A stretch of 63,487 bases of DNA, counting the filler, from Octopus bimaculoides (Eukaryota), in NCBI RefSeq assembly GCF_001194135.2. It is 6 parts of 6 records of this genome, joined end to end, with 100 filler letters (N's around TTAATTAATTAA, not from the genome) between each part and the next. Parts side by side here need not be neighbours in the genome. Positions count along the whole stretch, not along the records: positions 45,283 to 58,661 come from NC_068990.1; 5 more parts are not named here. One strand, 5' to 3'. The position numbers were made by a program, and so were the translations under genes. The notes under the pieces were generated by a model, which had not been told where the DNA came from, made no database searches, and worked only from the letters and a program-made list of their open reading frames with translations. This document shows, piece by piece, positions 1 to 63,487 of the stretch (the first letter of the stretch is position 1; the number at the start of each line of letters is the position of its first letter).

Positions 1-33
1 TCATCGTTGTCATCATCATCATCGTCATCATCG

Positions 34-71
<38 letters not shown>

Positions 72-126
72 GTCGTCGTCATCATCATCATCATCGTCGT
101 CATCATCATCATCATCATCGTCGTCG

Positions 127-164
<38 letters not shown>

Positions 165-176
165 GTTGTTGTTGTT
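1..176. repeat. (CAT/CGT)n trinucleotide microsatellite
   Basis: Directly visible catcat/cgtcat run at the window start. Confidence 0.95.
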
Positions 177-1202
177 ATTGTAATTGATTGTTTTAAGACG
201 TTGGATTCTGAAAATCGTTAAAGTGTTTGAAAAAACTTCCTTGCAACATATATTCCATATCTTTAGATTCTAAAGTTTAATTTTATCTTTTATTCCTCCT
301 GAGTTAATAAAAACGAGTAGCAGCCACGGTTCTCACACGTTATTTTTCTTTTTCTTCAGTCTGTCGTTAACACCCTTTAAAATGAATGTCGAACAAAATT
401 GGACTTGGACGAAAATACAATGGAAACACAATAAACCTCTTTTGTATATGGACAATCTGAAGTTTTAAACTTCAGGTTATAAACAACAACAAAAAAACAT
501 TTCTGAAGATAGTACAAAGGTCTACTAGTGGAATTGATATGGGTGACGGATTAGAAAAACAAATGAGTGTAATCTTGAAGGCAAGGAAATTTATTCATAT
601 CAATATTATACTAGGTAAAGAAACCGAGAAATGAAAATCAGACTAACAATTACAAAAAGCTAGGCGATAATGAACTAGACATACATAGTATGATACAGAA
701 ATACAGACGATAAATAAAGTTATAGTCACATTCTGATTAATACTTAAATGAAAAAACGGTACAATATATATAACATAGTAGGCCTCAGGTTTTTATTTGT
801 TTTAGTAATAAGTTATAGTTATAGTATTCTCCGTTGGGCATCAAATAAACAAGCATAATTTGAAGGATGAACAAGAAAAAAATCACAGCTTTTTGAGTAT
901 ATCACTCCAATTCAGATGCAGAAATAATAACTCCAGATTCAGTCGGTTTTTATATTTTAATTGTTTGAGTCGATCGTGACATCGATCGTGATGGATACCA
1001 TTTGAAGTGTTTAGTCGAATAAATCAGAACTTCTTTCTTTAAGTATTGTATTTTGCATGTAACTCACTTTTGCTGAACCATTACGTTGCAGGGATCTTAA
1101 GCAAACCAAGACCAGCAGTCGAGCTGTGCGCGTGCACATACATACACACGATCACACACACACATATATGCATACATACACGCAAACACATAAACACTCA
1201 CC

Positions 1203-1254
<52 letters not shown>

Positions 1255-1810
1255 TATATATTTGATCCTTTATATTGAACACTCAATANNNNNNNNNNNN
1301 NNNNNNNNNNNNNNNNNNNNNNNNNNNNNNNNNNNNNNNNNNNNNNNNNNNNNNNNNNNNNNNNNNNNNNNNNNNNNNNNNNNNNNNNNNNNNNNNNNNN
1401 NNNNNNNNNNNNNNNNNNNNNNNNNNNNNNNNNNNNNNNNNNNNNNNNNNNNNNNNNNNNNNNNNNNNNNNNNNNNNNNNNNNNNNNNNNNNNNNNNNNN
1501 NNNNNNNNNNNNNNNNNNNNNNNNNNNNNNNNNNNNNNNNNNNNNNNNNNNNNNNNNNNNNNNNNNNNNNNNNNNNNNNNNNNNNNNNNNNNNNNNNNNN
1601 NNNNNNNNNNNNNNNNNNNNNNNNNNNNNNNNNNNNNNNNNNNNNNNNNNNNNNNNNNNNNNNNNNNNNNNNNNNNNNNNNNNNNNNNNNNNNNNNNNNN
1701 NNNNNNNNNNNNNNNNNNNNNNNNNNNNNNNNNNNNNNNNNNNNNNNNNNNNNNNNNNNNNNNNNCTATTATTGAATTATAGATATATATATATACTATA
1801 TACTATATAT

Positions 1811-1889
<79 letters not shown>

Positions 1890-1901
1890 ACGATTGGCGT
1901 C

Positions 1902-2055
1902 CACAGTTTCTTTCTACTAAATTCACTCGCAAAACATCGGTCAGCCCGGAGTATAGTACAAGATACTTACCCAATGTTCCGCACTCTGGGTCTGAAACTG
2001 AAACCACTTTGTTGCACAGTGAGCTTCTTAACCACAGTGCCATACCTGCTTCTAT
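1902..2055 (-). mobile_element. tRNA-derived SINE family B, 5' fragment
   Basis: Reverse complement matches the head of the full copy at 27478-27878 (gcaggagtggctgtg...ttcagtccc...cttgggcaagtgtctt). Confidence 0.7.
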
Positions 2056-2859
2056 ATAAGGAAGTTATTTAAGTAGAAAACTACAATGGATATAATATGA
2101 TATATCACCACACAAATAAATAATAAAGAACATTAGGGAATAATAACTACAGATTCAAATAAAAAATTCAAACTGTTTTATCTCTTCAAGAAAGCTAGCA
2201 AATACATAGAAACTGAAGTAACAGAAATTTTATAAAATAAAAAAAAAATTTTTAAATGTCAGAAGCTAGCTAGCAATGTGCTACAAAATGTCAAGATAAA
2301 ACGATGTGCAGAAAACCCTCACATATCAAGTACGTTAAAGATCGAAGAAAAGATGGAGTTATACAGGAGAAAAATCGCAAGATCAAGAACACCACTACAG
2401 CAATTATTAAACGTTGTTTATGAAACGATTACAGTTGTGGGAAGATACATTTTATCATATTGTATGTGATGATCCATTTTTAGACAATTTAGAGTACATA
2501 TACGGTCGTAACATATTTGGGGCTTTTATGCTGTGGAATTTATGCCAGCATTATGAAATACCAACAGAAACAGGGTGGTATAATATACAATAAGAATAAT
2601 TTCAAAGAATGGCAAGGCGCCCGAATTTAGGGATATGCTAATCCAAAACTGATAGAAGAAAACAGTGGAAAAGTCAACCGGATTTGGTAGTGAAGGACTA
2701 CTAGGAAAAAGCACTTACTTCTTGATGACCTCCCATACGAACGCAGAAGCACATGATTTTCATATGTCAGCAAATCCTCAAGAGAAGTACTTAACAAGCT
2801 ACAATAAAAGTTGTGCATGGGTATGTTACCGTAAAGTAGAAAAGGTTGATAACACTGGT

Positions 2860-4640
2860 CAACAAAATTCGAACATTTTGCTGTCCCGTCAACTAAAGGA
2901 AGTGAATTTTATAGTACTTTTAACGTAGATTTTGAATCCGCTTTTAGAATTTTTCTATCAGGCATGGTTTTTATGCGACAAAATAATTAAATTATTCAAT
3001 AAATGTACTATATTAATGTAGAAATAAGGCTGACAATTATAATTGGTCAACAGAATTAATGAAAAATTCTGTACCACCGACAAAAGTAGGTGAACTTAAT
3101 AGCATTTTATCTGCAGAATTCGAAGGTTGTTTTCAGATTTTTTGTATACGTCATAATTTTTCTGTGATAGTATATGCAAATTGTTAAACTATTGTATTTC
3201 ATGAATTCAAAAATCAGGCTGATATTACAAGGAAACTTACCTTTGAAACGTAGAGGCGTATGATTTTCGACTGTATCTAACTTCTGGAACGTCCCATTTT
3301 AGTGACCAATAATAATCAGCCTGCATAGAAGAGCTCATCTTTCCTTGGTACCTGGTTTCCATGTTCAGAATGTCCTGGTGAAACCTCTCGCCGNNNNNNN
3401 NNNTCTTTCCTTGGTACCTGGTTTCCATGTTCAGAATGTCCTGGTGAAACCTCTCGCCGTGCTCGTCGCTGACAGCCTCAAGATTTGCAGGGAAAAAGTC
3501 CAAGTGAGAGTTGAAGAAGTGGAGCTTTAAGCTCATATTGAATCCCAATGCATTGTATGATACCAGTAACTATTTCACAATGTCAGAATGGTTCTTTGCT
3601 CTATGATTCGCCCAAAACTCCCTGAAAACTTTCTTAAATGACAGCCACGCAAGCCTTTTCAACATCGTTGAGCGCTTCATCAAACTTTTCGTCTCAGCTC
3701 CCTAATTTGTGGCCGAACAAAAATACCTTGATTTTTGCGTCACTTACTCTTGGAAATTTAGTTTTCAAATACGTGAATCCCTTGCTAGTTCTATCCATAC
3801 CTTTGCTGAAATTCTTCATCAACCCTGGCTTAATATGCAAAGGTGGCAGATAAATTTTCTCAGAATGAACAAAGGAGGGATTGATGACATTTGTCTCTCC
3901 GGGAGTTAGAGATCGTTTCGGTCACATATCCTTTACATAATGAATTTTCTTATCCCGACTGTCCCACTCACGGAGAAAGCAACGTAAATTAGTGTAACCC
4001 AGCTGCATTCCAAGCAAAAGGGCTACAAACTTTAGGCCATCACAAATATTCCCCTTATGTTCATCATACTTAATTTTTTGCAACAGAAGCTTCATACTCT
4101 CATATGTTTCCTTCATGTTACCTGCATGGGCCAGACGAAAAGAAGGAAACTTATTTCCATTGTGGAATGAAACTGCTTCCAAGCTTACTTTTCAAGAGTC
4201 AATAAACTAACGCCACTCATTCGTGCTATATTTATGGTTCAGTTCCTCCATAATAGAATATATACCCCTACAAAACACGACACCATCCTCAAGTGAGGAA
4301 AAATTGCAAAACCACAATGCCGAGCACGATAAAAACTAACTTTGATCTCTTTCTGCAGAAGATTCCAGCCCTTCAGCTTGGAACCAAGAACTTCAGCTTC
4401 CTGACTCAGATAGTTAGATTAATGATTTAATTAGGTTAATTCTATTCATAAACATTTAAATTAGGAGTATTTCTTAAAGCGTTAGCTTCACATTTTGAAT
4501 TCTGCATGCAAAAACATATAAGATACATGTATTCTTTTCCATGGGACAAATTCTTTGTCAGGCATTTGAACAAGGTGGCCTACCCACCTGACTTCCGTTC
4601 TACTCGGAAGTGTGTAAAATGCTTGGTCGATTAGCTTGAG
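2860..4640 (-). mobile_element. Degenerate DNA transposon, Chapaev/CMC-like transposase remnant
   Basis: Minus-strand fragments read AVSFHNGNKFPS..HAGNMKETYESMKLLLQKIKY..LLGMQLGYT..CFLREWDSRD (3922-4182) and KLHFFNSHLDFFPANLEAVSDEHGERFHQDI..METRYQG..ADYYWSL (3237-3548). The LH-x3-H and GERFHQ motifs fit Chapaev3-like transposases as I recall them. Multiple frameshifts; ends approximate. Confidence 0.65.
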
Positions 4641-5690
4641 ATAGGACCTCTGTGTTTGGGTCTTAGTCTTGTCGGCTGATTTTCAACAACTTTCTCGGGC
4701 AGTCCATGTGAAAGCAGTTTAACTTTGGAAATTTAAAACTGAACAAAATAAAATTTAAAAAATATGAAGAATAAATATGAAATATAACCGGAAAATTGTC
4801 GTGTTTTAATACCTGGCTAAAAGAAACATTGTAAAAGAGTAAAAGAGTATATGCACTTATACGTATACACATATATAAATTTGTCTGTATGTGCGCACAC
4901 GTATGTGTGTATGTATGTATGTATGTATGTATGTATGTATGTGTGTGTGTGTGTATGTGTGTATTATGTATGTATGTGTGTATGTATGTATGGAAAGGAT
5001 TAGAAGAAAAGAATGCGAAATGAGCGCGACGCAAAAATAAATGTAAAGTAACGTCAGGAAAAAGAAAATAAAAAAATTTCTTTTGCTACACAAAATAGGG
5101 AAAATAAAATTGTATAGAAACTGAATGAAGTAAAGAGAAAAGTGGAAATACTGAATGACAATAAATAGAATAACACCAAAACAAAAATATGGGGAAAAAA
5201 ACAGAATGAATGAAAAGAAATATCATAGACAGATAAATAGCCCGAAAGAAAATCTAACCCCCCAAACATTAATAAAAGTAAAAACAACCCTTTCAGAGCG
5301 TCGCCTTTCACTTCGACCACGTGTCCTTTAATTTCACTAGTAGTCAGTGTATTTCAATTTAAAAATGATTTTCTTTGTTTTTCGTATTCCTATGTGTGTT
5401 CAGAAGGAAACTGCTGGAGGTACGAGCTCATGATGTGTAGGTGTAGGCGTGTTGTCTATCTATGTACGCGTGTGTGTATGTGTGTGTGTGTGTGTGTGTA
5501 AGTGTGTGTGTGTGTGTAAGTGTGTGGGTGTGTGTGGTGCATACGTGCATGTAACGGTAAAATTTCACTCGTTTATATTCAGGCCTGTGAGAGTCAATCT
5601 TGAAATCGACCATATATGTGGTCCTTCATTGTCATGTGTGTATGTGTGTGTGTGTGTGTGCGTGTGTGTGTGTGTGTGTGNNNNNNNNNN

Positions 5691-5754
<64 letters not shown>

Positions 5755-5904
5755 ATGCATATGTGCATGTGATGTTGGTAAAATATCAGTCGTTTAAATT
5801 CAGGACTGTTTGGGTCATTCAACGAACCATACATACGCATACACACACACGCACATACAGACATACGCACACATACACGCGCGCGCGCACACAAACATGC
5901 ACGT

Positions 5905-5972
5905 ATGTATATGTGGTGATGGACAAGAAACAATAAATCATATTATCTCTGACTGCCCAGTCCTAGCTAATT
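5905..5972 (+). mobile_element. Short fragment of the R4/Dong-like zinc-knuckle region
   Basis: Reads CICGDGQETINHIISDCPVLA, near-identical to CRICGDGQETINHIISDCSILA encoded on the minus strand at about 8110-8180. Confidence 0.75.
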
Positions 5973-6452
5973 GTCTGATATTTATTTTGGCTCATAAAGA
6001 CATGCGATGAAGAATACCCTCTGGTTACAGCAGTCCAAAGCACTCAATATAAGTAGTTAAGATTTCATATGTGTTTAGATATACAAATAAAAAGACATGT
6101 GCATGGGCGTGAATATGATTTCTATATTTAATTTTTTTTTTTTCTAATTTCTGTCCTTCGACGCTACATGTCCGCAACGACTTATGTTTCAGATTTGATG
6201 CTGTATTTGTTATAAATAGCAGGTATCGATGTGACTGAGTTAATGTTTTACTCGTTTCTTGTTTAGGTATTTAACGCTGTTGACAATGCCTTATCGAATG
6301 GTTCTGTAGAAGTGTCGAAACCATAATGACATCCACCTGGCAACTGATGAACGATATATATGTTTGATGTGCTTACTGACTGTGAAACTTTTCTATCTTG
6401 TATCCTCGTTATTGCAGATTATCCTTCACTCAGGTTCTACTGGTATTGCATC

Positions 6453-6455
<3 letters not shown>

Positions 6456-6532
<77 letters not shown>

Positions 6533-6535
6533 TAA
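6456..6535. repeat. (TAT)n microsatellite
   Basis: Visible run. Further segments of the same array lie at 6648-6708, 7228-7298 and 8973-9070, between retroelement fragments. Confidence 0.95.
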
Positions 6536-6539
6536 GTAG

Positions 6540-6645
6540 TTTTAGTTTATCACTTGCTTTCACCGAACTACCGAGCGCAGCTCTATATGCCTTGGGTATG
6601 TGCTGTGGTTTACTGTGATGATCTTATTTTTACTATATTGAAAGT

Positions 6646-6648
<3 letters not shown>
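6540..6648 (-). mobile_element. R4/Dong-like retrotransposon, extreme 3' end (about 110 bp)
   Basis: Matches 7310-7410 and 45075-45182 (gctttcac..ctaccgagcgcagctct..gccttgggtatgtgctgtggttt..tattgaaagtg). Flanked on both sides by (TAT)n. Confidence 0.75.
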
Positions 6649-6709
<61 letters not shown>

Positions 6710-6711
<2 letters not shown>

Positions 6712-7215
6712 GAAAACTCACAGCTTATTTTGCTGGGTATGAGGAAAAGTGTATGCTGTCCACAGCTAGCAGACTAAGGTGACACTTGTCTACTGGTCAT
6801 GCTTCAAGAACCTTGTAAAGAATTCTTGCAGTTCCAAGCAATGCTGGTTTTTGTAGGTGTTCCACCTTCAAACTTGCACCAATCTTTTTCAGCCATGTTG
6901 GTAGTTGAGTGCTGGTAATTCCAAGTGCGCCAATTACTACTGGTATCACGTCTACTCAACTACTTGATCACAATCTTTGTATTTCCCAATTCAAATCGTC
7001 ATAGTTGTTTATTTTTACTTCTTTTGCATTGATCTTGTTGTCACTGGGGCATGTTCTTTTTTATTCACCAGAACAATGCCCGGTTTTCGATATCTGGTTT
7101 GTTGATCGCACTGGATCATTGCATCCCACCGAAGTGATGCTATCACCCACGTATTAACTCCTTGGATTTTATTCCATCAACACAATTTTAAGCGCAAATA
7201 CTCTATTCTTAGTGG
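6710..7215 (-). mobile_element. R4/Dong-like RLE retrotransposon 3' fragment (subfamily 2), degenerate
   Basis: Minus strand reads LQKPALLGTARILYKVL at about 6810-6860, with upstream RLE-like remnants. The 3' UTR abuts (TAA)n. Confidence 0.7.
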
Positions 7216-7289
7216 CTCTTTCATTTCTATTATTATTATTATTATCATTATTATTATCATTATTTTTATTATTATTATTATTATTATTA

Positions 7290-8412
7290 ATATTATTGTT
7301 CAGTAGTTTTATTTTTATAACGTGCTTTCACTTCACTACCGAGCGCAGCTCTGTGCGCCTTGGGTATGTGCTGTGGTTTGCTGTGATGCTCTTATGGTTA
7401 CTGTATTGAAAGTGTTTTGCGTAGGATGTGTGCAGTGCCCAGTAGTGCAATTTTCTGTATATTATATATATTTGTAAGTCCTGGTGTTTTTGTTATGTAT
7501 TTGTCTGAATATTTTTTTATTATACCTAAGGCACCTACTATGATAGGAATTGTTTCTGTTTTTNNNNNNNNNNACGTGCTTTCACTTCACTACCGAGCGC
7601 AGCTCTGTGCGCCTTGGGTATGTGCTGTGGTTTGCTGTGATGCTCTTATGGTTACTGTATTGAAAGTGTTTTGCGTAGGATGTGTGCAGTGCCCAGTAGT
7701 GCAATTTTCTGTATATTATATATATTTGTAAGTCCTGGTGTTTTTGTTATGTATTTGTCTGAATATTTTTTTATTATATCTAAGGCACCTACTATGATAG
7801 GAATTGTTTCTGTTTTTAGATTCCACATTCGAGTTACCTCTATTTCCAGGTCTTTGTATTTTGAAAGTTTCTCCATTTCTTTTCGAGAAACGTTGTATTG
7901 ATCTCTGACAACTATATCTGGTCTATTGGCCTTAATTTTTCTATCTCTGTGTATTGGCATATCCCAGAGTATAGTTGCTTTCTTGATCTCTGTGAGCCTT
8001 ATCTGGCGTGTGCCTATGCCAACTTTTTCTGTTGTTATTCCACAGTGTTGACATAGCTTCCAGTCTATGTAGATCTCAGCTCTGTCGTGTCTGTAAATAT
8101 ATTCCTTCTTAGCTAGGATTGAGCAGTCAGAGATAATATGATTTATTGTTTCTTGTCCATCACCACATATTCTGCATTTACTTGATATGTTTCTTTTCGT
8201 AATATATTTTAGGTAATTTCTGGTGGGGAGGCTTTGGTCTTGTGCTGCTATTATAAATCCTTCAGTCTCTGCTTTGAGTCCTGAGCATCTCAACCATTGG
8301 TGGGATTTTTTCTCTATTTCTTTTGCATTTAGTTTAGCCCAGTACTTATCATGAAGCGGTTTTCTTGCCAACGTTTTATCATGGTCCGTTGCTGTTCTAG
8401 TTTTAGATTGGA
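7290..8412 (-). mobile_element. R4/Dong-like non-LTR retrotransposon, 5'-truncated (zinc knuckle plus restriction-like endonuclease)
   Basis: ORF 7652-8371 contains CRICG..ETINHIISDC..RHD (CCHC), ILWD..I..NRPDIVV (RLE PD motif), KLSKYKDLEIEVTRMW, PIIVGALD and QKIALLGTAHILRKTL. The 3' UTR ends in (TAA)n. 7313-7563 is duplicated across a 10-N gap. Confidence 0.88.
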
Positions 8413-8454
8413 TTTCATTTGTTTTATAGCTTTTTTATGATCATTATTATAATT

Positions 8455-8960
8455 ACCTTTACACAGCTTCTAACGCTGGAGATATACTACGGTGTCAGTT
8501 GTTCACTACCAGAGAACTTAGGTAACACCTCTTATTTTTTGAGCACCTTCCGGAGTATTCTAGCGGTTCCAAGCAGTGCCGTGTTCTGCAAGTTCTCCAC
8601 CCATATTGTGGCCCCTATTTGTTCCACGTACTTTTCGAGATTTTTGCTCACTGTTCCCAGGGCTCCGACAATTATTGGTACGACTACCACCTTTTTCATC
8701 GACCATAACCGCTTAACTTCCCAAGCTAACCTGTCATATCTCTCGACTTTTCTTTCTTCCTTATCGCATACCTTGTTGTCAGCTGGGCATGCAATATCTA
8801 TGATCCAGCATAGTTTGTTTTCTTTCTCAATTAAGACTATGTGTGACTTCCTGTTCTTCATCTCATGGTCTAACTGAATCAAAATCCAATAGGATCTTAC
8901 CATTTCTATTTTTCACGATGCCTTCAAGTTTGTGGTCGTGGAAATAATAATAAAATTGAG
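8455..8960 (-). mobile_element. R4/Dong-like RLE retrotransposon 3' fragment (subfamily 3)
   Basis: ORF 8532-8903 reads HIVLIEKENKLCWIIDIACPADNKV..KVERYDRLAWEVKRLW..VPIIVGALG..LQNTALLGTARILRKVL. The 5' junction abuts (TAA/TAC)n. Confidence 0.85.
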
Positions 8961-8971
8961 TGATAATCGCA

Positions 8972-9039
<68 letters not shown>

Positions 9040-9300
9040 AAGTAGTAGTAGTAGTAGTATCATTATCATCAACATGCAAATATAGACATAGGGAAAATTA
9101 AATGCGTTTTTTTATATATAATACACCACCACATACCACATGCATGCGCGCGTATAATCCCCAACAAACAACGGTAATGACTCTTAAGTGATGTTGAGAA
9201 AGTGAGATAATCTAGTGAAAATAAATATCCACACTGACATATACGCACATATGAACAACGCGCGTGCTCTCACACACACACGCACATATGCACACACACA

Positions 9301-9391
<91 letters not shown>

Positions 9392-9851
9392 GTTCACATT
9401 CATATGTATCCCAAATTATTTTTTCTCACACACAAGCATATTCTCAACAGACATACACGTACACACACAAACAAATACGCACACACGCGCTCTAAAGCTC
9501 GTACACATATAAATAGACACAACCACGAACCCAAATTACCCCCACTTATGGAAGAAATAATGATTTTTTTTTTATTTTGAGGATTAATTTAAGGAAAATT
9601 TTCGTTTAAATCTCGCTTTAAGCTGCTCTGAGGACAGCTCTTTCTAAGAAAGAAGTAAAGTTTCTTTCAGGTGATTAGTGCTCTAGTCTGTTCTTGTCNN
9701 NNNNNNNNNNNNNNNNNNNNNNNNNNNNNNNNNNNNNNNNNNTTAATTAATTAANNNNNNNNNNNNNNNNNNNNNNNNNNNNNNNNNNNNNNNNNNNNCA
9801 TGTATATATGCATATACACATATATATGCACACACACACACACACACACAA

Positions 9852-9902
<51 letters not shown>

Positions 9903-9977
9903 CGTTATCAGCACGAGGCAGTGATTAGACATAAGCGTACTTTAGGTTAGTAAAAATATACTTATGAAATACCTCAA

Positions 9978-10113
9978 TTTCTAAAGGCAAATTCGCTGCA
10001 TTTACCGTGGAAAAAAAAACTCGATATCTGACAGGTATGGTGTTTTTACGCCTTTTTACCATAAGAGATAAATTTTTTTACTCCACGGTAAATGCAGTAA
10101 ATTTGCCTTTAAA
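9978..10113. repeat. Short foldback element
   Basis: taaaggcaaattcgctgcatttaccgtgga (about 9982-10011) is the near-perfect reverse complement of tccacggtaaatgcagtaaatttgccttta (about 10082-10111). Weaker pairing continues inward. Confidence 0.7.
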
Positions 10114-10163
10114 AGTTGAAATATGTCAGAAACATATTTTAACTCACCTAAAATTCGCATATA

Positions 10164-11583
10164 CACCCAGAACCGTGCTAATAGCTTAGGAGTGAAATTT
10201 AGGATTTCTCATTTTTCTGTGAATTGATTTTGATAAAACTTTTCCCAATTGGTTTGCACACTATGGCAACACCATTATCATGTTTTCATTATTCTGTGTA
10301 ACGTCCTTTCTTTTTTATGTCAGATTCTTCAGTTTTTGAGTGAAGCACACTAATAGCTTTTGAATGAAAATAACTCATCTAGACATTTTTTTTCAGAAAA
10401 TAGCGGTTAATGATACATATTAAGCATATACTGAGTATATATTTTACAGAAGACCATAATGATATTATAACATTTATTGACACAATAAATTATTTAGCCA
10501 CAGCTAAGGATTTAAGGAATATTGGCTGCAAGTTATGTGCGAAACCTGGACAAACAAGCAAAGTCCTTTTCACCGCCTCCGAACTTCCTCATGTACCGAA
10601 AACCACCAGAAATCGCACTCTCGGGACCAAGTCTTCAATGGGCCCAAAAGTACACGACGACGTTAGACATGAGATGTGTTCTGTTCGCTGACGAATCCAA
10701 GGCGACCTTTGACGAAGCTGACGGTTAGGCAAATGGTTGGGTCTATTTTGGAGATGAGCTTCACCAACATTTACGACGTCAACAACAGGGTAGAAAAGAC
10801 ATGCTGGAGACAAACTTGTTGGCCCAGCCAGAGTGCCTGAAGAGGTTAAAGTGACTGCAACTGCCTATTGCAATCTCCTGAAGGAGATCTTGGAACCCTG
10901 GCTAGATGACATGTTGTTATCACTTTTAAGGAATCTCGTATTCATGCATGAGAAAGCTCCCTCCCACTCTGCTAGGACCACCCGAACATCCCTAGAGTTT
11001 TACAGCGTATGAGGTGAAAGGTTAATGGTGTGGACGCTTGCAACTCCGGATTTCTATCCTATCGAAAATCTTTGGTCCATCATTAAAGAAGACGTTTATG
11101 CCGATGGACGCCAATTTACGCTGTCGTCTTATAGACGACAATCAACGCTGCAGTAGAGGCAGTCCAAATTGCTACCACTATGAAATTGACAGATTACGTG
11201 ACTAATAGAGATTTTGAAGCTATCCGTCGAAATGGCGGTCATGTGGCTAAATAATTCATTATGTCAATAAATGTTATGATATCATTATGGTTTTCTGTTA
11301 AATATATACTCAATGTATGATTAACATGTACCATTAACCTTCATGTTCTAAAAGAAAAAGTGTCTAAATGGGCTATTTTGATTCAAAGGCTGTTAGCATG
11401 GTTCACCCAAAAACTGAAGAATCTTAAATAAAAAAAGAAAGAACGTTACACAGAATAATGGAAACATAACAATGGTGTTGCCATAGTGTGCAAAGCAGCT
11501 CGGAAAAGTTTTATCAAAATCGATTCACAGGAAACCGAAGAATCCTAAATTTCACTCCTAAGCTATTAGCCATGTTCTGGGTG
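10164..11583 (+). mobile_element. Tc1/mariner transposon, DD37E (TRT-like), defective, with long TIRs
   Basis: TIRs of about 230 bp begin CACCCAGAAC after TA at 10162-10163 and end GTTCTGGGTG at 11583. Transposase remnants are VLFADES (D at 10690), FMH[E]KAPSHSARTT (10950) and PDFYPIENLWSII (E at 11064), with 37 residues between the second and third catalytic positions. Stops and frameshifts are present. Confidence 0.85.
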
Positions 11584-12172
11584 TGGGTGTGCTTGTGTGT
11601 GTGTGTGTGTGTNNNNNNNNNNNNNNNTTCTACAAGCTTTGTTAAGAGAATTTCAAAGTGAACATGGAAAGGGTTTATAAAAAAAGAACGGAAAACAAGG
11701 AAACGAAAATACCTCTCGTCAGCCACGGAAGTCCAGACAACAACCGCTTTTTCGGCACGTTAAAAGTGCGATGACTTTAAACGAATGGTACTTCTTGTAT
11801 AGTTGCGTAAGCGATATGCAAAATATCACCGAGGTGCTGGACAAACAAGGTAAATCCAGAAAACAGACATACATGTAGTTAGATGGATGGATATAGTCCA
11901 ATGTTGGGCTTGAATTTTATATGCGATAATGTTTCCGTTTCACTTAGTTCTGGGCGATTGTTGTATTGTCGAAATAGTTGCATTTCAGAAATTGCATCTC
12001 TTTATTCAGATTTTTATTCAGATCCTTTAAGATATTAGATTTCCTTAAATACAAAAATTATTACGTCCGGTAAATTGTTTCCTCGCTTTCTTTGTTAATT
12101 CAATGGTTTTTATTCATTTACTAATATATTCGTCACTACCGGTACAATATTTTCTTATTAAGGCGGTACAAA

Positions 12173-12790
12173 AGGCAGCGATCTGGTAGGATCTTTTGCA
12201 CGCCAGGCAAAATGCTTAGCAGTATTTCGTCCGTCTGTACGTTTTGAGTTCAAATTCCGCCGAGGTCGACCTTACCTTTCATTCTTCCAGGATTAATAAA
12301 ATCAGTAGCAGTTGAGCACTGAGGTTGATGTAATCGATTAGCCCCCTCCTACAAAATTTCAGGCCTTGTGCTTAAAGTAGAAATGATTATTAAGACGACG
12401 AGTTGACAGAATCGTTAACTCGCTGGATAAGATGCTTTCCGGAATTTCTTTCATCTTTATGTTCGAGTTTACCAATCGAATATTGGGATAGACGTAGTAG
12501 ACTGATATCCTAAATTATGGGCTTTGTGCCAAAACTTGAAACTATTAAGATAGTGAAGGTCAAAAGATCTGGCAGAATCGTCAGAGCATCGAGAATAAAT
12601 GATTTATCGTATTTGCGTTGACTCTAAAAGTCTGAATTTAAATACTACCGACACCAACTTTACATTTCATTCTTCCGGCGTCGTTAAAATAATAAAAAAA
12701 CCGTAAAGTGTTAAGTTTGATGGTACTGACTAACCTCACACCTCTCAAAATTGTTGGCCTTGTACCTAGATTAGAAAGCAATTATATGAC
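12173..12790 (+). mobile_element. Tandem array of three degenerate SINE family A copies
   Basis: Repeated head ggc..gagctggcagaatcgttag (A box) and gagttcaaattccgccgaggtcgac (B box), body gtcgataaa..agtaccagtt, and tail gccttgtg...agtagaaa..attatt. Confidence 0.75.
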
Positions 12791-13382
12791 AGTCACCTGA
12801 GAGAATCATAAGAGAGTCGAAAGATTGTTTCATAGAATTTGTTCTGCCTTTAAAAATCTGAGTTCAAAATCAATCGAGTTCAACAACTTTACGTTTCCCC
12901 CTTCCGCGGTCGATAAAACAGTGTACCAGTCAAGTACTAAGATCAACAATATCGACCAACTTCTTCCCTTCAAAGCTGTTCTTATGCCGAAATCAGAGAC
13001 CGTTTTTGATCTGTGTTTGCTTTCCAAAAATTCTTTACCCTTCAGCTAATGCTGTTTTCATAAATCCAGCAGTTTCATATCTTCAAACAACTACAACCAA
13101 AACAAATCTATGATCCTTTGTATTTTTCTTTCAATACACTTCATATTTATTTTTCCAGTTACATTTACTTAGAAAAGTACATTTGCAAAATAAAACCCTC
13201 CAATATAGAAAGTTTATCTCCTTCATGTCATATTACAAAATAACTTTCTTTACCAACTCTTTCTTCACCAACAGACATTGTTTCTTTCTTTAGTCTCATC
13301 TCTAACATACATACATACACACATTCACGCGCGCGCACACACCACACACACACACACCCAAATGCATATACATACACACACA

Positions 13383-13413
<31 letters not shown>

Positions 13414-13502
13414 GTGCAGACACAGAGGCACGTACACACAAACATGTTTATGTATATCGCCACCTAGATACAAAGAGAGACAGAGATAAATAGATGGAAT
13501 AA

Positions 13503-13543
<41 letters not shown>

Positions 13544-14751
13544 AATAGAAAGACAGGGAGAATGAAAGAGATTACATTTATGTCAACTGGTGATGGTGGT
13601 GAATTTTTAATTTAGCTCAAGGTACTTGTTTTACGCGAGTGACTACTTGCCAGAGCACCACTCTGCTATATATACANNNNNNNNNNNNNNNNNNNNNNNN
13701 NNNNNNNNNNNNNNNNNNNNNNNNNNNNNNNNNNNNNNNNNNNNNNNNNNNNNNNNNNNNNNNNNNNNNNNNNNNNNNNNNNNNNNNNNNNNNNNNNNNN
13801 NNNNNNNNNNNNNNNNNNNNNNNNNNNNNNNNNNNNNNNNNNNNNNNNNNNNNNNNNNNNNNNNNNNNNNNNNNNNNNNNNNNNNNNNNNNNNNNNNNNN
13901 NNNNNNNNNNNNNNNNNNNNNNNNNNNNNNNNNNNNNNNNNNNNNNNNNNNNNNNNNNNNNNNNNNNNNNNNNNNNNNNNNNNNNNNNNNNNNNNNNNNN
14001 NNNNNNNNNNNNNNNNNNNNNNNNNNNNNNNNNNNNNNNNNNNNNNNNNNNNNNNNNNNNNNNNNNNNNNNNNNNNNNNNNNNNNNNNNNNNNNNNNNNN
14101 NNNNNNNNNNNNNNNNNNNNNNNNNNNNNNNNNNNNNNNNNNNNNNNNNNNNNNNNNNNNNNNNNNNNNNNNNNNNNNNNNNNNNNNNNNNNNNNNNNNN
14201 NNNNNNNNNNNNNNNNNNNNNNNNNNNNNNNNNNNNNNNNNNNNNNNNNNNNNNNNNNNNNNNNNNNNNNNNNNNNNNNNNNNNNNNNNNNNNNNNNNNN
14301 NNNNNNNNNNNNNNNNNNNNNNNNNNNNNNNNNNNNNNNNNNNNNNNNNNNNNNNNNNNNNNNNNNNNNNNNNNNNNNNNNNNNNNNNNNNNNNNNNNNN
14401 NNNNNNNNNNNNNNNNNNNNNNNNNNNNNNNNNNNNNNNNNNNNNNNNNNNNNNNNNNNNNNNNNNNNNNNNNNNNNNNNNNNNNNNNNNNNNNNNNNNN
14501 NNNNNNNNNNNNNNNNNNNNNNNNNNNNNNNNNNNNNNNNNNNNNCATACATACCTCATACATACATACATACATACATACATACATACATACATGCATA
14601 CATACATACATACATACATACTAGCATACATACATGTATTCATACATACATGTTTGCATGTATGCATACATAACCATACATACATACATGTAGTCATACA
14701 TACATAGATACATACATACATACATGCATGCATACATACATACATACATAC

Positions 14752-15450
14752 AGGATACTCTATAATGAAATCTGTCGGAAGGGTAACCCCGAGGACAAAG
14801 AAATAAGAACCCACAATATGGTAGAAGCCATAGTCACTCATAATAAAAAGGAATACTGATGGAATGTCCCAGTGGAATGTAAGCACAGAAGAGCTGAAAT
14901 AATGATTTGCGATAGAGAAGAGAGACTGAGCACAGTTGTGGAAATTAGCTGCCCAATGGATATTAACATAAAGCTGAAAATCAGTGAAAAAGGGAACACT
15001 TATGCTGAACTATTGAGAAATCTGCAGTTACACCATCCAGATTACAAGTTCTGGTTTAAACCTGTATTTAGTGGGGCCCATGGATATGTAACACACTGCT
15101 TAAATACCAATCTTGAAAAATTAGGCTTCTCAAAACCAGAAAGGAGAAAGCTGATTCGAAGAGTATAGATCCAATCCATCACTGGAACTGTAAAAATCTG
15201 TAAAACTATCATTTAAATATATATAAGCATGTCTAGATATGCAACTATATACATGAGAATACATACACAAAACAAAACGCACATCTGCACATACACTGAT
15301 CCCATATATTGCACACATGCACACAAACATGCAAAATGCCTCGCTGATGTTTAAAATTCCGATGAGGTAGCCTTGGCTCTCTATTAGAAACCGGCTCTTT
15401 CTGTTTTGGCTTGAAATCTAGAAATTAAACTGAATAATAACATAACATAC
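14752..15450 (+). mobile_element. RLE-type non-LTR retrotransposon 3' fragment (second family), between (CATA)n and (GATA)n
   Basis: Reads CKHRRAEIMICD..STVVEISCPMDINIK..KGNTYAELLRNLQL..PVFSGAHGYV..IQSITGTVKICK, an RLE-type C-terminus. The 3' UTR matches the copy at 39960-40410. Confidence 0.75.
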
Positions 15451-15485
15451 ATTTGATAGATAGATAGACAGATAGACAGACAGAC

Positions 15486-15570
<85 letters not shown>

Positions 15571-16435
15571 GATAGATAGATTAGTACACACATAGCGAAA
15601 GCAGGAATACACACAGGCACAAATCAGACGTGATTAGTTCGTGTCTGTGGCTGTGTGTTTGTGTACGCATGTCTATGATTTTAATTAAAATCTTTTACAA
15701 TTGTATTATTCTAATCAACTCAAAATTAAATTCTATTTTGGCTGACCATTATTTCCCCATACAATTTGTCGTGTGTACTTTTATTGATCTCTATTATTTG
15801 GTATTATTATCTCTATTAGAACTGTTTACTGTAGCTGAGTTTTATATTTTTTTTACTATGTCTGCACATGCTGTGCAACTTGTCTTCGTTGTTGCACACA
15901 TTGTATTATATTTTGACATCCTATATACTGCAGTTCCCTTTTTAAGCTTGGCAAAATTATGGCATAGTATTCAAAGAAAGAAAAATACTAAATTTAAATT
16001 TTTAATTTCTTCCTTTTCTTAATCTAAATTTAACTTCTCTTCGTAATTTGTTGTTTTTGTGTATAGTATCATGGAATGATATTTCAAATCGTAAAAACAT
16101 ACATTATTAACCATCATATTTCCTTGAAATTTTGGTTATTTTCTTAATGTTATTCTATATTGTGTATTGAATATCAACGACTTTATTGTTGCATCTGCGG
16201 CAGACTTATTCATACTACACTTCACTACCTTCAATTACTGATGAAATACCATAGTGTTTCCAATATTTCTTATATAAATTGTCTATAATTACTTTTTTTA
16301 ATTCTTTCTCCCCCCTCCCCCTCTCTCTTTCTCTCTGTCTATCTATCTATCTTTCTCTCTCTCTTTATTTCGCTGTCTATCTATCTATCTTTCTCTCTCT
16401 CTCTCTCGTTCTCTCTCGTTCTCTCTCTCTCTTTT

Positions 16436-16479
<44 letters not shown>

Positions 16480-17091
16480 GTACTTAATTCGTCTTACGTC
16501 TATAGTTGTGCTTTTATTAGCCTATAATTATCTATTATGTCTTCCATTATATTTGACTTAGTCCATACGTCTCCTTGATGTATAAATGTATCTAACAATC
16601 TATCTATGTGTCTATCTATCAATCTATCTATGTATTTATATGTGTATCTGTCTATCTACCTATGTCCTGTGTATGACGCTAAACTGCATCCGCTAGAGGG
16701 GCCGTGATTCGTGAGCTCCGTAGTTTTTAAGTACCACCCTTGTTCCCATGTCTTCACTGATCTGGACTTGTAGCACTTATTAGGGTTCCAGCTATGAGTT
16801 AACTAGCATGTGAACGATAGACGTAAAGACCCATAGGTTTCATTAGAACTCCCTTCTAGGAGGTAAACTCATTAGCGAAAAAAAACCTGAAGTGTAATTT
16901 GTTTCTGACCATTTCGACCCATCTGGAAAACAAATTCACGCTCGAGAACTCGGAATGTTTACGCAGACGTATTGAGTTTAGGATCTGATCTTATACCATC
17001 CACGTATATATTTACATATGCAGGTTGAGGCGACGCATTGAAATATTTCTAAATTCCAACCATGGATTACTATTATCCTTATTGCAATCAT

Positions 17092-17522
17092 AAAAGGGGC
17101 GAGCTGGCAGAAACGTTAGCACGCCGGACGAAATGTTTAGCGGTATGTCGTTCTGAGTTCAAATTCCGCAGAGATCGATTTTGCCTTTTATCTTTTCGGG
17201 GTCGATAAATTGAGCATTATTTGCGTACTGGTGTCGATGTAATCGACTGGCCTCTATCCAAACAAATTTCAGGCCTTGTGCCTAGAGTAGAAAGGATTAT
17301 AAAGGCAGCTAGCTAGCAGAATCGTTAACACGCCGGGCGAATGCTTAGCTGTATTTCGTCCGTCGCTACGTTCTGAGTTCAAATTCCATCGAAGTCGGCT
17401 TTGCCTTTCATCCTTTTTCTGGTCGATAAAATAAGTACCAGTTGAACACTGGAGTCCATGTAATCGATTAATCCCCTTCACCCAAATCCCTGCCCTTGTA
17501 CCTATAGTAGAAAGGATTATTG
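17092..17522 (+). mobile_element. SINE family A tandem dimer
   Basis: Two consecutive copies with A/B boxes and the gccttgtgcctagagtagaaaggattat tail. Confidence 0.85.
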
Positions 17523-18339
17523 CTATTTTTATCCGACATCATATCTGCACAGCTCGCTACAACCCTATAAAACTGCTATTGCAAGAGGCATCATTAATTT
17601 GTAGTCGGCATAATAAAATAAGAGCTTTTATATGCTCACTCAAACGCGTTTCTCGTAAACGAACTTAAAGGATATATATATATGTATGTATTTATGTATC
17701 TATGTATGTATTTATGTATCTATGTATGTTTTTGTGTGTGTATTTATGTATCGTCTGCTGTGTTTGCAATTTCGTTTGCTTTTTTTTTTTCCCTTTATAT
17801 CTTCGTTCACGGTGCTGGTGTACGAGATTTGTTTCCCATTACCTTACCCACTTTTTGTTAACTTCTAAAAAATGTCATTTAAAAACCCTGTTGGTTCAGG
17901 GGTGATTTCACTGATAAATTCGATCAGATCAATCAACCTTAGAGAGGATATCCTGCTGAAATAGTCGAGACTCTTTCTCAACACACTTATCACTTTCGTT
18001 ATACTATAGTTTTGTATAATTTTCTTTCGCCCCCTCAAGGACTGCTTCACAAATGGATATGTTAAGTTATGTCTGACAATTCAACGGACATTTTTATGAA
18101 GGACTTTCATGCTATTTTCACACATAGAAATATGGGACAGAAAAGCTGCCCATATTTTTCACAGACGCTGATGTGGCACTAGCTACGTTAAGCAGATTGC
18201 AATGATGTCCTCATGTAGCTATTTTTTTTATCGTTTTCTTATTTTAGTTACCATTCTGGTTTCCGCCGGAAGACACTGTTAGCTTGTTGTCGAAACGTTA
18301 ATCAAGATTGTTTGTTGCACCCAGGATTTAACTTTCATC

Positions 18340-18812
18340 TTTTATCTTTTACTTGTTTCAGTCATTTGACAGCGGCCATGCTGAAGAGTTTTAGTCGAAC
18401 GAATCGACCCCAGTGCTTTAAATTTTTGAAATCTGGTACTTACTTTAACCGTCTGTTTTGCCGAATCGATAAGTTACGAGGCACGTAAATACACCAACAC
18501 CGGTCATAGGTGGGGGACAAACACACACATACACATATATATATACACGACGGGATTTTTTCAGTTTTTATTTACACACACATATATATGTATTATATAC
18601 ACATGTACACACGTGTGCACACATACACGGACGCGCGCGCGCATATATATACATGACGGGCTTTTTGCAGTTTCTATATACCAAATCCACGAACAAGGCT
18701 CTGGTCGTCACCAAGCTATAGTTAAAGGCACTTGCCCAAAGTGGGGCTGAACCCGGAACCTTGTTGTTGAGTACCAAACATTTTACCACTCGGTCACGCC
18801 TGCCTATACGAT
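18340..18812 (-). mobile_element. SINE family B, full length, with internal TA/CA microsatellite
   Basis: Reverse complement of the 27478-27878 type (ttttacttgtttcagtcatttgac..cggccatgctg ... aacccggaacc..gttg). Confidence 0.8.
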
Positions 18813-19096
18813 ATCTATTCATCTATACGTGTATCCACAATTATATAAACTTTAGTTCTATTAATTATACCAGAATCCCTAATTCTCTGCATGCAGACCA
18901 TTGCGCTTATCAACTCATTTGTAAGAACCTGAAATTCACTATGAATGGTTGATTTGTTTTCAATGTCGTTTATTTTAATTCTTTCGGTGCGTTATTTTCC
19001 GCAAGCAACGTCCTCTGCAGTTACAAAAAGTTTTCAAGCTATAATTAAAAATAAAAATATGTTATATTCATTTAACTTACAATATTTTCACTCACG

Positions 19097-19159
19097 AAGG
19101 CAGCGAGCTGGCACAAACGTTAGCACGCCGGGCGAAATGCTTAGTGGTATTTTGTCTGC
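19097..19159 (+). mobile_element. SINE family A, 5' half (interrupted by a LINE; the 3' half resumes at 22303)
   Basis: aggcagcgagctggcacaaacgttagcacgccgggcgaaatgcttagtggtattttgtctgc, then an abrupt switch to LINE 5' sequence. Confidence 0.8.
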
Positions 19160-22100
19160 TGTGAGTTTTGTTTATTACACGTGTTCGTGGTGAAAATTGC
19201 TGTTTCTTAGTGTTATTATTGATAATAACTGCTGTTTCTAATAACTTCTGTTTCTTGTTAAATTGTTGAAGTTCGTAACTGCTGGAGTTTTTTTCATTTG
19301 AAAACACTAAGTGCTTGTAGAAATCACGCGTTGTTCATTCCCCCGTGGGGTGGGGGAAGAATGTCGTCTAGAGAGAGGCCTACCGTTCGAACAAAAATGT
19401 CTGTTTTTCCTGTTGAATCGAAGAATTGCATGTTGTATGGCGAGGAGCCAACTACGAACAAGGATTCCTCCGAAAATGGAATTTTTGATTCCCCCGTTGC
19501 AAAAAAGAATGACAAAATGTATGAGTTATTTGGAGATGTCTGAAAGCTCGTCAGAACTTTCACTAGAATTCCTGAGTTTGCCAAAAAAACAAAAGTAATG
19601 TGTCCAAAAGAATAATTGATGCACCTAGCATCAAAACTGAACAACCGAAAAAAGAAAAAAAGTTTTGCGTTGGCAGCTGGGGGTAGAACCCGGCTGCTTT
19701 CGACGAATAAGTGTGATTTCATGAAATACAGTGAAATGATGCAAATAAACGATAACGTGGTTAAAATACAACCACCGGAGAAATTACTATTAAAAGAAAA
19801 ACAGAAAACAATAATATTCAAAACTTACTCTTTGCAAAAAAGAAAAATTTAGAAAATTACAGAAGAGAAGATAGATAAGTGCCTGAAGCCAATTTGGAGC
19901 GACATAGTTTATGTGAGAAGAGGCAGGAAATTTGGTACGGTGGAAGTAAGGTTTACCAACAAAGAAATTGCACAGAAACATTCAGTAGAAACTCTGAATA
20001 CAGACGACGTGGCGCTCATCCCCACCTATATGGGGATGAGAACGTCCAGAATTAAAATAACAAGGGTCCCACCGGAAGTGAATCCTATGTAGTTGGTGGC
20101 TGTAGTCTTTATCAAACAGAAAGAGAAAATTACTCTCCTCCCGGCTGCCGCTACCGAAAGCGCTAACTGGACTGGTTAAACAATTAGTCTCCTCATCGAG
20201 GCTGACCCTAAAATAATTGAAGCAATTCTCGAGACAATTGAGATAGGGGAGAAGACCCTCGTGGTGTTTGTTGAGGGCCGAAAACGCCGATGTTTTTTGT
20301 GTGGCCAATTAGGCCACATTCGAAGGAACTGCAAGGAAAATGAGGAAGAGGAGAAAGAAGAAAAAGAGAAAGAATAAGAAAAAGGAGAAAAAGATGAGAA
20401 GAAAACAACAAACAAACGGCAACTCAACCGAGAGCGGCGACTACTACAGAACAACGACCAAAAAAGACTGCCAGAAGAGAAAAAAAGGAGAAAGACATAA
20501 TAGCCTTATACACTAAAGATACTGAGATAATGAGAGACATTCAATTGATTAAGATTGCAAAAAAATATAGATAATCTTTCGGAGAAATTTACCAACTATG
20601 ACGTGTATGAAGTCTCAAATAAGACTCATAGAATTTTACAAAACAAATACCGTGAGACAGTATCATCAATGAGACTGGATTTTAATAATTCTATACTTCA
20701 TGGATTACGAGCCCCGATCCCGCGGGAAAAGAAAAATGTGGAGACCCCCTTGGATGTGATTGTTGCAACGGAAACCCGGGTAAAGGGGCCAAGAGATCTG
20801 CTCCTCCTCCTGAATGACTATGAGATATACNNNNNNNNNNNNNNNNNNNNNNNNNNNNNNNNNNNNNNNNNNNNNNNNNNNNNNNNNNNNNNNNNNNNNN
20901 NNNNNNNNNNNNNNNNNNNNNNNNNNNNNNNNNNNNNNNNNNNNNNNNNNNNNNNNNNNNNNNNNNNNNNNNNNNNNNNNNNNNNNNNNNNNNNNNNNNN
21001 NNNNNNNNNNNNNNNNNNNNNNNNNNNNNNNNNNNNNNNNNNNNNNNNNNNNNNNNNNNNNNNNNNNNNNNNNNNNNNNNNNNNNACATTATGGGCCCGC
21101 AAAGTGGATCTTTTCGTGACCTGGGCAAGTTCCTGGGCAAGTTCCTGGCCACGTCGCATTCGCTAGTATTGTTAGGAGAACAGAAAATGTAACCCAGGCT
21201 TACGGGATCTGCTAAGTCACTTTCAGCTAGCAGACCCATGTAGGTTGGAACACCCGAACACTCCACAGTGGACGTGGTCAAATAGTGACGGGTCTTCCAG
21301 AACATATCTAGATAGGATTTTAATTAGAGAAACAGATAAGTCTATAGCTAAGTGTCCACAGTTTTTCTAGTCAGCTACAGTGACTACAAGATGGTTACCT
21401 GTAAACTGACAATAGATAAGTTACATAGTCAGGGATCTGGCTACTGGAAACTCAATACGTCCCTTTTGGCGATTGAGGAATGCAGAAAGCGGATCAAGAT
21501 GTTAATAGAGAGGGCATTGACAGGTACTATCATTAATAACAAATGGTGGTACGCCCTAAAAAGAGCCATCAAATATGAGTCTATTAAGTTTAGCATAAGT
21601 TTAGCTAAGAATAGGAGATGGTCTAGTTAAGGAACTAGAAAAAGCTTGGAGGACTGGTAATGCAGACCAAGCGGAGGTGAAAAGACTGGAGTTAAACCAG
21701 CATCTTGAAGCCCAACACATGAGAAGTATTACCAGAGTGAAGTTGCGTGCGATGGGAAATGAATGAATCAAGGCCGCTGGATGAGCCCTAGTGGTGGAAG
21801 CTCGGCAAGGAAATAGTTCCACTATTCGGTCTTTGACGAATCAAAATGGTTTCTTGGTAAACGAACCCGAGAAAATGTGTGAGGCCTTTCGGGAGTACTT
21901 CGCCCAGCTGTTCTGGGGTGACAGCGGTCCTGATGGTGGGAGAGCCCTCGAGGACTTTCTTGCCGGGCTGCCGTGTCTCTCGTGGTTGGATGCGGAGTCT
22001 TGCGAAGGGTCAATTACGTCTGGTGAGGTGATGGAGGCTTTGGCCGACTGTAAAGCGGGTAAGTCACCGGGACTTGATGGTCTTCCGTACGAGCTGCATA

Positions 22101-22302
22101 AATGTATGCCAGACTTGTTCGGGCATCTACTGGCTGACGTTTACGCGAACTGTATTGTCCCTGTATTGTTAATTTCATTCGATTTTTTATATTTTATTTA
22201 ATTTTTAAAAGTCACATTTAATGTAAAATCATACCGCATTACTGATCCCATCAGTTGTTCTGTCCATTTCTATGTCTAGCCCCTGGTGGGCAATAAAGAA
22301 AT
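19160..22302 (+). mobile_element. L1/Tx1-clade LINE with both ends present, internally deleted and degenerate
   Basis: ORF1 remnant starts at ATG 19361 and has the CCHC knuckle CFLCGQLGHIRRNC at about 20290. ORF2 APE remnants: HGLR..LDVIVATETRV, RTYLDRILI, SDYKMV, GSGYWKLNTSLL. The RT leader GKSPGLDGLPYEL follows at about 22055. Coding stops at about 22152, then an AT-rich 3' UTR. A 15-bp TSD flanks it: tggtattttgtctgc (19145-19159) and tggtatttcgtccgc (22303-22317). Confidence 0.85.
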
Positions 22303-22925
22303 TGGTATTTCGTCCGCCACTACGTTCTGAGTTCAAATCTCGCCGAGGTCGGCTTTGCCTTTCCTCCTTTCAGGGTCGATAAATTAAGTACCAGTTGAGC
22401 ACTTGAGCCGATATAATAGGTTAGTCCTCTCCCCCAAAATTTCAAGGCCTTATACCTTTCAGTAGAAAGGATTATCAAATAAGGCGATGAGCTGGCAAGA
22501 ATCGTTACCGAGCCGGACGAAATGCTTAGCGGCATTTCTTCCGACTTCACTTTCTGAGTTCAAATGCCGCCGTGTCGATTTTGCCTTTCATCCCTTCCGA
22601 GATCCGTAAAACAAGTACCAGTTGAGCATTGAAGTTGATGTGATCGACTTTTCTCCTCTTCCGAAATTTCTGGCCTTGTGCCAAAATTTGAAACCAATAT
22701 CATTATTCAAGGAGGCGAGCTGGCAGAAGCGTGAGCATGCTGGGTAAAATGCCTGGCAGCACTTCGTCCATCTTTACGTTCTGAGTTCAAATTCCGCCGA
22801 AGTCGACTTAACCTTTCATCCTTTCGGGGCCGATAAAATAAGTACCAGTTATGCACTGGGATCGATGGAATCGACTTATCCCCTCCCCCAAAATTGCTGG
22901 CCTTGTACCAAAATTCCTCGCCAAT
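22303..22925 (+). mobile_element. SINE family A: 3' half of the interrupted copy plus two further tandem copies
   Basis: B box ctgagttcaaatctcgccgaggtcg at about 22328. New heads start at about 22482 and 22710. Confidence 0.8.
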
Positions 22926-23009
22926 ATTTCACAGATGTAAAGTATTTATTAATTTTCATTAACCTTTGTGACATCTTTTAAGTAACACCAATACATGTCA
23001 AACAAATTT

Positions 23010-23172
23010 TTTCTGCTATAGGCACAAGGCCTGAAATGTTTGGTGGGGGGCTTGCCGATTACATCAACCCCAGTCCTCAACTGGTACTTATTTTATCGAC
23101 CGCATAAGGATGAAAGTTAAAGCCGCTAAGCAATTTGTCTGGCGTGCCACCAATTCTGCCAGCTCGCGGTCT
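23010..23172 (-). mobile_element. SINE family A, degenerate, inverted relative to the upstream array
   Basis: ggcacaaggcctgaaa...actggtacttattttatcgac...caattctgccagctcgc is the reverse complement of family A. Confidence 0.7.
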
Positions 23173-24189
23173 TAGATAGCATTTAATGAACTGTCCTGAG
23201 AACTGAAGTTATAAACAGTATTTATTATATTTAATTGTAAAGAAGAACTTTCAGGTTTGTTTGGCAAGAACTTTCATCTTGTATTTCCCAAGACTTTCAT
23301 TTTTGTTTGCCGGAAGTATATTGGTTAGATCTCTCACGTTTGGGAAACCACAAACCTGAATGTATTAACTAATAGGTGTGTGGAAGGGGATCTCCTACTT
23401 AGATCTTTTTGTTTTTCATTTTGCAATATTTCTACTTTTATTCCCAAAACGCACAACCCGAGTAAAAGTCAAAGAACGTAAGATTTTAATGTAAAGTGAG
23501 AGGAATCTCATTGTTAGGTCAATATTTATGACAAACGTAATCGTTTATTGTGTGGCGATATTGCAGCTGCATTGAGAAAAAAAAACTAATGTTCAGAGCC
23601 ATTTCCAGTGTAAATCACATGTCTTTCTATAATAGCCACCCATTTAAATCTGCCGTAAAGCAGTAAAATAAGTCAACTAATATCAAGTCTATGTATCCAG
23701 CATCAGGTTTTTTGCTTTTTCCTTTTATTTGTTCTTGTTTGCTAGAAATGTAGTAAATTTTAAAAACGCCACTAATGCTTCGTTTGAAATTTCTCACTAA
23801 CTCGCAAAAGTAGAAAATAAACATTTTCTGGGATGGTGTGTTGTTGAAAAAACTATTTCTGAGCGTCTGTGGTAGTTTATTTAATGGATTTTCAAACACA
23901 CGTTAGAATATGTCAGCAAATACAAGACTTAGAATTATCAAGCAATGCCATTACGTGAAAATACATGTAATTCCAACTTCATGTAAATTCCATTAAAGAC
24001 TGACTTGGTAATTAATATCTGATTGATTTCTGCCGATAACTTGATGAGCCTACAGATATATTGGACGCACTTGAGTAGTTTTTTGTGCATCTAATATAAT
24101 AAAATTGCGTCAATATATTACATGGCAAATACATGCTGTTTCAACTAGATGCAAATTCAGTTAAAACAGTGACTTGATAATTAATATGG

Positions 24190-24486
24190 TTGCTTCTCAC
24201 AACAATTTGACGATGATAGAAATATAACAGACATAGTGTATCAATAACAGTGAAAACAAAATAGTACATGTCATGGGGAATTAATAGGCGTCAGGTTCAG
24301 TTGACCTGAAATAAGATGCACTGGTGCGGCTCAATTTGCATGGTTATTCATTTATTGCGGCGTGTGAACTGGAGCAACGTAAAATGAAGTGTTTTGTTCA
24401 AAAATACAACACACAATCCGGTCCTGGAAACGAAACCACAATCATGCGATCGGAAGTGCAACGAATTAACACCTAGGCCACGCGCC
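24190..24486 (-). mobile_element. tRNA-derived SINE (family D)
   Basis: The minus strand begins aggcgcgtggcctaggtgtta...ggtttcgtttccaggacc (A/B-box-like), followed by cacttcattttacgttgctccagttcac. The left end is approximate. Confidence 0.55.
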
Positions 24487-24499
24487 TTTCGTAGCAAGG

Positions 24500-24738
24500 A
24501 TAACGTAGTGCGTCAAACGCTTATGTGGAAACAAACATACGGAAGGCGATCTAGGGGTCGTCCTGCAAGGATCCTTACTAACCAACATGTTAAAGACTCT
24601 GGTCTACTGAACAGAGAACCACCAAGAGAAGTGCTAGACAGAGAATTCTGGAAACAAATAGTTGATGGCGTTCGTCGGAGGACAGCGACGTAGAGGTAGG
24701 TGCGGCCCTCTCAGTCTTGCGTTTGAACTCTGTTATGC
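24500..24738 (+). mobile_element. RTE-clade LINE C-terminal fragment
   Basis: Reads VRQTLMWKQTYGRRSRGRPARILTNQ..KDSGL..LDREFWKQIV, resembling the RTE C-terminal G.R.RGRP...W motif. Confidence 0.6.
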
Positions 24739-24931
24739 TNNNNNNNNNNNNNNNNNNNNNNNNNNNNNNNNNNNNNNNNNNNNNNNNNNNNNNNNNNNNN
24801 NNNNNNNNNNNNNNNNNNNNNNNNNNNNNNNNNNNNNNNNNNNNNNNNNNNNNNNNNNNNNNNNNNNNNNNNNNNNNNNNNNNNNNNNNNNNNNNNNNNN
24901 NNNNNNNNNNNNNNNNNNNNNNNNNNNNNNN

Positions 24932-24962
<31 letters not shown>

Positions 24963-25499
24963 TGGTTTTTTTTTCTATTTTTTCGTGTGATGCAGCTCTG
25001 CCAAGGCTCGTCTTTAAATCTATTATTCCTATACAGAATTCTGTGAAATTCATGAATCGACACAATTCTTGCAATTCTTTTCAAACAAAGTAAAATAAAA
25101 ATCTGATATAACATTTTATGATAGTTCTATCTACACTTTTCCATGGTTCTATCTATTTTTACGACCGTAATATTAGATTAGTTATCGAAATAAAACTTTG
25201 GGGCGTCTTTGAATATCACGATGCTAGGTTTTATGTCACCAAACCTCTATTTACTTTCTTTCTATCATTTCTACGTAACTTCTTTTCTTCTGTATCTGTT
25301 GCCTCTGTATAACCACCCCACCCACTTGCACAAGTAGTAGCATTTTGGATATTTAGTATATACTAAAATTAATAATTATCTCACTTATTTATTTAGCCTA
25401 TGCGGTTTACTGGTTTAGCGTCGTAAATCTCTAATCTTATTTTTAATCTTATTTATAGCACTGAAGTCGGCTCGTAATATTTGTTTGCCTCGTTTGCTG

Positions 25500-26450
25500 T
25501 ACTCTTTTCTAAAGTTCTGCTTTATTTCTCTATGATGTATCATTTGATTCGTTTACACGTTTTAATTAATTTATAGGAATTTTGTTAGATTTATCTAATC
25601 ACAAATCAATTAATATCACTGCTGAGTCCATGCACAGTTCCAAATAGGTTTCCTTCCTTACCTGTACTTCTTTTCTATTTATCAATGAACGTTCGGTTTA
25701 CTAACACACAATGTTTTACATCCGTAGATACTTCCAGACAACATTTCAGCTTCCCTGCTAAGATATTATTATCTTGCACATGAACAGCATATCTAAGATA
25801 ATACATGTCAGCGTTTACATAGTATTGCTAACCATATCGGTCGTCTGCAGATTCAAGAGTCTCTGGTGAGTGTTTTTATTCTTTTAATTAATACCTATTT
25901 CCCTTATAATAAACGATCAGGTATTGATTCGGGTGTCTTTAATAATTGTATTGATTCTAATCTGTTTCATCATACTTTCTACACCTTCTTCATGTTATTA
26001 TAATTTTAATTAAGATTTTCAGTTTTATTGTTATTTTTCAGTAGTCGGCATACATTGCGTGCTTTTACTGTAAAACCGAGAGCATCCCTGTGCGCCATTG
26101 TTATGTACAGTGATTTGATTTGACGTTGTGATTCCTATTGAAAATACATTACGTAATATCTGTAGAACTTGGTAATACTGTGTATTCTGTGCATGTATCA
26201 GTTCTCTGGAATCGGTAAGGTATTGTTCAGTCTGTAGAACATCCTAGAATTATTTTCCTTATGCTGTGCATTGGTTAATATAATGGTCTGCATCATTTTG
26301 AAGCTGCCTTCGATTTACTGTGAACTCATTTTCCTTAATCTGGTTATCTCTATTTCGGAAACCTTTATATTCAGTTATATAAATATTTCTTTTGAGAGGT
26401 GCATTATCATCTGTTGAGATTGATAATTCGATGAAGGAACCTTATTGTTG
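25500..26450 (-). mobile_element. Old LINE reverse-transcriptase remnant (L1-like)
   Basis: Minus-strand traces of the QGC.S motif (about 26080-26095), a YA/DD-like region (about 25760-25790) and YLG (about 25640). Heavily decayed; ends approximate. Confidence 0.4.
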
Positions 26451-26478
26451 GTATCCTTGTAATCAATACACACACATA

Positions 26479-26523
<45 letters not shown>

Positions 26524-26738
26524 NNNNNNNNNNNNNNNNNNNNNNNNNNNNNNNNNNNNNNNNNNNNTTAATTAATTAANNNNNNNNNNNNNNNNNNNNN
26601 NNNNNNNNNNNNNNNNNNNNNNNGAGAGAGAAGGAGAGAGAGAGAGAGAGAGAAGGAGAGAGAGAGAGAGAGAGAGAGAGAGTGAGAGAGAGAGAGATAC
26701 ATATATATGTATGCATGTATGTATATACATATATATTT

Positions 26739-26772
<34 letters not shown>

Positions 26773-27023
26773 TTTATTCGTTCGCATATATATTGTGTAA
26801 CACTAATTATCTCCGTACCAATCAACTTAATTATAATCGATGGTACGTTTGGGTCATCGGTAACCTGATGGATTTTCGTTTATCCAATTAGTGGTGCGTT
26901 GTTAAACGTTGCTCCAATTCGTAACAGGACCTTTAAAGTATCAATGCGCTCACACAGGCAGAATCAATAACAGATATACATACGTAAGCAAATACAATTT
27001 AAACGATAACGATTCATATATAA

Positions 27024-27069
<46 letters not shown>

Positions 27070-27477
27070 GATATATACGATATATATTACTTTGATGTGA
27101 ATCGATCCATGGAACTCGTGCTGATCGCTTGAGTGACTAACTATGTACTTGGAATGGATGGGTGACTAGTTCAGGACAGTGATATTGATAGAATACTAAT
27201 GTTTAATTTAGTAACTGCTCAGTCTCCACTAACAAGTATATATGCAGAAGTTTAATTCGACAGCAACCATTGACGGATTCCCCGCAACTGTAACAGTCAG
27301 TCCTCTTGCTCGCTTCTGCCAACACAGCATGCGGTACATTTTTAAAACACCGCTCGATCGTAGTTCTTCACGTGTCCATTTTGTTTTTATGTTTGTGCTA
27401 GGTTCAGTTGTATTAATTCCGACAGTTATTTCAAGATCTTACTTATTTTATCGATAAATTACAGTTTTTATTATTAT

Positions 27478-27878
27478 TTGGCGCAGGAGTGGCTGTGTGA
27501 TAAGTAGCTTGCTTACCAACCACATGGTTCCGGGTTCAGTCCCACTGTGTGGCACCTTGGGCAAGTGTCTTCTACTATAGCCTCGGGCCGACCAAAGCCT
27601 TGTGAGTGGATTTGGTAGACGGAAACTGAAAGAAGCTCGTCGTATATATGTATATATTTGTATGTCTGTGTTTGTTCCCCCAACATCGCTTGACAACCGA
27701 TGCTGGTGTATTTACGTCCTCGTATCTTAGCGGTTCGGCAAAGGAGACCGATAGAATAAGTACTAGGCTTACAAAGAATAAGTCCTGGGGTCGATTTGCT
27801 CGACTAAAGGCGGTGCTCCAGCATGGCCGCAGTCAAATGACTGAAACGAGTAAAAGAGTAAACGAGTAAAAGAGTAAA
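27478..27878 (+). mobile_element. SINE family B, full length
   Basis: tRNA-like head ggcgcaggagtggctgtgtg...ccgggttcagtcccactg, CORE/Meta-like segment ggcaccttgggcaagtgtctt, central TA/TG tract and tail (gtaaaagag)n. Confidence 0.88.
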
Positions 27879-28524
27879 NNNNNNNNNNNNNNNNNNNNNN
27901 NNNNNNNNNNNNNNNNNNNNNNNNNNNNNNNNNNNNNNNNNNNNNNNNNNNNNNNNNNNNNNNNNNNNNNNNNNNNNNNNNNNNNNNNNNNNNNNNNNNN
28001 NNNNNNNNNNNNNNNNNNNNNNNNNNNNNNNNNNNNNNNNNNNNNNNNNNNNNNNNNNNNNNNNNNNNNNNNNNNNNNNNNNNNNNNNNNNNNNNNNNNN
28101 NNNNNNNNNNNNNNNNNNNNNNNNNNNNNNNNNNNNNNNNNNNNNNNNNNNNNNNNNNNNNNNNNNNNNNNNNNNNNNNNNNNNNNNNNNTACAAACACT
28201 CATACACGTTTTCATAATACATACATACATACATACATACATACATACATACATACATGTATACAGAATACATACATACATGCATACATGCATGCATAAT
28301 GCATGCATACATACAAACATAGGTACATACACATACATAATGCATACAGGCATACATACGTACTTACATACGTACATACATGCCTACATACAAAAATGTA
28401 TACATATACACATGCATACATGCATGCATATATACATACAAACGTACATACATATATACATTCATTCATACCTACATACATACACACATACATTCATACA
28501 TACAAACACACACACAAAAAAACT

Positions 28525-28745
28525 GCGCACGCGATCCATTCGCATACATCTATTGGATCACAAACGTACAGAGAAGCACACAAGTTGCGCCGAATCTCCC
28601 TGAGAGCAACTACGTTAAGGATCCGCGTGTCTATGAAGTGCTCGGCTGTTTGCACGCCAATTTCACGAGCAGGCTGTCCCCTTGGTCAGATCAACAGGAA
28701 CCCTTTTTGTCGCAACTGACGGAGGGTCATTTGGTCTTGCATGAT
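28525..28745 (+). mobile_element. SINE family C, 3' part, degenerate
   Basis: gaatctccctgagagcaactacgttaagg...aatttcacgagcaggctgt...gacggag matches 41205-41340. Confidence 0.65.
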
Positions 28746-29745
28746 TAGTTGTAGTCTGTGTATGATTTTGCTGCTATTTCATGCTGGTCGAACAACCACA
28801 ACGGGGATCCACACTGGCTTGTTTGTATTGCTTTTATTTGGCTCAACTTTGATTGAGCAAACCTAAGATCAAGGTGTTCCAGTCGTGACTATACTTATGA
28901 TTATCTTTCCACTTTGTATAGCAATCATTCCACTGGCCATTGATTGCATCCATACTTCCTCCGACGTAATTTGAGGAAAATTTGGTTGCCATTTCTTGCA
29001 AATGAAGCAATCACGTTCCCTCTCTGTTAGTGTTTGTTGTTGTTAATTAGCCCCAGATTAGAAAGGCGGCGAGCTGGCAGAATCGTTAGCACGCCGGGCG
29101 AAATGGTTAGCGGCATTTCGTCTGTCGCTACGTTCTGAGTTCAAATTCCACCGAGGTTGACTTTGCCTTTCATCCTCTCGGGGTCGATTAAATAAGTACC
29201 AGTTACGCACTGGGGTCGATATAATCGACTTAATCCCTTTGTCTGTCCTTGTTTGTCCCCTCTATGTTTAGCCCCTTGTGGGCAATAAAGAAATAAGAAA
29301 CGTTAGCACGCTCGGCGAAGTGCTTAGCGTTATTTCGTTTGTCTTTATGCTCTGAGTTCAAATTCCGCCGAGGTCGACTATGCCTTTCATTTTTTCGGGG
29401 TCGATAAATTAAGTACCAGTTGCGTACTGGGGTCGATCTAATCGACTGGCCCCTTCCCCAAAAATTTCGAGCAGAAAAGAATTAGCCCCAGGTTAGCTCT
29501 AATTGAGAAGACGTATGATCAAAGGCATTCCAACCATGACCATTCCGTATTATTCCTATGAATCTAGAACCCTATGATCCAATATGCCCTTCTTGAATTT
29601 GTAATTTGAGGCTTCTATTTCTAGCTGCTTGAACAACCACGTAAGCTTTCTTTTTAGTCCGTTGTTGCTGGTGCTTCGTCCAAAGCCAGCCCTGATCGAG
29701 CAGACCCTGATCAAAGACCTTCCCACCATGACCATACTAACTAGT
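28745..29745 (-). mobile_element. Cluster of copies of a short dispersed element (family E)
   Basis: Recurrent + strand motifs gttgtt..tagccccagg...gatcgagcagacc.tgatcaaag..attcca.ccatgacc and tttgag.gagatttggctgctatttctagc. Further copies at about 30430, 31600, 32350, 32945, 40700-40850, 47235 and 50810-50960, and an opposite-orientation copy at 44175-44262. Strand inferred from the (CAA)n-like tail. Confidence 0.6.
29062..29479 (+). mobile_element. SINE family A dimer (LINE-tailed variant plus standard variant) inside a family E copy
   Basis: The first unit ends ..tctatgtttagccccttgtgggcaataaagaaat. The second starts at gaaacgttagcacg. The whole dimer is flanked by the TSD aattagccccag(a/g)ttag (29045-29061 and 29480-29496). 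Confidence 0.85.
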
Positions 29746-31184
29746 TTTTTTCTTCAGATATTTGCAGACTGTCCTCATTTAACGACTTACCTATTAACGA
29801 CCACTCGGAGTTACGACGAACTTTACGAGCCGTCATTACATATCTTACAAAATAGAACTTGAGGCGATGGATCCAAATTTTGAGCGATTTTCCAAGGTGG
29901 AAAGGCAGACAACTGAACTTTTCCGATGTTATCGAGAAATTTATGACGAAAAAACGAAGATAACAAAGCAAACAACACTGACGGGATTTTTCATGCATTT
30001 TGATGTCAAGAATGAGTTGCTTTTGTAATCTTTATCCAAAGTAAAACGAATTTATTATGTTTGAGTTTCCTTTAAACCTTTTCACCTTTTCTATATAATC
30101 CTGAGAAAAGTTTATTAGGCATCTTATGTACTGGGCCTGCAATCACAAACATACGATGTCTGAGCTACAATAATACAGTATCCATGTCCTAACTTTTGAG
30201 GTTTTCCTTCTGATTATCTTACTGTTGCTCATTCATTTTTCAACAATTTTTGTTCGTGATTCTTGGCCCTGTACTGCATAGACTTCTTCATACAGTCCGG
30301 TATTCTGTTTTTATATGTACGTACAGTCCGGTATTCTGTTTTTAGATGTACGTACAGGACACGGAACGTAACTCGGTCGTTAAATGAGGACAGTCTGTAT
30401 GTTCTTTCTTCTCCTTTTAAAGACGCTTCAGCATGATTTGAAGGCGATTAAGCTGCTATTTCTAAAAGGCAAATAAACCACATAGAAACTCCTTTGTTTG
30501 CTTATCGCTGTCGTCGCCGACGTCGTCGTTGCTGTTGTTGATAGTGGTGGTAATAGTGGTGCTGCTGATGGTGTTGGCTCTGGTGGTGTTGATAGTGGTG
30601 GTGGTGGTGGTGGTGGTGGTNNNNNNNNNNNNNNNNNNNNNNNNNNNNNNNNNNNNNNNNNNNNNNNNNNNNNNNNNNNNNNNNNNNNNNNNNNNNNNNN
30701 NNNNNNNNNNNNNNNNNNNNNNNNNNNNNNNNNNNNNNNNNNNNNNNNNNNNNNNNNNNNNNNNNNNNNNNNNNNNNNNNNNNNNNNNNNNNNNNNNNNN
30801 NNNNNNNNNNNNNNNNNNNNNNNNNNNNNNNNNNNNNNNNNNNNNNNNNNNNNNNNNNNNNNNNNNNNNNNNNNNNNNNNNNNNNNNNNNNNNNNNNNNN
30901 NNNNNNNNNNNNNNNNNNNNNNNNNNNNNNNNNNNNNNNNNNNNNNNNNNNNNNNNNNNNNNNNNNNNNNNNNNNNNNNNNNNNNNNNNNNNNNNNNNNN
31001 NNNNNNNNNNNNNNNNNNNNNNNNNNNNNNNNNNNNNNNNNNNNNNNNNNNNNNNNNNNNNNNNNNNNNNNNNNNNNNNNNNNNTGGGGGATGGAGTGCT
31101 GTGATCTCGGCTACCTATAAGCCAAGGAAACCGGGTAACCGGCCCCGTCAGTCCTAGCACTCAAGACAGTAATGTCCGGGATTT

Positions 31185-31225
<41 letters not shown>

Positions 31226-31227
<2 letters not shown>

Positions 31228-31440
31228 AGGCAGTTAGCTGGCAGAATCGCTAGCACGCTGGATGAAATCCTTAGCGGTGTTTCGCCTTTCTGGGTTCAAA
31301 TTCCACCGAGGTCGACTTTGCTTTTCATCCTTTCGGACTCGCCAAATTCAGTACCAGTAAAACACTGGGGCCGATGTAATCGACTATTCCCCTTCCCCCA
31401 CCCCAAATTTCAGGCCTTTGTGCTTTTAGTAGAAAGGATA
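31226..31440 (+). mobile_element. SINE family A following (GAT)n
   Basis: A/B boxes and the family A tail are visible. Confidence 0.8.
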
Positions 31441-31714
31441 TTGATGATGATGTTTCAAATCTGGCAGGTACAGTCAACAGGGCTGAAACTACATAAAGGG
31501 GCTTCCTTTAGTGCTGCAGCCGTTGTCCTAGTGGGTATTTATCGCCCCGGGGAATTGTCATCGGGGGGTAATTGTCCTGATACGACGATGTTAGCGAAAT
31601 CTAGCTGCTATTTCTAGCAGGCTGAGCGACCACGTTGAAGTGCCCCTCCCCCATTGACTCGTCTTTAGTGTAGATTAAGTTGCTACGACGATCAAGGTGA
31701 GAGACTGTATAGAG

Positions 31715-32033
31715 CAGTGGTCCCCAACTGGGGTCCATACGGCCTTTGAGTGGGTCCATATAAGATCTTTTTGTTAAAGTTTATGAGCAATAAATTAGTT
31801 ACACAAGATATTTAAACAATTACTGATAACATTTAATTATTGTTTTATTTGCTTCCGTCATTTGATTGCGGCTATGCTGGAGCGCCGCCTTGAAGGATTT
31901 TAGTAGAAAAACAAATCGACCCCAAGACTTATTTTTTAAGCCTCTTTTGCCGACCCGCTAAGTTACGGGGGACGTAAACACACCAACACCGGTTGTCAAG
32001 CGGTGATGTGGGGGACACAAATACCGGCACACA

Positions 32034-32094
<61 letters not shown>

Positions 32095-32308
32095 TTATTC
32101 TTTCAGTTCCTTCAGTTTCCGTCTTCCAAATCCACTCACAAAGCTTTGGTAGGCCCGAGTCTATAGTAGAAGTCATTATTTGCCCAAGATGCCACGCAGT
32201 CGGACTGAACCCGGAACCATGTGGTTGGGAATCAAGCTTCTTGAGGGTCCAATAGAATCAAATAGGAATCAAAGGGGCCTACAGGCAAAAAATGGCTGAG
32301 AACCACCA
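31715..32308 (+). mobile_element. hAT (Charlie-like) MITE interrupted by SINE family B
   Basis: Starts CAGTGGTCCCCAAC after gtaTAgag and ends ggctgagaaccac. A minus-strand SINE B occupies about 31836-32242. Confidence 0.6.
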
Positions 32309-32539
32309 GTAAGGAAGCTTCTTTGCTGTCTGTCTGTTTGGCTGGCTTTTGTTGCTGTTTTTAGCTACGGGTCCTGATCCAGCCGATCTATGATCAAGAG
32401 TGTTCAAGACTCAGGTACAGTGTATCTAGGACTACATCTTCTGAAAGAGTCTTAGGCACTACAATATCTAATGTAGGACTATTAAGGTTGGTGGATTGGC
32501 AAAAATTGTTCGAACATTATTATTATTTTGGTTAAGAGT

Positions 32540-32900
32540 GCAGTGAGCTGGCAGAATCGTTAGCATGCCGGGCGAAATACTTAGTGGCATTTTCGTCTGA
32601 CTTTACATCCTGAGTTCAAATTCCGTCGAGATCGACTTAGCCTTTCATCTTTTCAGGGTCGATGAAATAAGTATCAGTTGAGCACTGGGGTCAACTTAAT
32701 CGACTTAGTCTCTCCCCTAAAATTGCTGGCCTTGTGTCAAAATTTGAAAGTATTATTCATCCTGGTTCTTTACGTTTTGAGGTCAAATCTCACAATGATC
32801 ACCTTTGCCCTTTATTCCTTTCGAGGTCGATACAATAAAGTGCCAGTCAAATAATGGAGTCGGAAGAATCGATTATACCCTTCTCCATAAAACAATTTAT
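32540..32900 (+). mobile_element. SINE family A copy plus a partial second copy
   Basis: gcagtgagctggcagaatcgttagc...gagttcaaattccgtcgag...gccttgtgtcaaaatttgaaa, followed by a headless copy. Confidence 0.75.
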
Positions 32901-33037
32901 GCCTGTTAGGAATTACAAATGTGTCCTTTTAAGACGGTGGGCCGCGATTTGAGGGAAATTTGGTTGCTATTTCTCACAAGTTAATCAACCACATATCAGC
33001 CCCTTAACTCACATTTCTATTCTATTAAAGGAGTTTT

Positions 33038-33265
33038 ATTTCTTTATTGCCCAAAAGCGGCTAAACATAGAGGGGACAAACAAGAACAGACAAAAAGATT
33101 AAGTCAATTACATCGACTCCAGTGCGTAACTGTACTTAATTTATCGACCCCGAAAGGATGAAAGGCAAAGTCGACCTCGGTGGAATTTGAACTCAGAACG
33201 TAGCGGTAGACGAAATACCGCTCAGCATTTCGCCCGGAAAGCTAACGTTTCTGCCAGCTCGCCGC
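33038..33265 (-). mobile_element. SINE family A, LINE-tailed variant, with a 21-bp TSD
   Basis: Perfect direct repeat ctattctattaaaggagtttt at 33017-33037 and 33266-33286. On the + strand the tail reads atttctttattgcccaaaagcggctaaacataga. Confidence 0.9.
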
Positions 33266-34059
33266 CTATTCTATTAAAGGAGTTTTCTGTTTTATTTTTA
33301 TTTGTTTTGTTGTTGCTTTTTTTTTTTTTTTCATGGTGGTATCATGACTGGAAGTCTTGTTCGTGTGGTCGGCATTGCTAGTTGTGTAGCAAGACATATA
33401 AATTAAATCGATCTGTATACTATAAGTGAAATCAATGAGCTGCAGCAACTCATAAAGTCCCGTAACTTATACGGTAAGGTTTTTTTGTGTTCCGTTGAAC
33501 ATTACTTATTTATCGCGGCAATCACTAAGGATTACAACAACAACAACAACAACAACAACAATTTGATCAATACCATCACAACATACAACAATAACAAGAA
33601 CGACAACACACACAGACAAAAAAGAAAAGAAAAAAGAAGCGACAGTAGGAAAATCACCGGCAATAGTCATATCGTTAACAACAATAATAAAGCAAGTCAC
33701 GACATGCGGCGTAGAGGCCTGGAACCTGGAATATCAACGTTGGTTGGCGCTGAAGAAGGGAAAACAACGAAACAAAAAGCGGTTATATAAGAGGTGAAGT
33801 GATGAAGAAGGAAAGGCGTGGGGAGAGGAACACGAAAAAAGAAAAAAAATGAATGAAGACGTAAAAGATGAAAAAGAAAAAAAGTATGCGGGGTGCATGC
33901 AGAGTGTTTTCAGGGTGGTACAAAAAAAAAGAAAAAAATTTATTGATGTTTTTATTTGCATTGCCGGTTACTTTTCGTTTTATTTTCATAATATTTTCCG
34001 GTTATAATCTTATTTATTCATAATTTATTGCAAAACAAAACACATGAATGCATATACGT

Positions 34060-34138
34060 AACGTACGTACGTACATACACACACATCTCATACATACCTA
34101 TATACATATTATTGTACATCCATTTTATACACACGTAC

Positions 34139-34208
<70 letters not shown>

Positions 34209-34385
34209 CCATACATATATGTATATGTATATGCGTATGTATGCCTGTGTATGTATATATATATATATATATACACACACATGCATACGTATATACGTAT
34301 ATATATAATATATATATATATATACATACGTATGGATATATATACAGACACACATATACATATATATATACATACATATATACAT

Positions 34386-34425
<40 letters not shown>

Positions 34426-34460
34426 GTGTATGTATGTATGTATGTATGTATATATGTATA
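34060..34460. repeat. Compound (TA)n/(CA)n/(TATG)n microsatellite
   Basis: Directly visible. It produces the spurious YI/HT ORFs in the track. Confidence 0.95.
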
Positions 34461-34519
34461 TAGTCCAGTACTGCCAATCACATGGTTCGAGTGATAGATG
34501 ATTAAACCGGTTTCTCAGA

Positions 34520-35449
34520 CCCAACTCGCCATGGTGGAAGGATGTTGGGGGTCAATCTTCGGGGTTAAAAACAAGACCAGTCAGAGGATGGACAAGCTTC
34601 TTGTGAGCCAAACTCGACAAAAGCGATAGAGTAGCCTCCTGGGATGAAGACCCTATCTGAAAGGCAAAGCTACTCGGTATCAACACTTGCCTCTTAGCCT
34701 TCCTGTAGGATGCTCTGCTCATCACGGTTTCCGCACCAGAGGATTAGCAGATTTCAAGAACAGAGAATGGAGACTGTTCGTCACAAACCACCTTAATTTT
34801 AATGCATTCTTCTATAACTGTCTTTCAGAATTCTGTTCGCGAAAGGTAAGGGGCGACAGGCGCAGTGAAAATGCATGTGGAAGCTCTCAGCCATGTACCA
34901 ACATGATGGTAATGGTGTAATGATCAGCTAGGATCTACTTCGGTTCTGTTTTGGTGATGAAGTGGCCCTTTTCGTGGATGACCTGTTTCCTTCTAAAGGA
35001 AAACGTTCTTTAACGTGCCTTGCCTTAACTACTTTCTATTAGCTAACCAGGACAATTGGACAACTATATCAGCGCTCAAAAACATCAAGGAAAATGAGAA
35101 AAGGCCAAATTAAACTGCACTTTGTTTCATGTAATGTTCCTAACCTACAAAAAGATGCAAACAAGCTGGACCATTGACCAATAATAAAGGCCAAAGAGCA
35201 ACAACTGTAATAGGGATTATTTCAGCCTTGAGTGAAACAAAACTGGTTAATGTGCAGTCACCAAGAAAATGGCTACGTCTTCTACTGGATAAGCTGTCTG
35301 CCAGGATGACCAAACTCGTCAACATGGAGTTGGTTTTGCTGTCTGGTAGATACGGATTCAGAATATTGTGGAACTACCTAATGGCTTCAGCCCAAGGATT
35401 ATGCCTCAGCATATCAATCTTGGAGGATTGTTAATATGTATACATAAGT

Positions 35450-35522
<73 letters not shown>

Positions 35523-36960
35523 GCAAGATTAATAGAAGGTAGCAGAAAGAAAGGCAGCTTTTACAACTCAAGCAGATACTAGGTCGTATATTTGTTAACC
35601 TTTTATTTCTCAGTGATTTCAGTGCTAGAGTTGAATGAAATCAAATGGCATGGAACAAAATTATAGGAATTGTTGATACTGGGAATGAAAATACAAATAG
35701 CACGTTTTTATTTTTATTATTTCCACTAGTGGTTCATATCACCTTGTCCTGACCAACTCACCGCCTTAGCACAAAAACAAATATAATCAATCTGGTAACA
35801 TCTATTCTATAAACATTGGAATCAACTTGATCATATAATTTCTGGTCAGCGTGACAGGAAATCAATGCAACTGACATGTGTGCGCTTCATACTGCGCTCT
35901 TTTGGCCAGATCATAAATTAGCTGAATGAACTCATTTATCATAAATGAACTAAATGTACAATTCCGATTCAGCAAGGGTAATATCCATTTAAAAAGCGGA
36001 AACCAAGTTCCTGGGATTCAGCAAACGCAAGCATCGTGATTGGATTGAGGAAAATGACACCATCATTTCAAGAAAATTTGATGAGCTACATGTACTTCAC
36101 AAGTCGCGGCTGAGGACAAAACATCAAAACAGCTACTAAAAAGAAAGCAAGCTTACACCAACATTTGGTAGAAAACTGGGTCAAAGGTTCATGGAATGAA
36201 AGAAAAGTAGCAGCGTTAAATAACTGTTGATCTGCAAGAAGCTTTGAACAGAAATTACATGAAACGCTATTAGAATGGTCCAATGAAAGTTTATGGAAAA
36301 AGCATAAAGGCGGCTCAACTGAGTTCTAAGGATGGAACCAGGATACTTACAGAAACTATTTGGTCTATTGTAAAAATGGGCTTGGCATTTTGACATTTTA
36401 AACTAAGCGTCAATATTTAACGAATAATTTGTAGAAAATATTGAACAAATTCCAATCATTGTAATGTTGATGAAAGCGATCTCATATTCTGAATTAGAAA
36501 CACGAAACTCAGTTTAGGAAGGTACCCGGCTCAGACTCTATCCGCCAAATTTACAGACTGACAATCTACTACGGCTCAGATTGCAAAAGCTTTGCAACTC
36601 TATTTTCAAGAATTAATGAGGTGCACAAAATTTCAATTTTATAACTATAATCCATTTATGGAAGAGGGAAGATGATCGCATGATCTGTGACAATCGACAT
36701 GATGTCTCTTTGATTGTAATTGCTGAGAAAATTATTGTCAAGATATTCCTGAAACGACTCATTAAACATCAGTTTCCAGTGAATCCTCAGTGTGGTTTCT
36801 TCTCAAACGAGGAATAACCGATATAGTTTTCAACCTTCGTCCACTTCAAGAAAACAAGGCTTCAATCTCATTGTTTTTCATAGATTTTATCAAGATATTT
36901 GACAATGTTAATCGTAATAGTCTGTGAAAAATTCTCTTTAAGGCTGACTGTTCTCCTGGC
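34520..36960 (+). mobile_element. RTE-clade (BovB-like) LINE, long degenerate copy
   Basis: In the expected order: APE-like ISALSETKL (about 35220), GFSKRKHRDWIEENDT (about 36015-36065), RT-like IIHLWKREDDRMICDN..VSLI..AEKIIVKIFLKRL (about 36645-36765), PQCGF and FIDFIKIFDNVNR. Many stops; ends approximate. Confidence 0.75.
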
Positions 36961-37183
36961 TTTTGAAGACATCATTGCTTCCTTCCAGAATTGGAATACG
37001 AGCAATTGTTGTTGAAAATGGAACATTGTGGTTCTTAAACATGGCGGAACATTTTAATGTGACCAATAAAATTAATTTTGCTTTATTTTTTAAAGTATAT
37101 TTTATTTTTTCTTGACATTTTACTTTGGTAGCTCTTACACAATAGTTTATGTAGTCTTGACAGCCATATATATACGTGTGTGT

Positions 37184-37272
<89 letters not shown>

Positions 37273-37318
37273 AACTTCCGTTTTTCTATCTGTTTTGAAA
37301 ACAAATCATGCAGATACA

Positions 37319-37737
37319 TCTTGGGAGAGCTGTTTTGCCCATAAAAAACACACATTGATTCTATTTCACTTCTTTTTATTATTAGCCAACAGGTAAACTA
37401 ATTAACCAGTTAACTAACCGATTGCTTGTCTTGTCGTTTGATCAATAAATCAATCAGTTTTGTTTATCGAAGTCCTTTCGTTGTTGCCACCCGTGACCTC
37501 ATCAAGGACACGTGCCTTTGTTGCTGCAAGTCCGTCACGGTGTGTCCAAACCGTTATTGATTGCTTCTAGAATAACGATGAAAAAACCCTGATAAACCAA
37601 TTAGTTGATTGATCATGGATCACACGATTAATCAAGCAATTGATTCGTTAAACGATTCATTAACGACAAATAATGATAAAAAGAAGTGAAATAGAAACTT
37701 TGTGTGTCTTTTTATATGAAGAATGACCCTCCTAAGA
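37319..37737. mobile_element. MITE-like element with subterminal inverted repeats
   Basis: Perfect 21-bp IR ttctatttcacttctttttat (37359-37379) / ataaaaagaagtgaaatagaa (37676-37696), with imperfect extension outward to tcttgggag / ctcctaaga. Confidence 0.65.
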
Positions 37738-37859
37738 CAATATGTATGTATATACATGAATGTACAGCTGTTTCATCTGTGTGTGAGCCAAGAGTGGTTG
37801 GACTGAGTTGGAGAAGAAATACTCATTTTACCAGCATTTTGTTTTGTATGGGTCTCCAT

Positions 37860-49735: not shown

Positions 49736-50429
49736 CACTTTTTTAAAATCAATATATAAACAATTTGAAAATAAACTTTCAAATTGAAAAGAAAAAAAAA
49801 CATCTTTCAGTTTCATTTTAGTGACCGTTAAATGCCGAATTTGGCTGAGTTTGCTCCTTAAATTTCTGGATATTTAAAACGAAAATAATATTTTAGGTTA
49901 TATATTCAAGAGGACGTTGCTAATTCCATATCTGTTGCTTTTCAAAAAGATGCCCAAGAAGGGAGAATTTATGTGGTCACTCAAACAGTATAATGTAGAA
50001 GCCAAATTTCGCAAACATACGACAGTGTCTCTTGACTTGCAAGAAATGGTATCCACATTTCACTCACATTGTATCCTACACTCTTAAGAGAGGATGAGTG
50101 CATTTTTATAAAGCACCCCAGGGTTTTCGGAACGTTGTTCATAGTTAGAACGTCTTCCATCATAGACCTTCTTTGATTACGGCTAACCTGTTAGTAACCT
50201 GTTAGCGATTTGAAATCTCTTTACAATATGATTTATTATCATCATTTTTAGTTGTACCAGAATTGGCTTTACGCTTTTAGAGAAACTGAAATGGTGGCAC
50301 TCCTAAAGATATTAGCGGTTTAAGTTGAGATAAATTAAAATAGTGTCAACTAGTGACTGAACCTGCATCACCATCCATCTCGATATATTGGAGTGCTCGC
50401 CACACTTTTCTTTTTAATATATTGAATAT

Positions 50430-50643
50430 AGCTTTCAAATTTTGGCACAGGACCAGCAATGTTTAGGGGTGGGGTAAGGCCATTACATCAATCCCAGTGT
50501 TCAACTGGTACTTATTTTATCGACTTCGAAAGGATGAAAAGCAAAGTCAACCTCGGTGGGGTTTGAACTCAGAACGTAAAGACGAACGAAACACCACTAG
50601 GCATTTTGCCTGGCGTGCTAACGATTCTGTCAGCTCGCCACCT
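50430..50643 (-). mobile_element. SINE family A
   Basis: Reverse-complement copy ending ctaacgattctgtcagctcgccacctt. Confidence 0.8.
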
Positions 50644-51289
50644 TATATCGAATATTGATTTCTTTTGTCGGTGGGAAGCTTAGATTAGTGCTACACGATT
50701 TGACATCCAGCATTTAGTTAAATCGCTTTATATTCTAAGTTAAAAGTTGATCAAAGTTTACTTAATTTCTCAAGCTTACAAAGTCAGCAAAAAAACATTT
50801 CCTAATGATCAAGCCGGTTTGTAATCAAAAGATTCCCATCGGTTAATTCAGATTAATTCTGTATCTGAAACCATATCATCGAATGCCTTCTTCCCTGTTT
50901 TTAGTCGGTAGTGGCGGGATTTGAGGGAGATTTGCTTACTATCTCTAGAAGCTCAAGCGAACGCGTAGATGTTCCTTCCTTGGCTCGGAATAAGAACCGG
51001 GCCGTTACTAAATGTTTTCTCTATATTTGTGAATTTGTGCCTAAGTTAGAAATCATTGTTATTATAACAGGCGCAGAAGAACGCAGAAGAGATGCCTTTA
51101 AATGCCATGTCTATTGTGGCTGAAAGAACGTTACAATAAGAACCAGAAATGATATGGAACGTTTTCAGAAGTCTGTACTACATACCTGTAACGTTTAACC
51201 AGTCAAAAAAGTTTCGCTCTCAATAAAGGAGACTCAACATTTGACGAGAAAGCTTCACTAGTCAAAAGACAGAAACACATCAGCCAAGA

Positions 51290-54200
51290 ATGAAATCTAA
51301 CCAAAGCAAAGGTCCATCTAAACACATCGGTCGAGACGGCATCACCAAATTAGGGAGTGTAAGCAGTGAATTTGGGAGTCTCTCTAGTGATGAACTAGGG
51401 AGTACAACTAGCGAATTAGGAAGTATTGCAAGTGAACGAGCGAGCTCAAGTAGTGAACAAGAAGATGTCATCTGCGAAGAGAGCATCGACGTTGGAAAGG
51501 CACTTGGCGGAGAAAAAGGGAACTTTTCTATTCTCAAAGGAAGGAAGACTCGTCAACCAGATTATCTTACCGATGAAAAAGAAGCTCGTATCAGTCCACA
51601 AGAGAGAACAGCCAGTTCAAAAAGGGAAATTCCCCAATCACCAACGAAGCTTGATGCAACAGAGGCGTCTGAACATAGAAGAAGAGAGAGGAGTATCGTC
51701 AGTAATCAACTAGGGTCTATAACCAGTGAATACGGAAGCTACGGTAGTGAACAAGCAAGCCTAAGTAGTGAACAAGAGGATGCCATCTCCGAAGAGACCA
51801 TCATTGCTGAAGCCGAAAAGAGGAACTTGTCTTTCCCCGCAAAAAGGACGACTGGTCAACCAGATTATCATGCCGATGTAAAAGGGGTTCGTATCAGTCC
51901 ACAAGGGAACATAATTAGTCAAACCAGGGAAAATCCCCAATCACGAGCGAAACTTGATGCAACAGGGAGCATCGCCAGTAGTCAACTAGGGAGTGTTACC
52001 ACTGAATACGGAAGCCCAGGAAGTGAACAAGCGAGCCTATGTAGTGACGAAGAAACCCTCATCTTTCCACAAGGAAGAATAATCTGCGATCAAAGGGCCG
52101 TCACCAGTAAAGACGACTGCTGCCTCTATTCACGACTGAAGCGCATCAGTGAAGAAGGCAGTATTATCAGTGAAGAAGAGATCCACTTTAGTAAAAGAGA
52201 CGGCTTCGTTTGTGAGCAAACCATCACCGGTCAACAAAGGCCCCACTCTTGTACAGGGAAGGGCATCGTTTGTGAACAAGGCAACATAATCTGTCGACAA
52301 TGTGGTTCCACATGCCCACAAGAGAAGATCATCAGTCGACAAAAGTCCAACATTTGTGCAGGGAAGGGCTTCGTTTGTGAACAAAGCAATGTAACCTGTC
52401 AAGAATGTGGCCTCACATGCCAACAAGAGAAGGTCATCAGTCAACAAAAGTTTTGCACTTGTGCAAAAGAGGGCTTCGTTTGCGATCGAAGCAAAATAAT
52501 CTGTCAACGATGTGGCTTCACATGTCCAAGGGAGGACGTCGTCAGTCAACAAAAGGCCCAGATTTATACAAAAGAGGTCTTAGTTTGTGAACAAAGCAAC
52601 ATAACCGGTCAAGAACAGACCCCCACTAATATACAAAGGGGCCCAATTATTCCAGAAGACAGCGTCATTAGTAAAGAAAGTGACGTCAAAAGTCATCCTG
52701 AGAGCATCACTAGTCAACAAGTAGACGTCGACAGTCAACGAGAGAGCGTCACTAGTAAGGAACAAGACGTCAGCAATCAGCCAGAGAGCATCACTTGTCA
52801 AGAAGGAGAGGTCGACAGAAAACGAGAAAGCATCACAAGTCAACCAGGAATCGTCGGCAGTGCTCGAGAGAGCGTCGTTAGTCAACAATTAGACGTCGAC
52901 AGTCAGCGAGAGTGCCTCATTACTGAAGACGGTGATGTCAAAAGTCAACGAGAGAGCATTACTAGTCAAGAAGGACACATCGACAGTAAACGAGAGAGCA
53001 TCTCAAGTCAACAAAAAATCGTCGACAGTCCTCGACAGAGCGTCACTAGTCAAGAAGGTGATGTCAAAAGTCAACGAGAGAGCATTACTAGTCAAGAAGG
53101 ACACATCGACAGAGAGAGCATCTCAAGTCAACAAAAAACCGTCGACAGTCCTCGACAGAGCGTCACTAGTCAAGAAGGTGAAGTCAAAAGTCAACGAAAG
53201 AGCATTACTAGTCAAGAAGGACACATCGACAGTAAACGAGAGAGCATCGCAAGTCAACAAAAAATCGTCGACAGTCCTCGAGAGAGCGTCACTAGTCAAC
53301 AATTAGATGTCGACAGTCAGCAAGAGTGCATCATTAGGGAAGAAGGTGATGTCAAAAGTCAACGAGAGAGCATTACTAGTCAAGAAGGACTCATCGACAG
53401 TCAACAAGGGAGCGTCACTAGTCCACACATATTCGTCGTAAGTCCTCGAGAGAGCGTCACTAGTCAAGAAGGTGATGTCAAAAGTCAACGAGAGAGCATT
53501 ACTAGTCAAGGACATATCGACAGTCAACGAGGGAGCGTCACTAGTCCACAAAACATCGTCGACAGTCCTCGACAGAGCGTCACTAGTCAAGAAGGTCATG
53601 TCAAAAGTCAACGAGAGAGCATTACTAGTCAAGAAGAACACATCGACAGTAAAGGAGAGAGCATCTCAAGTCAACAAGAAATCATCGACAGTCCTCGACA
53701 GAGCATCACTAGTCAGCAATTAGATGTCGACAGTCAAAGAGAGTGCATCATTACTGAAGAAGGTGATGTCAAAAGTCAACGAGAGAGCATTAATAGTCAA
53801 GAAGGACGCATCGACAGTCAACGAGAGAGCGTCACTAGTCCACAAAACATCGTCGACAGTCCTCGACAGAGCGTCACTAGTCAAGAAGGTCATGTCAAAA
53901 GTCAACGAGAGAGCATTACTAGTCAAGAAGAACGAATCGGCAGTAAACGAGAGAGCATCTCAAGTCAACAAGGAATCGTCGACAGTCCTCGAGAGAGCAT
54001 CACTAGTCAACAATTAGATGTCGACAGTCAACAAGAGTGCATCATTAGGGAAGAAGGTGATGTCAAAAGTCAACGAGAGAGCATTACTAGTCAAGAAGGA
54101 CACATCGACAGTAAACGAGGGAGCATCAATAGTCCACAAATATGCGTCGAAAGTCCTCGAGAGAGCGTCATTAGTCAAGAAGGTGATGTCAAAAGTCAAC

Positions 54201-57200
54201 GAGAGAGCATTACTAGTCAAGGACATATCGACAGTCAACGAGGGAGCGTCACTAGTCCACAAAAAATCGTCGACAGTCCTCGACAGTGCGTCACTAGTCA
54301 AGAAGGTCATGTCAAAAGTCAACGAGAGAGCATTACTAGTCAAGAAGAACACACCGACAGTAAACGAGAGAGCATCTCAAGTCAACAAGAAATCGTCGAC
54401 AGTCCTCGACAGAGCATCACTAGTCAACAATTAGATGTCGACAGTCAAAGAGAGTGCATCATTACTGAAGAAGGTGATGTCAAAAGTCAACGAGAGAGCA
54501 TTAATAGTCAAGAAGGACGCATCGACAGTAAACGAGAGAGCATATCAAGTCAACAAAAAATCGTCGACAGTCCTCGGGAGAGCGTCACTAGTCAAGAAGG
54601 TGATGTCAAAAGTCAACGAGAGAGCATTACTGGTAAAGAAGGACATATCGACAGTAAACGAGAGAGCATCACAAGTCAACAAAGAACCGTCGAGAGTCCT
54701 CGAGAGAGTGTCACTAGTCAACAATTAGATGTCGACAATCAACAAGAGTGCATCATTACTGAAGAAGCTGTCGTCAAAAGTCAACGAGATAGCATTACTA
54801 GTCAAGAAGGAATCATCGACAGTGCTCGAGAGAGCATCAGTAGTCAACTAATTTACATGAACACTCAACGAGAGTGCATCATTAGTGAAGAAGATGTCAA
54901 AAGTGAACGAGAGATCATTACTAGTCAAGAACACATCGGCAGTAAACGAGTGAGCATCACTAGTCAAGAAGGTGACATCAAAAGTCAGCGAGAGAGCAAT
55001 ACAAGTCAAGAAGAACACATCGACAGTAAACGAGAGAGCATCTCAAGTCAACAAGGAATCATCGCCAGTCCTCGAGAGAGCGTCACTAGTCAACAAATAG
55101 ATGTCGACAGTCAACAAGAGTGCATCATTAGGGAAGAAGGTGTCGTCAAAAGTGAACGAGAGAGCATTACTAGTCAAGGACACATCGACAGTAAACGAGA
55201 GAGCATCTCAAGTCAACAAGGAATCATCGCCAGTCCTCGAGAGAGCGTCACTAGTCAACAATTAGACGTCGATAGTCAACAAGAGTGCATCAATAGTCAA
55301 GAAGGTGACGTCAAAAGTGAACGAGAGAGCATTACTAGTCAAGGACACATCGACAGTAAACGAGAGAGCATCTCAAGTCAACATGGAATCATCGCCAGTC
55401 CCCGAGAGAGCGTCACTAGTCAACAAATAGACGTCGACAGTCAACAAGAGTGCATCATTAGGGAAGAAGGTGTCGTCAAAAGTGAACGAGAGAGCATTAC
55501 TAGTCAAGGACACATCGACAGTAAACGAGAGAGCATCTCAAGTCAACAAGGAATCATCGCCAGTCCTCGAGAGAGCGTCACTAGTCAACAAATAGACGTC
55601 GACAGTCAACAAGAGTGCATCATTAGGGAAGAAGGTGTCGTCAAAAGTGAACGAGAGAGCNNNNNNNNNNNNNNNNNNNNNNNNNNNNNNNNNNNNNNNN
55701 NNNNNNNNNNNNNNNNNNNNNNNNNNNNNNNNNNNNNNNNNNNNNNNNNNNNNNNNNNNNNNNNNNNNNNNNNNNNNNNNNNNNNNNNNNNNNNNNNNNN
55801 NNNNNNNNNNNNNNNNNNNNNNNNNNNNNNNNNNNNNNNNNNNNNNNNNNNNNNNNNNNNNNNNNNNNNNNNNNNNNNNNNNNNNNNNNNNNNNNNNNNN
55901 NNNNNNNNNNNNNNNNNNNNNNNNNNNNNNNNNNNNNNNNNNNNNNNNNNNNNNNNNNNNNNNNNNNNNNNNNNNNNNNNNNNNNNNNNNNNNNNNNNNN
56001 NNNNNNNNNNNNNNNNNNNNNNNNNNNNNNNNNNNNNNNNNNNNNNNNNNNNNNNNNNNNNNNNNNNNNNNNNNNNNNNNNNNNNNNNNNNNNNNNNNNN
56101 NNNNNNNNNNNNNNNNNNNNNNNNNNNNNNNNNNNNNNNNNNNNNNNNNNNNNNNNNNNNNNNNNNNNNNNNNNNNNNNNNNNNNNNNNNNNNNNNNNNN
56201 NNNNNNNNNNNNNNNNNNNNNNNNNNNNNNNNNNNNNNNNNNNNNNNNNNNNNNNNNNNNNNNNNNNNNNNNNNNNNNNNNNNNNNNNNNNNNNNNNNNN
56301 NNNNNNNNNNNNNNNNNNNNNNNNNNNNNNNNNNNNNNNNNNNNNNNNNNNNNNNNNNNNNNNNNNNNNNNNNNNNNNNNNNNNNNNNNNNNNNNNNNNN
56401 NNNNNNNNNNNNNNNNNNNNNNNNNNNNNNNNNNNNNNNNNNNNNNNNNNNNNNNNNNNNNNNNNNNNNNNNNNNNNNNNNNNNNNNNNNNNNNNNNNNN
56501 NNNNNNNNNNNNNNNNNNNNNNNNNNNNNNNNNNNNNNNNNNNNNNNNNNNNNNNNNNNNNNNNNNNNNNNNNNNNNNNCCGAGAGAGCGTCACTAGTCA
56601 ACAAATAGACGTCGACAGTCAACAAGAGTGCATCATTAGGGAAGAAGGTGTCGTCAAAAGTGAACGAGAGAGCATTACTAGTCAAGGACACATCGACAGT
56701 AAACGAGAAAGCATCTCAAGTCAACAAGGAATCATCGCCAGTCCTCGAGAGAGCGTCACTAGTCAACAACTAGACGTCCACAGTCAACAAGAGTGCATCA
56801 TTAGTCAAGAAGGTGATGTCAAAAGTGAACGAGAGAGCATTACTAGTCACGAAAGAGTCATTGACAGGCACCGGGAGAGCATCACTATTCAAAAAGACTT
56901 TGACAGTCAACGAGAGAGCATCATCCATCATCAGGGATGCCTTAAAATTCAACAAGAAACCCCCACTAGTAAAGGTAACGTCACCAGTCAGCGAGAAAGG
57001 TTTACTAGTGAAGAAAGATACGTAAAATTTCAACGAGAGAGCATCACTAGTCAAAACGAAGCCGTCAAAAGTCAACGAGAGTGTATTACTTGTCAAGGAG
57101 ACGTCGACAGTGAACGAGAGAGCATTTGTAGTCAAGGATTCGTCAGATATCAACGAGAGAGCTTCAGTAGTCAACAAGGAGTGTGCATCACTTGTCAACA

Positions 57201-58425
57201 AGAAGAGAACATGACTATTCAAGAAGGATACGGGAAAATTCAACGAGAGAGCATCACTAGACAAAAAGAGACCATTCCCGTTCATCAAGAGACCCACACC
57301 ATTCAAGATGGAAGCTTCTACAGTGCACATCAGCAAGCCAGCCCCGTCAGTCAAGAAAGATGCTTAAACAGCCAAGAAATCTACATCGACCACCAAGCCA
57401 GACACATCTGTCAACAAGCTATATTCACCAATCAGAACAAAGAGCAAATCCCCAGCTGTCCCGAAAGTAGCCTCAGTAGTCTAAAAGGAAGCGCTACCAG
57501 TGAAGAAGAGAGCAAGCCTACCAGTCAAGAAGTCCTTGCCAATCAAGATGGAGCCATTCTCAGTGAGCAAGGGCGTATAACCACTCAAAAAGCGATCCTC
57601 ATCAACAAGCGAATGAAACCTATCTGTCAACGTGCGAATACACCTAAGATACGAGTGAATCTAGCTATTCAGCAGGCGGGCCTCAGAAATCAACAGGATC
57701 GTTTCACTAGTCAAAAACCATGCTCAGTTTGTCAGCAAGGGAGTCTTTCCAGACACCGAGTCATCGCCTGCAACCGATATGTGAACCATCAAATAAACAT
57801 CACCAAATCAAGCAAGTGCTTTACCAACCAACAAAGGAACTTCATTCAACATACGGGCCATAGTAACCAATATCGGAACCTTACCAACTATCAACGGAGC
57901 CTCACCAGCCATCAACAGAGCCTCTCTAACCAACAACATTTTCTCGTTATGCAAGAAATGGCCGTCGCTGATCTAATGCAAAACGTCGTTGTCAAACGAA
58001 GGACATTTACGTCCCCACAGGATATCTACACAAGACAACAATGTATCCAGTATAGGAGCCACCCCAACGAGCAGATCTTCCATATTGGGCAACAAGAGTA
58101 TGCCGGCTGTCGACACGTGGGCCTCAGCTCACAAGAGGGAAACAGCAGCAAATATGTATTTCGCACCAGCAAACACGTGTGCCATGACAACAAGCAACAT
58201 TACCACATCAGGCATCAAGGTGGCCTCACTAGGCCACAAGTCGGCCCCAAAAGACAAAAAGGGTGTCCTTTGTGCAGTCATCAGGTCACTGCTTCTGCAA
58301 GTAATAAAAATTCAGGATCCAAGAAGCGATGCTTACCGGCCACCATATGTGTCCCACCAGTAAAGAAAGGGCAGTGCAAGTTAACAAATATCGAGCTTCA
58401 TCGGTCAACGAAGAAATTTCAGTAG
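51290..58425 (+). CDS. Giant orphan S/Q/E/R-rich tandem-repeat protein (about 2,370 aa), apparently single exon, interrupted only by an assembly gap
   Basis: Open for 1,457 codons from ATG 51290 to the gap at 55661. The same repeat frame resumes at 56581 (CGA GAG AGC, RES) and I read it stop-free to TAG 58423-58425 (614 aa). The 1-nt frame offset lies within the estimated N gap. The repeat indels I noted are multiples of 3. An in-frame TGA lies at 51242 and AATAAA at 58520. No family recognised. Confidence 0.8.
52680..57300 (+). repeat. Coding minisatellite: 21/42-bp units with higher-order periods of 165/168, 294, 417 and 711 bp
   Basis: Units such as SQRESIT/SQEGHID/SKRESIS/SQQKIVD/SPRESVT. 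The marker ttagATGtcgac has its ATG at 53307, 53724, 54018, 54435 and 54729. Confidence 0.92.
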
Positions 58426-58519
58426 CTATCAAGCAAGACTTACCATTTGAAGAGTGTCCTTCATTGTGCATGTAGCAATCGAGGAGGGAGAAAAATCAAC
58501 AAACATGATATTGTAACTG

Positions 58520-58525
58520 AATAAA
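58520..58525 (+). terminator. Putative polyadenylation signal of the repeat-protein gene
   Basis: AATAAA about 95 nt after the stop codon. The surrounding sequence is AT-rich, so a chance occurrence is possible. Confidence 0.4.
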
Positions 58526-58628
58526 TTATTTAGAACTCCTGATTCGTCTTACAGTCTCACCAAGATCACATACATACATACATGCATACATACATACATA
58601 CATGCGTGCGTGCACACATGCATATTTG

Positions 58629-58661
<33 letters not shown>

Positions 58662-58761
58662 NNNNNNNNNNNNNNNNNNNNNNNNNNNNNNNNNNNNNNN
58701 NNNNNTTAATTAATTAANNNNNNNNNNNNNNNNNNNNNNNNNNNNNNNNNNNNNNNNNNNN

Positions 58762-59000
58762 TGACAGCAACAGACTGCAGCAATTCACCACATTTCAGAA
58801 GTTACTTTGAACATAATGCAAAATGGTGCATCAACATCTTCTGCCCAATCTGATAGAATTCTGGCAAAACTGTGTAGCAACAGATCGTCAGCAATTGCTT
58901 CATCACAAATTGCTGTCCTAGCTCCTGCGAAAAGGGATTACCCTGCTATGTATAATCAAGGCAGCGCAAAAAGTTGTTTTGCACAAGCATTTCTATAGCC
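58762..59000 (-). mobile_element. Possible Helitron/PIF1 helicase remnant
   Basis: Minus strand IAG*SLFAGARTA..DEA..DAPF..GELLQ..V weakly resembles GIAATLL.GGRTAH..DE..PFGG..GDF.Q.LPV. Confidence 0.25.
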
Positions 59001-59499
59001 AATTAGACGGATGAAATTTACATACGCTTAATAATATTACGTAAAATAGCCTTCAGACTCTCCCCATTAATTTCATCGTCTTTTGAATTATGAACTTATT
59101 TACATCATAAGGGTTTTTTTGTTGTAAGGCTTTCTTTTTTAGTTGATTTTCACATAGCAAGACTTATAGTATATATATAAACGTCAGTGGATTAAATATC
59201 CCCAAAAAGAAGCACACTCTAAATGTTAGAGCAGTAATGTATTTACAGGAAGTTAATTATATGGCTGGTCACTACAAAATTGCCTGAGGTATTGTAATCT
59301 TGTACTTCAAATGCCTACATTCCTTTATGTAGGGAGCTGACCATGTTGATGAATCTTCGAGGATATCTGCATTTCTTAAGAACCACCCAAAGTCCATCAC
59401 AAGACTTTGGGTGGTTCTTAAAAAGCCGAGCCTTTGTAAAGTCTATGAACACCGCATACATAAAAATGATTCGTCAGACTCCAATGGCCGTGGACATAT

Positions 59500-61410
59500 A
59501 ACCCCTTTTCAAACTGGAGATAGAAAAACCGTTCTGATCAGTTAATTTTGTAAACAAAAAGATTTATTGTTTGGGCCTTAAATGGGATGTGTTATTGTCT
59601 GGTCACCAAATTTTTATGGTCTTAATCAACAAGTGGGGATCTCCACTCTTAGGTTGGTTCCAGTCAGCAATTATGTTTTATGCCCCTAATCAACAAACGT
59701 GGAATCCTATACCTGCAGCAGGTAGCGTTTGAAATGTGGAGAAGGGCTATTGATCTCATTTCTGGACTTTAAAAGGGTATTTGGGTCAAGTGAGTCTTTA
59801 AGGATCCTTGGCTGTTCTGCTATGCAAAGCTTGCATTATCCTCTCCTGGTTATATAGGACCCCAGTAGCTCTAAGAGCCTCCATTTAATTGTGTATGGAG
59901 TTCCTTCATCTTTAAAGTGTCACATATGGCTGGCCAAGGACATGATGTAACATCTTTCCAGAATCCTAAAAGAGGACCTATGGCTGTACAGGCATCGCTT
60001 AAAGGTAGTTCTGGCTGAACAGATGTATATCCGAGCTTGAGTGTTGATTGTACTATCATCTCTATTGTTTCTTCCATTGGTCCCAGGCCTGATGTTCCTG
60101 TTGTTGGAGCTGTTGTCACTGCTGTTATTACAGGGTGTGAGTCCAGTGATTCCGCTGTTGCTGACGTAGTAGTCATCTCTGGCTGCAGTGTTGGTGTTGC
60201 TCCTGCTGTTGCTGGTGGTGTTGGAGCTGCTGTTGGTGTTGTTATTTCTGGGCAAGAGACCAGTAGTTTCATTGGTTGTGGCATGGCTATCATCTCAAGC
60301 CAAAAGGCTGGTGTTGGTGCTGTGGTTGTAGTTGTTGCTGTTGGTGTCTCTGCTGCTTAATGCGTTGGTGCTGCCTTCAATGCTGCCAATGTTGTTGCCA
60401 ATGTTAGATGAGCTGCTGCTATTATTCTGGTTGTTAGGGCTGGATACCACCACAGCCTCATATATGACCTCCTTGGCCTTCCCACTAGGCAATCATTGTA
60501 CTTCCTGCATGAGCACCCAGCCTCTGCTCATGGGGTGTTCACTAATACTTTTTTGATGTCAGATGCACAACTAAAGGAGATTCTTAGGTTGTGCCTATGG
60601 AACAAATGTCCATACTTGTGTGTCTGTGTGAAGTGCTTGTTCACTAACCTAAAGAAAATCCTTTCTCCACAAGTTTTAATATTAAAAGAGCAGGGTGGAG
60701 CAAACTAAATGACCTTCCAGTGGTGCATCCTTTTGCGGGTGCTAGGCCTGGCATACAGATTTGGTCCTTAAACCCACTGAATGCTGGGGCCTTGTTGTAA
60801 TAGGAGGTCATGATGTCAAAACTTTCTTGATTCAAGAACAGGTCTGAGATCCTCTTGCTGACACCCTTCACTAGGTTCCTGAACATGATAGGTGGGTGGT
60901 AGGAGGCTGTGTTGATGTAGGAAAGCTTCTCGTTTGGTTTGCAGTAAGGCCTGTATGAACTGGAGCCCACGTCTAGCGGGATGTCTAGGAAGTTTACATT
61001 GGTGAGCTTGGTCTCAATTGTTATTTTGAGTGCCATGGAGCCCAGGGCGCTTGTCAGATCCTTTCTAAGTCGATCTGATGGCCAGAGTATCATCTCTATA
61101 AAGATCAAAGAGGACTGAAGTGAACTTCTTCCCTATGGCGTCCAGGATATATGGCCCAATGTGGTCACAAATGTCAGTGCTGTCGTAGGGTCCCATTGCC
61201 ACATTGAAGGAGCCCTCAGGGTCGGTTTGTTTTACCCAGATTGAACCTTTATTAAACAGCATCATTTCCCTGGCATGCATAATGTCTATGTCTCTATCGC
61301 TAATGTCAGTGAAGCCCCTAGCATAGGAAAGTGCTTTGACCTGTAATCCTATCAGTATTGACAGGTAAAAGTTGACTATGTCAAATTGGGTGAACCTTGC
61401 TCTACCTCTT
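59500..61410 (-). mobile_element. Penelope-like retroelement (RT plus GIY-YIG), 5'-truncated and degenerate
   Basis: Minus-strand RT motifs RFTQFDIVNFY, FNVAMGPYDSTDIC, LYRDDTL, VNFLDIPLD and YRPYCKPNEKLSYINTASYHPP, then FAPP..RLVNKHF..RISFSC. Endonuclease motifs VIYEA, IYICSARTTFKR..HRSSF and CKLCIAE. The ORF track labels 60644-61108 as +, but that protein is encoded on the minus strand. Confidence 0.88.
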
Positions 61411-61439
61411 CCCTAGTTGGCATTAAATTATGAAATTAC

Positions 61440-62040
61440 TTCGTTGGTGCTGTGTCATAGAGAGAGGTTGATCCAGTATGTGTTGGCTTCAGAGTGTAAA
61501 ATTAAGGACTGAACACGAGGTGATCCAGGAAGCTACACAAAGAAGATTGGCACAATGTGATATATCAGCTACTGGGAGAGACTGAAAGAATTAAGACTCT
61601 ACTCCCTAGAATGAAGGCATGAAAGATATGCTGTAATATACACCTGAAAAATCCTAGAAAACTTATATCAAACTTTGGCATTGTCAGCTACACAAACAGC
61701 AGGACTGGGCATCACTGCATAGTACCAAAAATCCTAACATTGCCATCAGGATACAGGACCAGATATCGTAACAACTTGGGCTTCAAGGGCCCACACCTCT
61801 TCAATATTCTCCCACAAATCCTGAGAGACCTGCATGGTGTGGACGTAGGCATTTTCAAAACAAAACTGGATCTCTTTCTATCAAGAGTTCTGGATGAACC
61901 CACCTCTAGGCAAGAAACAAGGATGAGGATGGGGGCAGAATGTCAGATTCCCTCATTCACCAAATGTCACATATCAGAGGAGATTTAGTGAAAGTGTAGC
62001 AAAGCAAATGGCAGTGCTCTAGCAAGGCCGCAATTACTGG
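61440..62040 (+). mobile_element. CR1-group LINE 3' fragment
   Basis: ISYWERLKELRLYSLE*RHERYAVIY.. and GPHLFNILP..FKTKLDLFL, typical CR1-like C-terminal motifs. Confidence 0.75.
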
Positions 62041-62067
62041 ATTGAAATTAAAAAAGATAGATATATA

Positions 62068-62340
62068 TCTATACTATATATAAAACAGAGATGTGTGTGT
62101 AATCGCTTTTCACGTGAAATCGACTTCACCAAATGCTTCCATACTTGTAATGCATGAATAATTTGACCTCGGATAAATCTTAGGCTCTTCATTTGATTTT
62201 TTTAATTAAAAATAAATAATATTGCTTTATATTTAAGATTCACTTCTTTAAAAAGGTTCCTCAATGTCAACTTCCGGTATTGACGTAACAACGGCAAAAA
62301 GCTTCACTCTCTATTTTGTGTGTGAGTGTGTGTGTTCGTG
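62068..62340 (+). mobile_element. Possible non-autonomous Helitron 5' end
   Basis: Begins TCTATACTATATATAAAA followed by gtgtgt, resembling animal Helitron 5' termini. The 3' end is not seen because of the gap. Confidence 0.4.
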
Positions 62341-63487
62341 TGTATGAGAGAGAGAGAGAGAGTAAATACTACATACACACNNNNNNNNNNNNNNNNNNNN
62401 NNNNNNNNNNNNNNNNNNNNNNNNTTAATTAATTAANNNNNNNNNNNNNNNNNNNNNNNNNNNNNNNNNNNNNNNNNNNNATATATGTTAGTGTGTGAGT
62501 CATGGTGATGTTTGTGTCCATATTTTAGTTTCATATCCTGTCATTTAACAACTGTTTTACACATGACTATATAACCCCAGGAGGACAAAGTATTTATACT
62601 TTTCTACCCTAATAAAAGGCCATTGACTAAACCCCACAAAATTACGTAAACGAACACAATCTGTCGTTTTTGTTTTTATGTTTTTTTTTTGTATATTATT
62701 TGGATCATTATTTCCTTCATGACAATGAAAGTAAAAGCCGCCGAATCACTTACACGATATAAATCACGCCAATGTTAAATGTTGCGCATTGCCCTTTAGT
62801 TACACATACCGAAGTTACGTGCAGTAAATAAATATTGATATACTTTTCTGGTATCATTTACGACTCATTCTCTAATGCAAAGTACAAGCCTTAATACATA
62901 TAATGTTTATAAAAGAATCTTGTCGTATGCACAAAAATAATCGATGAATTCTAACTTGATATAGGTTTTCTTTTGCTTGTACAGATTATTATAATAAAGA
63001 CAAATATATTCTGTTGTTTAGACAGATATACAAGAAGGAAATCTCACTGGATATCGTTTTCAGCTGCATCTTAAATAACGAGCGCTCACAATGTGGGAGG
63101 AGAATATCACATTTTCAAGATAAGGATTGCTTATTTTACAGCGTTCAATGTATGTAATGATAAGCTATATAGCCTTGCAATTTTATCATGTTTACATAGT
63201 CTGATTATTGATTTTTCTAAAGAGTATTGCAACCACGTATTACATTGCTAATTTGTTCAACGATATTGTATTGTTGCATAGATATATACCTAAAGGTCGT
63301 GTTGATTTTTACTGTAGTTGATCATAGGAACGTCACCCGTGTGACCATATTGCTCTCCATACTTATTGTAGCTTCTTTATATGTCATTCCTGTGTATGCA
63401 TTTCAGATGTGTAAATATATTTCCTTCTTGACACTGGAACATTGATGAACATTAGTAATGTTTGAACTAATATATATATATATATAT

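What the first reader, a model, noticed from the sequence alone, without database searches (positions are those of the whole stretch)
51290..58425. Giant orphan heptad-repeat protein: the only intact gene in 63 kb
Seen: about 6.2 kb of sequenced, stop-free, apparently intronless coding sequence. The architecture is an acidic S/E N-terminus, a Cys-rich module, roughly 200 heptads of consensus S-[QKP]-x-x-x-[IV]-[TDSK] (counting the gap), and a basic Q/H/R/K/C-rich C-terminus. No signal peptide or TM segment is evident at the ATG. Unit-length variants (42, 39 and 36 bp) keep the frame, implying protein-level selection. Established: SQ is the ATM/ATR consensus, SP is a proline-directed kinase site, and [KR]RxS and SxxE resemble basophilic and CK2 sites. 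Inference: either a CTD-like multisite phospho-scaffold or condensate protein, or a beta-solenoid/cross-beta structural polymer with an Ile/Val and Ser/Thr ladder every 7 residues. It is a candidate lineage-specific cephalopod protein, for example in germ line or muscle.
Basis: partly seen in the sequence, partly recalled or inferred. Interest (0 to 1): 0.85.

Follow-up and report, generated by a model that had tools for sequence, protein, structure and literature searches.

The report
Giant orphan heptad-repeat protein gene
This is a real, selection-maintained, intron-free reading frame for a roughly 2,000-2,400-residue protein with no detectable relatives. It was built entirely by amplification of one 7-residue unit and is predicted to be a floppy, charged, serine/glutamine-rich chain; it is interesting as gene birth from a minisatellite, but its function is untested.

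Summary
An ATG at 51290 opens a stop-free frame to the gap (1,457 codons). After the gap another frame runs 614 codons to TAG at 58423-58425, with AATAAA 95 nt further on.

Read literally through the 919 N, the two halves are out of frame. However, the last 259 bp before the gap and the first 259 bp after it are 97.3% identical and in the same codon phase. Any closure of 71+165n nt therefore keeps the frame.

The core is 90 units of 14 aa (SQRESITSQEGDVK). A DNA profile of the unit also finds decayed, in-phase copies through the "unique" N-terminus, Cys module, C-terminus and 5' leader. The whole gene is therefore one aged heptad array.

- **Selection on the frame:** 0 stops against 6.5-9.4 expected in the core; P about 1e-12 and 1e-8 for the termini; all indels are multiples of 3.
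- **No selection on residues:** omega is about 1.
- **No fold:** AlphaFold gives pLDDT about 34 with no secondary structure.
- **No relatives:** exhaustive searches find only convergent repeat proteins from unrelated taxa.

The best reading is an orphan, intrinsically disordered, multivalent (probably phospho-regulated) scaffold or spacer protein. A beta-solenoid is not supported. S/T-Q is not retained in the old copies. Expression, taxon and function remain untested.

The parts
51220..51267 (+). Degenerate copy of the repeat unit in the 5' leader. It is in phase with the ORF but is interrupted by in-frame stops (TGA at 51242-51244; a TAA further upstream).
   Evidence: nhmmer with the unit profile gives E=8.7e-6, phase ok. 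The sequence reads ...TGA RESFTSQKTETHQPR ATG.
51290..51292 (+). Proposed start codon. It is the first in-frame ATG after the stop at 51242, in the context AAGAATGA (A at -3).
51290..52099 (+). Acidic Ser/Glu-rich N-terminal region (aa 1-270). It holds an internal ~90-aa duplication: aa 33-124 (51386-51661), aa 138-225 (51701-51964), and a partial third copy aa 230-269 (51977-52096). It contains decayed in-phase heptad units.
   Evidence: Composition and charge. The duplicates are 59% identical at aa level and 77% at nt level, omega 0.75 and 0.54. S/T lag-7 periodicity z=6.1. nhmmer hits at 51392-51470, 51706-51782, 51887-51922 and 51980-52061, all in phase.
52100..52657 (+). Cys-rich module (aa 271-456, 20 Cys), made of 105-bp (35-aa, five-heptad) units starting at 52202 (partial), 52262, 52367, 52472 and 52577 (decayed). 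The motif C-x6-C-x2-C-x3-C is invariant in the three full units. It derives from the same heptad, with Cys at several positions that are Ser in the core heptad.
   Evidence: TRF reports 105 bp x3.6. Unit listing and omega 1.05-1.11. Hydrophobic lag-7 z=4.4. In-phase nhmmer hits at 52144-52552.
52658..55660 (+). Core tandem array before the gap: 73 units of 14 aa (42 nt; some 39 nt), consensus SQRESITSQEGDVK. Higher-order periods are 126 nt, 711 nt and, next to the gap, 165 nt.
   Evidence: TRF reports 42 bp x72; autocorrelation; wraparound alignment; minimum-spanning-tree (MST) substitution analysis.
55661..56579 (.). Assembly gap (919 N, estimated length) inside the youngest 165-bp higher-order repeats. 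The frame is preserved for any true length of 71+165n nt.
56580..57272 (+). Core array after the gap: 17 units. The first ~6 are near-identical to the pre-gap copies; the remainder decay progressively.
57277..58422 (+). Basic, Gln/His/Arg/Lys/Cys-rich C-terminal region (382 aa, net +0.07 per residue, 16 Cys, with basic clusters such as PKRQK and SKKR). It consists of decayed in-phase heptads.
   Evidence: Composition. Q lag-7 z=4.6 and S/T z=3.5. In-phase nhmmer hits at 57282-57760. Sequence.
58423..58425 (+). Stop codon TAG.
58520..58525 (+). AATAAA polyadenylation-type hexamer 95 nt after the stop. It is the only one in the 236-nt 3' flank.

Best explanation
**What it is**
A genuine protein-coding, single-exon gene (ATG 51290 to TAG 58425, interrupted only by an assembly gap). 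It encodes a taxonomically restricted protein of about 2,000-2,400 residues.

**How it arose (shown)**
- The whole coding sequence arose by in-frame amplification of one 21-nt unit.
- That unit was organised into 42-nt units, then into 105-, 126-, 165- and 711-nt higher-order units.
- The youngest copies sit in the middle, around the gap. Progressively decayed copies form what look like 'unique' N- and C-terminal domains.
- Selection has kept the frame open and in phase, but has barely constrained which residue sits where.

**How it most likely works (inferred)**
- The protein acts through bulk, multivalent properties of a long, intrinsically disordered, mildly acidic polyampholyte (S 20%, Q 13%, E 12%, about 30% charged residues, one Ile/Val per heptad).
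- In other words, it is an extended spacer, brush or scaffold.
- Its many Ser sites (S-x-x-E, S-P, [KR]R-x-S and S-Q consensus matches) would let kinases tune charge and binding.
- The N-terminal C-x6-C-x2-C-x3-C module and the basic Cys/His-rich C-terminal tail are the likeliest anchoring or partner-binding ends.
For: **The ORF is real**
- The termini are open with P = 2e-12 and 7e-9 given base composition, while the other five frames have 11-38 stops each.
- In the core array, 252 substitutions on a minimum spanning tree of 89 units produced 0 stops against 6.5-9.4 expected (P = 1.4e-3 to 7e-5).
- Every unit-length variant is a multiple of 3 nt (42/39/48).
- All 83 nhmmer matches to the unit are on the + strand and in phase, including 16 in the 'non-repeat' coding ends. 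There are none in the 6-kb upstream flank.
- GC and A/T skew step up at 51283 and stay raised through the last window profiled, ending 58282.
- An AATAAA hexamer lies 95 nt after the stop.

**The gap does not break it**
- The flanks are 97.3% identical and share the same codon phase.

**Residue identity is unconstrained**
- Omega is about 1.07 in the core, 1.05-1.11 in the Cys units and 0.54-0.75 in the N-terminal duplicates. Differences by codon position are 100/75/77.

**Disorder**
- AlphaFold2 on 277 aa of repeats with an 11-row paralogue alignment gives pLDDT 33.7, pTM 0.11 and no secondary structure.
- The N-terminal 456 aa give pLDDT 35.
- In the charge-hydropathy plot every part except the Cys module falls on the disordered side.

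**Intracellular rather than secreted**
- The N-terminus is hydrophilic, there is no TM segment, and there are in-frame stops just upstream.

**Orphan**
-.
Against: - No expression, peptide or orthologue evidence could be obtained with these tools.
- Omega of about 1 is also what an unconstrained sequence would show.
- AlphaFold with a shallow, paralogue-only alignment can miss real folds, and low pLDDT is only a proxy for disorder.
- Kinase-motif matches are consensus matches only.
- S/T-Q is not retained in the aged copies, so at least that motif is not demonstrably selected.
- The frame across the gap is inferred from repeat register, not read.
- A missed upstream exon cannot be formally excluded.
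Confidence: 0.5

Rival explanations
1. Ordered fibrous polymer. The heptads would fold into a beta-solenoid or cross-beta ladder, or into a coiled coil, possibly trimeric, with Ile/Val at position a and Gln at position d.
For: - There is strict 7-residue spacing of Ile/Val (z=19.6) and of Gln (z=8.6).
- The near-threshold Pfam and PDB matches are all to coiled-coil families: RNase_Y_N, FBF1, DUF16 and the P22 tail needle gp26 at E=5.8e-4.
- Many database hits are coiled-coil or phage-fibre proteins with I-T-S-Q-like heptads.
Against: - AlphaFold predicts neither helix nor strand (pLDDT 34).
- There is only one hydrophobic residue per heptad.
- Pro occupies the would-be d position in 18 of 89 units, and Gly occurs once per 14 residues.
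- 14 of 86 units are 13 residues long. This shifts the heptad phase by -1, once per 55-residue higher-order repeat near the gap.
- About 30% of residues are charged.
- All Pfam scores are below the curated cut-offs.
Confidence: 0.12
2. Untranslated or recently dead sequence: a minisatellite-derived array whose unit happens to lack stops, so the long ORF would have no protein-level function.
For: - Omega is about 1 everywhere it was measured, and third codon positions are not enriched for differences.
- No homologue was found and no annotation was recovered from any database.
- The array spills into the 5' leader, where it does carry stops.
Against: - The decayed termini (838 codons) are barely recognisable as repeats, yet they have no stop (P = 2e-12 and 7e-9) and no frameshift; 16 of 16 detectable old coding copies are in phase.
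- The core shows 0 stops against 6.5-9.4 expected.
- All of roughly 9 apparently independent indels (my count from the unit listing) are multiples of 3.
- The one copy that lies outside the ORF has acquired stops, which shows what neutral decay looks like at this locus.
Confidence: 0.12
3. Secreted matrix, mucin-like or biomineral phosphoprotein whose signal-peptide exon lies upstream and was missed. Acidic S-x-E / S-x-x-E repeats would act as Golgi-kinase substrates that bind cations or form a gel.
For: - Among the better database matches are repeat proteins that their sources name mucin-like: the signal-peptide-bearing Penaeus mucin-5AC-like protein (SPRPSVTSPNSFVS units), plus Haliotis mucin-3A-like and a Nucella protein with TPRESVT heptads.
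- S-Q-E occurs in about 41 of 89 units and S-x-x-E in about 74 of 89.
Against: - In-frame TGA and TAA codons lie directly upstream of the ATG.
- No acceptor-like polypyrimidine tract lies in the purine-rich 51245-51400 stretch (my reading of the sequence).
- The N-terminus is hydrophilic.
- The matches cover the repeats only and are spread over unrelated taxa, so they are convergent.
- The content of Pro and Thr, the usual O-glycan carriers, is low.
Confidence: 0.1
4. Dedicated S/T-Q cluster protein: a giant substrate or decoy for ATM/ATR/DNA-PK-type kinases that recruits FHA/BRCT readers.
For: - There are 106 S/T-Q sites in 2,071 sequenced residues, at 8.3 per 100 aa in the core.
- This is far above the published definition of at least 3 sites within 50-100 aa (PMC10942620).
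Against: - The density is a by-product of the unit sequence.
- In the aged copies S/T-Q is at or below shuffle expectation: N-terminus 4 against 7.3, C-terminus 6 against 8.1, old post-gap units 6 against 3.8.
- Gln periodicity survives in those copies while the preceding Ser does not.
- Nuclear localisation was not tested.
Confidence: 0.08

Closest known systems
S/T-Q cluster domain (SCD) proteins (definition of Traven and Heierhorst as quoted in PMC10942620)
   Same: It meets the formal density criterion many times over. It is Q/S-rich and predicted disordered, like most SCDs.
   Different: Known SCDs are short (tens of residues) and sit within folded checkpoint or repair proteins. Here the motif recurs about 100 times as part of a tandem unit, is not retained in the older copies, and no kinase dependence is known.
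Ki-67 (giant single exon of tandem repeats; disordered, highly phosphorylated brush with a basic chromatin-binding C-terminus); from my own knowledge
   Same: A very large repeat-encoding exon, a long charged disordered body, and a basic C-terminal end. The mode of action would be an analogous brush or spacer.
   Different: No FHA domain, PP1-binding motif or Ki-67 repeat was found by Pfam. The units are 14 aa rather than 122 aa, and the body is acidic rather than basic. This is an analogy only, not homology.
Nopp140 / Treacle-type acidic Ser-cluster phosphoproteins; from my own knowledge
   Same: Repeated acidic Ser stretches matching CK2-type S-x-x-E sites, interleaved with basic residues, and predicted disorder.
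   Different: No LisH or SRP40 domains. The repeats here are far shorter, more numerous and strictly heptadic, and lie in a single exon.
RNA polymerase II CTD heptads (YSPTSPS)
   Same: Tandem 7-residue, Ser-rich units, some with S-P, that could be read by kinases and phospho-readers.
   Different: A different consensus (S-[QPK]-R-E-S-[IV]-T / S-Q-E-G-D-V-K), no Tyr, and Pro in only about 20% of 14-mers. It is not attached to an RPB1 catalytic body.
Convergent heptad / 14-mer repeat proteins found by the exhaustive search: lamprey LOC144721785 (ADNVTSQQEITKLQ), Penaeus mucin-5AC-like (SPRPSVTSPNSFVS), Nucella KAL8570226 (TPRESVT), Pecten 'papilin-like' (CSESGVT), and phage-fibre-like ORFs (TITSQEG)
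   Same: Local motif resemblance, 15-41% identity over the repeats only, with E down to 6e-46.
   Different: None matches aa 1-319, and none turned up in the C-terminal search. The hits come from lamprey, rodent, frog, fish, shrimp, gastropods, a bivalve, bacteria and metagenomes, and have unrelated non-repeat parts. This pattern indicates convergence, not family membership.
Genes born from short-repeat amplification (for example fish antifreeze glycoproteins, involucrin); from my own knowledge
   Same: The coding sequence was generated by in-frame expansion of a very short unit, with weak residue-level constraint and rapid copy turnover.
   Different: Here even the apparent terminal 'domains' and part of the leader are decayed copies of the same unit. 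The product is far larger, and no function is known.

Membership tests
S/T-Q cluster domain (SCD) | At least 3 S/T-Q within a stretch of 50-100 residues (PMC10942620) | tested here: met
   8.3 S/T-Q per 100 aa over 1,001 core residues; 106 in total.
S/T-Q cluster domain (SCD) | S/T-Q sites are functional targets of ATM/ATR-type kinases | not testable with these tools
   Indirect evidence only: S/T-Q is at or below chance in the decayed N- and C-terminal copies, which gives no sign of selection on the dipeptide.
Alpha-helical coiled coil | Hydrophobic residues at both a and d of an unbroken heptad register, with helix-compatible sequence | tested here: not met
   One Ile/Val per heptad. The would-be d position is Q/P/K (P in 18 of 89 units). 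Gly occurs once per 14 aa. 13-residue units shift the register. AlphaFold predicts no helix. Coiled-coil Pfam families score below their cut-offs.
Beta-solenoid / cross-beta repeat polymer | Repeats predicted or shown to stack as regular beta coils with an apolar core | tested here: inconclusive
   AlphaFold2 with a paralogue alignment gives pLDDT 33.7 and essentially no strands. High charge and phase-breaking 13-mers argue against. The prediction is not proof, because the alignment is shallow.
Secreted mucin / PTS-repeat or matrix phosphoprotein | N-terminal signal peptide and Pro/Thr/Ser-rich O-glycosylated repeats | tested here: not met
   Hydrophilic N-terminus MKSNQSKGPSKH..., in-frame stops upstream, and maximum hydropathy 1.05. 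Pro is about 2% and Thr about 5% in the core.
RNA polymerase II CTD | YSPTSPS-type heptads at the C-terminus of an RPB1 catalytic subunit | tested here: not met
   Different consensus and no RPB1 or any other Pfam domain.
Ki-67 / chromosome-periphery brush | FHA domain, PP1-binding site, 122-aa Ki-67 repeats, LR chromatin-binding domain | tested here: not met
   No Pfam family reaches its cut-off anywhere in the protein. The resemblance is architectural only.
Any described protein family (homology) | Significant sequence similarity outside low-complexity repeats | tested here: not met
   Zero hits for the N-terminal 470 aa and the C-terminal 414 aa. Exhaustive phmmer gives no match starting before residue 320. 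PDB returns nothing for the N-terminal 470 aa at E<=0.1 (a single chance-level match at E=0.18) and nothing for the C-terminal 414 aa at E<=1. Metagenome and viral DNA scans are negative.

The most novel reading that the evidence does not exclude
A large, functional protein-coding gene was born and grew entirely from a single 21-nt minisatellite unit. The array's oldest copies have drifted into new modules: Ser-to-Cys changes created a C-x6-C-x2-C-x3-C putative metal-binding or disulfide module at one end, and a basic Cys/His-rich tail formed at the other. The young centre keeps expanding as a disordered, phospho-tunable brush. On this reading it would be a clean natural example of de novo domain birth by repeat ageing within one gene.
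Probability: 0.25. Interest if true: 0.6.

Novelty: new member of a known kind. Interest (0 to 1): 0.4.

Why it matters
If the gene is expressed, it is a clear case of how a very long protein can be made from almost nothing. A 7-codon unit was amplified in frame, and selection acted on openness, length and composition rather than on sequence. The locus shows the whole age series in a single gene:
- 95-99% identical higher-order copies at the centre;
- recognisable 14-mers around them;
- barely detectable in-phase relics that now look like 'unique' N- and C-terminal domains;
- one relic outside the ORF that has accumulated stops.

That makes it a useful natural model for repeat-driven gene and domain birth, and for the sequence 'grammar' of disordered polyampholytes. 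It also matters practically. The gene sits on an assembly gap and has no homologues, and I recovered no predicted protein for it from the protein collections searched, so annotation pipelines may be missing genes of this kind.

Tried and rejected
- **Family and structure searches.** Pfam on all three parts gave only sub-threshold coiled-coil or low-complexity families. PDB sequence and profile searches gave only a chance-level toxin match (E=0.18) and the P22 tail needle gp26 at E=5.8e-4, a heptad-composition match.
- **Protein database searches.** Two word-indexed searches with the N- and C-termini returned nothing. Exhaustive phmmer of aa 1-1200 returned 281 hits, all repeat-driven. I read the sequences of 18 hits and looked up the source of 30. 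They are unrelated repeat proteins from vertebrates, a shrimp, molluscs, an acanthocephalan, bacteria or phage, and metagenomes. I rejected them as homologues.
- **Other look-ups.** Exact look-up of the post-gap product in public assemblies: not on record. Degenerate-pattern DNA scans of metagenome contigs (C-terminus) and viral contigs (N-terminus): no relatives.
- **RNA and flank checks.** The 46 sub-threshold Rfam hits (nearly all microRNA families, plus one snoRNA and one viral cis element) sit on microsatellites and are artefacts. There are no tRNA or SINE heads. Flank ORFs have no Pfam domain.
- **Not run or unresolved.** I did not run fold search, because both AlphaFold models have pLDDT of about 34-35 and any matches would be meaningless. 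I could not identify the source organism with the available collections, so the 'cephalopod' label stays unverified.
- **A naive test set aside.** The codon-position tally over all blastn self-hits mixes non-orthologous unit types. I replaced it with the minimum-spanning-tree analysis.

Full report
**1. What is in the sequence**

The piece is 45283-58661. It consists of about 6 kb of AT-rich, microsatellite-laden, ORF-poor flank, followed by one long + strand reading frame.

- The frame is open from 51245. The first ATG is at 51290, and it runs without a stop to the edge of the assembly gap at 55660 (4,371 nt, 1,457 codons).
- After the 919-N gap, a frame is open from the first sequenced base and ends at TAG 58423-58425 (614 codons).
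- GC rises from 0.34-0.39 to 0.43-0.48, and A/T skew rises from about 0 to +0.27-0.43. The step comes at 51283 and the raised values persist through the last window profiled, which ends at 58282.
- An AATAAA hexamer lies at 58520, 95 nt after the stop.
- The start context is AAGAATGA.
- Immediately upstream, in frame, lie TGA (51242) and a further TAA, so the ORF cannot simply be extended 5'.

**2. The gap, tested first**

Read literally through the N run, the two halves are out of frame: (56581-51290) mod 3 = 2. The N length is only an estimate, however.

- The last 259 nt before the gap (55402-55660) align without gaps to the first 259 nt after it (56580-56838) at 97.3% identity. Both segments start at codon position 3 of their respective frames.
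- The gap therefore lies inside a tract of 165-nt higher-order repeats (42+42+39+42 nt, 55 aa) whose copies are 95-99% identical. That explains why the assembly broke there.
- Any true length of 71+165n nt keeps one continuous frame. n=-2 corresponds to simply overlapping the two contig ends. n=5 gives 896 nt, close to the 919 estimate.
- The protein would be 1,985 to about 2,400 aa long.
- Continuity is thus strongly suggested but not read.

**3. Anatomy**

A wraparound alignment to the 14-residue consensus SQRESITSQEGDVK resolves 73 units before the gap and 17 after it.

- Unit lengths are 42 nt (71 units), 39 nt (14) and 48 nt (1), all multiples of three.
- By my count from the unit listing, they represent roughly nine independent indel events.
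- Column profiles are: S1, Q/P/K2, R3, E4, S/C5, I/V6, T/I/S7, S8, Q/E9, E/Q10, G11, D/H/I12, V/I13, D/K14.
- Higher-order periodicities occur at 42 aa, 237 aa (711 nt) and 55 aa (165 nt).

Upstream of the core lie two further regions:
- An acidic Ser/Glu-rich region (aa 1-270) that contains a roughly 90-aa internal duplication.
- A Cys-rich module (aa 271-456, 20 Cys) made of 35-aa units with an invariant C-x6-C-x2-C-x3-C motif.

Downstream of the core lies a basic Q/H/R/K/C-rich tail of 382 aa.

The protein contains no Trp and has no TM-like segment or signal-peptide-like N-terminus.

**4. The 'unique' ends are old copies of the same unit**

- Lag-7 periodicity persists outside the core: S/T in the N-terminus (z=6.1), hydrophobic residues in the Cys module (z=4.4), and Gln (z=4.6) and S/T (z=3.5) in the C-terminus.
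- A DNA profile of two tandem units, searched with nhmmer over the whole piece, finds 83 matches at E<=0.01, all on the + strand and all in phase with the reading frame.
- Seventeen of these lie outside 52657-57272. One merely straddles the 5' edge of the array (52652-52732). The other 16 are old copies: 10 in the N-terminal region and Cys module (51392-52552), five in the C-terminal region (57282-57760), and one in the 5' leader (51220-51267). The leader copy is the only one that contains stop codons.
- The 6-kb upstream flank and the minus strand have no matches.
- The gene is therefore one aged, in-frame heptad array, youngest in the centre and oldest at the edges.

**5. Is it under selection?**

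Three independent lines say the open frame is maintained:
- (a) Given their base composition, the 456-codon N-terminal and 382-codon C-terminal parts would be stop-free with P = 2e-12 and 7e-9. The other five frames of the same DNA have 11-38 stops each.
- (b) In the core, a minimum spanning tree over 89 units carries 252 nucleotide differences. With the observed mutation spectrum, 3.7% of random changes would create a stop, so 6.5-9.4 stops are expected. None is seen (P = 1.4e-3 to 7e-5).
- (c) All indels are 3n, and all detectable old coding copies are still in phase.

In contrast, residue identity is almost unconstrained:
- Among core units, 33 synonymous against 140 non-synonymous single changes give an omega-like ratio of 1.07.
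- Differences by codon position are 100/75/77.
- Non-synonymous changes are only mildly uneven across the 14 columns (p=0.04).
- Omega is 1.05-1.11 among Cys units, although the four Cys of the motif are invariant in the three full units.
- Omega is 0.75 and 0.54 for the N-terminal duplicates.

Selection on openness, length and composition without selection on sequence is the signature expected of a functional disordered repeat protein. It is not the signature of a folded domain or of junk.

**6. Structure**

- AlphaFold2 on 277 aa of the core, with an 11-row alignment of paralogous segments, gives mean pLDDT 33.7, pTM 0.11 and no helices or sheets.
- The N-terminal 456 aa as a single sequence give pLDDT 35, with only a weak hairpin (pLDDT 40-55) in the Cys module.
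- The charge-hydropathy criterion puts every part except the Cys module on the disordered side. The core is 30% charged, with net charge -0.07 per residue.
- A continuous coiled coil or solenoid is further disfavoured by Pro at column 2 in 18 of 89 units, by Gly once per 14 residues, and by 13-residue units that shift the heptad register once per 55 residues in the youngest tract.

**7. Relatives**

- No Pfam family reaches its cut-off.
- The PDB sequence and profile searches give only chance-level or heptad-composition matches.
- Word-indexed searches of 5.8 billion clusters with the N-terminal 470 aa and the C-terminal 414 aa return nothing.
- An exhaustive phmmer search of aa 1-1200 against 1.84 billion representatives returns 281 hits. 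Every best-matching stretch starts at residue 320 or later, and identities are 10-41%.
- Where named, the hits are a lamprey coiled-coil protein, guinea-pig 'mucin-2-like', shrimp 'mucin-5AC-like', fish nesprin-2, scallop 'papilin-like', abalone 'mucin-3A-like', frog VLIG GTPase, a marsupial butyrophilin, rat WDR88, a dog-whelk hypothetical protein, a phage TipJ tail protein, and assorted metagenomic ORFs.
- Their only common feature is a 7- or 14-residue repeat with a similar motif (for example TPRESVT, SPRPSVT, VTSQQEIT, TITSQEG). This is convergence, not homology.
- DNA-pattern scans of metagenome and viral contigs, and an exact-product look-up, are also negative.
- Within what these resources hold, the protein is an orphan.

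**8. How it most likely works**

Shown: a selection-maintained ORF; repeat origin of the whole coding sequence; lack of residue-level constraint; predicted disorder; no secretion signal.

Inferred:
- It is an intracellular, extended polyampholyte that acts through multivalency and bulk physical properties, as a spacer, brush or scaffold.
- Dense Ser sites match CK2-type S-x-x-E (S1...E4 in about 74 of 89 units), S-P (18 of 89), basophilic K-R-x-S (about 15 of 89) and S-Q. These would allow phosphorylation to tune charge and binding. They are consensus matches from established kinase specificities, not evidence of modification.
- The Cys4-motif module and the basic Cys/His tail are the most plausible specific binding or anchoring ends.
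- The ATM/ATR reading is weakened because S/T-Q is not retained in aged copies: 4 against 7.3 expected in the N-terminus and 6 against 8.1 in the C-terminus. Gln periodicity itself survives there.

**9. Verdict**

It is a new member of a known kind, namely taxonomically restricted tandem-repeat disordered proteins born by in-frame minisatellite amplification. Its unusually complete 'age series' within one gene is the main point of interest.

Interest is moderate (0.4), because expression and function are entirely untested.

Noticed in passing
window 51220-51267: A decayed copy of the coding repeat lies in the 5' leader, in phase with the ORF, but carries in-frame TAA and TGA codons. The array once extended 5' of the present ATG. 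This copy also shows what the repeat looks like when it is not protected by selection.
   Followed up: partly
window 45283-46930: A dense block of microsatellites (TATG/ACAT, CA, GT, GA/GAGT) with two 10-N assembly gaps (45770-45779, 46612-46621). Most of the 46 sub-threshold Rfam hits, including every top-scoring 'microRNA' match, fall in this block; the rest sit on the ACAT/TA microsatellite at 58563-58661. All are artefacts far below the gathering scores.
   Followed up: yes
window 48570-48617 / 49150-49197 and 49594-49696 / 50466-50568: One pair of direct copies (88% identical) and one pair of inverted copies (103 nt, 79%) in the upstream flank. They are probably fragments of interspersed repeats or MITE-like elements. 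No tRNA-like head and no Pfam-bearing ORF was found.
   Followed up: partly
window 52883-57282 versus 51283-52482 and 57283-58482: CpG observed/expected is about 0.9-1.2 in the young core array (CGA Arg codons, GTCGAC). It is only 0.5-0.8 in the decayed terminal coding regions. This fits either CpG decay with copy age or a lack of germline methylation over the array.
   Followed up: no
window 47683-48482: A locally GC-richer stretch (0.41-0.48) about 3 kb upstream of the ATG, with no ORF of note, no Pfam hit and a low CpG ratio. Its nature is unknown: possibly an old repeat or a regulatory or non-coding exon.
   Followed up: partly
window 52262-52576: In the three full 35-aa Cys units the four Cys of C-x6-C-x2-C-x3-C are invariant, although overall omega among the units is about 1.1. 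This is the only hint of residue-specific constraint in the whole protein. Several of these Cys sit at the heptad position that is Ser in the core array (AGT/AGC to TGT/TGC is a single change).
   Followed up: partly
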